Shown here piece by piece: positions 1 through 64,000 of a DNA stretch of 64,000 nucleotides. The position numbers were made by a program, and so were the translations under genes. Position 1 is the first letter of the stretch, and every line of letters starts with the position of its first letter. The notes under the pieces are model-generated. The model saw only the letters and a program-made list of their open reading frames with translations, was not told where the DNA came from and did no database searches. This stretch comes from a virus (taxonomy: Duplodnaviria; Caudoviricetes), in IMG/VR virus record IMGVR_UViG_3300028171_000090, positions 1 to 64,000 of that record. The stretch is one strand, 5' to 3'.

Positions 1-1203
1 CAAATTAAGAAAGCATTCCAAGACTTCGACTACGGTATGTATCAAATCAAAGCATTTGATAAAGAAGTAGAGGCGATGTATGGTTATGCTTCTGATTGTG
101 AATTTGAAGTAGACTTAATTGCAATTAAAGATAAGAAATTTGAATTAAACTTATGGTTCATGAGTGAAAGTGAATTCGATTCTGATGCGATTATCTTCTA
201 TCCAATCGACCATGAATTCGATGCAGTTATCAGTAAAGATACAATGGACTTTGAGTACAGTGTAACTGGTTGGTCTGAAGTTGAATTCGAATACAACATG
301 GTTCATGGTGGAGAATCTGAATGTGAATTTGAAATGGTGCTGTTCAAGCAAGAAGAAGAACTTCATCCATTCGAATATAAATTAGCTACAACTTCTTATC
401 AAGATATTGAAGGGATGACAGGTTATAAATCTGAATCTTCATTCGATATGAATCTATTGAAACGAATTGAGCTTGACAAATCGTTCGAGTCTAAACTAGG
501 TGTAATATCTGATCATGAGTTTGATGGTGGAATTTACATTACTAGACCTTCTGATAATCAGTTCGAGTTAATTCTTTCTAAAGATACATTACCATTCGAA
601 ATGGTATTAAATAAATCTGGTGAAACTACATCTGAATACGAAGCGAACTTACTTGTATTTAAAGAGGTAGAGTTCGATTATGGATTCATGTATATGAGCC
701 AGAAAGATTTAGAATGCGTTCTTAACTTTGAAAGTATTAGCGAGATTGATTTCGCTTACATGAAAGGATATAAGAGTGAAATTGGATTCGAAGCAACGAT
801 TGCAGTATATAGAGAACAAGAATTCGAATCTCTAATTGTAACACCATTAGATAAACCATTCGAAATGAATCTACGTCAGCGTTCTGAAGTGGACTTCGAA
901 ACTCGATTACTGCAATTAAAAGAGAAAGAATTCGAATTAAACCTTTACTTCAAACGTGAAGCGAAATTCGAATTAGACTTAGCGTTCATGAGTGAGCAAA
1001 CATTCGATACGAAAATTGGAGATCAACAAGCCATTGCGTTCGAATCGTTACTTGGTAACTTTATGGACAAAACATTCAATATGGAAATGGGTCATCAGAG
1101 CCTAAGTCCAGAGTTCGAAGGTACTCGCCATCCGGCAAGCTACATCGACTTTGAAATGTTATTAGAGTCTAATCACTTTGAAGGTTACGGCTTCATTATG
1201 TAA
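1..1203 (+). CDS. 5'-truncated repeat protein with F[DE] motif every ~11-14 aa; probable structural/fibrous protein
   Basis: Frame is open from base 1 (QIKKAFQDFDYGM...); about 30 FE/FD repeats; followed by a terminator hairpin. Confidence 0.7.
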   Translation, partial: QIKKAFQDFDYGMYQIKAFDKEVEAMYGYASDCEFEVDLIAIKDKKFELNLWFMSESEFDSDAIIFYPIDHEFDAVISKDTMDFEYSVTGWSEVEFEYNMVHGGESECEFEMVLFKQEEELHPFEYKLATTSYQDIEGMTGYKSESSFDMNLLKRIELDKSFESKLGVISDHEFDGGIYITRPSDNQFELILSKDTLPFEMVLNKSGETTSEYEANLLVFKEVEFDYGFMYMSQKDLECVLNFESISEIDFAYMKGYKSEIGFEATIAVYREQEFESLIVTPLDKPFEMNLRQRSEVDFETRLLQLKEKEFELNLYFKREAKFELDLAFMSEQTFDTKIGDQQAIAFESLLGNFMDKTFNMEMGHQSLSPEFEGTRHPASYIDFEMLLESNHFEGYGFIM

Positions 1204-1208
1204 TCGAC

Positions 1209-1245
1209 AAAAGATATCCCCTATCCAGACGGATAGGGGATTTTT
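1209..1245. terminator. Bidirectional intrinsic terminator
   Basis: Stem ATCCCCTATCC-agac-GGATAGGGGAT with A-run on the left and T-run on the right. Confidence 0.85.
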
Positions 1246-1331
1246 AATCTTTAATTGAAAGGTGAACAACTCCATAATTTTATTGAAAGGAGTTATTAAA
1301 TTACGAGCGTAGTCTTATGTTTGTATTGGTT
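1209..1331 (-). ncRNA. Candidate small RNA, lone member of the AGAYUAYGC family
   Basis: Minus-strand AACA-tctgta-TA at 1342-1331; AGACTACGC at 1315-1307; ends at the 1209-1245 terminator; no ORF. Confidence 0.5.
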
Positions 1332-1373
1332 ATACAGATGTTATAACCATAAAAATCTATTCACCTTTTTAAG

Positions 1374-1391
1374 TATACATTATATAGGTGA
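1374..1391 (+). promoter_or_regulatory. Putative early phage promoter motif TATACATTATATAGGTGA
   Basis: Near-identical intergenic copies at 16437, 18381, 19567 and 50092; weaker copies at 24519, 42639 and 56001. Confidence 0.7.
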
Positions 1392-1430
1392 GAAAATAAA
1401 ACTTTATACAACACTAGGAGGAATTTTATT

Positions 1431-2237
1431 ATGTTTACAAATTCAACAATCGGTCAATATTTCAATCCAATGGTATTAGATTACATCACGAAGTTCGTGA
1501 AGCACAATATAGTTATTACAGATAATAATTTACGAGCAGATGCTATTGTGCAATACCTAAATGAGTATGGATTTAGAGAAATAGGATGTGGTACAAACCG
1601 TATCACATTAAAACATGAGGATGACGATTCTATCGTATTCAAGATTGCATTAGATGAAAGAGGAATCGTAGATAACAATTTAGAAGAAGTGTTATCACCT
1701 AAACTACAACCATACGTTACAGTAATGTATGATAACATTGGTACAATCTCTGCATCAGAGTTCGTGTACACAATGAAGAGTGGTGACATGGATAATTATT
1801 ATAATGGGGTAAGTGAAATTTTACACCGTGTAGGTTCTCGTTATATCTTAAATGACGTTGGACCAAATGAGTTTAAGAACTGGGGTATTAGACCGGAGAC
1901 AAATGAGATTGTAATCTTAGATTACGCTTACCTAACTCCGATTACAGAAGAAATGGACTTTAGCTGTAAAGCACGTATCCCAGGTAAGAAACATAAACGT
2001 TGCGGTGGACCATTAAAATACAATAAAGACTTTAGCAAATTTGTATGTACCCACTGTGATGCTGAGTTTGCAATTGGAGATGTTGCAGCAACACCAGGTC
2101 GTGAGAGTACAAGAGAATTTAATATGACAGGTGTTAATCCTGATAACTATCCTGAGTTAGAAAGAGTTGACTCAAGTCAGTTAGTCTATGAGCGTGATGA
2201 AGATTACGATGACATGGGATTCAATACGTCTAGATAA
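1431..2237 (+). CDS. Protein kinase-like fold protein with C-terminal zinc ribbon
   Basis: GCGTNR glycine loop, VFKIA lysine, D-x5-KN and ILDY motifs; C..C..CTHC at the C-terminus. Confidence 0.65.
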   Translation: MFTNSTIGQYFNPMVLDYITKFVKHNIVITDNNLRADAIVQYLNEYGFREIGCGTNRITLKHEDDDSIVFKIALDERGIVDNNLEEVLSPKLQPYVTVMYDNIGTISASEFVYTMKSGDMDNYYNGVSEILHRVGSRYILNDVGPNEFKNWGIRPETNEIVILDYAYLTPITEEMDFSCKARIPGKKHKRCGGPLKYNKDFSKFVCTHCDAEFAIGDVAATPGRESTREFNMTGVNPDNYPELERVDSSQLVYERDEDYDDMGFNTSR

Positions 2238-2315
2238 ATAATAGGGAACATCCGTAATGGGTGTTCCTGATTTACTTTTGTATATAATATATTATTTTTT
2301 ATGGGAGAGAGAAAT

Positions 2316-2519
2316 ATGAAAAAAGCATTACGTATATTAAGTGATGTAGTAATAACTGGAGTGAGTGTTATAGGTGGTTCAATAATCTTTTGTAAATTAC
2401 TATCATGGCTGATAAGTGTAGAATACAGCATTAAAGAGATTATTGTAATCGATACAATTCTACTAGTCGTTCTATATATTGATATGATTAGTCACTACAG
2501 AAATAATAAAGTTAAATAA
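2316..2519 (+). CDS. Small membrane protein (2 TM)
   Basis: Two hydrophobic stretches; GGGAGAG RBS before ATG 2316. Confidence 0.65.
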   Translation: MKKALRILSDVVITGVSVIGGSIIFCKLLSWLISVEYSIKEIIVIDTILLVVLYIDMISHYRNNKVK

Positions 2520-2536
2520 AAAATATAAATTAGACT

Positions 2537-2818
2537 ATGAGAAACGGGGAAATAATAATGATGATTCTAGATTTCGAAATTAAGAGCAAAGTAGCAAAGA
2601 AAGCAATTACATTTGTTGGAGGACTTATTCCAGTATGTATTGGAAGTTCAATGTACTATTCAATCAATGATCAAGATATGGGTATTCAGGCACCAGTATT
2701 CTTTTATACAATGCTGTACCTGATTTACCATATGCTATTCTCTGTTGCTAAACAAGAAGAAGATAAAAGAATTGAGCAAGCAAAGCGACAATCTAGAATG
2801 GAAAGGTATGGTGCGTAA
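2537..2818 (+). CDS. Small membrane protein
   Basis: Two hydrophobic segments; in operon. Confidence 0.65.
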   Translation: MRNGEIIMMILDFEIKSKVAKKAITFVGGLIPVCIGSSMYYSINDQDMGIQAPVFFYTMLYLIYHMLFSVAKQEEDKRIEQAKRQSRMERYGA

Positions 2819-3075
2819 TGAATAGAGTTATTCACTGTAAAACTTGTTTACAGGTGATGTCTGAAATAGATGAGCCAGTTGATGTAAGGGGTTATATTCC
2901 TGATAAGAATGGATGTATAGGATTCTGTGAAGACTATGATCCTGATGAATATAAAGTCCCAGTAGTGGATACAAAGCCATTACCGAAAGCATTTACGAAG
3001 TATATGAGACAACCTCATTCATTACCATCACAAGCTGTCAAGGCAGAAAGATTGCCACCGAGATTGAAGTTTTAA
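2818..3075 (+). CDS. Hypothetical protein with CxxC motifs
   Basis: CKTC and CIGFC; translationally coupled to the upstream gene. Confidence 0.6.
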   Translation: MNRVIHCKTCLQVMSEIDEPVDVRGYIPDKNGCIGFCEDYDPDEYKVPVVDTKPLPKAFTKYMRQPHSLPSQAVKAERLPPRLKF

Positions 3076-3127
3076 AATACTTACGACAGCATATTGATAA
3101 ATAAATTATATTATTGGAGGAATCAAT

Positions 3128-4003
3128 ATGATACTACTATTAACGGAAGAACAAGCCCAAAAGAAGGCGTTCAAGAATGTATTTAAAATTATTGTAAGTC
3201 AGCAAGTACGACCATTTGATAAAACTTGCTTGACACTATCAAAAGGCTTAATACCATCGGAGCAATTATTCGGTGCATTTGCAGGAGGCAATATTAATGC
3301 CGATAAATATTATAAAGAATATGTAAAAGATATTAAAAATACTGATTCTATTATGGCATCATTTGTTGCCTTAGGATTAAGCTATCAACAGAATCGTGTG
3401 TTAGCTTTAGTATGCTCTGCTGAAGAAATGCAATATCTATATTTAGGATTCTTAGCAGACTATTTAGAAAGACGTTATGGTATCGCATATATGGGATACA
3501 AAACATATAAAAAGAAATTCGGTAGACTGGATGATATTGCTGGAGAAATGGAAGATGATAATGTCCAAAAGCTATTTAAAGATGCGAAAAAATATAAAGA
3601 ATATATCTTTGGTGAAGATGTAGAAATGGATACACCAAAGAAGAAAAAGAAATCTAAGAAGAAAGATAAGAAAGAGAAACGTTATTGCTATGACCGAATG
3701 GGTCGAGCTACTAGATTAAAAAATGATAAAGAAAAGAAAGGTAAGAAGAAGCATAAGAAGAAAAAAGTTGAGGATATGAGTTTTAAAGAGCTTATGGAAG
3801 CAAGAAAGAAAAACGCTAAAGAAACTCGTAAGATTCTAGCAAAGAAACAAAAGGAAAAAGAAGTAGGAATATATGATAAGCATGTATTCAATAAGAGTGG
3901 AATCGGAGAGAAACCAGCAAAGAAAGGAAAAGCTTTCGTTGAGGATAAATACGGAAACCGAATTCGTAAAGCTAGAGTATATAGAGTTAGGAGAGGTAAG
4001 TAA
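3128..4003 (+). CDS. Hypothetical protein, possible DUF488-like N-domain plus very Lys-rich tail
   Basis: LIPSEQL...Y...Y...LVC pattern; KKKKKSKKKDKK-type C-half; GGAGG RBS. Confidence 0.6.
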   Translation: MILLLTEEQAQKKAFKNVFKIIVSQQVRPFDKTCLTLSKGLIPSEQLFGAFAGGNINADKYYKEYVKDIKNTDSIMASFVALGLSYQQNRVLALVCSAEEMQYLYLGFLADYLERRYGIAYMGYKTYKKKFGRLDDIAGEMEDDNVQKLFKDAKKYKEYIFGEDVEMDTPKKKKKSKKKDKKEKRYCYDRMGRATRLKNDKEKKGKKKHKKKKVEDMSFKELMEARKKNAKETRKILAKKQKEKEVGIYDKHVFNKSGIGEKPAKKGKAFVEDKYGNRIRKARVYRVRRGK

Positions 4004-4473
4004 TGTTATTTTATGCAAGTGACACTGAATTAGATAAAATACCATCATCGTATATTACGATGATGGTGTCTAATGCTTTAAATGTGGATCATGAGGGTAT
4101 GGTTAGTTTAAAGATACTTATGCCTGATCCACATAGTCATTTATTTAAAGCGGGTAATAAGAAATTATATATTAAAGAAACGATTAAAGATAAGAAGAAG
4201 ATGCCTTATATTGTATCATTATTGATGCAATTAAATAGAGGTGCTCATATCGTTTTAGTATATATTCCTGAAGAACGAGACCCATATAATTTCAATTACT
4301 GTAAAGCATTGTGTAAATATATCGAGAAGACCTTCGGGTATCCTGGGTATAAGTTTACAAATGATATCACACTAGATATGAAGAGAAGTAGCAAGATGTC
4401 AGAAGAAGGATATCTTGAGTACATGAGTCTACTAGACAAGTTCTCTGGTGTACTAAGTGGTGATAAGGTGTGA
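4003..4473 (+). CDS. Hypothetical protein, paralog of the N-domain of 3128-4003
   Basis: Shared L.P...G...Y.KE..K...LV...EE...L..Y.E...G pattern. Confidence 0.6.
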   Translation: MLFYASDTELDKIPSSYITMMVSNALNVDHEGMVSLKILMPDPHSHLFKAGNKKLYIKETIKDKKKMPYIVSLLMQLNRGAHIVLVYIPEERDPYNFNYCKALCKYIEKTFGYPGYKFTNDITLDMKRSSKMSEEGYLEYMSLLDKFSGVLSGDKV

Positions 4474-5240
4474 GTAACACTCTTTACGTAAAACATAATT
4501 ATTTAGATAAATCATTAAATCATATTGTATCTGCTAGTATCAAAGAATATGATATTAAGTCAGCAGGTTTCAATATGTTAATTGCAGCAAAAGCGATACC
4601 TCAAACAAAGATTGATGAGTTAAACGCTATGCCAAAGAAAGAGCGAAACATCAAGATTGGGTTAATGATTAAAAAGGATAAAGAACTTGGTAAAATTATT
4701 AATCAGAATCTCGTTGAATATCGTAGAACGTTCATGGAACGAAATAATATTAGTGATGCTAGTATTCTAAGTATTAAGAAGGATGCAATCTTCTTAATCA
4801 ATCAACCTGTAACTTCTACGAAGTTCGGGAATGTGGAATTTGTATTAAAGAATCGATACTCTAGTTATTATAACTTAGGGGATATCGAGTTTTATTATAG
4901 TAGAGAATATTTACATATCAAAGGCTTGGGGAAAGATGTGCCAAAGATACATCGTAAATATATGATTAAGTTCTTACGTAAGTTATTTAGACAAGCAGAG
5001 GAAGTAACGGATATGAGTATCATATGTCAAGCCGTTCGTACATTTGCTGACGACTATCGTAAGAAGAAATTAGATATAGAGTATTACAGAGAGATGAATT
5101 CAGACTCTATGTTTATGCTGAACTCAGGAGGTATTATGGGTACTTCATATAAAGTCCCATGGACTCCTGATTTAGAAATGATTGATATACGTTATAACTA
5201 CATGACGTATATTGTACCATTAATTAAAATATTTTTCTAA
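4470..5240 (+). CDS. Putative B-family DNA polymerase palm fragment (split polymerase subunit)
   Basis: YDIKSAGF resembles motif A and IKKDAIF resembles motif C; no exonuclease domain. Confidence 0.5.
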   Translation: MSNTLYVKHNYLDKSLNHIVSASIKEYDIKSAGFNMLIAAKAIPQTKIDELNAMPKKERNIKIGLMIKKDKELGKIINQNLVEYRRTFMERNNISDASILSIKKDAIFLINQPVTSTKFGNVEFVLKNRYSSYYNLGDIEFYYSREYLHIKGLGKDVPKIHRKYMIKFLRKLFRQAEEVTDMSIICQAVRTFADDYRKKKLDIEYYREMNSDSMFMLNSGGIMGTSYKVPWTPDLEMIDIRYNYMTYIVPLIKIFF

Positions 5241-5254
5241 GGGAGAGAAGAAAT

Positions 5255-5635
5255 ATGTTTAACAAACCAGTTAGAATTGATGAAGAAGGATTTATTAATT
5301 GGGACCATCCTATTATTAAGGATTGGTTATTCCATTCTAATCTACGTTTAAGTATGAGTGATATAAACCGTGAATTAAAGGTAAAATCTAAAGTAATTAA
5401 CACCCCATTTACAAAGTTGAGCCTATTCATATACAAGATAGGATTCAAACTTATACCATGCAAGATTCAATATCAATTATTTGTAAAGGATGGTATACAT
5501 ACTGCTAGATTCCCAGAGTTTGTAGCTCATGATACTGAAGCTATTGTGAATTACATTATTGCTTTCCATCGTAATGAAATGATGACTAAAAAGAAAGAAA
5601 ATAATGAGAAAGCGATGGTAAAACAGAATGGGTAA
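5255..5635 (+). CDS. Hypothetical protein
   Basis: ORF with RBS, in operon. Confidence 0.65.
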   Translation: MFNKPVRIDEEGFINWDHPIIKDWLFHSNLRLSMSDINRELKVKSKVINTPFTKLSLFIYKIGFKLIPCKIQYQLFVKDGIHTARFPEFVAHDTEAIVNYIIAFHRNEMMTKKKENNEKAMVKQNG

Positions 5636-6050
5636 AGAATTAGTATTTGTATTGCTATCGGATAAAGATGATGATATTAAAATTGAAGATGTAGAAATTA
5701 TACGAAAAGATAAAACATTAACTCTTACAGGTATGCCCTCCGCGGTAACGTATGAATTTAGACCTGATATCATAATTAATAACTCGGTTGTAGATGCATT
5801 TATATGCTATCCTGCCACTGAGTCTACAAGACTTTTAAATGAAACTGTAGATAGTTTTGATAAGCTATATATTTTACATCCAACTGAGAAAGCTAATTTC
5901 ATAGCGGGTGTAGGGCGTTTAAATATACCTAAAAAGGAATTTACAAAAAAGTTAGGAGAAAAGATACGTGAAAGTGAAAGATTAACGAATGAAGATGTAG
6001 AACGAATTATGAAATTTGTATCAAACGCAAAATTCTGGGAGGATCAATAA
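5628..6050 (+). CDS. Hypothetical protein
   Basis: Overlapping, coupled ORF. Confidence 0.65.
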   Translation: MGKELVFVLLSDKDDDIKIEDVEIIRKDKTLTLTGMPSAVTYEFRPDIIINNSVVDAFICYPATESTRLLNETVDSFDKLYILHPTEKANFIAGVGRLNIPKKEFTKKLGEKIRESERLTNEDVERIMKFVSNAKFWEDQ

Positions 6051-6466
6051 TGTTTGGTATAACTGATTGGGATATTGACCATACATTCTCTATGAATGGT
6101 GTGTCAGGATGTACCTTAGATATTAGAACGGAAGCTCTTATAACAAAGATAGAGCGTATTGGTATTGCTTGTCGATACATATATCGTGATAATCTAGTTG
6201 AACCTAAGTTAATGATATTCCATCATAAAGACGATGAAAGATTTCATGATGGTCGAATAGGTAATATTCCAGGAGTAACATCCAGTTCATTATTGCATGT
6301 GCCACTTGGAAATATACAAGTATACTTTATTCCAAAGTCAAAGTTGGAGCCAAACTATATAAAAGTTACTTATCAGCCGACTACGGAATATAAATATTGG
6401 CTGGGTTCACTTCCAGTGCCAGGAGAAATAATCATGAAGGGGTCAGAAGATAATGAAATTAGATGA
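6050..6466 (+). CDS. Hypothetical protein
   Basis: TAATG coupling. Confidence 0.65.
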   Translation: MFGITDWDIDHTFSMNGVSGCTLDIRTEALITKIERIGIACRYIYRDNLVEPKLMIFHHKDDERFHDGRIGNIPGVTSSSLLHVPLGNIQVYFIPKSKLEPNYIKVTYQPTTEYKYWLGSLPVPGEIIMKGSEDNEIR

Positions 6467-6929
6467 TACTACTTATTTATACAATAGCTTATTTGAAGCA
6501 CCTAAGGAATTTCGTATGGTGCAATGTATTTCAGGCGACGCTAAAATGGGAGCGGGTTTAGCGAAAGAAACTTGTGAACGATTCCCTGAAGTGGAAGATT
6601 TTAGACGTCGTTATGATTTAGAAACAGGAATGGTAGCATGTCCTATGACAGTACCATCTGTAGCATCAGTCGGGCAACATTTACTATTAGTTACGAAACG
6701 TGACTATTGGGATAAGCCCGGTTATGCAGGATTAGTTCGAGCATTAGTGTATCTAAAAGAAGCGTCAGTTAAGATGGGATGGAATAAGCTTGCCATCCCT
6801 CATCTTGGATGCGGATTAGATAAACTACGATGGGTAACTGTTAAGGAACTCATTATAGATATCTTCCAGGATACAGATATCGAGATAAGAGTATACGGTA
6901 ACAAAGAATGGTTAATTAAAATAGACTAA
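6453..6929 (+). CDS. TARG1/DarG-class macrodomain protein (ADP-ribose hydrolase)
   Basis: VQCISGDAKMGAGLAK, LVTKRDYWDKP and LAIPHLGCGLDKLRW motifs. Confidence 0.85.
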   Translation: MKLDDTTYLYNSLFEAPKEFRMVQCISGDAKMGAGLAKETCERFPEVEDFRRRYDLETGMVACPMTVPSVASVGQHLLLVTKRDYWDKPGYAGLVRALVYLKEASVKMGWNKLAIPHLGCGLDKLRWVTVKELIIDIFQDTDIEIRVYGNKEWLIKID

Positions 6930-6952
6930 TACATAATAAGGGAGTAATAATA

Positions 6953-7315
6953 ATGAAAATCAAAGATATCGACTTAAAAGGAAAACAATTGATAGTAGAA
7001 GTATTAGCTGAAAAATCTAGATGGACGTTAGATGAAGATATCGCGTGTTCTCGAATCAATGGATTCGTAGATCAATTAAACTTGCCAAAACGATATGCTT
7101 TATTAGCTGAAGTCTGGTGGGATGAAGAATATAATAGTAATATATTTTATAGATTAGCAGAGTATGATAGAGAAACCAATATTATTGCCAGTGCAACACC
7201 GGCAGTACCTGATAAGACACTTATTCATTGGATTCTATCAGGTGTAACTATGGGTATATCAAATCATGTTACTAATATATCTAATACTATAAAACAGCTA
7301 TCGGAGGAGAACTAA
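6953..7315 (+). CDS. Hypothetical protein
   Basis: AGGGAG RBS. Confidence 0.65.
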   Translation: MKIKDIDLKGKQLIVEVLAEKSRWTLDEDIACSRINGFVDQLNLPKRYALLAEVWWDEEYNSNIFYRLAEYDRETNIIASATPAVPDKTLIHWILSGVTMGISNHVTNISNTIKQLSEEN

Positions 7316-7317
7316 TT

Positions 7318-7893
7318 ATGGGACTATTAACTACAGAAGAATCTAATATATTCTTAACAGCTGATACACACTTTTCAGATGAATATACACGAAAGCGTTC
7401 TCGTCGTCCATTTGGGGATATCAATGCAATGGACTTAGCAATGATTGATCGCTGGAATAACAAAGTAAAACCGAATGATAAAGTTATCCATGTCGGTGAT
7501 TTCGGCAACTATGACATGGTTAGTAAGTTGAATGGTAATATCACGTTATTGGCGGGGAACCATGAACGTGATGATGTAGAAGCTGGAAAAATTAATGAGC
7601 AATATCTTTTAAGCTTAGGTTTCAAGGATGTGTATTTAGAAGACAAACGAATATTCATCACATTAGATGGCGAACCATTCGAACTAGTTCACGAACCTAG
7701 TTATTCTACAACGAATAACTATACAATATTTGGTCATATACATAAATTACAAATGGTCAAACGTGGTGGGTTGAATGTTGGAGTGGATTGTCATAACTAT
7801 GAACCACTTAGCTTGAAAGAAGTATTTGCATTTAAGAAAGAATTTAGCAGAGCACATACAAACTTTAATAAAGAAGTATTCTACCAATTTTAA
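7318..7893 (+). CDS. Calcineurin-like metallophosphoesterase
   Basis: DTH, GDF, GNHE, GHIH and NVGVD motifs. Confidence 0.85.
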   Translation: MGLLTTEESNIFLTADTHFSDEYTRKRSRRPFGDINAMDLAMIDRWNNKVKPNDKVIHVGDFGNYDMVSKLNGNITLLAGNHERDDVEAGKINEQYLLSLGFKDVYLEDKRIFITLDGEPFELVHEPSYSTTNNYTIFGHIHKLQMVKRGGLNVGVDCHNYEPLSLKEVFAFKKEFSRAHTNFNKEVFYQF

Positions 7894-7916
7894 GAAGGTA
7901 AAGGGAGACGAGAAAC

Positions 7917-8588
7917 ATGACAAATGTAGAAACGATTTATACACCATTAACAAAAGAATTTAATGAGGAATTATTTAATCAACTTGCTATGGTAAATAGT
8001 GAGTTTGAACGTATTGGGGCTGAGGAACGTTTAGAGATAGAATGTAAAACGATTACTGAACGTATTTTACTTTTCTCTAAATACACATACCCCCACTTCA
8101 GAATTAACTTAAAAATGCATGACGTGGTATTCAATCAAATGGATACATATCATGTGGAAGTGGTTGATGCTTACTTGAAAGGTATTCTATTTACAACAAT
8201 CATCAAGCATAAGCCGGAAGATAATATACCGGCTCAACCAAGTGATGAATTTGTAATTCGTTATACACCGTGGGAAAATGAATTACATCCTGATATCAGA
8301 TTCCATCCAATGATTCAAAAGATAAATGCTCTTGTGAGGAATTATCTAGGTGAAGAGGATAGTTATCAGATATACATTGCAAACCGAATCAAGTATACAA
8401 ATAAATCACAGTACACTGAAAGTGTTATTACATGTAATAAAATAGGACAACTTGATTGGTTCTTTGTTACAGAAGAATTTGCAAAACCTGATACGAGTAA
8501 TGTATTACTAGAGTTATTTGATTCACCTGGAAAACTGTACAAAGCAATTGATCGTTATAGATTAGCAGAAGCTAATAACAACGAATAA
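7917..8588 (+). CDS. Hypothetical protein
   Basis: ORF with RBS; ends at a terminator. Confidence 0.7.
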   Translation: MTNVETIYTPLTKEFNEELFNQLAMVNSEFERIGAEERLEIECKTITERILLFSKYTYPHFRINLKMHDVVFNQMDTYHVEVVDAYLKGILFTTIIKHKPEDNIPAQPSDEFVIRYTPWENELHPDIRFHPMIQKINALVRNYLGEEDSYQIYIANRIKYTNKSQYTESVITCNKIGQLDWFFVTEEFAKPDTSNVLLELFDSPGKLYKAIDRYRLAEANNNE

Positions 8589-8631
8589 AAAGGGAGGATA
8601 GAGCGCTTAGGCTCTATCCTCTTCTTTATTT
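8587..8631. terminator. Bidirectional terminator between convergent genes
   Basis: GAGGATAGAGC-gcttag-GCTCTATCCTC flanked by A and T runs. Confidence 0.85.
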
Positions 8632-8634
8632 AAA

Positions 8635-9093
8635 TTACTTTATTTCATTTTTTTCTAAACTTATCTGTAAAACTACTGGATGAATCGTTTTATAGATATA
8701 CAATGTTAGTCCGTCTTGAGAGAAATATTGATGTAATAATTCTTTATAATCATCAGACAAGACTAAGTATATATCATCAATAATTGCCTGCATAGTTTTT
8801 TCAAATGTTTTATCATTAATGTATGCAGGACCGAATTGCTTAATATTCATTTCCAAATGGTATTTCAATTGCTGTTGTACGACATCATTCAGTACAGCAA
8901 GCACATTTTCAATAGGTATCGAATATACCTGTGCGTTTATTTTTTTGGTAGTTTCTTGTACTGGTTGCACGGCTACCTTTTCATTTACTTTTGTTAGTAA
9001 TCGTTTTATTAGGAAGAATAACATAACCGCCCATAATAAAACAAACCCAATACAAATCAATAAGATTGACCAAAAATTCACTAACATATACAA
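8635..9093 (-). CDS. Membrane-anchored hypothetical protein
   Basis: N-terminal TM helix. Confidence 0.7.
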   Translation of the reverse strand: MYMLVNFWSILLICIGFVLLWAVMLFFLIKRLLTKVNEKVAVQPVQETTKKINAQVYSIPIENVLAVLNDVVQQQLKYHLEMNIKQFGPAYINDKTFEKTMQAIIDDIYLVLSDDYKELLHQYFSQDGLTLYIYKTIHPVVLQISLEKNEIK

Positions 9094-9107
9094 CTTCCTC
9101 TCACTTA

Positions 9108-9752
9108 TTATTTTTCTGACCAGTCAGTAACTGTCGGATTTACATCCAACACTCCACCGTCAGTACTTCCGTATTGATTCGCAACACGTATATTCTCATG
9201 AATGATATACATCTGTTTGTCATCAATACCATCTCGATATTTCTCGATAAACTTACCGATATCACCCCATGCTTGTTTAGGGTTAAGATAAATCTCATTG
9301 GCATGTACAAGTTGATGAGCCATTTCACATAACATCACAACTTGTATTGTATTGTCAAAATGTTCTCGAATTACTAAATCGGCAACTCGGAACGTAGTAA
9401 TTTTGATATCGTTTGCTATCATCCAATTTGTCAGGATTTCGCAGATATCATACAGGGTAAGAATGGGACCATGATGCATCTCAATTGGAGCATCACCATC
9501 ATCTGATATATCAGGGAATATCATACAGTGGTCTAATCCGATTTCTTCCATTAAATACGCTTTATAACGCTTATACTCTTTACTTGTACGGATTAAACGT
9601 TCCGTCGCTTTAATGAAACGATTCATCGTCTCTAAGTGTAAAAGCTCTTTGTTATTCTGGAAGAATGGTAGAATCATTCCTGTATCAGATTTTAATCTAG
9701 GATTACCCTTCTTTAAACCCTTTACCTTTATGTTAGCAATTTCAGTTCCCAT
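9108..9752 (-). CDS. Hypothetical protein with HNH-like motif
   Basis: EMHH...VMLCEMAHQLVH; late promoter at 9789-9778. Confidence 0.6.
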   Translation of the reverse strand: MGTEIANIKVKGLKKGNPRLKSDTGMILPFFQNNKELLHLETMNRFIKATERLIRTSKEYKRYKAYLMEEIGLDHCMIFPDISDDGDAPIEMHHGPILTLYDICEILTNWMIANDIKITTFRVADLVIREHFDNTIQVVMLCEMAHQLVHANEIYLNPKQAWGDIGKFIEKYRDGIDDKQMYIIHENIRVANQYGSTDGGVLDVNPTVTDWSEK

Positions 9753-9777
9753 AAAGAACCCTCCTTTTACTTGTATT

Positions 9778-9838
9778 TAATACGTTGTTTCCGCTACATC
9801 CCTTATATATCACACATAACCCCTTAAACAACAAATTA
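9778..9838. promoter_or_regulatory. Divergent late promoters AACA-N6-TA (minus 9789-9778; plus 9827-9838)
   Basis: Exact matches to the AR9-type late consensus upstream of both divergent genes. Confidence 0.75.
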
Positions 9839-9857
9839 GTACAAACAGAAAGGGAGT

Positions 9858-12335
9858 GTGAGAATGAGAGCGGATTATAAGCAAACCAATATGATGGACT
9901 TTGTGCTTAATCAGTTAAAGGAAATAAATGAAACACTCACAGTGAAACTAGACTATATCGCCTCTAAATATGAAACACTCGAATCGAAACGGTTAGGCGA
10001 CATGTACTGTGCGGCAAAATTACATATTGATGATTTTGGTACGTACATGACATACAGTGAATATGCGTTAGAGAAAGCTGGATTCCCTCAATCGGAATGG
10101 GAAGATTTACAGCGTAATCGTAGTTTAATTCCTATTGATAAACGTGGTATCGTTCTACAATATCATCGGGAATATATCATTATGAACTACGTGGAACAGA
10201 ATGAATATTATCGTGAGATTAGTGGATTACCTCCATTAGAAGATACATTCGATGACTTCATATATATGGAATATGAAGTAGATGGAGTTGACATTACAAA
10301 ACCAATTCATATGATGGATAATCATGAATTGATGTTACTAGCAATTACAAAGAATATTTCTCGATTAATTGAGAAGCATCCTGAAAAGAAATACCTACGA
10401 CATGTATATGATGGTAAGGTGCCTATTGAAGTAGCACGACGTACAGCTCCATATGAGCTAATGTATATCAAGCGATACTTACAAGACCCTGGGATGCCAT
10501 CTGTCTTTGTACGAATCTATAAAGAGAGTCGTAACTATGTATTGAAACGAATCTACGATAAAGCTTATCAAATGAACTCGGAGTACTATGATGCTTTTAT
10601 CGGATTATTTATCTTGACAATTACTTGTCAACGTTTCATGACACAATACTTTAACCAAGGAATTAACCGAGACTTTTATGATAAAGATATCATTAAAGAG
10701 TTATTCGAATCCTACGGATTACCGTACTACAATGAAATCAGTTTAACGTATATGCGTAAAGTAGCAAAGAACTTGAATAAGCTATTACGCTTTAAAGCAA
10801 CGGATAAAGTATTCGTTGATATCTTTAAACTATTCGAGATTGATAACATTGACGTTACATCTTATTTCCTAATTAAAGACCGGAAGAAAGACCAATACTA
10901 TAATCCTATCTTCAAGTACAAAGAAAAGAAACATGAGGATGGTTCAACTGAGTGGGTTGAAGATGTAGAAGAATGTTATGAGTTGAAGTTTGCTCAGGTT
11001 CCGAATGATACGGTCAACCTAGGGCAAGAGATTATTAACCCTGCCAACCATTTAGATTATTGGTTAGTAGTAGACCATGACTTCCTATGGGGTGATGATG
11101 GTGATAGAGCCAGATTCATGCAAGAAGTTATGTCACAAGAATTTAACTATATTGAGACGAAGTATATCAACTTGACATCAAACTATGATTTAATGAAAAT
11201 CTCGTTTGAGTTATGTTACTTCTTCCGTATGTTAATGGATACCGTTCCAAACCAAAGTTTACTACCGGAACTGTCCATGAAGTATGTAGAACGAGCTACG
11301 TTATTTGATATGATTGTAGCGTTATTCGCTATGATATGTAAGAAGTTTGACCTAGCTGGAAACATCATTGATACAACGACAAAGAATATGAGTATCTATG
11401 GATTTAACTTTGATGCTCGTATGATGAAACGTATCGAGATGTTTATCAATGAATATAACGAAAAGGTCGATATTCCAGATAAGATTATCGATCATACAAA
11501 GATTGATATTAAACAACCACCAGCTAAATATAAAGATGCTGCTGATGTCGTGAATACATACTTTGATAACAAAGATGTGCACGAAGAGATTATCAGTCGT
11601 CGTTATGATGCGACAACAATTGAAGAGTATAATTTATATAAACGTATTTATGATTCTAGTATGATTACGAAATATACAACTAATATGTATCGTGATACGA
11701 AAGGAAACTTACCTCCAACGTACCTAGAATATCTTCGTAAGCATAACGTTGACCTCTATACGGTTGTTAACGAAACAGACACGGAGAATATGATTGATAC
11801 GTTTGATAGTATACTATATGCCCTAGAATTATACTTTGGATCTGATAAATTCGAGAGTCTATTCCTAGATATTCCGACATTATCTGTAGATAGTTTACGT
11901 AAATTCGTATTCTATTTAGTAGATATCTTTAAGTCCTATACTGTCGATTTAACTTCCATGAACGTTGCGTATCATGTAGATGATAAACGACTTCAAAATA
12001 TTAAAGTGGTATTGGAAGAAATATTCCAAGTGAAATGGGAATCTGGGGAAAATGCTTTTAATAATTACAATGACGTTATTACGTCTATTGTACAAGAGCA
12101 AGGAATTGATCAATTCATTGAGATGATTCATGACGTATTCGGACAGGCTAGTTTCACACGTGAAGACTTATTAGACAAACTGAAAGATTGGTATGCAATA
12201 TACGTTCAGAAGGAAATAGGGTCTTCTATGAATTTAGATTACTACGCTGATATAGCCGATATGGAGTCATCTGTCGAACAAAGTACTAAGATTAAAGTAA
12301 AAGATAAAGCGTTCTTTATCAGAGAGGAGAATTAA
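9858..12335 (+). CDS. Large virion structural protein (baseplate-like)
   Basis: 825 aa, late promoter, structural operon context; function inferred only. Confidence 0.5.
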   Translation: MRMRADYKQTNMMDFVLNQLKEINETLTVKLDYIASKYETLESKRLGDMYCAAKLHIDDFGTYMTYSEYALEKAGFPQSEWEDLQRNRSLIPIDKRGIVLQYHREYIIMNYVEQNEYYREISGLPPLEDTFDDFIYMEYEVDGVDITKPIHMMDNHELMLLAITKNISRLIEKHPEKKYLRHVYDGKVPIEVARRTAPYELMYIKRYLQDPGMPSVFVRIYKESRNYVLKRIYDKAYQMNSEYYDAFIGLFILTITCQRFMTQYFNQGINRDFYDKDIIKELFESYGLPYYNEISLTYMRKVAKNLNKLLRFKATDKVFVDIFKLFEIDNIDVTSYFLIKDRKKDQYYNPIFKYKEKKHEDGSTEWVEDVEECYELKFAQVPNDTVNLGQEIINPANHLDYWLVVDHDFLWGDDGDRARFMQEVMSQEFNYIETKYINLTSNYDLMKISFELCYFFRMLMDTVPNQSLLPELSMKYVERATLFDMIVALFAMICKKFDLAGNIIDTTTKNMSIYGFNFDARMMKRIEMFINEYNEKVDIPDKIIDHTKIDIKQPPAKYKDAADVVNTYFDNKDVHEEIISRRYDATTIEEYNLYKRIYDSSMITKYTTNMYRDTKGNLPPTYLEYLRKHNVDLYTVVNETDTENMIDTFDSILYALELYFGSDKFESLFLDIPTLSVDSLRKFVFYLVDIFKSYTVDLTSMNVAYHVDDKRLQNIKVVLEEIFQVKWESGENAFNNYNDVITSIVQEQGIDQFIEMIHDVFGQASFTREDLLDKLKDWYAIYVQKEIGSSMNLDYYADIADMESSVEQSTKIKVKDKAFFIREEN

Positions 12336-12338
12336 CAT

Positions 12339-13202
12339 ATGTCTACTGATGCAAAAACATTACTATTCGGTGACCATGTATCGACTGATGAAGCACATAA
12401 AGTCTTATTAAATGACTTTCAGAAAAAGGTGCAGAATCCAAAAGGTCCTACATTTAAAACACAAGTAATCGCTCAAAATGAATTAGGGGAAGTCTTATTC
12501 GATGAGCATAATGAACTTCTATTATCTGGAGGTTTATTCTTATTACAAAAGATTGCAAACGTTGATACACCTATCACAATTGCAACGTTAAACCAGGATT
12601 TAAATATTCTTCCGCAAATCGTAAAACCACCTGAGGCGGGTCTACGTCGTGAAGACGTATTATTCGGATTTGCTGTCGGTGTAGGTGGAGCTGGAGATGT
12701 ATTTGATACTGTAAAAGATGTCAAGTACAAAGAACGTAAAGTAGAAGGTATTCTACCATTCCGTAAAGTTCCTACTAATAAGGACTTATCTACAGCATTA
12801 CGTGGTAAGTATTTCATGCGTCGTCAAGATGCATCTTATTATGAATACTATGTAAAGAAATTTGAAACACCACCTGTAATTCACGTAGAGTTCGACGAGC
12901 CAGGTAACCCATCTGTACCAGGGGATGTTGATACACAACCTGAAAACAAAATCATGAATACGTACATTCAGTTCGTATTGAAGATTGATAAAGATGACTG
13001 TCGTCAATACTTTCAATTAAATGGTGGAGGCTTAAATAAAGCTCGTATTAATACGTTAGGTTTAGTTCATGGATATCCTGATAACTCATTAGGTTATTCT
13101 GAATACCGTTCTTGTCGTATATTCTCTAAACTGAATTTCAACAACGAACCACTAGCAAACCTATCAAAAGAAATTACAATCATTTATAAAATTTATGTTT
13201 AA
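12339..13202 (+). CDS. Putative baseplate/tail structural protein
   Basis: Late operon; GVGGAG motif; beta-rich C-terminus. Confidence 0.45.
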   Translation: MSTDAKTLLFGDHVSTDEAHKVLLNDFQKKVQNPKGPTFKTQVIAQNELGEVLFDEHNELLLSGGLFLLQKIANVDTPITIATLNQDLNILPQIVKPPEAGLRREDVLFGFAVGVGGAGDVFDTVKDVKYKERKVEGILPFRKVPTNKDLSTALRGKYFMRRQDASYYEYYVKKFETPPVIHVEFDEPGNPSVPGDVDTQPENKIMNTYIQFVLKIDKDDCRQYFQLNGGGLNKARINTLGLVHGYPDNSLGYSEYRSCRIFSKLNFNNEPLANLSKEITIIYKIYV

Positions 13203-13261
13203 TCTCTGTAAGGCTGCCACGTGCAGTCTTACAGTATTTCTATTTAAAAGGAGGAATTAAT

Positions 13262-14476
13262 ATGGCAACAGTTACAGGCACTGACTTAGAGTTTGTACTA
13301 GGTTGGGAACGTAAGAATATCAATCGTCAAATGATTATTGATACATTTGCTAAAAAATATACAAAAGGAGAAAAAGGGAAAGCGCAAGTAAAATCCCGGT
13401 TAAATGGTACAGACAAGATTGTGATTCCAAAAGGTACGTATCATAATAATACGTCACCTATTTCTACTACGGTAGGGAAATACTTCTTTAACGTATTTTT
13501 TATTTCTCCACATTTCTACGATATCTTTGGCTATATTAATGAGCCTATTGATGCTGATAAGTTCGAAGATATCGAGAGAGTCTTATCAAAACAACTATTG
13601 GACGATAAGATTAAAACAGAACACTTCATTCAATATCTGAATGATGTACAGTGGTTCGGATTCAGCTTTAATAATATCTTTGTAAGCTCAATGTCTCAAC
13701 GTACAACAGTTCCATTGGACTCTGTAGCAAGAGAGAAGAAAAAGCTTATCAAACAACATGAAGAAGAATTACAAAAAGGTAATGCTGAAGTTGCAGCTAA
13801 AATAGAGAAAGACCTACTGAAAGTTGCAAAAGGTGAACTAGGGAAAGATGCTGGTATGGAATTATATGATTCTGGTGCAAAACCTAAGTTCGGTAATAAC
13901 TATAAAAACTTATTCGTTATGAAAGGTCCAATGCAAGATAATACGAATGGTGGATATAAGATTAGTACAAGTAACTATGCCGACGGCATTGAGAAAGATG
14001 ATATCGAGCTATATGCAGATGCTCTTGTTACAGGTGCTTACGCAAAAGGTGTAGGCACACAGGTTGGTGGTTACTTAACGAAGAAATACATGGCAGCCTT
14101 CCAGTCCTTAGTATTAGGACCAAAAGGTTCTGACTGTAAATCTAAGACATATCAAGAGATATTCTTAACGAAGAAGAATGCATTCTTATTTGAATATCGT
14201 TATATTATTGACGGTGCTAAATTGGTTATGTTGGACGATACAACAATGTCTAAGTACATTGGACGTAAAGTTAAAATGCGTGACCCATTATTCTGTGCAT
14301 CTGAACGTATCTGTAATAAATGTGCAGGCGAGTTATATTATAAACTTGGTATTATTAATATTGGTATTACATCTACACGTATGTCAGCATCAGTGATGCA
14401 GCGTTCATTGAAAAAGTTCCATGATACTTCTATTAAACTAAATCCAGTTCAATTAGAAGATATCGTAATAGATTAA
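13262..14476 (+). CDS. RNA polymerase beta' subunit, C-terminal part (probably virion RNAP)
   Basis: Bridge helix TQVGGYLTKKY; Zn site DC...RDPLFC...CNKC; trigger loop QRSLKKFH. Confidence 0.85.
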   Translation: MATVTGTDLEFVLGWERKNINRQMIIDTFAKKYTKGEKGKAQVKSRLNGTDKIVIPKGTYHNNTSPISTTVGKYFFNVFFISPHFYDIFGYINEPIDADKFEDIERVLSKQLLDDKIKTEHFIQYLNDVQWFGFSFNNIFVSSMSQRTTVPLDSVAREKKKLIKQHEEELQKGNAEVAAKIEKDLLKVAKGELGKDAGMELYDSGAKPKFGNNYKNLFVMKGPMQDNTNGGYKISTSNYADGIEKDDIELYADALVTGAYAKGVGTQVGGYLTKKYMAAFQSLVLGPKGSDCKSKTYQEIFLTKKNAFLFEYRYIIDGAKLVMLDDTTMSKYIGRKVKMRDPLFCASERICNKCAGELYYKLGIINIGITSTRMSASVMQRSLKKFHDTSIKLNPVQLEDIVID

Positions 14477-14478
14477 CA

Positions 14479-14514
14479 GAGGAAGCCTATACGGGCTTCC
14501 TCAACATTTTTATA
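14479..14514 (+). promoter_or_regulatory. Hairpin terminator followed by late promoter AACA-ttttta-TA (14503-14514)
   Basis: GAGGAAGCC/GGCTTCCTC stem, then consensus match. Confidence 0.7.
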
Positions 14515-14532
14515 ATAATAGTAAGGAGGTTT

Positions 14533-15438
14533 ATGATGAAAATAATTAATAATTTTAAAGAACTATATTCGTTATTAGCTGAACCGTACGTACATTATGC
14601 ATTTAATCATCCTAATGGGATACGTACCAGCGGTTCTACAAACTATCTCTTAGATTTAACAGGAAAAAGTGACGAAGTTAGATTATATGGCATTACTCTT
14701 GAAAATCCTACAGATATACCTAATAGGAAAGGTGTGTTTAATGGGTCTACTTCGTATGCCTCTACCAAAATTTTATTACCTGAACGGTATTATATTGATA
14801 TGGAAATTACACCCATATCTGGTGATACTGGGTGTATACTAGGTACTGCACTTTATGGTGATGGGTCTATATCAAGAGAAACTGACGGAACCATAATATA
14901 TCAATCAGGTAATAGTAGTAGCGCTACTGTTAATCATTTTATGTATAATGGCAAATCGTATATGAATAATATATCTATAGGTGAGTTACCATTCTCTAAA
15001 GCATTTAGAGTTGAAATTATGCATAATAATAAACTCAATACACCTGTTTTACTTAAAAGTAAAAGTGATGACTCTACAGTTAAAACGGTACAATGTAATG
15101 CTGAAGTTAAACAATTACGGACAATTTGTATGGGTAGAGGTCAGTCATTAGATTCTCGATTATATTATAAAGGCTCTATAACTTATATTAAAATCTATGA
15201 TTTAGATAAGTTAACGGAAACAAAAATGTTCTTACAGGATACTGACGGTAAGTATTATACAATAGATAGTACGAATCGAATCGTAATTATTCCTGAAGAT
15301 TCATATAATACTGATGCTAAGCTATTAGAAGCTATAAGTAAAAGCGGATTTACAACTTCTCAGTTAAGTGATTTACCGCAAGCTTTGGTGACTGGATGGT
15401 TTAAAGATAAATTTAGAATAGTAGTTAAAGCTATATAA
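14533..15438 (+). CDS. LamG/concanavalin-like beta-sandwich protein with conserved C-terminal module
   Basis: YKGSITYIKIYD LamG-type end motif; C-terminal DGKYY...GF...FRIV module. Confidence 0.55.
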   Translation: MMKIINNFKELYSLLAEPYVHYAFNHPNGIRTSGSTNYLLDLTGKSDEVRLYGITLENPTDIPNRKGVFNGSTSYASTKILLPERYYIDMEITPISGDTGCILGTALYGDGSISRETDGTIIYQSGNSSSATVNHFMYNGKSYMNNISIGELPFSKAFRVEIMHNNKLNTPVLLKSKSDDSTVKTVQCNAEVKQLRTICMGRGQSLDSRLYYKGSITYIKIYDLDKLTETKMFLQDTDGKYYTIDSTNRIVIIPEDSYNTDAKLLEAISKSGFTTSQLSDLPQALVTGWFKDKFRIVVKAI

Positions 15439-15450
15439 GGAGGCTATACT

Positions 15451-16398
15451 ATGGGAACTATAGTAAAAACAGAACCAATTAAATCTATTAATGATATAGA
15501 ATCAACAAGAAAAAGATTAGTGGCAAAATATGATGTCAATGATCCAAGAGGTGTTGTCGGTGACACTTTAGTCGATTTATCAGGTAATGGTAACGATGGG
15601 ACTATGAAAAATGTTGAAATAGTGGAGGATGTTAGTCTTGGAAGAAAAGTAATGTACTTTAATAATACTCCAAAAGAATCCCCTACAAGCTATGTTACAT
15701 TTAAATCATCAGTGGTCCCGGTTCGACATTATATGAAAATGAAGTTGAGACCCGCAATATTTGGCTCTATTATGCATTTATTTCAGACATTAGACACCTC
15801 TTACAATTCTGGAGAGTATGGTATTGGATTAAATATACCGACTGCCACTTCTGGTGGAAATTACGGGATAGCATATTCTAGTTATTACTGGAAAGCGAAT
15901 GGATCATCACCTGGAAATCTTATTGTAAATCCAGGCTATAATATACCTTCAACGGGTTTAACTTGGGTTCCGGTTGATATTGTAAATAATGCAATAACTG
16001 GTGAAAAAATTATAGTTAGAACTTTTAACAACTTACTTAAAGAATCTGTACCGAGTGCTAATGAAGTATTTAAAGGGCATACTCGAAGATTTACATTAGG
16101 GTGTAGATTCGATACAAGTTTAGTATATGGGTATAATGGATATATTGATAGTGTGGAAATTTATGATTTAGATGCACCTGCCATATATCTTATCTGTGAT
16201 AGTAAGAAGAAATTATATACGATCCAAAGTGGCGAATTGGTTACTTTAAATATCACATTAGATTCTACCGACGCGGAAGTCAAGAATGCAATTAAAACAA
16301 AAGGATTTACAGATACAACTCAACTTATCAACTTAATGAAGTCTCCTTCATGGGATATGTCGTCATTCAGTTTAGTGATGTATGATGTTGTAGGATAA
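15451..16398 (+). CDS. LamG/concanavalin-like protein, paralog of 14533-15438
   Basis: DLSGNGNDGT and YNGYIDSVEIYD motifs; shared C-terminal module. Confidence 0.65.
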   Translation: MGTIVKTEPIKSINDIESTRKRLVAKYDVNDPRGVVGDTLVDLSGNGNDGTMKNVEIVEDVSLGRKVMYFNNTPKESPTSYVTFKSSVVPVRHYMKMKLRPAIFGSIMHLFQTLDTSYNSGEYGIGLNIPTATSGGNYGIAYSSYYWKANGSSPGNLIVNPGYNIPSTGLTWVPVDIVNNAITGEKIIVRTFNNLLKESVPSANEVFKGHTRRFTLGCRFDTSLVYGYNGYIDSVEIYDLDAPAIYLICDSKKKLYTIQSGELVTLNITLDSTDAEVKNAIKTKGFTDTTQLINLMKSPSWDMSSFSLVMYDVVG

Positions 16399-16418
16399 TT
16401 AGTTTTTACACGACTAAA

Positions 16419-16454
16419 AACAATCTAATAAAGAATTATATATTATATAGGTGA
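16419..16454 (+). promoter_or_regulatory. Tandem late (16419-16430) and early-type (16437-16454) promoters
   Basis: AACA-atctaa-TA and TATATATTATATAGGTGA. Confidence 0.7.
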
Positions 16455-16488
16455 ATATGATAATTAAAATGTTAGGGAGTGCTTAGTC

Positions 16489-18006
16489 GTGGCAAAGAAC
16501 AGAAAAGTGAAATTAGTCGTAAAAGATTATCGAGAAATGTATAAGGAGGATATGCGAAACGGAAACGGTTTCGATATCGTGACTCCTGAAGGGTTAGCCG
16601 CGAACGGTGACCGAGAAGACGGAGGTATCTATTCTAGCAAATACGGTTCCCTATGGGGTGATGAGAATGCATTCGCTGAACGCTATCGTTGTGAATGTGG
16701 TTACTTAACAAGCCGTATCTATGAAGGATCAGATTGCCCTGAATGTAATACACCTGTAAAATTCGTAGACAATAACCTACAGATGACAGGTTGGCTACAT
16801 CTAGAAAATGAGCATTATCTGATTCATCCTACACTATGTCGAATGATTGAAACACTTATCGGAAACCGTAAGGTGTTCTTTAATATCATCGACGCTGATT
16901 ATAACCTGAACCTAGAAGGTCAGTATGAACTAGTAAAAGTGGACACTGGTAAACCACATAATGATAAATATTATGGTATCGGTATGACAGAGTTCTATTA
17001 TAGATTTGATGAGATTATAGACTATTACTATAATTACCATCGTAAGAAACGTCCAATCGTAGAAGAGTATTATCAATTCATTATGGAGAACCGTGAGAAA
17101 GTATTCACGAAGTTCGTTCCTGTATACTCTCTACTATTACGACCAATCTCAATTACAGAAGAGAATTTCAGATTCGGTCAGATTAATGGTAAATATGCAA
17201 AACTAACTTCTAAGATATTCGGTATCAATAAGAATAACTTATCGACAGATAAGAAACGTATTCGTCTATACCGATTACTATCAGAAGCACAAAAGATTCT
17301 AATGGATGTGCATGATGATATCATCTCAGCACTATCTAAGAAAGAAGGACATATTCGAGGAAACATCTTAGGTTCTCGTTTCAACTTCAGTTCACGTAAC
17401 GTAATCGTTCCATTATCGGACTGTAAGATTAATGAGATTAAATTACCTTACCTCGGATTCTTAGAATTATTTAAACCAGAGTTAATCAATCTGATGATTA
17501 AGTCAGAAGGAATTACAATCAGTGAAGCAACTGATAAATGGCAGAAAGCGACCATATCCTTTAGTAATAAGATGCTACAGTTTATGAAGTATCTCATCAA
17601 TAATACAAAGGGTGGTTTACGAGTACTGATTAACCGTAACCCGACAATCAGTTATGGTAGCGTACTTTGTATGAAAGTAGATGTAAAGGAAGAATATGAT
17701 GACTATACAATGTCTATTCCGATTAACGTACTAGGTGTACTAGCGGGAGACTTTGATGGTGACGTATTAAACATTATCTCTCTGAAAGGTAGAGAGCTAA
17801 CATACAGCTACAATGCAGCTTATAATCCAAGAAGTAATATGTTAATCAACCGCAATGATGGTAAGTTTAACTCAGACTTCAATTTAATTAAAGACCAATT
17901 GATTTCATTACATCAGTTCAATCAAATTGGTAAAACATCTATAAGACAAGTACGAGTTAAACGTACGAAAGAAAAAGCAGTCTATGATGCAATCTATCTA
18001 GACTAA
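16489..18006 (+). CDS. RNA polymerase beta' subunit, N-terminal part with catalytic DFDGD (probably non-virion RNAP)
   Basis: Zn finger CECG...CPEC; GHIRGNILGSR; LINRNPT; LAGDFDGD. Confidence 0.92.
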   Translation: MAKNRKVKLVVKDYREMYKEDMRNGNGFDIVTPEGLAANGDREDGGIYSSKYGSLWGDENAFAERYRCECGYLTSRIYEGSDCPECNTPVKFVDNNLQMTGWLHLENEHYLIHPTLCRMIETLIGNRKVFFNIIDADYNLNLEGQYELVKVDTGKPHNDKYYGIGMTEFYYRFDEIIDYYYNYHRKKRPIVEEYYQFIMENREKVFTKFVPVYSLLLRPISITEENFRFGQINGKYAKLTSKIFGINKNNLSTDKKRIRLYRLLSEAQKILMDVHDDIISALSKKEGHIRGNILGSRFNFSSRNVIVPLSDCKINEIKLPYLGFLELFKPELINLMIKSEGITISEATDKWQKATISFSNKMLQFMKYLINNTKGGLRVLINRNPTISYGSVLCMKVDVKEEYDDYTMSIPINVLGVLAGDFDGDVLNIISLKGRELTYSYNAAYNPRSNMLINRNDGKFNSDFNLIKDQLISLHQFNQIGKTSIRQVRVKRTKEKAVYDAIYLD

Positions 18007-18011
18007 CAAAT

Positions 18012-18046
18012 GGAGACAGGATAAATTCCTGTCTCTATATTTTTTT
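18012..18046 (+). terminator. Intrinsic terminator
   Basis: GAGACAGGA/TCCTGTCTC stem plus T-run. Confidence 0.8.
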
Positions 18047-18118
18047 GATTATTTTTTAATAATAACATAACACGTATTCAAGGGAGAGGATAATCTACTA
18101 TATTAGGAGGATTATCCC

Positions 18119-18373
18119 ATGGTAAATGCAAGACAATTTTTGAAAGTGTATGAAGACGATTTCGAGGAAATCGGATATTTTATAAGTAAAATGGAGCAAG
18201 CGTATCCAAACGGTATGAAGAAATTTGATAAGATACTATACCGCCACACGATGTGGGATGTTGTAGATGCCGCTTATGCTTACTATTCATTAGAAGTTCT
18301 AAAGGAGGATTGCTCACCTAGAGATAAGAACATCATGCGTTCTATAATAGATATTATTAAAAGTTATGATTGA
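18119..18373 (+). CDS. Hypothetical protein
   Basis: AGGAGG RBS. Confidence 0.7.
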   Translation: MVNARQFLKVYEDDFEEIGYFISKMEQAYPNGMKKFDKILYRHTMWDVVDAAYAYYSLEVLKEDCSPRDKNIMRSIIDIIKSYD

Positions 18374-18424
18374 AAATAACTATACATTATATAGGTGAAT
18401 AAATTAGATAGGAGCGATTTTATT

Positions 18425-18928
18425 ATGGCACAATTAGAACTAAATTATGAGGAAGTTATACACGCAGGAGAACTTGTAGCTATCGTACAAAAGAATACGA
18501 GAGCCTTATTACAAGAATATACTGAATTAGATGATATTACAATACAGAGAGTATCATTAGCGATAACTGATGGAGAAAAAGTTGTATTAAAACAGACATC
18601 AGACTATAAAGACTTATTGAGAGAAATGAACCTATTAAACTCATCTATCCAACATATGAATGGTATCGATGAAGGTATCATTGAAATGGCTCGACCAATT
18701 ATCGGTAATGATGATATGGCATTCGGTGTAGCATTTCAAGCTATGGTAGCCGATGGTAATAAAAGTAAAGGAATTTATAAGCGCGCAAGTGCTTTTGTAC
18801 CTGATCCAAACGAACTCGTTATATTTGTTAAACGTAGAATGCATTGGATCGGTAGTGATAGATATAATAAAAATAAAAGTGAAGCATCACATAAAAATAC
18901 AATAATTATATATAACCCAGCTAAATAA
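18425..18928 (+). CDS. Hypothetical early protein (family A, copy 1)
   Basis: Start moved to ATG 18425 because the track's GTG lies inside the promoter motif; C-terminal LVIFVKR...IIIYNP. Confidence 0.65.
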   Translation: MAQLELNYEEVIHAGELVAIVQKNTRALLQEYTELDDITIQRVSLAITDGEKVVLKQTSDYKDLLREMNLLNSSIQHMNGIDEGIIEMARPIIGNDDMAFGVAFQAMVADGNKSKGIYKRASAFVPDPNELVIFVKRRMHWIGSDRYNKNKSEASHKNTIIIYNPAK

Positions 18929-18972
18929 TACTAATAATAAATTATAATAATACACATCAGGAGGAAATAAAA

Positions 18973-19500
18973 ATGTTTAATTTAAAAGAAGAATTCGCAG
19001 ATATCGCAATGGAAGCAGAAGCTAGATTAAGTAAACTGAAAGGAATATTAGGATTACGTTCTAGAGGTATGCTAACTGAAGAAGAAATAGCTATGATTGC
19101 TAATAAAGTAGGAACTGGTACATTCTATCATATTCATACGATTACTACACCATCTAAAATGATGAAGATGATAACTGATCGTACTACAATATATGATAAG
19201 CAATATGTACCTGGCGTAAATAAGAAATACGGAGCTATTGATAAGTCGCAAGTATTATTAGGAGAATGCACTTTTGGAACTTATAGTAGCACGTTTAAAT
19301 ATAAAGCTGATAATTCAGCAGACAAATCAAAACAACATACGAATGCACAGTTTAATCCAACGAAACCATTAGTAGTTAAGAAAGAGATTAATAACTGGAC
19401 AGTATCATATGATGGAAATACGTATGAGCCAATTATGAATGCTCATCATGTAAAAGAAATTATTTATATTTACCTACCAGTAGGTAACATTAGGAAGTAG
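18973..19500 (+). CDS. Hypothetical early protein (family A, copy 2)
   Basis: LVVKKE...EIIYIYLP. Confidence 0.7.
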   Translation: MFNLKEEFADIAMEAEARLSKLKGILGLRSRGMLTEEEIAMIANKVGTGTFYHIHTITTPSKMMKMITDRTTIYDKQYVPGVNKKYGAIDKSQVLLGECTFGTYSSTFKYKADNSADKSKQHTNAQFNPTKPLVVKKEINNWTVSYDGNTYEPIMNAHHVKEIIYIYLPVGNIRK

Positions 19501-19631
19501 ACCACAATCGGTCTACTTCTTTTTTTTTGTCACTTTTACTAAAATCGTAATAACGAATACTACAAGTACACATTATATAAGTGAGATAATAAAAAGTTAT
19601 CTAATTATAAAATCACTGGAGGTCATCAAAA

Positions 19632-28171: not shown

Positions 28172-28351
28172 CTATTGACCTATTAAATCTTCTCTACCTT
28201 TTAGTAACAAAATCTGATTAACTTTTGCCTTTACCACTTCTTCGTCTAGCTTAAACTTCTTAACAGCTGACTCAATAGCTCTAGAGTATGAGAGCTGGTT
28301 ACCCAGCCCATCATATCCATCAATGATACAGTTTGCTAACCATTCATACAT
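28172..28351 (-). CDS. Small protein (59 aa), tail-fibre-associated type; missed by the ORF track
   Basis: MYEWLANCIIDGY...KVNQILLLKGREDLIGQ*; TAATG coupling. Confidence 0.65.
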   Translation of the reverse strand: MYEWLANCIIDGYDGLGNQLSYSRAIESAVKKFKLDEEVVKAKVNQILLLKGREDLIGQ

Positions 28352-28521
28352 TATTGATCATCCCCCGTAAATACAATTGTTTTAACCATTGTATCGACCG
28401 CATCCACTTTCGTTGTTAAATCCTGTACAGCTTTATGCAATTCAGAATCATTAGACGAAAGAGCTTCACGTTCTTTGATAGCCTTATCTAACTTTGGCGC
28501 ATCTCGTTTGATATATAACAT
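28351..28521 (-). CDS. Small coiled-coil protein (56 aa); missed by the ORF track
   Basis: MLYIKRDAPKLDK...TIVFTGDDQ*; AGGAGG RBS. Confidence 0.7.
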   Translation of the reverse strand: MLYIKRDAPKLDKAIKEREALSSNDSELHKAVQDLTTKVDAVDTMVKTIVFTGDDQ

Positions 28522-28532
28522 ATCAATTCCTC

Positions 28533-29339
28533 CTAGTTATGACCAAGTGCAATACTTTGCAGTACTTGTACATGATCCGTTTCATTTTTAACTGTAACGA
28601 TTAGTTTATCCAGATTACCTGTAAATTCAATAGATGAATCTGTTAGTAAGTTACCTTCCAGATATACCTTCAGGTTATTATTACTTAGCTCAAGTAATCT
28701 AAACTTATTCGTAGGTTGTACCAATGGTACACGTAACTCAATATAATCATCAGGCTGTAATACAACTCCTTTTGCGTTTACCATCATAAACTCACTATCT
28801 AATAATGAGATATCAGCGGTATCCGTAGCGGAATGGAAAGCCAAGATATACGTTAAGTTACTTGTATTAATCGTATCACGATACTTCTGATATAGAATCT
28901 CATCGATTGTAAAATATGTAGGTTCTTCTACAATATTCACAATCTCATCTTTATCTTCTTTTGCAATATATGGGCTGTACTCTATCTTTTCTTTGTCTGT
29001 TACTTCATAGACAATATCATTGATAGTATCCATATCTGCTTGAATGTAAGTTAGTTTTGGATTCATATGAGCACGAGATACAATGTTATACATATAAGGT
29101 TTGTCCATGATATCCGACCCAATCAACTTTCCAGTCTTAGGGTCTATATTCTCACGAATATATAATGGCTTACCTTTAGAATCACGTTTATGCACATACT
29201 GTCCTTTTTTTGTTACAATCTTTGAGATATTCGGTAGTAACTCATCATTCACTCGAATCATATCAATATCTGATGAACGAGTCTTTAGATTAAGTCCGAC
29301 CACCTTATTAGTTGTAATGTCATAGTATATATCTGCCAT
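28533..29339 (-). CDS. Tail-associated structural protein
   Basis: Late minus-strand operon; start adjusted to the ATG at RBS distance. Confidence 0.5.
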   Translation of the reverse strand: MADIYYDITTNKVVGLNLKTRSSDIDMIRVNDELLPNISKIVTKKGQYVHKRDSKGKPLYIRENIDPKTGKLIGSDIMDKPYMYNIVSRAHMNPKLTYIQADMDTINDIVYEVTDKEKIEYSPYIAKEDKDEIVNIVEEPTYFTIDEILYQKYRDTINTSNLTYILAFHSATDTADISLLDSEFMMVNAKGVVLQPDDYIELRVPLVQPTNKFRLLELSNNNLKVYLEGNLLTDSSIEFTGNLDKLIVTVKNETDHVQVLQSIALGHN

Positions 29340-29340
29340 C

Positions 29341-32300
29341 TTATTCATCTCCTTTCATCATTGGATTATCAGGTAGATTGTAGATGTACATTTCATTCTG
29401 TTCTGATTTACGAGCGAGTTTCAACTCGTTTCCTACAGATACTAAATAGAATGTATTCTTCCCTACCACGTATGGTAATGTGAGAATCTTATACGTTGAA
29501 GACTTTGTCATACTTTGGTCAGGTGATTGTGTATACACAAACATAACTGAAGAGACTTCTGTCTGTAACATATTCTCAATACTATTAGGTGTGATACGGA
29601 AATGTTTCATTAAGCCTAAATTACCTGATTCAGAATATAGTTCAGCGAATGAACGCTCACCCTCTGTATTGAAGTGTAAGTAGATATGAGGTACTCCCAT
29701 AATGATGTACGTTTGAGAGTTAGTCGCACTCAAGCTTTCTAACTTAATCTTTAACTTACCATCTTTAATTACGCTATCTAAATCAGTTAAAGAAATTTCT
29801 ACTGTATCAAAGTCTCTACTAAAGACCTCTTCTTTGTATCCTCCGATTTCAGCATATGCTCTACCATTCGTAGCAAATCGTAGATGTAATGTAATCGAAT
29901 CTAAGGAACGTAGTAAATCTTCTCTTGTAAAGCTATGTGTATCGAAGATAAAACGATGTAAATCAACTTCTACGATACTTGTAATATCTTCATCTTGTTT
30001 AGATGTGAATGCTAAACGTAAGTCATTCAAATCCTTACCTTTTGGTTGATATACTGTATCTTCATGACGGAATGTGAATCGGTCTAAGTTAGACAACAGG
30101 ATAGAATCTTTTAACTCTTCCATCTTCACATTATCTGAGTTCAAGTATACAACCGAGTTTAGTTTCGGGAATACGACTTGGTCATCCATAACAGAGATGT
30201 ACTCAAGGAATAACTCCCCATATAAATCTTCTTCTAGATTTAGACGAATGTTATATTGGTCTACAGAATCTAATATAGAAGCTGATAGTATCTTTCCTGA
30301 TTCCACGTGTTTGATTCGCACCAATGGTGGTAAATCATTCTTATAGACACCATATCCAATGTAATGGTCGATTGTATGGTCAGCTGGGACTTCAAACGTT
30401 AACTCATTATCATCAGCGTCTACATGTAAGACACGGTACTCAGGAAGAACATTCTCGATACCTTGTATAATCTTAATACTATCTTTCTCTGTAATATCAG
30501 ATAAATCACCAGATACTTTTACCTTATTAGAAGATAAGATATCTGTAATGATAATCTCTGGTTCTGGATAGGTACCCATAATAGATTCATTTCCATTTTT
30601 CAAGATAGTAATTACATCTTTATCTATCCATCTATCAGCAGAACGTAGATGGTAAGAAATGTTAGATGGTTCAATATCGGATTGAAGTGTCACACTCTTA
30701 TAGTATGGAACTTTTCCTCCGATAACACGATGGTCTACCAGACCATTATTCATTTCGAAATCAAATGTTGATACATCAATTGGGAATGCTTCATGGATAC
30801 CATGTCGTAAACATACATTACCAATTGGACAGTTCAACGTAGCAATCTGCATCATTTCAAATTGTGTTGTATCGATTTCATAAGAACGAGAAGTTGTATT
30901 TCCTTCGTAGTTTAATGTAATATTGAAGATATCGTAATCACGAGTAATCTTAACAAAGGTCACATTCTTCTCTGGCAATTCACGAGTCGTAACAGTGCGA
31001 CGATTCGTCACATCATTTAATACTAGCATCTTTTTACCGTACTTATTCGTAGAAATCGAAATAGAGAATTTCGGATTGAACGAAGTATCAGTAAATACGA
31101 TTAATGTATCATCATTAATCTCTTTATCTAGCATGAAATCTAATGTAAACGTTCGTAAGTTTTGTGTATACATATAAGACCCTTCATGGTACGAACGATC
31201 TAGCATATACCCAAATAAAGAACGCTTGTAAGAAGCTTTCTTTTCTAATCGACCTCCTGTTACAATATCTGTATCATCATCTTTAAATGGTACATATAAA
31301 ACAGTTGTTGGTTCGATAGGATATAGCGGAGCACCAAAGTAGCTTGCCACTACGTCGGAGTGTTTCGATGTAATCAAACTATCGTTAGATAGTAGTTCTA
31401 CACCTTCATATAGTAGCGCTTCTAGGTTTAAGTGGCTTAAAAATACACGGTTGTATACAGGTAATATCTCTAATTCCGCATCAACTATAGTGTGTAATTT
31501 ACCATTTAAATTCTTTGGAGAAAACTCCTCTTCATTCAGCATTTTTACTTTGAATAATGGAATTGCATACTTAAATCCTGTAGAGGACTGTAAGCGAGCT
31601 TCGGCTAATTCAGAACCATCTCCACATTTAAATACACCCGTTGGGTTATCATGCTCATCCTTGATTTCAAAGTAAGTGAATCGTGTATCTAATGATGGTT
31701 CGTAATCATACTGTTGGTATGGTACGAATGATGTAAAGATTCCATCACTTGTGATACGAGTTCCCAATCCTTTTGGGAAATGCTTAAAGTTCACATCAGC
31801 AACATTTACTAATCGATATGTCGCTTTATCTGTATTTGTGACAGCATCGTGATTGTAACCGATTTCTAAGAATATTAAATCATATCGAACTCCTTCTTCT
31901 CCCATTGCGTTTTCAAAACTACGTTCTGGACGAGGAAGTAAAGGAAGCTCCATTTCAGCTGTATCAAATAACATGCTGTCTAGAATTAATGAGATAGGTT
32001 TTACTTGTAACTTATTCTCATTTGTTATACTGTACTGTAATCGTCCCAAGATTCCATCTTGAACGTTACGGTTAAATAGTTTACCATCAGCCTGAGGTTC
32101 AGTCTGTAATTGATGTACATATCGACGAATATCCTCTAATGTTCGTTTATCCTGTGCACTCATAAAACCTGCTTCCGATTCGGTAGCTGGTGTATGCTGG
32201 TCAGGGGATAACAGATGGTCATTGGTAAGGAATTGTGCTAAGTTTTCTAAAATAACTTTTGTCTGACTGACTACTTCAGTTTCAGAGATAGCTGTATAAA

Positions 32301-32400
32301 AATGTCCTTTCCCATCTCGAAGTATCTCACCAGGTTGATATCTATCAACTTGGTCTACATGCTTTAGTATCAGGTGAATGTCTAACTGTTCTTCAGCCAT
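29341..32400 (-). CDS. Large tail fibre/baseplate protein
   Basis: ATESEAGFMSAQDK tail-fibre motif; late promoter at 32438-32427. Confidence 0.6.
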   Translation of the reverse strand: MAEEQLDIHLILKHVDQVDRYQPGEILRDGKGHFYTAISETEVVSQTKVILENLAQFLTNDHLLSPDQHTPATESEAGFMSAQDKRTLEDIRRYVHQLQTEPQADGKLFNRNVQDGILGRLQYSITNENKLQVKPISLILDSMLFDTAEMELPLLPRPERSFENAMGEEGVRYDLIFLEIGYNHDAVTNTDKATYRLVNVADVNFKHFPKGLGTRITSDGIFTSFVPYQQYDYEPSLDTRFTYFEIKDEHDNPTGVFKCGDGSELAEARLQSSTGFKYAIPLFKVKMLNEEEFSPKNLNGKLHTIVDAELEILPVYNRVFLSHLNLEALLYEGVELLSNDSLITSKHSDVVASYFGAPLYPIEPTTVLYVPFKDDDTDIVTGGRLEKKASYKRSLFGYMLDRSYHEGSYMYTQNLRTFTLDFMLDKEINDDTLIVFTDTSFNPKFSISISTNKYGKKMLVLNDVTNRRTVTTRELPEKNVTFVKITRDYDIFNITLNYEGNTTSRSYEIDTTQFEMMQIATLNCPIGNVCLRHGIHEAFPIDVSTFDFEMNNGLVDHRVIGGKVPYYKSVTLQSDIEPSNISYHLRSADRWIDKDVITILKNGNESIMGTYPEPEIIITDILSSNKVKVSGDLSDITEKDSIKIIQGIENVLPEYRVLHVDADDNELTFEVPADHTIDHYIGYGVYKNDLPPLVRIKHVESGKILSASILDSVDQYNIRLNLEEDLYGELFLEYISVMDDQVVFPKLNSVVYLNSDNVKMEELKDSILLSNLDRFTFRHEDTVYQPKGKDLNDLRLAFTSKQDEDITSIVEVDLHRFIFDTHSFTREDLLRSLDSITLHLRFATNGRAYAEIGGYKEEVFSRDFDTVEISLTDLDSVIKDGKLKIKLESLSATNSQTYIIMGVPHIYLHFNTEGERSFAELYSESGNLGLMKHFRITPNSIENMLQTEVSSVMFVYTQSPDQSMTKSSTYKILTLPYVVGKNTFYLVSVGNELKLARKSEQNEMYIYNLPDNPMMKGDE

Positions 32401-32468
32401 TATAAGTCCCTCCTTTAGGGTATAGTTAATTACCTGTTGAGAACGGCGAAAAAGACAGAGATAGAGAA

Positions 32469-32894
32469 CTAGTCTCTATCTCCATTACTTTTATTACTAT
32501 CTTCCCTATCTTGACGTTTCTTAGGCTTATTCTCATTCTCTTCATCGTATTGCTTCTTTTCTTGTTTTAATTCTTCTTCATCCAGTGGAATGCTAAAGTT
32601 CTTGAGATTGAATAATAGTAGCTTTGCGACGACGTTTAACGTATATCTACCAAAATATGCGCCCAATCCAGTGGCAACAATGCATGTTTTGATGTCGTCT
32701 ATCAAAGTGGTAAGCATTATACCTAAGAAAACTCCGATAAGTGTAGATATAAGCGCTTCCGAGATATAGTACACGGTGACCTTTGGGTCTTCAGACTCTA
32801 AGTCAGTGGCGTACCGATTTAAGCTTACTATGGATGATGTTAACAAGCTTACTGAAATCATCAGAAGGATATCTATTGTGAATAGTTTTTCCAC
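32469..32894 (-). CDS. Putative holin (3 TM, charged C-terminus)
   Basis: Three hydrophobic segments, highly charged tail, GGGGAGGTGA RBS. Confidence 0.5.
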   Translation of the reverse strand: MEKLFTIDILLMISVSLLTSSIVSLNRYATDLESEDPKVTVYYISEALISTLIGVFLGIMLTTLIDDIKTCIVATGLGAYFGRYTLNVVAKLLLFNLKNFSIPLDEEELKQEKKQYDEENENKPKKRQDREDSNKSNGDRD

Positions 32895-33351
32895 TCACAT
32901 CACCTCCCCTTTTAGCGAAGCGATTCTTACGTCTGTTGTTTAACAAGATTAAGCAAGAACAAATCAGAAGGAAAGATAATAATAATATGAACGACAGCAT
33001 AAGTAATACCATCGATTCTAACTTGTGAGTGGTTTCCTGGATATTATCTACGTATCCAAGTATCGCAAATTCGACTTCATTCGCCGACATGAGATCATAA
33101 TCGGTTGTTTCCGCATGTGCAACTAGAACTCCAGACTTAACAGGGACTGGTACACGATATGTGTCATACATCTCGCTGCGCGCTTGGAAATCGATCTCTT
33201 CAAATGAAGTTTGTAAATTCTCAGTTCTATCTTTTAGTTCACTGAAATATACGGAACTTCCAATCCCGAGTAACAGTGCACTACCAAACAAAATAAAACT
33301 AAGAATGACCACAGCTTTGCTCTTGAAGAACTTGTTACTTTTACGAATCAT
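32803..33351 (-). CDS. Two-TM membrane protein overlapping the putative holin
   Basis: TM segments at N- and C-ends; late promoter at 33400-33389. Confidence 0.6.
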   Translation of the reverse strand: MIRKSNKFFKSKAVVILSFILFGSALLLGIGSSVYFSELKDRTENLQTSFEEIDFQARSEMYDTYRVPVPVKSGVLVAHAETTDYDLMSANEVEFAILGYVDNIQETTHKLESMVLLMLSFILLLSFLLICSCLILLNNRRKNRFAKRGGDVSGKTIHNRYPSDDFSKLVNIIHSKLKSVRH

Positions 33352-33443
33352 CCTTAATCACCTCCTCATGTTGTAAAAATGGTATTGCTAATAAAATGTT
33401 GAAATAAAACGAGTGTAGGCTCTATGCCTACACTCATTATGTG

Positions 33444-33731
33444 TTATTTCTTTTTCTTCTTGTTCCATGTAAGATGGATTTTCTTTTCATTGAAATCCAT
33501 GTTCCAATCTGGAGCATCAAGAACGATATCAATTTCAGGAGCTACTTTATTAATAATAGCTTCACTTGTTTCTGTAAATTTGTTATGCGCAGCATAATAG
33601 CGAGCCATAACTTCGTCATGCATTACCTTGTTATTGATAAGCTCCATAAGAGCCGATTTTTCGTTGAATGCATCCTGTAATGCTTTTACATCTTTTGGGT
33701 CTACTTCAAAAATTTTAGTTTGAATTGCCAT
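33444..33731 (-). CDS. CXXX-repeat peptide modification system accessory protein
   Basis: V...D...LQ..F.EK..L.EL ... W.MDF...I pattern; adjacent to the maturase. Confidence 0.6.
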   Translation of the reverse strand: MAIQTKIFEVDPKDVKALQDAFNEKSALMELINNKVMHDEVMARYYAAHNKFTETSEAIINKVAPEIDIVLDAPDWNMDFNEKKIHLTWNKKKKK

Positions 33732-33770
33732 TGTAATTCCTCCTCTATATGGTTATAATAAATTGTTTCC

Positions 33771-34142
33771 CTATTGATATTCTACAATAAGAGAATTAGT
33801 TAGGAAATCTACTTTAATTTCATACGTTGTACCAGAAATAAGCTCTGCGTCTTCTTTCGGCATATATTTTTCCATCAATACTTGGAATACAAGATTATAT
33901 TCTGCGAAAGATTTAATATATTGATCGAGAATCTGGTTATAGCGTTCTTCGTCAGGTTTAAATGGTGATGTACTTGTAAACTGTGTACATAACGCTAGTA
34001 AACCATCCTTTTCATAAAGAACCCTTTGCACTACTGATGAATCCTCATACTCTAATGGGTAGGTAATTTTCTTCTTCCCATCTTCACAACATTCGTGTTT
34101 TTCTGTATCGTCATCATAACGAACTCTACATCCACATGCCAT
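33771..34142 (-). CDS. Second CXXX-repeat system accessory paralog
   Basis: VQRVLYEKDGL...YEIKVDFLTNSL, same pattern; CGC/CC N-terminus. Confidence 0.55.
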   Translation of the reverse strand: MACGCRVRYDDDTEKHECCEDGKKKITYPLEYEDSSVVQRVLYEKDGLLALCTQFTSTSPFKPDEERYNQILDQYIKSFAEYNLVFQVLMEKYMPKEDAELISGTTYEIKVDFLTNSLIVEYQ

Positions 34143-34164
34143 GATAATTCCTCCTCATTGTATA

Positions 34165-35502
34165 TTAGTCGATAGTTGGAATACCTTTACCTTGTGTGAT
34201 GAATTCGATTTCATCCGCAGTTAGGTTACATTCGAAGAAGTCGTCTTTACCTAACTTCTTGTAAAGTTTATTCCAGTAGTAATAGTTCGCAAGAACACGA
34301 ACTTTGTGCATCATACAAGTAAATGTTGCACGAATATTAGAAGAACCAAATACATCGTAGTTATGAGCTGTACACCAGCCACAGCCACTTGTTACTTGGC
34401 AGTTAAAGCACTTGTCAGTTGATTGAGAACGACGAGTGATACCGAATAGTTCTTCTACTAATGGATCGTCTTTAATGTCAATCATACCGTCATCAACGTT
34501 ACCGATAATGATTTCACGACGTTCCTTGTTTTCCATTGAATAGCTCATGAAGCGTAGGCAAGGATATAGTTTACCATCACAACCGATAGTTAACATCTTA
34601 CCATCTCCACCACACCAGTTATCATTTTCTTCTTCTTTCATCGGTTTCCCAATAGATTCTTCAAAGATACTGATAACGGCTGATTTGTAGTATCCACTTT
34701 CTAGATACCAGTCAGCTAGTTTAATTAACTGATCATAGAATACGAAAGCATCTTTTGGCTTCCATACGTTTTCAAATACTGCATTGGCATTGATTTCACG
34801 TAATCCCATTTCGAATAAATGTGGAATTGCTGTTGTGATTTTATCAATGTTTTCTGGAGCAAAGGTAACTTTAGTAGAAGATAGACCGTGTTCTGCAATT
34901 GCATTCTTCACGTTACGTTCTACGATATCATAACTACCTTTACCATTAGCGAATACACGACAAGAGTCATGTAAATCTTTGTTTCCATCAATTGTGATAG
35001 ATACAGAGATACGACCTTGGTTCTTTTCAATGAAACGTTTTACACGTTTTGTATGGTTTAGTGTACCGTTAGTTGATACACTGATCATATAGTTTAATGC
35101 CCAAGGTGAGTTTTCCATTGTAGCTTTAAAGCGGAAGTAATCCACGATAAAGTCCATTACGTCAACGTTCATGAATGGTTCTCCACCGATGAAGTCTAAG
35201 ATTACAGCTTTGTGAATCTTATCGTTAACGAAGTTTTTATTACGTTCTGTGTCAAATAATAAGTCTACTGCTTTACGAGCAACTTCTTTTGACATGAACT
35301 TTCTATTTTTACCTACTTGGTAACAGTATGTGCAACGTAAGTTACACTCTTCCGTCATAACGAAAGTAAGGTTCTTTGTAGCTAAATCTTTTTCCGAATA
35401 CTTTTCCAAGTTTTCAGGTGTATCTACATCATACATCGTTCCAAACGTATCTTGGAATTCAGATGTGGTTTTAACGTATGTCTGTTCTACAGAGCATCCC
35501 AT
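34165..35502 (-). CDS. Radical SAM/SPASM peptide maturase, CXXX-repeat target family
   Basis: CNLRCTYC; FIGGEP; SPASM cysteines WCGG...YPC...CFNC...GCGWC...TC. Confidence 0.92.
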   Translation of the reverse strand: MGCSVEQTYVKTTSEFQDTFGTMYDVDTPENLEKYSEKDLATKNLTFVMTEECNLRCTYCYQVGKNRKFMSKEVARKAVDLLFDTERNKNFVNDKIHKAVILDFIGGEPFMNVDVMDFIVDYFRFKATMENSPWALNYMISVSTNGTLNHTKRVKRFIEKNQGRISVSITIDGNKDLHDSCRVFANGKGSYDIVERNVKNAIAEHGLSSTKVTFAPENIDKITTAIPHLFEMGLREINANAVFENVWKPKDAFVFYDQLIKLADWYLESGYYKSAVISIFEESIGKPMKEEENDNWCGGDGKMLTIGCDGKLYPCLRFMSYSMENKERREIIIGNVDDGMIDIKDDPLVEELFGITRRSQSTDKCFNCQVTSGCGWCTAHNYDVFGSSNIRATFTCMMHKVRVLANYYYWNKLYKKLGKDDFFECNLTADEIEFITQGKGIPTID

Positions 35503-35588
35503 TAATTATTCCCCCTTTTGACTGTAATATTAGTATGTTGCACATAATAAGAAATGACAGGATAAGCCGAAGCTTATCCCATCTTGTT

Positions 35589-36131
35589 TTAGAATACTAA
35601 ATATTCCTCTTCAGGCACTTCACCTTCAAAGGCATTTCCATTTTCTCTATCAATCATAGATTCCGTCACATTGTGACGTTCAAAGAAGTCAGCACACTCT
35701 ACAACAGTTTCCATGTCGTTTTGAGGCTGAGCCAGCATTAATAGAGTGTGGTAGAAGATACCCATATATTCTGGTTTAATACCTTTATCCTTCGATTCAT
35801 TAATCATACGTTTTGTATTCTCAATGTCACTCTTACGGAAGTAGTATTTAATTTGGAAATGAGTTACCCCAAATGCTGCAACGTCAGGTGTATCTGCAAA
35901 CCATTTATTGATGTTAGATGTTACGATACGGAAGATATCAGCGATATTATTCTCATACTGGAATACACCCCCATCTAACATTAATCGTAAGCTATCATTT
36001 ACAAGAGGGAAGTCCTCCAATGTTTTCTCTAACATTTCTAAGTTCTTTTCTTGTAAATACTTTGTAATTAATGCATTCTTAATTAATTTTTTTGTCGCAT
36101 TAATTTCATAAGGTTTTTTGTTTTCTTCCAT
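35589..36131 (-). CDS. Helical hypothetical protein within the CXXX cluster
   Basis: AAGGA RBS; lies between substrate and maturase. Confidence 0.65.
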   Translation of the reverse strand: MEENKKPYEINATKKLIKNALITKYLQEKNLEMLEKTLEDFPLVNDSLRLMLDGGVFQYENNIADIFRIVTSNINKWFADTPDVAAFGVTHFQIKYYFRKSDIENTKRMINESKDKGIKPEYMGIFYHTLLMLAQPQNDMETVVECADFFERHNVTESMIDRENGNAFEGEVPEEEYLVF

Positions 36132-36148
36132 GGAATATCATTCCTTTC

Positions 36149-37591
36149 TTAGAATTTAGCGATTCCGCTACTTCCTACATTGTATACTGGTCTAGAGTAG
36201 TTAACGCTCATTGCTGTACCTGAGCAAGAACCTGTACAACTTGTACATCCTGAAGAACATGCTCCAGAACATCCACCTGTACATCCGCCAGAACAAGAGC
36301 TACCACAACCACCAGAACAATCACTACCACAAGTTGAAGAACAAGACGTGCTACAGCCTGTACTACATGTACCCACACAACCACCAGTACATGAGCTTAC
36401 GCAGCTACCTGTACATGATGATGTACATCCTGTACTACATCCGCCAGTACATCCACTGTTACATGCTGTTGAACAACCTGAAGCACAGTTACCGGCACAC
36501 CCTGTAGAACATGTGCTTGCACAGTTACCTGTACATGAACCAGTACATCCGCCAGTACAGTTTGTCGCACAACCTCCAGAGCACGTTCCTGTACATCCAC
36601 CAGAACAAGATGATCCACATCCGCCTGTACATGTACTACCACAAGAACTTGTACAATAAGCGGAACATCCTCCAGAACAAGAACCTCCACAGCCACCTGT
36701 ACAAGCTGAGTGACATGCTCCAGTACATACGCCAGAACCACAAGCAGAACCACAGTTACCGTGACATGTTCCACCACAGTCACCTTGACATGTGTTATTA
36801 CATGAAGAACCACAACCAGTACATCCACCGGAACAACCTGAGGAACAAGAACCACCGCAACCACCGATACAGCTTGTTGAACATCCCGCAGAACATCCAC
36901 TTACGCAACCTGTTGCACATCCTCCGCCACATGTACCTGAGCATGTTCCTGAACATCCACCTGTACATGTTGATTGACATCCACCAGCACAGCCAGTTGA
37001 ACATCCACCTGAGCACGTTCCAGAACATGAAGAACATCCACTAGAACAGTTACCAGAACATCCAGAAGAACAGTCAGCCGCACAGTTTGCAGAACAGCTA
37101 CCAGAACATCCGCCTGAACATCCACCAGAACAGTTACCTGTACAAGATGAGCTACAGCTAGTAGAACACCCACCAGAACAACTTCCTGAACATCCACCAG
37201 TACATGAGCTTGTACAACCAGTAGCACAGCCACCGCCACATGTACCTGAACAAGAACCTACGCACCCACCAACGCATGATGTACTACATAAACCAGTACA
37301 TGCACCGTTACATGAGTTACCGCCGTCTTGCTTCGAGTTTTTCAATTTATACGTAGTCGCTGCCATTTCATCCACTTCAACCATTTCTGCTTGATCTTTT
37401 GCTAATGGTTTATCGAAGTGTTTGACTTGGTCAATCGCGTCCGCCATTTCATCATAATGAACATCTTCTACAAGTTCACTTGATGTAGCTTCAGGTTTAT
37501 AGTTAGGGACTGTATTTGTTCTACTACGTCTTCCTAACTCCTGCATGACGCTCAATTTCAGTTCTCTGAAATCCTCATCAGAAATAAACAT
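36149..37591 (-). CDS. Cys-rich CXXX-repeat protein (radical SAM substrate)
   Basis: ~93-aa leader, then ~92 Cys almost all spaced CxxxC with G/S/T/A; GAGGAGGG RBS. Confidence 0.9.
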   Translation of the reverse strand: MFISDEDFRELKLSVMQELGRRSRTNTVPNYKPEATSSELVEDVHYDEMADAIDQVKHFDKPLAKDQAEMVEVDEMAATTYKLKNSKQDGGNSCNGACTGLCSTSCVGGCVGSCSGTCGGGCATGCTSSCTGGCSGSCSGGCSTSCSSSCTGNCSGGCSGGCSGSCSANCAADCSSGCSGNCSSGCSSCSGTCSGGCSTGCAGGCQSTCTGGCSGTCSGTCGGGCATGCVSGCSAGCSTSCIGGCGGSCSSGCSGGCTGCGSSCNNTCQGDCGGTCHGNCGSACGSGVCTGACHSACTGGCGGSCSGGCSAYCTSSCGSTCTGGCGSSCSGGCTGTCSGGCATNCTGGCTGSCTGNCASTCSTGCAGNCASGCSTACNSGCTGGCSTGCTSSCTGSCVSSCTGGCVGTCSTGCSTSCSSTCGSDCSGGCGSSCSGGCTGGCSGACSSGCTSCTGSCSGTAMSVNYSRPVYNVGSSGIAKF

Positions 37592-37621
37592 GTAATTCCC
37601 TCCTCTTCGTATATGCTAAGT

Positions 37622-38848
37622 CTATTTTTGTCGTCTATGGTATACACCAATGCCGACAGGTGTTACTTGTATATAGTCAACGGATAATTTGTAAGCAGGC
37701 GATGTATTAACAGTGTTAACTTCAATACGAAGCACGTCATTATAAGAACGTTCCCCTGTATATTCACACCCTACAAATATCGTTGTATATAGGTCTTTTG
37801 TATTTAACTCTTTTGGAGCAAATGCTACTCGACCAATTTCTTCTACCGTGATATTCGTTCCCATGGTAGTATTAATATATTGCTGAGGCATCTTCAGTTT
37901 CTTTATGGATATGTATATATCCTGAGTCGTTACAGCAATATCAGAAACTTTTAAACGTACGCCAATAGAATATACCCCAAACTTCATTGGCTTTGTATAA
38001 CATACAGCATAGTTTGTAATTGCTTTACCGTTTGTTGCAAGAGGGTCATCAACAATATGTTTCCCGTTGTAATAGTCATCACCTGGGAAGTATTCTGATA
38101 CACCTCTGTACACTGGACGATAATCCTCTACTAAGTAATCTGGAACTTGATAAATTTGAACTTCCGTAATGATATACTTAGCCGCAGTTTTACGCCCTTG
38201 ACCTAATTGTAATATAGGTCGAATAAAATTAGTTTTAGCCCATTCTTTTAATGTATTCGTAGTGTAGTTATTCTCATAAGCAAAGTTATCTTTGTCATTA
38301 TATACACCAGAGATTTCGAATGGTTGATTTGGTTTTACAAGTGTTGTACCTAACACTTGCGAAGTCTTTCCGTTAAAGTCTTGTGCTGATTGTGTCATTG
38401 CTTGATCTTTAAAGAAATCAACACGTAGACCGCAAGTACCTTCACCTTCTAAACAGAAGCCTTTGACTTTAAAATAGTATTCCGTTGTCCGTGATACAGA
38501 CAGCGGTATGTTTAGTGGTACTGACATAGCTGAAGTTCCAGCCATATCGATTTGTGTACCTTTCCCTTTTTCTAATGCGTCAACCCATTTGGTTGTCACA
38601 TCTGTAGGAGTTGATACATAACGTACCCAATCACCATGACCCAAAAGTAAATGCGGGTTTTGGAATGGGTATCGGCTAATCATTTCATTAATACGGTTTT
38701 CATTTTCTACTGTTTTTGATAAGTTCTTATTATTTGATCTTACGTAGAAATGACCAGTGTTACGGTCAACCATGAATTCGCCATTCTTTGCATTTGCATT
38801 CATAGAAATTGGCATAGGTATAAATCCAAACCGTGGTTCATTAGCCAT
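37622..38848 (-). CDS. Tail fibre/receptor-binding-like protein with carbohydrate-binding-type domains
   Basis: GEFMVDRNTGHFY and VDDPLATNGKA motifs; late promoter at 38886-38875. Confidence 0.5.
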   Translation of the reverse strand: MANEPRFGFIPMPISMNANAKNGEFMVDRNTGHFYVRSNNKNLSKTVENENRINEMISRYPFQNPHLLLGHGDWVRYVSTPTDVTTKWVDALEKGKGTQIDMAGTSAMSVPLNIPLSVSRTTEYYFKVKGFCLEGEGTCGLRVDFFKDQAMTQSAQDFNGKTSQVLGTTLVKPNQPFEISGVYNDKDNFAYENNYTTNTLKEWAKTNFIRPILQLGQGRKTAAKYIITEVQIYQVPDYLVEDYRPVYRGVSEYFPGDDYYNGKHIVDDPLATNGKAITNYAVCYTKPMKFGVYSIGVRLKVSDIAVTTQDIYISIKKLKMPQQYINTTMGTNITVEEIGRVAFAPKELNTKDLYTTIFVGCEYTGERSYNDVLRIEVNTVNTSPAYKLSVDYIQVTPVGIGVYHRRQK

Positions 38849-38941
38849 AGAGCTTCACCTCCATAATTTAATCTTAATTAGTTGTTTGTTATATGAATCG
38901 GGAGTGGCGGTAAAAAGAGAGAGGGATATCCCTCTCTCCTA

Positions 38942-41620
38942 TTAACGTTGTTTCATTGCTTCCGCCATTACAGATAAGTCTAATACAATAACGTTGTTAT
39001 TAAAGACATCTTTATACTTTTCATATAAATCTGGCGGAATGTTTGCTAAGTCAAATGATGGTAATGTTTCGAAATCTGTTAGGATTTGATAGTATTCATC
39101 ACCGACTGTAAGGAATTCCTCACCATCATGTTTCATTTCAGCATCTAATGGCATGTAACGAGTTTGTGACTGTTCCATATCCACGTAGATAATATTTTCA
39201 GGTTTAGTAAGTAATCCACTATACTTGAATGATACATATTTCGGCATTTCTTGAGAACTATCTACGACGTTATGCTTCAGATACTCACGATATAAGTCAT
39301 AGTACATATCAATCATACCAACCATTTCTGGTCCTGTAACATCAGGCTCATCATCTTTAATCTTCTCACCAATCATGAGAGATTTTAGATACACATCGTA
39401 TAAGTCTGGTCCTACATTATAGTTAGGAGAAAACTCCGATACTAATGCAAAACTAGAACGATTTAGATACGTATTAAAATGCTTACGTGAATTTACACTC
39501 CATAACTGTAATCCGTTATTGGTAGGAATCTCATGATAACGGTGAGAGATTCTTCTACCATTTAGATAAAATGTCATAATATTATCATTGAATGGAGCTT
39601 CTATTGTGCCTTTATTTGGTCGTACACGCCCATACTCTTCTACTAATTTCTCGTCATAAATAGCTTTCTGGCAAAATGGTAAAAATTCTATATAAATAAC
39701 TTCACCAATTGTAAAAGCTGCATCAATAGTAAATTTAGGTGTAGTTAAATCATTCATTAAGGTTGGGAATTCAACCGACCAACTATAGTGAGGTAACGTG
39801 CGACCATTTTTATAAATGCGATAATTTTCTTTATCATGTGTAAGATATGCCATCTCAAGTGTCCCATCCACTACTGCACGAGTAGTTTTACCTGGTACAA
39901 CGTATCGAGTAAAGACATTACAGAATGTGTTTACACATTTAAGAATAATCTTATCTGGAAATGTTTGAATTAACATACCATCTGTGCGTTCAGGATATGC
40001 GTAAATCGAATATCCTGAAAACGGATAATATCTTTTCTTAGTTGCATTATACATAAATAATTTAATATAATCCGTATCAAGAAAATCTTTATCCCCTATT
40101 ACGAATGCTTTGACATTAGCAGGGACAGTAACATCTCGTACTGCTACTGTACTATTCATACGCATCATTTCGAATTCGATAATAGATTTTACATTCACTC
40201 TTGATGAACGAATGTATACTAAAGTTTCATCATTCTGATGATAAATCAATGGCTCATCATCACGAATACCATCCACAAATACATTGAATCCAAAGCTTTC
40301 TGGATTTGGGATATTGATAAGAAAATACTGTTGGTCAAAATCTTTGAGCATTGCTGTATCCCATACATCAGAACGGTTATTCATTCGAAGTGCTTTATTG
40401 TAGTCCATTTTAGAAACATCTGCGAACTTGGACTCTGTAATTCTTGTTTTATCTTGTACCGTATCAATGTATTTATTATAGAATTCATAATCATAATTTG
40501 TTATTTCTTTTAGTTTCTTTGCTCGCCACTCAGTGTCATTTAGTTTTGAATCTACTAAATTTTGAGCACTAGTATCGACATTAGATAGAGAAAATTTCGT
40601 GATATATTCTGGAACTTTGTTTCCATCTAAGTCTGCAACGAGGTCTTTTCCATGGTCGGTATCGTACCATAAAACATGGTCCCGATAATCATGGACGTCA
40701 CCAGGCTGTTCCTCGTAGAATATCATAGCAAAGGCTTTGTCTACAGGAAGCGGGTCAATACGAAATACATCAGACGTAATCGCTGTTACACCTAAGTCCG
40801 TATATAAACCATTTGCGAATATCATAACGTTCTCAATATGTACTGGGAACTTATATTCACGTTTACCTTTCACCTTCCGTTGTAAACGGAAATGTTTCGT
40901 ACCTTTTGTTAAAGTTTGAGTCTGTTTCAATGTCGGCATACAGGTTATTTCTATAAGTTTACCAATAGCCGCATTGACGGTAATAACAAACTCATTGCCT
41001 ACTTTGCGGGCGGTAAAATCTGTTGTAAATAAACCATCCACATAACAGAACCAACCAAAGTTTTCAGCATAAGGATGATCCACCATGCTCAGTTTAAATA
41101 CGTTAGTAGTCTTAGACTGTAAGTCTAAGTAATAGTTTCGACGAATAATATGCATCGTTGTAAATACTTCGTATTTATACGGAACACATAAAATTGTGTG
41201 GAAATCTGTAAATACAATTTGGATATCACTAACTGGTATCTTTTTACCATTATGATACATATCAAATGTATACTCGTAGTATTTATTAAATTCACTCAAT
41301 GGAATCAATTGATACTTATCGAATTTGTGTAATAATACATCTTCTTGCGTCTGTTTACGTTCAAACTCTTCTACAAGCTCTAAACCTTGGCAGACAATAA
41401 AGAAGTGGGTAAATGGTTTCCAGTAATAATGTTCTTTATGTTTCACTTGCTCTTTAATCTGGAATCCGTTTTTCTTTACTTCATAGACATCCATACCAAC
41501 ACGTGCATCCTGCACGGTTGATAGGAGACTATAACTGTAATTCATAATAAACTCTTTAACTGTTTCATCTAAAGCTTCTTTACGAATTTGAGCTTTTCGT
41601 TCTCGGGTTAAAAGTTCCAT
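38942..41620 (-). CDS. Large virion structural protein
   Basis: 892 aa, beta-rich, late minus-strand operon. Confidence 0.5.
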   Translation of the reverse strand: MELLTRERKAQIRKEALDETVKEFIMNYSYSLLSTVQDARVGMDVYEVKKNGFQIKEQVKHKEHYYWKPFTHFFIVCQGLELVEEFERKQTQEDVLLHKFDKYQLIPLSEFNKYYEYTFDMYHNGKKIPVSDIQIVFTDFHTILCVPYKYEVFTTMHIIRRNYYLDLQSKTTNVFKLSMVDHPYAENFGWFCYVDGLFTTDFTARKVGNEFVITVNAAIGKLIEITCMPTLKQTQTLTKGTKHFRLQRKVKGKREYKFPVHIENVMIFANGLYTDLGVTAITSDVFRIDPLPVDKAFAMIFYEEQPGDVHDYRDHVLWYDTDHGKDLVADLDGNKVPEYITKFSLSNVDTSAQNLVDSKLNDTEWRAKKLKEITNYDYEFYNKYIDTVQDKTRITESKFADVSKMDYNKALRMNNRSDVWDTAMLKDFDQQYFLINIPNPESFGFNVFVDGIRDDEPLIYHQNDETLVYIRSSRVNVKSIIEFEMMRMNSTVAVRDVTVPANVKAFVIGDKDFLDTDYIKLFMYNATKKRYYPFSGYSIYAYPERTDGMLIQTFPDKIILKCVNTFCNVFTRYVVPGKTTRAVVDGTLEMAYLTHDKENYRIYKNGRTLPHYSWSVEFPTLMNDLTTPKFTIDAAFTIGEVIYIEFLPFCQKAIYDEKLVEEYGRVRPNKGTIEAPFNDNIMTFYLNGRRISHRYHEIPTNNGLQLWSVNSRKHFNTYLNRSSFALVSEFSPNYNVGPDLYDVYLKSLMIGEKIKDDEPDVTGPEMVGMIDMYYDLYREYLKHNVVDSSQEMPKYVSFKYSGLLTKPENIIYVDMEQSQTRYMPLDAEMKHDGEEFLTVGDEYYQILTDFETLPSFDLANIPPDLYEKYKDVFNNNVIVLDLSVMAEAMKQR

Positions 41621-41630
41621 ACTAAACCTC

Positions 41631-42596
41631 CTATTGGCTAATAGAGCTAAAGAACGTTCTATACAGTTTATCGATGTCAGCGTCTAACGTATTTTCGATT
41701 ACGTTCTGAACGTTTGTGTATGATCCGATAACAACTGCAAATAAGTTATGGTAGAATGTCGGTAAAAATTCTAGGCTTAGCATCATTGCGGCACCGTAAG
41801 AATTCACGTAGTTATCGACAAATTGTCGAGTTGTTAACTCTCCCATTCCACCTACATTCTCAGCTACAAATTTAATGAATGCATCTAAGTCTTTAAAATG
41901 TTCCTCTGGTTTAATATTACGGTCAATATCATTTACTAGTAATACACCAGATGATTTACAGTTACCGATTGCAAACTTCTTATTCATTTCTTGCATACTT
42001 GGAGAACGGCGTCCCATTACATTATATAAGAAGTAGTACGAAGTCAGATACATTACGATATCTTGACGTTCACGGTTAATACTGATAGAGAACATGCGGT
42101 TGAAAATCTTCAAGCATAGCTTACTAAACATAGATGAAGATAATTGTTGCACTTCAGCTCTCATTGAGATAGCACGATAGTTCTCGTAGCAGCTAATTAA
42201 AGTAGCTCCACATTGTAATAGATAGAATAAATTCTTCGTATCCATTTTAATTTCATTTTCTTTTCCATATGTAGCATGGTTTGAAATGTTTACTACACAT
42301 ACGATTGCTTTACCTGTATTAGCAAGGTAGCAAGGGATAGTCGTTGGAAGGCGATATTGTTTCGCATTCATAACTAACTTAATCTTTCCTTTACGTAAGC
42401 AATCTAATACGAAGTTTTTAGAAGAGTAGTGATAACGACGGTCTATTTCACCGATCATATCTTTGATTTCTGGACGGGCATCCGTAATCAATTCACCTTC
42501 TGTCAGAATACGCATCATCGTTTTTTGTAATTCGATTTGTTTGTCGTATAACTTGAATATATACGTATCAGATATACTTTTTAGCTTGTCAGACAT
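41631..42596 (-). CDS. Hypothetical late protein
   Basis: Late promoter at 42634-42623; AGAAGGGG RBS. Confidence 0.65.
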   Translation of the reverse strand: MSDKLKSISDTYIFKLYDKQIELQKTMMRILTEGELITDARPEIKDMIGEIDRRYHYSSKNFVLDCLRKGKIKLVMNAKQYRLPTTIPCYLANTGKAIVCVVNISNHATYGKENEIKMDTKNLFYLLQCGATLISCYENYRAISMRAEVQQLSSSMFSKLCLKIFNRMFSISINRERQDIVMYLTSYYFLYNVMGRRSPSMQEMNKKFAIGNCKSSGVLLVNDIDRNIKPEEHFKDLDAFIKFVAENVGGMGELTTRQFVDNYVNSYGAAMMLSLEFLPTFYHNLFAVVIGSYTNVQNVIENTLDADIDKLYRTFFSSISQ

Positions 42597-42703
42597 AGTA
42601 GCCCCTTCTTTCTATAATAATTTAATAAGTTGTTAAAATATATATTATTTTAATGGATGAATAAGTCTTGAACGATATAATATGCAATAAAGGAGGAGAA
42701 ACC

Positions 42704-43414
42704 ATGGCGAAGAAAGAAAATGAGCACACGAAATACTATAATACAAAGAGCCAACAGGTTCCAAGTGTGACGACTATAATTAAAATGCTCAACAAGCCAG
42801 AGCTTGTAAATTGGGCGAATTGGATGGGATTTAAAAAGACTAAAGTTGATGACATATTAGACTTCAGTTCCGAGATTGGAACGATGGCTCACGACTTTAT
42901 AGAACGATTCATAACCAAGGGGAAAGTGAATCTAAATAAAATAAAAACGCCTTATGAGTATAGAGATACTCCTGAGATAGCTATCCATTGTTTTGATTTA
43001 TTCCTACAGTGGTTAGATGATATGAAACCGCGAGTAGGTAAGTTTACGGGGAAAAGAACTGGTGGAGAAATCAAGTTCTTATATTCAGAATTACAGCTAA
43101 GCTGTGATACGTATGGAGGTACAATAGATTGTATCTGTACGATTGATGGTGTATTATACATTATTGACTTTAAGACAAGTTCAAGCATTTATCCAACAAT
43201 GTTTTTACAGTTATCAGCATATGTGCAATTATTTATGCACAACTATCCACAGTATGAGATAGAGAAAGTAGCCATTCTTCGATTAGATAAAAAGAAAAAG
43301 AAATATGAATTCGAAGAAATGGATTACACTGATACACTTATTTATTATGAAGCGTTCCAGAGTTTACTAGCAGTATTCCGAACGTGGTACTTATTAGGTC
43401 ATGTGAAATATTAG
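42704..43414 (+). CDS. PD-(D/E)XK exonuclease-like protein
   Basis: PSVTTI, GTMAH, E..L...GGTID, IIDFKT and QLSAY motifs; start at ATG 42704 (AGGAGG). Confidence 0.85.
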   Translation: MAKKENEHTKYYNTKSQQVPSVTTIIKMLNKPELVNWANWMGFKKTKVDDILDFSSEIGTMAHDFIERFITKGKVNLNKIKTPYEYRDTPEIAIHCFDLFLQWLDDMKPRVGKFTGKRTGGEIKFLYSELQLSCDTYGGTIDCICTIDGVLYIIDFKTSSSIYPTMFLQLSAYVQLFMHNYPQYEIEKVAILRLDKKKKKYEFEEMDYTDTLIYYEAFQSLLAVFRTWYLLGHVKY

Positions 43415-43427
43415 GGAGGTGAGAAGC

Positions 43428-44591
43428 ATGACAACAAAAGTTATTCCAGTATTTGCAGATACACACTGGGGAGTAATGGATTCAGAAAGAATGTACCATG
43501 AGTACAAAGAGACAATATTGAAGCCATTATCGAAACTACCAAAAATAGACTGTATTGTGATTGCAGGTGATTATTATGATAGTAAATTGGGTCTTGATAG
43601 TTCTGCTTCTAAGCGCGCTTTACAATTCATGGGAGAATTGATTAAGATAGCTCGTAAGAAGAAAGCCAAGATTCGAATCATTGAAGGAACGGATTCACAT
43701 GATGCTTCTCAGATAGAGAACTTCAAGTTCTTAGAGTACGATGATACAATCGACTTTAAAGTAATCCGTGAAGTACAAGAAGAAGAATTATTTGAAGACT
43801 ATTGGGTATTATATATTCCTGAAGAATATATGCAGGATAAAGATGCATTCTATTATCCATACTTTAGTCAAGAAGATCGATATAAACATATCTTTGGTCA
43901 TGGGATGTTGGACTTTGCCGCTTATACCGAGCATGTTACACATAGACCAGGAGCACCAACTTTTAATGTAAATGAATTAAACTATTGTAGCGTAGGTCCA
44001 AACTTCTTTGGTCATGTACATACAATGCAAGATTACAAACATAACTATTATTGCAGTTCTCCAACACGCTGGTGTCAAGGAGAGGAAATACCGAAAGGGT
44101 ATTATATCTGCTTAATGGATGAAGACACAGATAAGTTCGTTGTGTTGAAGATGTTTAATCATCTCGCTCGGATTTATCAAACCGTTCATATTGACAGGCA
44201 TGTCGAAGAGATGGATGTAGAAGATATTGTAAGATGGGTGGATGAGTATCGAATCGCGAACGATATTTACAAACTCAGACTACAAACGGTATACTTACCA
44301 AATAACTTGAATAGTGCTAAGTTAGCAGTATTGAAGAAACATTATCAAGGTGATAAACATATTACTTTAGATTTAAAGACGGACATCGTTCCGATTGAGA
44401 AACAAGAAGAAGAAGTTGTCGCACAGAAAGAATATCTATTTGATAAGAATTTGTCTGTAGAAGAGAAAATTCAAATTTATATTCAAAAAGAGTTAGATTA
44501 CGACATGCCTCTGGAGAGAATCAAAGAATTGCTCACAGGAGACAATAATATCGAATCCTTACTCAATAGTTTGATAGATGAAGACGACTAA
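43428..44591 (+). CDS. Mre11/SbcD-like nuclease
   Basis: DTH, GDYYD, GTDSHD, GHG and GHVH motifs. Confidence 0.8.
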   Translation: MTTKVIPVFADTHWGVMDSERMYHEYKETILKPLSKLPKIDCIVIAGDYYDSKLGLDSSASKRALQFMGELIKIARKKKAKIRIIEGTDSHDASQIENFKFLEYDDTIDFKVIREVQEEELFEDYWVLYIPEEYMQDKDAFYYPYFSQEDRYKHIFGHGMLDFAAYTEHVTHRPGAPTFNVNELNYCSVGPNFFGHVHTMQDYKHNYYCSSPTRWCQGEEIPKGYYICLMDEDTDKFVVLKMFNHLARIYQTVHIDRHVEEMDVEDIVRWVDEYRIANDIYKLRLQTVYLPNNLNSAKLAVLKKHYQGDKHITLDLKTDIVPIEKQEEEVVAQKEYLFDKNLSVEEKIQIYIQKELDYDMPLERIKELLTGDNNIESLLNSLIDEDD

Positions 44592-44703
44592 GAAGATGGG
44601 TGACTCCATCTTCTTAATTTAATTTTATGATAGCTAAAACAAAAGAATATATGAGAGGAATCGAAAAATGAAATAAATATATAGTAGGGGGTCCATTATC
44701 ATA

Positions 44704-46353
44704 ATGAGAAAAGCGAGAGTAAAGCGAACCGGAAATCGAGTTCCAATAAAGTTCCCATTATATACGCTAAATATGCTGATAGCATATACGATTAGTCAAA
44801 ATGAGAAAATTACCCGCAGCGGATTGATGAATATAAAGAAAGTTGTTGGTATGATTGACCAGCAACCATACGATCAAGACTTTGCTTTGAAAGCACGTCT
44901 TAGATTCTTAGAGATGGCGTTAGATGCCAGATTAGACAGTGGAATTGAAAATCCATTAGTCTTAGTAGACTACTGCCGTGTACAACGATATGAAGATGTA
45001 TACGAAGATATTGTCGATGATATTAAACATATCGTCTTATCAAAGAAAGAGATTAAATATGTTAATGACATGATCAGTGACAAACTAGCTCACTGTTACA
45101 TGTATCTTCATAAAGATGAAATCATGGAGACTCTAGGTAAACTAGATACAGGTGATTTCGAAGACTTAGCTTCTGTTAAGAAGAAGTTAAAGAAGTCCAT
45201 TATTCATTTAATGACAGACATGAGAAAGTCTGAAGCAAATAATGATATGGAAGGTGTATTCTCATTACGAGAAGGTACATTTGAACGCGTTGTTAAATCA
45301 ACGGTAGAGAAACTACAAAACCCTGGTAATATCTTAAAGACCGGAATCCAAGACCTGAATGAAATATTAGCAGGAGGATTCCAAGCACAACGTTTCTATA
45401 TGTTTGCAGGTCTATCAGGTGGTTTCAAATCAGGTCTATTATTAAACCTGATGTATCAAATTCGACTGTTTAATAAAAACTATGTAACCAAAGACCCAGA
45501 CCGTACGCCGGCTATCTTATTGGTTACACAAGAAAACAGTGTGGAAGAAACAATTGAACGTTTATACAGCTTAGCTGTAGCAGATACAAATGATGATGAG
45601 TTGAAATTCAACTCACCTGAAGAAGCGATTCAACTTCTACGTAAGAAAGGTCGCTTAACGTTAACAGATGAAAATAATATCGATATTCTTGTAGAATATC
45701 GAGCAGGTCAAACAATTGATACAACTGACCTGTATAGTATCATTGAAGGTTATGAAGATTTAGGATATGAAGTAATCTGCCTATTTCATGACTATATTAA
45801 ACGTATTCGTTCCGCAACAAGAGACGGGCAAGAAGAACGTTTAAAATTAGGGGCGATTGTCGATGAGTTAAAAGCATTAGCTATCGATAAAGATATCCCA
45901 GTTATATCAGCGAACCAGCTGAACCGTGATGGTGCGAAGACAATTGACTCCGCTATGGAGTTCAATCAGAATGACTTAGCGAAATTACTAGGACGCTCTA
46001 ACGTGGGTGAATCTTGGAATACGATTGAGAATAGTGACTTTGCATGTATCATCAACCGAGAGTTGAAACAGTCAACTCAAAGAATGTATCTAACATTCAA
46101 ACGTATTAAGTTACGTGGAAAACCGTTATCAGAATTAACATACTTTAACCAACCGTTTGCAGAAACAAATACAATGCGTATTGAAACTGATTTAGGTGGT
46201 CAGAAGTTATCTGAAGAAACATTAGCAACAGACTTAGCCGAAGTAATCCCAATTAACACAGGTAAGATGGGACGAATGACGGCAAAAGAGCGCGAGCCTT
46301 TAACATTCACACGTACACCAAGTCGTGAGGAAAGGCTTGCAGATATTATATAA
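44704..46353 (+). CDS. DnaB-like replicative helicase
   Basis: Walker A GLSGGFKS; FHDYI; LKALAIDKDIPVISANQLNR; late promoter at 44638-44649. Confidence 0.88.
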   Translation: MRKARVKRTGNRVPIKFPLYTLNMLIAYTISQNEKITRSGLMNIKKVVGMIDQQPYDQDFALKARLRFLEMALDARLDSGIENPLVLVDYCRVQRYEDVYEDIVDDIKHIVLSKKEIKYVNDMISDKLAHCYMYLHKDEIMETLGKLDTGDFEDLASVKKKLKKSIIHLMTDMRKSEANNDMEGVFSLREGTFERVVKSTVEKLQNPGNILKTGIQDLNEILAGGFQAQRFYMFAGLSGGFKSGLLLNLMYQIRLFNKNYVTKDPDRTPAILLVTQENSVEETIERLYSLAVADTNDDELKFNSPEEAIQLLRKKGRLTLTDENNIDILVEYRAGQTIDTTDLYSIIEGYEDLGYEVICLFHDYIKRIRSATRDGQEERLKLGAIVDELKALAIDKDIPVISANQLNRDGAKTIDSAMEFNQNDLAKLLGRSNVGESWNTIENSDFACIINRELKQSTQRMYLTFKRIKLRGKPLSELTYFNQPFAETNTMRIETDLGGQKLSEETLATDLAEVIPINTGKMGRMTAKEREPLTFTRTPSREERLADII

Positions 46354-46378
46354 AAAAGGGTAGGTAGAGATTCTCTAC

Positions 46379-46819
46379 CTACACCCTTGGTATGTCTTCT
46401 AGGAACGCATAGTTCTTCGTTCTAGATAGACGTTCTTCACATAGGTTAAGTATCTTATTGATGACTTCAAGTCTATCAGGATGCATAACCTTTAATGTTT
46501 TGTATTTAAAGTTAAATGGGCTAGAGCATCTATTCACTCGTAATAGAATATACCATAAGTCCATTGTACCGTATAAGTCACGACTTAATATTTTAGGATT
46601 CTGATAATACTTATCGAATTCTTTGTCGTCTAACTTAACGTCGATACAAATATCAATTAAGAAATCCATATAGCTATCAATTGCATTGGATATCGGAAAG
46701 ATGTTCTCTCCGATACGTAATAGATAGTGAGTCGTAGACAATTGGATTTCACTCGTTGACCCTTCTGTTATTAATTCAGACAGGGTTGTTGTAGATTCTG
46801 GATTCGATGTTACAATCAT
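46379..46819 (-). CDS. Baseplate wedge protein, T4 gp53/LysM-like
   Basis: NPKILSRDLYGTMDLWYILLRVN pattern. Confidence 0.6.
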   Translation of the reverse strand: MIVTSNPESTTTLSELITEGSTSEIQLSTTHYLLRIGENIFPISNAIDSYMDFLIDICIDVKLDDKEFDKYYQNPKILSRDLYGTMDLWYILLRVNRCSSPFNFKYKTLKVMHPDRLEVINKILNLCEERLSRTKNYAFLEDIPRV

Positions 46820-46830
46820 GGGATAACCTC

Positions 46831-47184
46831 CTATACAGTTGTAAATTCAATTCGTTTCGGATTTCTATTTGCTATAAAGCAATTTAAACGAGTACCCAGC
46901 CAAACTTCACCGTTATAGGATTGAGACCCACTTCTAGGTGAAATGATATAGTTACAAGTGACGATACTTCCTTTGACTCGAGGTCTACAGGATACGTCAT
47001 TTTGTATCATGGCAGTATTGATCTGTCTTACTGTATCTTTGGATGGGGCTATTGGAATGAATGGCATAAGTTTTGGGATATTAATATGGATAGGGGAAGC
47101 ATCACGAACGTATTTGTGATAGTCCAAGTTAAATCCATTTTCCCAAATCTCTAACTCAATATCCGTCGGGTTTTCGAAGTTCAT
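46831..47184 (-). CDS. Putative baseplate hub-associated protein
   Basis: Start moved to ATG 47184 (GAAAGG RBS); INIPKLMP motif. Confidence 0.5.
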   Translation of the reverse strand: MNFENPTDIELEIWENGFNLDYHKYVRDASPIHINIPKLMPFIPIAPSKDTVRQINTAMIQNDVSCRPRVKGSIVTCNYIISPRSGSQSYNGEVWLGTRLNCFIANRNPKRIEFTTV

Positions 47185-47258
47185 TCGAATCATCCTTTCT
47201 ATCATATTAATAGATAGTTGAACTCGTCGGACGCAATCAAAAGGAAGGAAGTATCTAT

Positions 47259-48512
47259 ATGGCAATGATTACATTAAATCAAGGACAATCTGACGCACGA
47301 GCCAAACTTGTACTCTGGTGGAAAACGAAATTCAAACAGACATTCAAGTTACAAGGACCGGCAGGTACAGGTAAGACAACTTGTATCTATAGTATGATGG
47401 CTGAGGTTGGTCTAGATGTGCGAACGGAAGTATTATTCGCAACCTATGTAGGTAAAGCAACAATACCTTTACGTATGAATGGATTACAAGGAAAAACAAT
47501 TCATTCTACCATTTATGACTTCGGAGTAGAACGAGTAATGGATGATAAAGGTAACTTTAAGATTGGACGAGATGACCGTTATGTTACAAAACCAACATTC
47601 CGTAGACGTGGAAGTTTGGGACCAAAGATTAAGCTTATCGTAGTCGATGAAGCTGGTATGGTTCCAGATGATATGAAACGTGACTTGGAATCATTTGGTG
47701 TTCCTATTATTGCAATCGGAGACGAAGACCAATTACCACCAGTATTCGGTAAGTCTTCTTTCATTAAGAATCCTGATGCAGTACTATGGGAAATTGTACG
47801 ACAAAAAGAAGGAGACCCTATCATTACATTATCTGATATGGCTCGTAAAGGTGTTGATATCCCAGTAGGTGTCTATGGTCCACGCTGTATTGTGGTTGAT
47901 GAAGACGCTATGAAACATAACTGGATATTTAACAAATCTAACATCGTTATCTGTGGGAAGAATAAAACCCGTGAGCAGATTAACGATAGAGTGCGATATG
48001 ATATCAAAGGATATCGTTCACACTTCCCAATGGTGGGAGAAACAATGGTATGTCGTAAGAATAACTGGAAAGAGACTGTCGATGATATTCCATTAATCAA
48101 TGGTCTATTTGGTACAGTGGAATATGTCTATCGTGAAACATTTAATGGTAGCAAAGTGCATATCGACTTCCAGCCAGACTTTATGGAAGATGATTATTTT
48201 GCACATATTCCAATGGATTACAATTACCTAACATTACCAATGAAAGATAAGGCAACGTATAGATATGGAGATGGTAACCGTTTTGAATATGGTTATGCTT
48301 CCACATGTCACCTTGTACAAGGTAGTCAGTATGGTTCCGTTATGGTATTAGAAGAGAAAATCGGGGATGAATTATTCCACCGTAAGTGGTTATACACAGC
48401 TATTACCAGAGCGCAACATACGTTAATCATTGTGAAGCGAAAAGAAAAAGCCAAAACATATAATGGTTATACATCATCTAAGTGGTACGATAATATAGCA
48501 GCTAAAAGCTGA
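47259..48512 (+). CDS. Dda/RecD-like SF1B helicase
   Basis: GPAGTGKT, VVDEAGMV, GDEDQLPPV and YTAITRA motifs. Confidence 0.9.
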   Translation: MAMITLNQGQSDARAKLVLWWKTKFKQTFKLQGPAGTGKTTCIYSMMAEVGLDVRTEVLFATYVGKATIPLRMNGLQGKTIHSTIYDFGVERVMDDKGNFKIGRDDRYVTKPTFRRRGSLGPKIKLIVVDEAGMVPDDMKRDLESFGVPIIAIGDEDQLPPVFGKSSFIKNPDAVLWEIVRQKEGDPIITLSDMARKGVDIPVGVYGPRCIVVDEDAMKHNWIFNKSNIVICGKNKTREQINDRVRYDIKGYRSHFPMVGETMVCRKNNWKETVDDIPLINGLFGTVEYVYRETFNGSKVHIDFQPDFMEDDYFAHIPMDYNYLTLPMKDKATYRYGDGNRFEYGYASTCHLVQGSQYGSVMVLEEKIGDELFHRKWLYTAITRAQHTLIIVKRKEKAKTYNGYTSSKWYDNIAAKS

Positions 48513-48529
48513 AGGGAGAATGAAAAATA

Positions 48530-49495
48530 ATGACAAACGAAATTAAGGTAGTAGCACACACAGACACTAGACAGGTAAATGTACGTAAAGTAAAAGCAGT
48601 ACGATTAGAAGAAAAGAAGCCATCAATCATTATTGATGCAGAAACTTCTAAACCTGTAGATGATATTCGTACAGCACGAGTATCACGTGTACCAGCTATG
48701 ACAGATAGCTTATTTAATATCTTAAATGGATTAACTCATTTAAAGCAGTTAATTAATGATAATGAAAAGATTGATATTGAAGATGTATTAAATGTAGTAT
48801 CCGAAGGTACGTTAAATACCTTCGTTACATATTTTATGGATACTCGTATTGATAGATTAAAACGTAGCGGTACATATGATATCGTAAACTTAATTGCATC
48901 GACATTACTATTTGTACATGATTACCTATACACATTAAAAGGTAAATCAATTGTCGATCCAAATGAAATCGATGTAGTGAGAGAACTCTTAACAATGCGT
49001 ACAGCTGATGTAGAGAAGTTCTATAGAGACGATTTCAACTTTGTAATGAAAGACTTTGCTGTTATGAATATGGGTGAGCACATTCCAAGTAAGAAGAAAC
49101 GCTATAAAGGTTCCCAAGTATTTATTAACTTAGGAAACGGAATGTTTAAAGCAATCCCTTATAAATATTATAAGAAGTTAGATAACATGTCTCATGTAGT
49201 GATGAATTACGTAATCCGTGAATATGACCAAAGTCATTCAGAAGGAGAACCTGATTACATCGTTCACTATGAGAAAGAAGTTATCGCTACAAGTGTAACA
49301 GATATCTTTAGAGAAATCTTTGAGTATTGTAGTAAGTTTAACTTCGTTAACATGGAATTAATACATACTGGTGCGGCACTAGAAGTAGAACTAGATGACG
49401 TATTAGTAAAATTCAAGAATGGGAAAAACTCAGAGTCCTTTAGCTCTATCTATGAGTTCCTATTTAAGTATGTTCCGGGAGGTTTCTACATATGA
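48530..49495 (+). CDS. Hypothetical protein
   Basis: AGGGAG RBS. Confidence 0.7.
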   Translation: MTNEIKVVAHTDTRQVNVRKVKAVRLEEKKPSIIIDAETSKPVDDIRTARVSRVPAMTDSLFNILNGLTHLKQLINDNEKIDIEDVLNVVSEGTLNTFVTYFMDTRIDRLKRSGTYDIVNLIASTLLFVHDYLYTLKGKSIVDPNEIDVVRELLTMRTADVEKFYRDDFNFVMKDFAVMNMGEHIPSKKKRYKGSQVFINLGNGMFKAIPYKYYKKLDNMSHVVMNYVIREYDQSHSEGEPDYIVHYEKEVIATSVTDIFREIFEYCSKFNFVNMELIHTGAALEVELDDVLVKFKNGKNSESFSSIYEFLFKYVPGGFYI

Positions 49496-49677
49496 GAGTC
49501 ACTAAAGATACAACGATGAATGACCTCTTTGGAAATGACAGGCTTACAGATAGTAAGCCTGTATTCATCTCTAAGAAAGAGCGAACACAACAATTGATAC
49601 AGAGTAAAGAATTCAAAGATGCTTTTAACCTGTATCATGGTAAAGGTAAACGAAAGAAAAAGAAGAAACGAAAGTGA
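49492..49677 (+). CDS. Small basic protein
   Basis: Coupled start; KGKRKKKKKRK tail. Confidence 0.6.
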   Translation: MRVTKDTTMNDLFGNDRLTDSKPVFISKKERTQQLIQSKEFKDAFNLYHGKGKRKKKKKRK

Positions 49678-49687
49678 GGAGAAACAA

Positions 49688-50008
49688 ATGAGTCCAGAAC
49701 AAATCGAATACGCATTCGAGAAATTCGGTGGTCCTATTAACATTGACCGATTACATTTAAACAATGGTCGTATGTGGACGCATCGTAAAGGTAACAGATT
49801 AAAAGAATGGAACCATAAATTATCCTTATTAATCTTTGAGGAATTTAAACCAGGTTCAGGAGATGTTATTGATCATGCAATCACGTATGATGCAATTGAT
49901 AGTATCTCATTTGAAACAAAAAGAAAGTATGACCCTGATACAGATCACCGTGATCCGATTGAGAAACATGAAGATCGGGAACCAGGTGTTATCATTCCTG
50001 CGGAATAA
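49688..50008 (+). CDS. Hypothetical protein
   Basis: Start at ATG 49688 after GAGGAG. Confidence 0.65.
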   Translation: MSPEQIEYAFEKFGGPINIDRLHLNNGRMWTHRKGNRLKEWNHKLSLLIFEEFKPGSGDVIDHAITYDAIDSISFETKRKYDPDTDHRDPIEKHEDREPGVIIPAE

Positions 50009-50151
50009 ACTTTTATACTGAGTACAACAGTATTATAGAGGACGTATACTCACCCGAATAGATAGTTGTAAAATTTAACTTAAAATATAACTATACATTA
50101 TAAAGGTGAGCAACAATAAAATTATATAAGAAACCTTAGGAGGAATTTATT

Positions 50152-50742
50152 ATGAAAAAGAAACACATCGAAATGATCAAAGCTTACGGACGTATGGAGA
50201 GCCAACGTTTATTACAACTGGAAGAAATGAAAGCTACTTGTGACCACCGTGTGGAAAAGAATAACAATCGTACAGCTTCAGCTCTTAAACCAGTTGGTGA
50301 AACTGGCACTATGTTCAAGTGCACAATCTGCCATGAGAAAATTGATCTATCAGAAATCGATGCTAATGAATTAAAAGCAGCAGCACGTTTAATTAAGAAT
50401 GCTATTAATGCAATTAAAGTAACTGAAGAAGATATGCCTTTCGAGCTATTACAACAGTTCGGTGCTGCACAAGTATTATTACAAAAACTTCCAGAGTCTT
50501 ATAACAGCCTGGTTGTAGAACGTCTACATGATGATCCATACCAAAACCAATACAACGCTGGTCAATTCAACCACAATGGTATTGCAAACATGGGTTACAT
50601 GGACCCACGCCTAGGAGCAGCAGTTAGCAATCCATTAATCGCAATGGGTTATGAGCACCAAGGTAAGAAGAATAAAAACAAAGGTAAAGGTAAGAACAAA
50701 AATAAAAACCGTGGTGGTCGTGGATACTACCCACAATACTAA
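50152..50742 (+). CDS. Hypothetical protein with Zn-binding Cys and basic tail
   Basis: CDH...CTIC; late (50026) and early-type (50092) promoters upstream. Confidence 0.7.
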   Translation: MKKKHIEMIKAYGRMESQRLLQLEEMKATCDHRVEKNNNRTASALKPVGETGTMFKCTICHEKIDLSEIDANELKAAARLIKNAINAIKVTEEDMPFELLQQFGAAQVLLQKLPESYNSLVVERLHDDPYQNQYNAGQFNHNGIANMGYMDPRLGAAVSNPLIAMGYEHQGKKNKNKGKGKNKNKNRGGRGYYPQY

Positions 50743-50826
50743 GAACTCTTAGTATACATAAGAGTATAAGCATTTGCTTATACTCTTTTATTTTTTGTAA
50801 GAATTATTCAAGGAGGAACATAGCAA

Positions 50827-53163
50827 ATGGCTAAAGCATACAATGAAGATTCCATCGAAGTCATAGAGGTCGATGTCGAGCGGATTAAAGAACGCCTTAA
50901 TATGTACATCGGCTATACCAACGCCAAAGCAGTCATCCATTTGATTAAAGAAATTATTCAAAATAGTTTGGATGAAAGTATGGTCGAGGATTCGACTTGT
51001 GATGAGATTACTGTACTATACGATGAAACAACTAAGATCGCTTCTATCATAGATAATGGTCGAGGCATTCCTCATGGAAGTATAGTAAAAGCATTTACAT
51101 ATATTCAATCAAGTGGTAAGTTCAAGAAAGGTAAAGATAGTTCATATAAGTACGCGGCAGGTGAGAACGGTGTCGGTGGTACAGCAACGAACGCTTTATC
51201 AAACTTTATGGAAGTAACTTCATTCCGTAATGGGAAATCATTCAAAGTACGATTCGAGAATGGTTATCCTGTATCAGAAGAATGGGGTAAATGTCCGAAG
51301 AGTAAAACAGGTACAATTGTTACGTTCCAATGTAACGAAGATATCATTGGTAAATACGATGGAGCAATTGGTGGACCTGTAACGGATTTATGTGAGATTC
51401 TAGCTTATCTTGTACGTGGTGTAAAAATCGTATCAGAGATTACACCAAAGAAAGGTAAGAAAGTTATTCGTCATGAATTTAAACCGAAGAATGGTATCGT
51501 TGATTTATTAGCAAAAGCAGCTGGTAAAGATATGATTATGGAACCAGTCTACTTCTATGTGGAAGATGAAGATAAAACTGTTGAGGTTGCATTAACATAC
51601 TCTCCACATGTAGAAGAAAATATTATTAGTTTCGCCAACTACTGTACGACAGTTGACCATGGTACACATGTACAAGGATTCAAGACTGGTCTATCAAACG
51701 TTGTCGGTAAGTTTGTACGCGAAGAAGTATTAAGTAAAACAGAGAAAGACAAATTAAATATCTCTACGGATGATGTGAAGATGGGTCTTGTAGCAATCGT
51801 CAATGCACGACATGTCGAAGCTCATTTCATTGGACAGGTTAAAGAGAAGATTGATAACGAAGACCTGAACCCGTTCGTGAGAAAAGCAACAACAGCAGCT
51901 TTACAGAAATGGTTGAAAGATAAACCAAATGATGCAAAGCGCTTAGGTAAGTACATTAAAGATATTGCAAAGGCACGTTTAGAAACTCAGAAGTTACGTA
52001 AGTCTATTGTTAAGACTGAAATGAATATCTTCAATAGCGAGTTTCCTAAGAACTATAAACCTGCTAAGTTAGATAAAGCAAAAGGTGTTGACTTAGAATT
52101 AATCATCATTGAAGGGGAATCGGCTGGTGGTAGTGCACGTGAAGGTCGTGACGATAACCAAGCATTATTCTACCTGAAAGGTGTATTACCAAATACATAT
52201 GATGCTAAGATTGCAGCAGCACTACAGAATGATGAGATACGCGGTCTAGTCAATGTATTAGGCTGTGGTATCGGTAAGAACTTCGATATTAAGAAATGTA
52301 AGTTCAAACGCATCATAATTATGACAGATGCCGACATCGATGGATACTTCATCACAAGTCTAGCGTCTACATTCTTTACAGTTCATATGCCAGAACTTGT
52401 TATCAATGGTATGGTCTATAAAGTGGTTCCACCACTGTATAAGATTAAAGAACGTAAAGGTGATTTATATCTGAAAGATAATCGTGAGTATTACAATTAT
52501 GTGGATGGTCTTATTGGGAATCAATTAGAGATTGCTGACTTAAAAGGCAAGAAGCTTCCACATGATAAAGTAGCTGAGTTATTATATAATAACCGTCAGT
52601 ACTTACGTACTCTAACAAAACTAGGTAATCGTTTTGCAGTAAATCCTACGTTATTAGAAAACATGGTTTACTACTACGATAAGCCAAGAGAGTTAACGAA
52701 ATATATGAAGACTCTTCCATACTTAAAGTCTGAGAAATTTAAAGATGGAAGTCTTATTATCACAGGTGTATATGATCGTGAGTTCCAGTACTTAAAGCTT
52801 CATGATAAACTGATGAAAAAAGTAGACTCATTATTACATTACATCTATAAAGTAAATGATGGAATGGTTCACTTCAAAGTGAATGGCGAACTAATGACAT
52901 TAGGTCAATTAATGGCTATCGTTAAGAAGTTTGAACCAGAGAATAAGGAACGTTATAAAGGTTTAGGACAGATGTCTCCAGACCAACTATGGGAAACAAC
53001 ATTAGACCCTGAAGAACGTAACTTGATTCAATTGGTATCGGAAGATATCGAGCATGATACAAAACGTTTCGCTGTCTTACATTCGGGTAAGAAAGCAGCA
53101 GCGGAAGAACGTAAGAAATTAATGGCTGCCTTCAAGATTAGTTTCGAGGATATTGATACTTAA
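50827..53163 (+). CDS. gyrB: Type IIA topoisomerase subunit B (GyrB/ParE-like)
   Basis: EIIQNSLDE, DNGRGIP, GENGVG, EGESA, MTDADIDG and RYKGLGQM motifs. Confidence 0.9.
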   Translation: MAKAYNEDSIEVIEVDVERIKERLNMYIGYTNAKAVIHLIKEIIQNSLDESMVEDSTCDEITVLYDETTKIASIIDNGRGIPHGSIVKAFTYIQSSGKFKKGKDSSYKYAAGENGVGGTATNALSNFMEVTSFRNGKSFKVRFENGYPVSEEWGKCPKSKTGTIVTFQCNEDIIGKYDGAIGGPVTDLCEILAYLVRGVKIVSEITPKKGKKVIRHEFKPKNGIVDLLAKAAGKDMIMEPVYFYVEDEDKTVEVALTYSPHVEENIISFANYCTTVDHGTHVQGFKTGLSNVVGKFVREEVLSKTEKDKLNISTDDVKMGLVAIVNARHVEAHFIGQVKEKIDNEDLNPFVRKATTAALQKWLKDKPNDAKRLGKYIKDIAKARLETQKLRKSIVKTEMNIFNSEFPKNYKPAKLDKAKGVDLELIIIEGESAGGSAREGRDDNQALFYLKGVLPNTYDAKIAAALQNDEIRGLVNVLGCGIGKNFDIKKCKFKRIIIMTDADIDGYFITSLASTFFTVHMPELVINGMVYKVVPPLYKIKERKGDLYLKDNREYYNYVDGLIGNQLEIADLKGKKLPHDKVAELLYNNRQYLRTLTKLGNRFAVNPTLLENMVYYYDKPRELTKYMKTLPYLKSEKFKDGSLIITGVYDREFQYLKLHDKLMKKVDSLLHYIYKVNDGMVHFKVNGELMTLGQLMAIVKKFEPENKERYKGLGQMSPDQLWETTLDPEERNLIQLVSEDIEHDTKRFAVLHSGKKAAAEERKKLMAAFKISFEDIDT

Positions 53164-53211
53164 TAGAAGAAGGACAATATAATAAGATACTTGACAGGAG
53201 GAGCCAATAGA

Positions 53212-55656
53212 ATGGTTACAAAAAAGAAAACAAAGAAAACCGATGAAATAAGAGTAGCAAGAGTAAAACGTGTCGAAGAATTTAATATCTTTGATTACAA
53301 TAAAGCTCTGATGATGATATTTAATAAGAACGTCAACTTAGCACGTTCCGTACCCCATGTATTTGATGGGTTAAAAGTAGTAGAACGTCGTGTACTATAC
53401 GCGATGTTCTTTGACCATAAAGGTAAAAAGAAAAAGGTTGCTGAGATTATTGGTACCGTTATTGGTAAGTATCACCCTCATGGTGATTCTTCACCATATG
53501 GTACATTAGTAGGACTAGGGCAACATTGGAACATCTTCCCGCTTATGATTAAACCAGATGGAAACTATGGTTCTCAATATGGTGACACAGCAGCGGCTAT
53601 GCGTTACATTGGAGCACAAATGACAGAGTTTACAGTAGATGCTTACTTCTCTGAATGGAGTAAGACTGTAACAGACTTCAATGAATCCTATACAGGGGAA
53701 TACATTGAACCAGAATATCTACCATCAAAATACCCAATGTTATTCATTAAGAGTATCTTCGGTATTGGTAAAGGTTTAATGACAGGTATTCCACCGTATA
53801 ACTTAATTGAACTATTTGACTTAACAATCAAACTGATTGATAACCCAGATTTAAAGAAAGTATGGTTAGTACCTGATATGCCAAACCGTTGTCTAATTGT
53901 CGATACAGACTTTAAGACAATGTGTGAAACAGGAGAAGGTAAGTTCCGTACTCGTGGTGAACTGATTGTAGAAGATGGGGATTTAATCATTACATCATTA
54001 CCATACGGAGTTTCAATGGACCCATTAGTTGCAAAGATTGTAGAACTTGTTAATGATAAGAAGTTCGAAGGTATTGCAGATATTTATGATGAGTCTCCAA
54101 GAAAAGAGAGAAAGAAAAAAGGGAAAGGTGTAGCTTCAACAGAGCCTGCCAAATTCCGTACTCGTATTAAACTCAAGAAAGGATTCAATCCTGAGAAAGT
54201 GAAAGAAGCGTTGTATCGTTCCACTCCGTTGGAGTCTACACATGTGGTACGATTAGAAGCAACATTCGACTATCAGAACTATCGTTATAGTTTAAAATCA
54301 GGATTGTTAGATTGGATTGAGTTACGTCGTGAAACAAAACGTCGTATCTATGCAAACCAATACTCTACAATTAGTAGACGTATTCATATTCTTGAAACAT
54401 TAATCTCTATCTTATCTAGTAAGGGCGGAGATGCAAAGTTATCCAAACTTGCAAAAGCTTCTCGTAACCGTGGTCAAATGGTTGAGAAGTTAATCAAGGA
54501 CTTTAAGCTTACTGATATCCAAGCAGAAGCAATCGCTGATATGAAAATGTACCAGTTATCAATAGATAACATGGAGTCATTTAAAACAGAGAAGAAAGAC
54601 CTTGAAGCAAAATTAAAAGAAGTTTATGATAAGATGTCAGATGACTCTATCGTAGATGAAGAAATCAAAGCAGAGTTACGTGAAGGGAAAAAGAAATATG
54701 GACGCAAACGTTTATGTGATGTAGTGTCTATTTCTAGTGAACCTCACGTACCAGATACAAACCATACTATCGTTATCACAAAGAAAGGGCTTATTAAGAA
54801 GCTTCCTAACAATGTAGACGGGGTAGGGTTCATCGAACCTAAAGATAAAGCAACTCAGATTATGAAATTGAATAATAAAGAGTCTTTATTGGTATTTGAT
54901 GAAACAGGAAAAGTATATTCAATCGCAGTCAATGATATACCTGAATCAGCATTAGATGAAGCAGGGGTATTATTAAATAGATTAATCGGTATCGGTTCTC
55001 ACCGTATCGTATCTATTCTAAAGAAATATGATGACTGTGATAAGAAAGATGATAAAGGTCCATTCTATGTATTTGCTACAGCAAACGGAATGATTAAACG
55101 TTCTCATTGTGGTAACTACAGTAAAGTAACAAAAGGTGGACTTGTCGGTATTGTATTAAAGAGTACCGATAGACTGGTATCTGTTATTGAGGTGAAAGGT
55201 AATAAAGACATTGTCTTATATACTCGCTCAGGACACGGTATCAGATACAATACAAAAGAAATTCCAGCTACGTTACGTATGAGTTCTGGTGTAATCGGCT
55301 CACGATTAACAGAAGAACAAATGCATGTAACGGGTGGTGTAAAAGGTATGACTCAAATCATGCGAGGAGATAAGTACCTATTCATGTTAACAAACAAAGG
55401 TAATGGTAAGAAATCACCACTGGTTAACTTCACTGATATGAAACGTGGAGATGAGAACGTTCAGTTGTCAGACTTACGTGAAGATGAAATAATCGTGGGA
55501 ATCAAACCTGTCAAAGAAGATGCAATTATTGATGTATTTACTTCTGAGAAGACAGTAGAGATTAACATTACTGATGTACCTGAACTAACTCGTAGAGCGA
55601 AAATGAAAAAGCTTATGGGAGTTCGTAAAGGAGAAAACATTATTGATATAAACTAA
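53212..55656 (+). CDS. gyrA: Type IIA topoisomerase subunit A (GyrA/ParC-like)
   Basis: DGLKVVERR, YHPHGD, AAMRY catalytic Tyr; six-blade CTD; start at ATG 53212. Confidence 0.9.
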   Translation: MVTKKKTKKTDEIRVARVKRVEEFNIFDYNKALMMIFNKNVNLARSVPHVFDGLKVVERRVLYAMFFDHKGKKKKVAEIIGTVIGKYHPHGDSSPYGTLVGLGQHWNIFPLMIKPDGNYGSQYGDTAAAMRYIGAQMTEFTVDAYFSEWSKTVTDFNESYTGEYIEPEYLPSKYPMLFIKSIFGIGKGLMTGIPPYNLIELFDLTIKLIDNPDLKKVWLVPDMPNRCLIVDTDFKTMCETGEGKFRTRGELIVEDGDLIITSLPYGVSMDPLVAKIVELVNDKKFEGIADIYDESPRKERKKKGKGVASTEPAKFRTRIKLKKGFNPEKVKEALYRSTPLESTHVVRLEATFDYQNYRYSLKSGLLDWIELRRETKRRIYANQYSTISRRIHILETLISILSSKGGDAKLSKLAKASRNRGQMVEKLIKDFKLTDIQAEAIADMKMYQLSIDNMESFKTEKKDLEAKLKEVYDKMSDDSIVDEEIKAELREGKKKYGRKRLCDVVSISSEPHVPDTNHTIVITKKGLIKKLPNNVDGVGFIEPKDKATQIMKLNNKESLLVFDETGKVYSIAVNDIPESALDEAGVLLNRLIGIGSHRIVSILKKYDDCDKKDDKGPFYVFATANGMIKRSHCGNYSKVTKGGLVGIVLKSTDRLVSVIEVKGNKDIVLYTRSGHGIRYNTKEIPATLRMSSGVIGSRLTEEQMHVTGGVKGMTQIMRGDKYLFMLTNKGNGKKSPLVNFTDMKRGDENVQLSDLREDEIIVGIKPVKEDAIIDVFTSEKTVEINITDVPELTRRAKMKKLMGVRKGENIIDIN

Positions 55657-55710
55657 GAGATGAGGATATCCTCATCTCTTTCTTTTATTTTTTTATAAGG
55701 AGAGGATAGT

Positions 55711-55977
55711 ATGCACATTTATAAGATTACAAATGGTAATGTATGGGATGGAGGATGGGACTATACCTATATATTACATCCTAACGAATTCAGTGAGCAA
55801 GATTTTAAACTTATTTTAGCAAGTGTAATACAGTTTGCTAAGTTAGAAGATAGAACGATAGATGTAAATGAGATTGAGAAGATTTTATGTGAAGACCACG
55901 GATTTATATCATTAGAACGTGGTGTAACACTTAGTCAATCTATCGATAAACGAAAGTGGAATAATGATGAAGAATAA
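55711..55977 (+). CDS. Hypothetical protein (paralog of 57143-57454)
   Basis: LH..EFSE..F...LCEDHGF. Confidence 0.7.
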   Translation: MHIYKITNGNVWDGGWDYTYILHPNEFSEQDFKLILASVIQFAKLEDRTIDVNEIEKILCEDHGFISLERGVTLSQSIDKRKWNNDEE

Positions 55978-56078
55978 ATAGTAATAACCATACCCTGAGC
56001 TATACATTATCTTAGTGGTATGATAAAAGAATACCAATAAATTATATAGTATGTAAAACATACTGAGGAGGAACTAGC

Positions 56079-56660
56079 ATGAAAAACTTAGAACAAATTG
56101 TACGAACAATCGCAAGAAACCAGAAAGCATTAATGGGTAAAGATATCGTTTGGGATATCAAAACCTATGATGATATTGAAGGCACTATCTTAGAAGAGAT
56201 GGATAATAATCAAGGGATGGTAGAAATGGAACCTACTGACGGGCAGTTTAACGTTACATTCCATATGCTTACGAATTGCTACCATCACTGTAAAGAAACG
56301 AATAGATTAGAATCATTTGAAAATAGATTTAAAGATTACATAGAAGGACTAGGACTTCAATTAAATGAAGAAGTGTTTACGGTACTTCTATTCCTACATG
56401 AAGTAGGTCATGTACAGTTTGAAAAGACTGTACAAGAGTTTGATATATTACGCGAAGCATTCATGATTAATCAGATTCAAGTACATTCATTATCATTAGG
56501 ATTTGAAGAAAAAGATATGAATGATCTACGTTCCGAAGGGTTAAATGTACCTACATTCTTTAATTCCATTGAATGTCATTGTGATATATATGCAATAAGT
56601 CATTTCCTACCAACTTGGAATTTATTAAAGAATGCTGAACTGGTAGGAGGTAATCAATAA
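56079..56660 (+). CDS. HEXXH metallopeptidase-like protein
   Basis: FLHEVGH...ECHCDIYA; early-type promoter at 56001. Confidence 0.55.
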   Translation: MKNLEQIVRTIARNQKALMGKDIVWDIKTYDDIEGTILEEMDNNQGMVEMEPTDGQFNVTFHMLTNCYHHCKETNRLESFENRFKDYIEGLGLQLNEEVFTVLLFLHEVGHVQFEKTVQEFDILREAFMINQIQVHSLSLGFEEKDMNDLRSEGLNVPTFFNSIECHCDIYAISHFLPTWNLLKNAELVGGNQ

Positions 56661-57085
56661 TGACTGAATTCTATCAGCAACATCAAGGTCAAACATTGCA
56701 TATACAATATACTACTATAGAGTTAGGATATTCTAATATTGGTCTTATTGTAATATATATTAAAGATAGTCAAGATAAAGTTATATCTAAATCTGTAAAG
56801 ACTTTACATATAGAATTCGTTCCTACAGGTCTTGCTGATAAAAAAGATGTGAAAAAGATTATGCTACATATGGCATCTAAAGGTAATGAGTTCTATGACC
56901 ATCTACAGGCTTGGTTCCTTACAAAAGGTGAGGTTCATGTTATAGATAGACTGGTGCATATTGATAGACGAGTAATGTTACCTAAAATGAGAAAGAAAGC
57001 AAAGAAAGGTATGGGAGGGTGGTCTAAGAGTCACATTGACCATCTACAAATGATGTTAGCTCAGAATGATGAGAACGGTATTTAG
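56660..57085 (+). CDS. Hypothetical protein
   Basis: TAATG coupling. Confidence 0.65.
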   Translation: MTEFYQQHQGQTLHIQYTTIELGYSNIGLIVIYIKDSQDKVISKSVKTLHIEFVPTGLADKKDVKKIMLHMASKGNEFYDHLQAWFLTKGEVHVIDRLVHIDRRVMLPKMRKKAKKGMGGWSKSHIDHLQMMLAQNDENGI

Positions 57086-57142
57086 TCAACTTCTATAGAT
57101 GATGAAACAATTTAATAGACCATATTATAGGAGGAAACTAAA

Positions 57143-57454
57143 ATGAAAAATAATTTACACGCTTACTATATCCATGAAGGATTATCACGTGAGGATGAAC
57201 CTGTAATCTTATTACATGAAGAAAAGTTTACAGAGGAAGAATTTAAAAAGAAATATGATAATCTTCTAGAAGTTAAGAAGATGACTGAAAGTATTACTGG
57301 TGATAAAGTTGAAATGTTGGACTTCATTACAACTACTCTATGTTCCGAGTACGGATTCGTGAACGCTAATGAGAATATTTGTATCACAGTAAATTTAAAT
57401 AAAAATCTGATTGAGAAAAGTCCAAGAGACTCCAAGGAGGAAACAGCAGAATGA
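57143..57454 (+). CDS. Hypothetical protein (paralog of 55711-55977)
   Basis: LLHEEKFTEEEF...LCSEYGF; promoter at 57106-57117. Confidence 0.7.
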   Translation: MKNNLHAYYIHEGLSREDEPVILLHEEKFTEEEFKKKYDNLLEVKKMTESITGDKVEMLDFITTTLCSEYGFVNANENICITVNLNKNLIEKSPRDSKEETAE

Positions 57455-58302
57455 AAAACCTTTTAGAAGTCTCAATAATACAAACAAAAACAGTTAACAA
57501 ATCAACGAAACCTCAAAAAAGAGGTTTCGTTCTTTTAATAGAATCTTTACATGAAGGTAATACTTTCATTAAATATGATTCATTAGATCAGCTTAAATAT
57601 GAGTTATATCATGATGGAATACAGAAGATATTAGCTGATCATAAGCTACATCAATTCTTAGCATTACTGAATGACAATATGGGTCAATACGTGTTGAACG
57701 GAATCGAAACATGTGTTAGAACGGAGATTGTTGATGACCCCGATTTTAATTTTGCAATAAATCTTATAGCTAAACATATTCGTCGAAAGTATCATTTTAA
57801 TATGAATATTGATATAATGGGCGTTGTGATAGCTAATAATATAAGCGATGTATTTATACAGTGCTTAAAAGAAGAACGAATTTTAAGCAAAGATGAAATG
57901 AATAATTTAGTTGACGAATTATATACAAAATACTTTACGAAAGAGGCTAGAAAAATGTTTACTAATAAAAAGACTTATGCAAATGAAATCTTAATTACAG
58001 AAGGAAAAGGGGATATTGACATGACAAACTTGCCATTACAAGGAAAACTAGTAACAGAAATTCCAGGAACTATTCGTTCAGAACGTAATGGTAAGGTATT
58101 CGTGCATAAAGAAACTGATCCAAACGGAATACCGCTTGCAGTAGAATATCCTAACGGACAGGTGTTCATGCCAAATCCAATGCATTATTCAGGAGGAAGA
58201 CAAACACCACCTCCAGTACAATTAACTTCAGATGAAATAGATTTAATGGATGTATCTAATATGTATCCAACTCAAATTAAAGATATTCTTAAAAATAAAT
58301 AA
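57451..58302 (+). CDS. Hypothetical protein
   Basis: AAGGAGG RBS, coupled. Confidence 0.7.
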   Translation: MKNLLEVSIIQTKTVNKSTKPQKRGFVLLIESLHEGNTFIKYDSLDQLKYELYHDGIQKILADHKLHQFLALLNDNMGQYVLNGIETCVRTEIVDDPDFNFAINLIAKHIRRKYHFNMNIDIMGVVIANNISDVFIQCLKEERILSKDEMNNLVDELYTKYFTKEARKMFTNKKTYANEILITEGKGDIDMTNLPLQGKLVTEIPGTIRSERNGKVFVHKETDPNGIPLAVEYPNGQVFMPNPMHYSGGRQTPPPVQLTSDEIDLMDVSNMYPTQIKDILKNK

Positions 58303-58344
58303 GTATTAAACAAAACCTACTACTATAAAAAGGGAGTAATTAAA

Positions 58345-59283
58345 ATGGCAAAACATGAGACAAATACTAAAAATATGTTAAAAGCATTAAGAGATGTTAG
58401 TGAAAGAAATAATAAGTTATATGGATTAGGTGCAGGTGAGAAACGTTATGTAAAACAGGATATCGGAAATATGGAAGACGTGCATCGAGAGTTTAAGAAA
58501 CCTGAAGAACTTGAAAATGGTACGGGGTATAAAGATGGAGAAGTAATTGATCTTCAAAGAAACGCTTTATTTGATTTAATTGATGGGTTGTGTGATGTAA
58601 TTAAAGACCATGGAGTCCATGATGACTTCGAAGTACCAAGAGGTATCGGTAAAGTTCCATTCATAGATGATATGGAATTTACAGGATTTAACCCTGGTGA
58701 AATAGCATATATTGAACCATTGCACGCGAGCCATTACACTGGAATGAAAACATCACACTTCTATGATATCTATGGGAAAGCTGGTAATTATTCTACGCCT
58801 AGATATGCGCCACGTACAATGTCAGCATACACTATGATGCACCATATTATACATGGTACTGATATGCTTAACTATGATATGGAGATGGACCTTAGAGGTA
58901 GATACCGTCGTATTATAGGGTATGACTTTAACGAAAGTGCTGACTGGAGTTACGAAGCAATTACATTAACAAAGATTCCATTACACTACGTTGCAACATA
59001 TCGTAACTCTCGTATGCTATTCTTATTAACATTAGGCTTTACTACAGCTCTAGCTGACCCAATGTTAAAACGAGTATTCTGGTACAGTATCGAGCATAAT
59101 AGTATCATACCGAAAACGAAATCTGAAGTAGAAAAAGATATGGATAACGTTCGTAATGCATTAAAGCCTAATAAGGTGGTTCCTCAATTAGTTATATGGG
59201 ATTCTATTAGTGCGTATCAGCAACCTAGACCTTTAAGAGGATATTCACATCCTAAGACTAATAAGAAATGGGGAGTTCAATAA
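58345..59283 (+). CDS. Hypothetical protein
   Basis: AAGGGAG RBS. Confidence 0.7.
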   Translation: MAKHETNTKNMLKALRDVSERNNKLYGLGAGEKRYVKQDIGNMEDVHREFKKPEELENGTGYKDGEVIDLQRNALFDLIDGLCDVIKDHGVHDDFEVPRGIGKVPFIDDMEFTGFNPGEIAYIEPLHASHYTGMKTSHFYDIYGKAGNYSTPRYAPRTMSAYTMMHHIIHGTDMLNYDMEMDLRGRYRRIIGYDFNESADWSYEAITLTKIPLHYVATYRNSRMLFLLTLGFTTALADPMLKRVFWYSIEHNSIIPKTKSEVEKDMDNVRNALKPNKVVPQLVIWDSISAYQQPRPLRGYSHPKTNKKWGVQ

Positions 59284-59795
59284 TGAGTAATGGATTCAGA
59301 GTAACAGGACCAAATGGGGTAAAATTTGATATACTTAAAGGAAGAAAGAATTTTAATGAAAGAACTGTAACAGTACCGCCCGAATTATTAGGGAAGGTTG
59401 ATCTTTCAATACCTGCTAGTGAGGATGTAGAAAAGTATATGAAGATAACTGTTGACGGAGACCCATTAGCGAGTGCACCGCTAAAGCCTCGTGATCAAGG
59501 TGAGATTCTGCCACCGCGTCAACGTGCATTAAGTGAGGATAATATCGGAACTTCTGATAGAATCGTTTATCCTAGTATTTACGATGTAATTTATAAGAAT
59601 GATCCGAATGTATCTGGATTCACTTATGAGCTTGAACAGCAGGAAGAAATTGATAATGCTAGAGAATTCTTCGATAAAAAATGGAGAGAAGCAAAAGCTA
59701 ATGGGAATGAAATAATGGCTATGATGTACCGTCAAGGTCGTGATTCTTCTTATGGTAAAATGGACACTAAGATCATAAGACGAAGTGTGAGATAA
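59283..59795 (+). CDS. Hypothetical protein
   Basis: TAATG coupling at 59283; terminator follows. Confidence 0.65.
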   Translation: MSNGFRVTGPNGVKFDILKGRKNFNERTVTVPPELLGKVDLSIPASEDVEKYMKITVDGDPLASAPLKPRDQGEILPPRQRALSEDNIGTSDRIVYPSIYDVIYKNDPNVSGFTYELEQQEEIDNAREFFDKKWREAKANGNEIMAMMYRQGRDSSYGKMDTKIIRRSVR

Positions 59796-59823
59796 AAAGA
59801 GAGATACCCAAAAAGGGTATCTC

Positions 59824-61206
59824 TTATTTTTTTTGTAAAGATTTCGATGTTTCCATCTGACGGTAATTATGATTGTCTCTCGTCATATGAGTTGGTAGAT
59901 ATTCTTTAAAGTCTCCACCTATTATAGATGATACTTGATAGTACATAGCAGATGCATATCTACGTTTATTTTGTTGAGTTTTAATATATAACTCATCTAG
60001 ACCTTTTAACTCTTTTTCACATTGCTTAATATCTTCTAATAATAGCTTTTTCATACGAGGGTCTTTAATGGACTTCTCATGAGCTTTCAAGTATTTTAAT
60101 TGGTCTTTACAACGTGTGATTGAGTTAGGATGTACATATCCTAAGAACCCTACAATCTTAGACGTTGTATTAATAATATCAGTAGGTAGTGTTAATAACT
60201 GGAATGCGGCTGTCGAACCCTTTGTCGGGTACTTCATGTCGCTTCCAGCCGTTGTTCTACCAATGTCAAATTTTTTTTGTCCTGATATTATATCTTGACC
60301 ATATCCGAAGGACGTTGCAAAGTTATCAGCAAACTTCTCATTCTGGTATCCATCACCATTCGTAAACATTGCTAACGCAAACATCGGTAATGATGCAAAT
60401 GACATAGCAGCTTTTGTCACAATACCCGCCATATATTTAGAGAAGTATCTGATATGTTCATAGATATAGAAGAATGGAGCAAAGATACTTACCATTGCAA
60501 TACCAGCACCTTTTAGGTTATTAAGAGCTAAATCTAATTCAGCTAAAGATTTATTCTCACGGATAAAATTAGCCGCCGCAATACGTAATTTATCTCCACC
60601 TGGAATATAACTTGTTAGTGCCTGTGCTGTTAGGAGTTTATCTTTCAGCTTACCTTTATCGTTCATCAATTCTAATAGGATACTTTTCATAATAAAAATA
60701 CCTGATGTTAAACGATATGCTACAGATAACTCTCTATCATCGTAGTAGAAGTTATGACCGATTTCATGTAAGATGACGGCTAGATATTCACCTGCTGTTA
60801 ATCCGGCTAATGTAAACATTTCTAATCCACATACACAGTATAGTGTTTTATTAGAATCAGCGGTAAACTTGATAGTCTTTCCATCATTGATTCTTTTATT
60901 CTTTTTTGTTAAATCTTTTACAATATCATCGATATTGAATCGAGTGAGGATAGTATAAGCATTGGCATAACCCATAGCTCTCAGCTCAAGGATAGCTTCT
61001 TTAAAGCCAAATAGCTTACCTAAAATCTTCTCTACTTCTCTTATTTCCTTTATCATAGAGTTCGTAACGTTAGCGTGTGTACCATTAAATCCAGCTAACG
61101 CTTCTAATCGAATCTTCTCTAAATGCTCCTCACATTTTAATAAATCAGGATGTTTACCGAAATACGCTTCCGATAAAACTTGCTCTTGGACGGAACTATG
61201 TATCAT
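59824..61206 (-). CDS. HEXXH zinc metallopeptidase-like late protein
   Basis: ILHEIGH...NEKFADNFA; late promoter at 61251-61240; AGGAGG RBS. Confidence 0.6.
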   Translation of the reverse strand: MIHSSVQEQVLSEAYFGKHPDLLKCEEHLEKIRLEALAGFNGTHANVTNSMIKEIREVEKILGKLFGFKEAILELRAMGYANAYTILTRFNIDDIVKDLTKKNKRINDGKTIKFTADSNKTLYCVCGLEMFTLAGLTAGEYLAVILHEIGHNFYYDDRELSVAYRLTSGIFIMKSILLELMNDKGKLKDKLLTAQALTSYIPGGDKLRIAAANFIRENKSLAELDLALNNLKGAGIAMVSIFAPFFYIYEHIRYFSKYMAGIVTKAAMSFASLPMFALAMFTNGDGYQNEKFADNFATSFGYGQDIISGQKKFDIGRTTAGSDMKYPTKGSTAAFQLLTLPTDIINTTSKIVGFLGYVHPNSITRCKDQLKYLKAHEKSIKDPRMKKLLLEDIKQCEKELKGLDELYIKTQQNKRRYASAMYYQVSSIIGGDFKEYLPTHMTRDNHNYRQMETSKSLQKK

Positions 61207-61239
61207 TTTAAATCCTCCTTTTGTTTTATTCAACCATGT

Positions 61240-61264
61240 TATCTAATTGTTTAACATCTAAATA
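61240..61264. promoter_or_regulatory. Back-to-back divergent late promoters
   Basis: AACA-attaga-TA (minus) and AACA-tctaaa-TA (plus). Confidence 0.75.
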
Positions 61265-61298
61265 AGCTTAGTATATAAAGAAAAGGGGGTAGTACTAC

Positions 61299-62468
61299 AT
61301 GGCGAAATCCACAAGTAGTAAGCTACTGGTAGAGACTCTCTATCCGACCGTTGACAAACATCTAAAGAACAAGGCTCATGTAAACGAGCTAGTAAAAGGT
61401 GCTAGACATTATCTTGATCGAAACTCGGATAAGATTTTCGACTCAGGACTAACGTATAAAGTTACATTCCTAAATCAGGATAAAGAAGTGATTATGAAGG
61501 GTGCAAACTTAACTGCCCTTGAAGTAAAGTCTACAATCCGTCAATCAGCCTACATTAAAGATAACTGGCGTATTATGACGGAACCGATTAACGTAACAAC
61601 AGCATTGATTGCTCGTTACTTTACATTGAATAAAATGGATGATGAATTACGTTTATTCTTAATCTTCTATTCATTCTACTTCTACTCATCTCTACATAAT
61701 AAATACTTTAAGTATGGGGTAGTGGAAAACGTTATGGGATATACGGTTAATAACTTATCGAATAAGTACCTATTAAAACGATACGGTTCTCTGTTTAAAT
61801 CCATTGAGCATATCGTTATGAAATCCCATGAAACATACAAAGACAGACTAATCAATGGAGAAGATGGTGACTTAGCCACTTATATCCAATCTATTAAAGT
61901 ACGTTTAAATGATATGGTGAAACATATCTCAAATGCGTATTATGATGACCATAGAGCAAAACAGTATCTAAACTTCGATAGTGATAACTACGATGAAGAT
62001 AACTTCCATTTAGCTGATAATAGCTCCTATGCAATACAGCGTATTGCCGATGGATGTGTTATCCGATTAAATACCTATGGTCCTGACATGAACTTTGCTA
62101 AACTTGCAGCTCGTATTAATAAAGTGAGTATTAGTGAGATTCGAAACGTTATTACGCATTTAGGTAATAACGAAACAGATGAGATTAAACGTATGTGCGA
62201 ATTAATCTTACAGTTATTCTTATTTGACAATGCAAATAAGGTAGAAGATGTTCGTTCTGACCGATTCTTCATGGAGTGTACAGAGCTGTACAAGAAGAGT
62301 AATACGAACGATAAAGTCGTATTAGAAATTAAAGCAATCCTAGACAGATGGCTGAAGAAGTATAGTGTCAAATATACGAAGTCAAATCGTGAAGCAACAC
62401 TATCGGACTTCCGTCGTGCAATCTTTATGTACTTTGTTATTCATATCCAGCAAAGTGCATCTTACTAG
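61299..62468 (+). CDS. Hypothetical late protein
   Basis: 389-aa ORF, late promoter, RBS. Confidence 0.7.
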   Translation: MAKSTSSKLLVETLYPTVDKHLKNKAHVNELVKGARHYLDRNSDKIFDSGLTYKVTFLNQDKEVIMKGANLTALEVKSTIRQSAYIKDNWRIMTEPINVTTALIARYFTLNKMDDELRLFLIFYSFYFYSSLHNKYFKYGVVENVMGYTVNNLSNKYLLKRYGSLFKSIEHIVMKSHETYKDRLINGEDGDLATYIQSIKVRLNDMVKHISNAYYDDHRAKQYLNFDSDNYDEDNFHLADNSSYAIQRIADGCVIRLNTYGPDMNFAKLAARINKVSISEIRNVITHLGNNETDEIKRMCELILQLFLFDNANKVEDVRSDRFFMECTELYKKSNTNDKVVLEIKAILDRWLKKYSVKYTKSNREATLSDFRRAIFMYFVIHIQQSASY

Positions 62469-62479
62469 GAGGTTAGATT

Positions 62480-63151
62480 ATGGAGATTAACAGTAACGAT
62501 AGATTTACTATGACACCTCAGGTGCCAAATTTATTAAATGATATGCAAGGGTTTACTATAACTGACAATGGACATTATGAGAATTATGTTGCAGCAAATA
62601 TGTTTAAAAATGATTCTAGTTCATATTTCCATCATATAACTTCAACCTCTGCAACAGTTGAAGTACGGGCACCATTTAAGATGAAATTCGATCACATTAT
62701 GATAGAACCTGCTACAAGCGAATATCATGCGCCGAATTTCACATTAACAAATGGGTTTACATCATATGGGACATGGTCACATAGTGCAGTAGCAAATGAA
62801 TCTCCAAGATTATATGATTTAGGACAAATAATAGAAACAAATTATTTATTCATGAATCTAAAGTCTGCAAAAGGTGATTCATATGTATTCCTACGGAATA
62901 TGCAATTTTATTTAAGTATAAACGAGTATCAGTTACTTGGTATGGATGGTAAATTATATGCGGTAACTGATAGTGGATTAGAAATGGTTTCACAAGATGT
63001 TGATAACACTTCAATAGAGACATTCAAATCAAAAGGTAAGCCTGTAAAACATCTTAATGGTAATGTGACCGTAAATGGTCAAACGATAAAAACCTTAGAT
63101 ATGATTAAGAATCAAACTGATAAATTTTCTATACACATGGTTAAGAAATAG
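62480..63151 (+). CDS. Beta-sandwich (discoidin-like) protein sharing the C-terminal module of 14533/15451
   Basis: GMDGKLY...KGK...DKFSIHM module. Confidence 0.55.
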   Translation: MEINSNDRFTMTPQVPNLLNDMQGFTITDNGHYENYVAANMFKNDSSSYFHHITSTSATVEVRAPFKMKFDHIMIEPATSEYHAPNFTLTNGFTSYGTWSHSAVANESPRLYDLGQIIETNYLFMNLKSAKGDSYVFLRNMQFYLSINEYQLLGMDGKLYAVTDSGLEMVSQDVDNTSIETFKSKGKPVKHLNGNVTVNGQTIKTLDMIKNQTDKFSIHMVKK

Positions 63152-63191
63152 AATTCCGACATTACTATAATAGACTAAAGGAGGAATATTT

Positions 63192-63953
63192 ATGGCAATG
63201 ACGCCAGCAAAACGTAAGAAAATGGAAGACTTGATTTACGGGACTTTTAATATATTAGACAAGACAGGAAAGAATACGCAGAAGTATAAAGAACGTTATT
63301 CTAAAATGTCTAATGAGCAATTTGATAAAGAGATGAAGAAGTTCTTAAATAATCCAGATGCTTACTTCTATCTGGAGATTGAACCATACGCTGTAGAGGT
63401 ATCGATGAAGGAAGCGCAGAAAGCGGCAGACTTCTTAAAAGTGCCTTTATTCGAACATGTTATCATGCCATTTGCTAATCCCGAAGGTGACCCAGTTGTT
63501 ACACAGCAACCGGTACTAACAGGATACATTCATATTAAACGTGTACAGCAAATGGTATCGAAAAAGAATAGTATGTCTATTCATATTGGTCAACGTAATC
63601 CGAAGACTGGTATGGTTAGTGGTGACGATAAGAATGCTCGTGCATCTGACGTTGAGAATATCGCTCTTATTGCGGTAGGGGCAAAAGATTCTATGAAGGA
63701 ATTAATCGGAGCACGTTCCGACGACCTTCGTGCAAAAACAGAAATGTTGAAACGTATTAAAGATGACGGGTATGTGAGTCTTGAGGATATCCCTTCTAAT
63801 AAAACGGATAAGGTAGCATTAAATACTTTAGATGTATTCTTTACATGTGCAGGATTAAAAACAAACCTTGTTACAGATGGTTTAGCATTACCTCGCACAT
63901 TGAATAATCTAAATAAAGATGTAAGTTCTATATCTGCGAAGTACAATAAATAA
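63192..63953 (+). CDS. RNA polymerase beta subunit, C-terminal fragment
   Basis: GYIHIKRVQQMVSKK...ENIALIAVGA...ELIGARSDD aligns with the beta C-terminal GxMYxLKLxH...ALEAYGA...KSDD region. Confidence 0.8.
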   Translation: MAMTPAKRKKMEDLIYGTFNILDKTGKNTQKYKERYSKMSNEQFDKEMKKFLNNPDAYFYLEIEPYAVEVSMKEAQKAADFLKVPLFEHVIMPFANPEGDPVVTQQPVLTGYIHIKRVQQMVSKKNSMSIHIGQRNPKTGMVSGDDKNARASDVENIALIAVGAKDSMKELIGARSDDLRAKTEMLKRIKDDGYVSLEDIPSNKTDKVALNTLDVFFTCAGLKTNLVTDGLALPRTLNNLNKDVSSISAKYNK

Positions 63954-64000
63954 ATACTATTGCAGTAACATCTTAATAGCTAACCATAAAGAGAAAGGAG

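Follow-up and report, generated by a model that had tools for sequence, protein, structure and literature searches.

A predicted CXXX-repeat radical SAM maturation cassette beside a receptor-binding-type gene in a jumbo phage

The closest described counterpart of the locus reported here is the CXXX-repeat system of the NCBIfam and TIGRFAMs collections, with a radical SAM/SPASM maturase family (TIGR04115), a target family (TIGR04114/TIGR04117, PF27846) and an accessory family (TIGR04116); the locus shares with it the maturase family, a target with cysteine at every fourth residue and a gene set on one strand. In the literature we found no published biochemistry of this modification system, and no publication describing a phage tail-linked kit of cysteine repeats and maturase of this kind. 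PapB, with its substrate PapA (freyrasin), and the ranthipeptide/SCIFF maturases are likewise SPASM enzymes whose targets repeat a Cys-X3 motif; in the short peptide PapA the motif is Cys-X3-Asp and the acceptor is acidic. Among phage proteins, gp38 of T2 and S16, gpG of P2 and Tfa of Mu and lambda, whose genes come immediately after that of the distal tail fibre, are adhesins or assembly factors and are not known to need radical SAM modification. Cargo genes, too, are classically found in phages at the junction of fibre and lysis genes.

We analysed a cassette within a 64,000-nucleotide stretch of phage DNA, here called the window. The carrier is a giant soil phage, an AR9-like jumbo phage, with one long substrate.

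Genes and signals of the cassette

Five open reading frames on the minus strand, which a preliminary description had singled out as a CXXX-repeat radical SAM cluster, lie where it placed them and are all intact (Table 1). Target, maturase and helpers form an adjacent gene set on one strand. On sequence grounds, we assign the cassette as a phage-borne member of a CXXX-repeat radical SAM maturation system that is known from databases and biochemically uncharacterised.

Table 1. Features of the cassette and its immediate surroundings, in the direction of transcription
Feature	Positions	Strand	Remarks
Hairpin with T-run, intrinsic-terminator-like	38911..38940	-	After 892-aa gene; closes upstream unit
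AACA-N6-TW late-promoter-like motif	38879..38890	-	42 nt before ATG of 408-aa gene
408-aa protein, predicted receptor-binding type	37622..38848	-	AF2, Foldseek, BLASTP
Predicted CXXX-repeat substrate, 480 aa	36149..37591	-	N-domain, Cys ladder, 24-aa tail
180-aa all-helical, TPR-like protein	35589..36131	-	Predicted same transcription unit as substrate
Intrinsic-terminator-like hairpin	35556..35583	-	After 180-aa gene
AACA-N6-TW late-promoter-like motif	35528..35539	-	37 nt before maturase ATG
Radical SAM/SPASM maturase, CXXX-repeat target family	34165..35502	-	TIGR04115, 434.4 bits (cut-off 350)
123-aa accessory protein	33771..34142	-	Iterated profile; family in 149/172 loci
AACA-N6-TW late-promoter-like motif	33756..33767	-	36 nt before ATG of 95-aa gene
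95-aa accessory protein, closer of the two to TIGR04116 (CXXX_rpt_assoc)	33444..33731	-	Profile, hhalign
Intrinsic-terminator-like hairpin	33408..33438	-	After 95-aa gene; closes cassette
182-aa protein and 141-aa holin-like protein	32469..33351	-	Context genes, directly downstream

The maturase matches TIGR04115 above the cut-off, over model positions 1-359 of 359, which bears out the family assignment. The match starts at residue 42, and the protein has no N-terminal domain of RRE size. Pfam Radical_SAM, Fer4_12 and SPASM were also matched; the CX3CX2C motif is present at C53/C57/C60, and seven SPASM cysteines (C297, C315, C365, C368, C374, C377 and C396) are invariant in alignment A1. The second-best family was PapB (NF047865; 205.6 bits, E 1e-60), below its cut-off of 340, and SCIFF and sactipeptide families (TIGR03974, TIGR04068, NF035951 and others) scored 70-123 bits against cut-offs of 425-720. 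The nearest matches in the phage collection were uncultured gut contigs, 36-40% identical, and no cultured carrier was found there; the enzymes of enterobacterial, SPN3US-like jumbo phages are only about 26% identical.

The substrate gene lies 646 nt upstream of the maturase gene. As had been described, its product is cysteine-rich, with 92 cysteines forming a ladder of 363 residues (residues 94-456); of the 91 spacings, 87 are of four residues, three of three and one of five. The X positions are rich in S, T, G, A and N, with Gly the most frequent residue at two of the three. The nucleotide repeat is degenerate, 88 of its 90 12-nt units being unique, so the periodicity is maintained in the protein and does not stem from recent slippage. 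The N-terminal domain, about 93-95 aa, is conserved, a single family accounting for 111 of 125 substrate N-domains, and the C-terminal tail opens with a conserved G-T-A-M-S motif found again in other loci. TIGR04114 gave 8.1 bits against a cut-off of 20; Pfam PF27846 (tSAM_targ_Cxxx_rpt) is present in sequence homologues of the substrate. The TIGRFAM numbers given in the preliminary description were nearly right: TIGR04115 holds for the maturase, and TIGR04114 (target repeat) and TIGR04116 (accessory) have no qualifying HMM match here.

The two small proteins had been called paralogs, and sequence profiles show them to be remote ones. BLASTP detected no similarity between them (E=29). However, a profile built from other loci, with the window sequences left out, recovered the 123-aa protein at 66 bits and the 95-aa protein at 26.7 bits over its full length, and hhalign scored the two types against each other at 47%. 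Compared by hhalign with true TIGR04116 proteins, the 95-aa type reached a probability of 94% (E 9e-8) and the 123-aa type only 18%. The TIGR04116 model itself gave no direct HMM match to either; an iterated profile joins both with true TIGR04116 members, and 5 of 81 members of the family match TIGR04116 directly. The AF2 model of the 123-aa protein (pLDDT 89.8) has a beta segment, two long helices and a beta-hairpin, with a Cys-rich N-terminal extension. It has no PDB match; in AFDB, its structural neighbours are small proteins annotated 'phage protein' and the C-terminal end of a SPASM protein of 662 aa. The 180-aa protein, described beforehand as helical, is indeed modelled as such (ESM Atlas, pLDDT 0.84), with TPR-like structural neighbours at a TM of about 0.5; family and HMM searches returned no match for it, and its gene is missing from three sister phages (L004, L168 and L169).

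The AACA-N6-TW motif has low information content. Of 223 genes, 44 have it 10-70 nt upstream, where about 4% would be expected to, and it peaks at 30-40 nt. Of the late promoters proposed previously, those at 35539 and 33767 coincide with such motifs, and the first starts at 38890 instead of 38886. Terminator-like hairpins separate the predicted transcription units of the cassette; the one ahead of the 408-aa gene was read directly in the sequence and is not listed by the automatic terminator scan. Since only 30 nt, with no terminator, lie between the 408-aa gene and the substrate gene, their co-transcription, as already suggested, is plausible.

Tail-gene context

The 408-aa neighbour probably qualifies as a tail-fibre or receptor-binding protein, to judge from C-terminal homology and a CBM-like predicted fold. 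AF2 places a short N-terminal beta/helix segment before two CBM-like beta-sandwiches, with pLDDT 77-92 in the C-terminal domain. Foldseek matched a CBM22 tandem (1.6e-9) as well as viral tail proteins that have CBMs of the CenC type (E about 1e-8 to 1e-9), both at a TM of only 0.2-0.3. The C-terminal domain of about 130 aa, here termed fibC, is common to prophage tail-fibre proteins: BLASTP linked it to fibre proteins in loci L024 (1e-12) and L005 (1e-8), and a relative forms the C-terminus of a P2-type fibre bearing Pfam Phage_tail_fib. Among 36 proteins with fibC, the domain is C-terminal in all and directly upstream of a substrate gene in 32.

The flanks had been described as tail fibre-like, which is borne out for the 408-aa gene only; the 892- and 1019-aa neighbours gave no informative matches in homology searches and are not demonstrably tail genes. 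For this phage, the placement inside a tail gene block is documented only in part. Downstream, the 141-aa protein weakly matches phrog_6384 'holin' (E 2.8e-4), and the 182-aa protein has hydrophobic stretches that, judged by eye, resemble membrane segments. The order fibre, cassette, lysis is that of prophages.

We surveyed 172 related loci and found a same-strand CXXX-repeat gene near the maturase gene in 152. Substrates have a median length of 226 aa and up to 130 Cys; they are typically proteins of 200-500 aa, not peptides. Relatives of the maturase are encoded on at least 485 viral contigs of IMG/VR. Among bacterial loci, 62 extend 5 kb or more upstream, and in 44 of these same-strand baseplate or tail genes lie just upstream. 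In a set of 129 upstream neighbours, the most frequent Pfam families all belong to tails or baseplates (Mu_Gp48, 8; Tail_P2_I, 7; Phage_tail_fib, 6; DUF2612, 4; Mtd_N, 4; BppU_N, 3). In jumbo phages, as in prophages of the P2-like, PBSX/Mu-like and SPbeta-like types, the cassette lies just 3' of genes for the tail fibre or baseplate; it keeps this position in the tail module of unrelated phages with four tail architectures.

Some substrates are fused to tail domains. In P0134, CXXX repeats are joined to phrog_5302 'tail protein' (E 1.6e-32) in a gene adjoining a radical SAM gene; in P0172, their partner is a glycine-rich domain that recurs in the 903-aa protein encoded next to it in the fibre block, and the gene lies between a Phage_fiber_rpt gene and the endolysin gene. 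The substrate of L165 has an N-domain, a ladder and a globular C-terminal domain of 190 aa, a fibre-like layout. No co-variation links the substrate N-domain to the fibre domain upstream: the N-domains nearest to that of the window come from loci with other upstream proteins, a point against the tail-associated reading set out below.

Possible roles of the modified protein

With some reserve, we favour the reading in which the SPASM enzyme matures a large CXXX protein that is made late and functions alongside the tail fibre or receptor-binding apparatus. During late infection, one unit would supply the 408-aa CBM-like tail protein, the 480-aa Cys-ladder protein and the TPR-like helper, and two further units the SPASM maturase and the two TIGR04116-like helpers. 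Helpers, maturase or both would recognise the conserved N-terminal domain of the substrate, acting as a leader that would be retained because no protease is encoded. The maturase would walk along the ladder, turning Cys thiols into covalent intramolecular cross-links, which by homology to PapB-type and SCIFF-type enzymes would most likely be thioethers to a neighbouring residue; against this, the enzyme scores below the cut-offs of the PapB and SCIFF families. Given the dominance of Gly at the X positions, a PapB-like link to a side-chain carbon cannot be made in every repeat. The outcome might be a rod built of small fused rings, resistant to proteases and indifferent to redox state, which would be exposed on the fibre or next to it. 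The preliminary description had likewise proposed a virion appendage instead of a secreted RiPP, and synteny, fibC, the fusions and substrate size lend this strong comparative support at the sequence level.

Alternatively, the cassette could be cargo (a moron), the fibre junction merely tolerating insertions. The product would then be a heavily modified, RiPP-like protein outside the particle, freed at lysis or intracellular, and might act in competition, signalling, surface coating or manipulation of the host or its defences. The cassette region does take up cargo, as shown by a dUTPase gene and an Acb2/Tad1-like gene inserted within it in sister phage L168; a holin-like gene lies just downstream in the window, and the nearest characterised relatives of the maturase produce peptide natural products. 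Moreover, a cellular clade (Bacteroidota, Ignavibacteriota, Acidobacteriota) has the CXXX system without phage context; there, short substrates occur several in tandem, sigma-54 regulators or TatC are encoded nearby and an additional protein of 310-330 aa is present. We nevertheless consider cargo unlikely: substrates of 200-600 aa have conserved terminal domains, the substrate gene adjoins one specific fibre C-terminal domain and is apparently co-transcribed with a receptor-binding-type gene, fusions to tail-protein domains occur, and the position is constant in four tail architectures. Family searches of the cluster genes also returned no transporter or peptidase, in line with the preliminary description, and no immunity gene.

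It is improbable, in our view, that the ladder is a metal or iron-sulfur scaffold or a transient fibre-assembly factor, or that the SPASM reaction is of a non-thioether type, such as epimerisation or the formylglycine-forming Cys oxidation known from anaerobic sulfatase maturases. The substrate does occupy the slot of tail-fibre assembly chaperones, directly 3' of the fibre gene; a NifU-like gene accompanies the cassette in L171; the Gly-rich X positions disfavour uniform side-chain thioethers; and the anaerobic sulfatase maturase family is among the weaker matches of the enzyme (E 1.5e-19). However, its second-best family, PapB, forms thioethers, the thioether-forming SCIFF and sactipeptide maturases are among its strong matches, and 92 evenly spaced Cys, selected at the protein level, with a dedicated enzyme and helpers (149-152 of 172 loci) better fit processive covalent modification than a metal site. 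That the cassette is a recent, unexpressed host-derived insertion, or is decaying, is very hard to credit. The G+C content of the substrate gene (0.46) does exceed that of the genome (about 0.34), but this reflects its Cys, Gly, Ser and Thr codons; G+C in the flanking genes of the cassette is 0.33-0.37, and TGT encodes 83 of the 92 cysteines, a codon choice that agrees with other phage genes. The three sister jumbo phages carry the cassette in the same place, with maturases 51-56% identical and in one clade with that of the window, and phage-type promoter motifs and terminators frame intact reading frames. Synteny and phage-like composition thus largely refute recent insertion, which the preliminary description had named as a refuting condition.

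Returning to the tail-associated reading, the presence of the same kit in the tail-fibre slot of hundreds of phages suggests that phages may chemically staple a part of the tail. More tentatively, and with doubts that outweigh our confidence, we propose that in phages of anaerobes a RiPP-type radical SAM enzyme uses a long Cys ladder in a tail-fibre-associated protein to build a chain of covalent thioether rings. If true, that protein would be the first virion part stapled by an enzyme and made redox-proof, and would point to 'RiPP proteins', a class whose members run to hundreds of residues. The ladder, as shaft or tip, would then serve to recognise the host or to survive where conditions are reducing and proteases abundant.

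Comparison with known systems

Compared with PapB/PapA, the substrate here has no conserved acceptor, Gly dominates and 92 repeats lie within a protein; export and cleavage genes are absent and the context is that of a phage tail. The likeness to gp38, gpG and Tfa is one of gene position and small-residue richness: the gene lies directly 3' of a fibre gene whose C-terminal domain is conserved alongside it, and the repeat region is rich in Gly and Ser. Relative to the NCBIfam/TIGRFAMs system, the helpers are only remotely homologous to TIGR04116, duplicated and too diverged for the model. The target has 480 aa, including a conserved N-domain, and no counterpart of the cellular clade's 310-330-aa protein is present. 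Finally, the cassette here sits among the predicted late genes of a jumbo phage, beside a receptor-binding-type protein.

Gene set, expression signals and age of the cassette

The viral record that holds the window, which is its first 64 kb, is 223 kb long, with split RNA-polymerase genes and ~34% G+C. Six genes of the cassette region run on the minus strand from 38848 to 33444. A DNA search of a cultured-phage collection found no match for the cassette, and a protein search of cultured phages found none for the 408-aa protein or its 892-aa and 1019-aa flanking neighbours; the ESM Atlas neighbours of the latter two score <0.9 and serve only as leads. Maturase matches in the phage collection were confined to uncultured gut contigs (36-40% identical) and enterobacterial jumbo-phage enzymes (~26%).

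Genes and signals of the cassette and of the region downstream of it in the window
Feature	Position	Strand	Remarks
Receptor-binding-type protein	37622-38848	minus	408 aa
Cys-ladder substrate	36149-37591	minus	480 aa, 92 Cys
180-aa protein	35589-36131	minus
Radical SAM/SPASM maturase	34165-35502	minus	445 aa
Accessory protein	33771-34142	minus	123 aa
Accessory protein	33444-33731	minus	95 aa
Late-promoter word AACA-N6-TW (AR9-type)	starts 38890, 35539, 33767	minus	36-42 nt 5' of start codons
Hairpin terminators			3' of the 892-aa, 180-aa and 95-aa genes
Membrane-segment-like protein and overlapping holin-like ORF	32469-33351		182 aa with two hydrophobic stretches; 141 aa
Polyphosphate kinase (PPK1)	24585-26783		a few genes past the cassette

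Genome-wide, 44 of 223 genes (~4% expected) have the late-promoter word at a distance of 10-70 nt on their 5' side, and the distances peak at 30-40 nt. The gap between the 408-aa gene and the substrate gene is only 30 nt. The transcription units predicted from the sequence are the 408-aa, substrate and 180-aa genes together, the maturase with the 123-aa gene, and the 95-aa gene alone. The cassette stretch is present in 21 soil metatranscriptome libraries as assembled Logan contigs that span the whole phage, which does not prove that the cassette is transcribed. In two metatranscriptome assemblies, contigs over the cassette (33380-39560) have ~2x the depth of those on either side, with a break close to the terminator (33408-33438); a contig from a DNA run spans the region at uniform depth. 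The doubled depth and the break are only a weak hint of transcription.

The cassette could have been a recent insertion from a host, and the preliminary description had proposed a synteny survey across jumbo phages. Gene order is kept in three sister phages (a ~315-aa virion protein, a ~880-aa protein, a ~360-aa protein, substrate, maturase and two accessory genes), with maturase identity of 51-56%, and these phages form one clade with the window (support 100/88). The G+C content and Cys-codon choice of the cassette match the phage. We conclude that a recent host insertion is effectively excluded. PPK1 also lies beyond the cassette in two sisters (L004, 17232-19772; L169, 16101-18860), there with an extra PLDc_2 domain, so its position is conserved in the lineage. 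In a sister jumbo phage, dUTPase and Acb2/Tad1-hairpin (anti-defence sponge-like) genes stand between the two accessory paralogs (L168, 10625-11534).

Maturase and accessory proteins

The preliminary description had likened the gene set to the CXXX-repeat families. An HMM search bore this out for the maturase, which scored 434 bits against NCBIfam TIGR04115 ("radical SAM peptide maturase, CXXX-repeat target family"; curated cut-off 350); the next-best families, PapB (206), nif11-type (123) and SCIFF (111), all fell below their own cut-offs. The CX3CX2C motif and the seven conserved SPASM cysteines are present, and only ~40 residues precede the core, leaving no space for a fused recognition domain. 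Hint/intein Pfam domains occur in the maturase homologues P0002, P0005, P0026, P0029, P0035 and P0040, some on contigs of up to ~200 kb, and intein domains also on one CXXX substrate relative (P0212); in two related loci the maturase is split by a ~1.5-kb insertion (L001 and L003, 8019-11424).

BLASTP finds no similarity between the two accessory proteins, and the TIGR04116 model gave no direct match to either. An iterated profile seeded with the 123-aa protein places the family in 149 of 172 related loci and, when rebuilt without the window sequences, matches both ORFs over their full length (66 and 26.7 bits). By hhalign, the 123-aa protein is related to the 95-aa type with a probability of 47%, and the latter to true TIGR04116 proteins, which are 5 of the 81 members of the accessory family, with one of 94%. 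The earlier view of the two as paralogs is therefore right at a remote level. The AlphaFold model of the 123-aa protein (pLDDT 89.8) has one strand, two long helices and a beta-hairpin; a PDB fold search returned nothing significant and no PqqD/RRE-like fold. In the AlphaFold database it resembles short entries annotated "phage protein" and, in a SPASM enzyme of 662 aa, the C-terminal end; this likeness hints that the helper fold may act with the maturase. A predicted complex of both helpers with the N-domain of the substrate scored 0.00 (pLDDT of the partner fold 32-33) and gives no indication on binding either way. The 180-aa protein, TPR-like in its ESM Atlas model, is absent from the sister phages.

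Substrates and their association with phage tails

The cysteines of the window substrate span residues 94 to 456 and are spaced by exactly four in 87 of 91 intervals; Ser, Thr, Gly, Ala and Asn predominate at the remaining positions. The repeat DNA is degenerate (88 of 90 12-nt units are unique, and tandem-repeat scores are low), which argues that the periodicity is maintained on the protein and was not made by recent slippage. We collected 172 related loci: 80 from bacterial genomes or MAGs, 80 from metagenomes, and the remainder from viral contigs and the sister phages. A CXXX-repeat gene lies nearby on the maturase strand in 152 of them. The substrates have a median of 226 aa and 31 Cys, with a maximum of 130 Cys, so that the window substrate is at the long end of the range and not unique. 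They usually carry an N-terminal domain of ~100 aa, which belongs to a single family, including that of the window, in 111 of 125 cases; in a second architecture, a ~110-aa domain is C-terminal to the repeats.

Substrates occur as tandem pairs at nine loci (L020, L035, L042, L049, L052, L061, L068, L076 and L084), where the first gene is leader-bearing, has ~12 Cys and ends in a conserved G-[ST]-x-M motif, and the second is leaderless and longer (~45 Cys). We considered that several such "split" substrates might be frameshifts, and rejected this, since each of them comprises two distinct genes that have their own ribosome-binding sites.

Most cassette carriers are strict anaerobes; several are prophages of cultured strains, and the family is found in many gut Clostridia prophages. 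Cultured carriers include Vallitalea maricola AN17-2, Anaerobacterium chartisolvens DSM 27016, Desnuesiella massiliensis, Neglectibacter timonensis SN17, Eubacterium pyruvativorans i6, Anaerolentibacter hominis and a Brevibacillus strain. At least 485 IMG/VR viral contigs encode a maturase relative. In one clade (Bacteroidota, Ignavibacteriota and Acidobacteriota), the surroundings are ordinary chromosomal ones, and there are several short tandem substrates and an additional 310-330-aa protein; flanking genes there include TatC (L065, 12658-13446) and a hybrid sensor kinase with a sigma-54 activator (L071, 2439-5018). On a 210-kb phage-like contig whose maturase groups with that of a Brevibacillus prophage and not with the window's clade, NifU-like iron-sulfur scaffold and VanY/M15 endolysin-type genes follow the cassette (L171, 12941-14231).

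The neighbourhood of the cassettes points to phage tails. In three Pfam-annotated loci, the maturase directly follows a P2-like, PBSX/Mu-like or SPbeta-like tail module, and in two of these it precedes lysis genes. For the 129 genes immediately 5' of cassettes, every one of the commonest Pfam families is a tail or baseplate family. Locally iterated profiles detected same-strand baseplate or tail genes within a few kb upstream in 44 of the 62 bacterial loci whose upstream DNA extends to at least 5 kb, a figure that is a lower bound. Downstream of the window's cassette, a 141-aa holin-like ORF (weak phrog_6384 match) overlaps the gene of the 182-aa protein, and the two ORFs echo the prophage order of fibre, cassette and lysis; no endolysin was identified near them.

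The C-terminal 130-140 residues of the 408-aa protein (fibC) are homologous to the C-termini of prophage proteins encoded directly before the substrate, one of which is a P2-type fibre with Pfam Phage_tail_fib. The domain is C-terminal in all 36 proteins that carry it, and 32 of these are encoded within 150 nt of the substrate gene. AlphaFold models it confidently, within an overall fold of two CBM-like beta-sandwiches; the best structural hits are a CBM22 tandem and, in the viral model set, tail proteins that carry CenC-type modules, at low TM-scores (0.2-0.3). The corresponding protein of the sister phages ends in a different C-terminus, a difference typical of the mosaicism of receptor-binding proteins. 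In 37 further loci, the protein before the substrate ends in a domain of a second family, and hhalign shows no relation between the two families. A search for co-variation between the N-domain of the substrate and the C-domain of the fibre gave a negative result.

Fusions join the repeats to tail domains themselves. Among 120 substrate relatives, non-repeat sequence flanks the repeats N-terminally over 200-520 aa in 46 and C-terminally over 150-630 aa in 17. In P0134, whose gene adjoins a radical SAM gene on a 162-kb TAG-recoded phage contig (L172), 280 residues of CXXX repeats are joined to a region matching phrog_5302 "tail protein" (E 1.6e-32). This gene gives its recorded product only if TAG is read as Gln, marking the carrier as a stop-codon-recoded phage. 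In P0172, the repeats are joined to an ALK/LTK-type glycine-rich domain that recurs in an adjacent 903-aa protein, within a fibre block running from a Phage_fiber_rpt gene to an endolysin. For nine other fused CXXX proteins, PHROGs gave no match outside the repeats. The P0134 and P0172 fusions give the strongest computational indication that the ladder belongs to tail proteins.

Predicted chemistry and relation to known systems

By homology, the maturase most likely makes thioether cross-links. Gly is commonest at two of the three X positions of the substrate repeat, so not every repeat can be linked to a side-chain carbon; backbone alpha-carbon links, partial modification or another reaction would be alternatives. 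As the preliminary description had noted, the cluster encodes no protease or exporter, and hence the conserved substrate N-domain is probably retained. A rationale for thioethers may lie in the carriers: an anaerobic setting permits radical-SAM catalysis but would not let disulfides persist, so that thioethers would be a reasonable way of bracing an extracellular protein.

The cassette is real and coherent; its function is a prediction. Our literature searches (CXXX-repeat, TIGR04115, SPASM/tail fiber, ranthipeptide/phage, virion thioether) found the system described neither for its chemistry nor for a link to phage tails, and it is known as curated database families. A virion role would account for an uncharacterised family that hundreds of viral contigs and many prophages of gut Clostridia carry, and phage structural biology would gain a new kind of post-translational modification. 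For protein stapling, the maturase could be of interest as a natural enzyme placing up to ~100 cross-links in a single protein by processive action. The known products of radical-SAM thioether chemistry are small secreted peptides; if our reading is true, the same chemistry also builds a structural part of virus particles.
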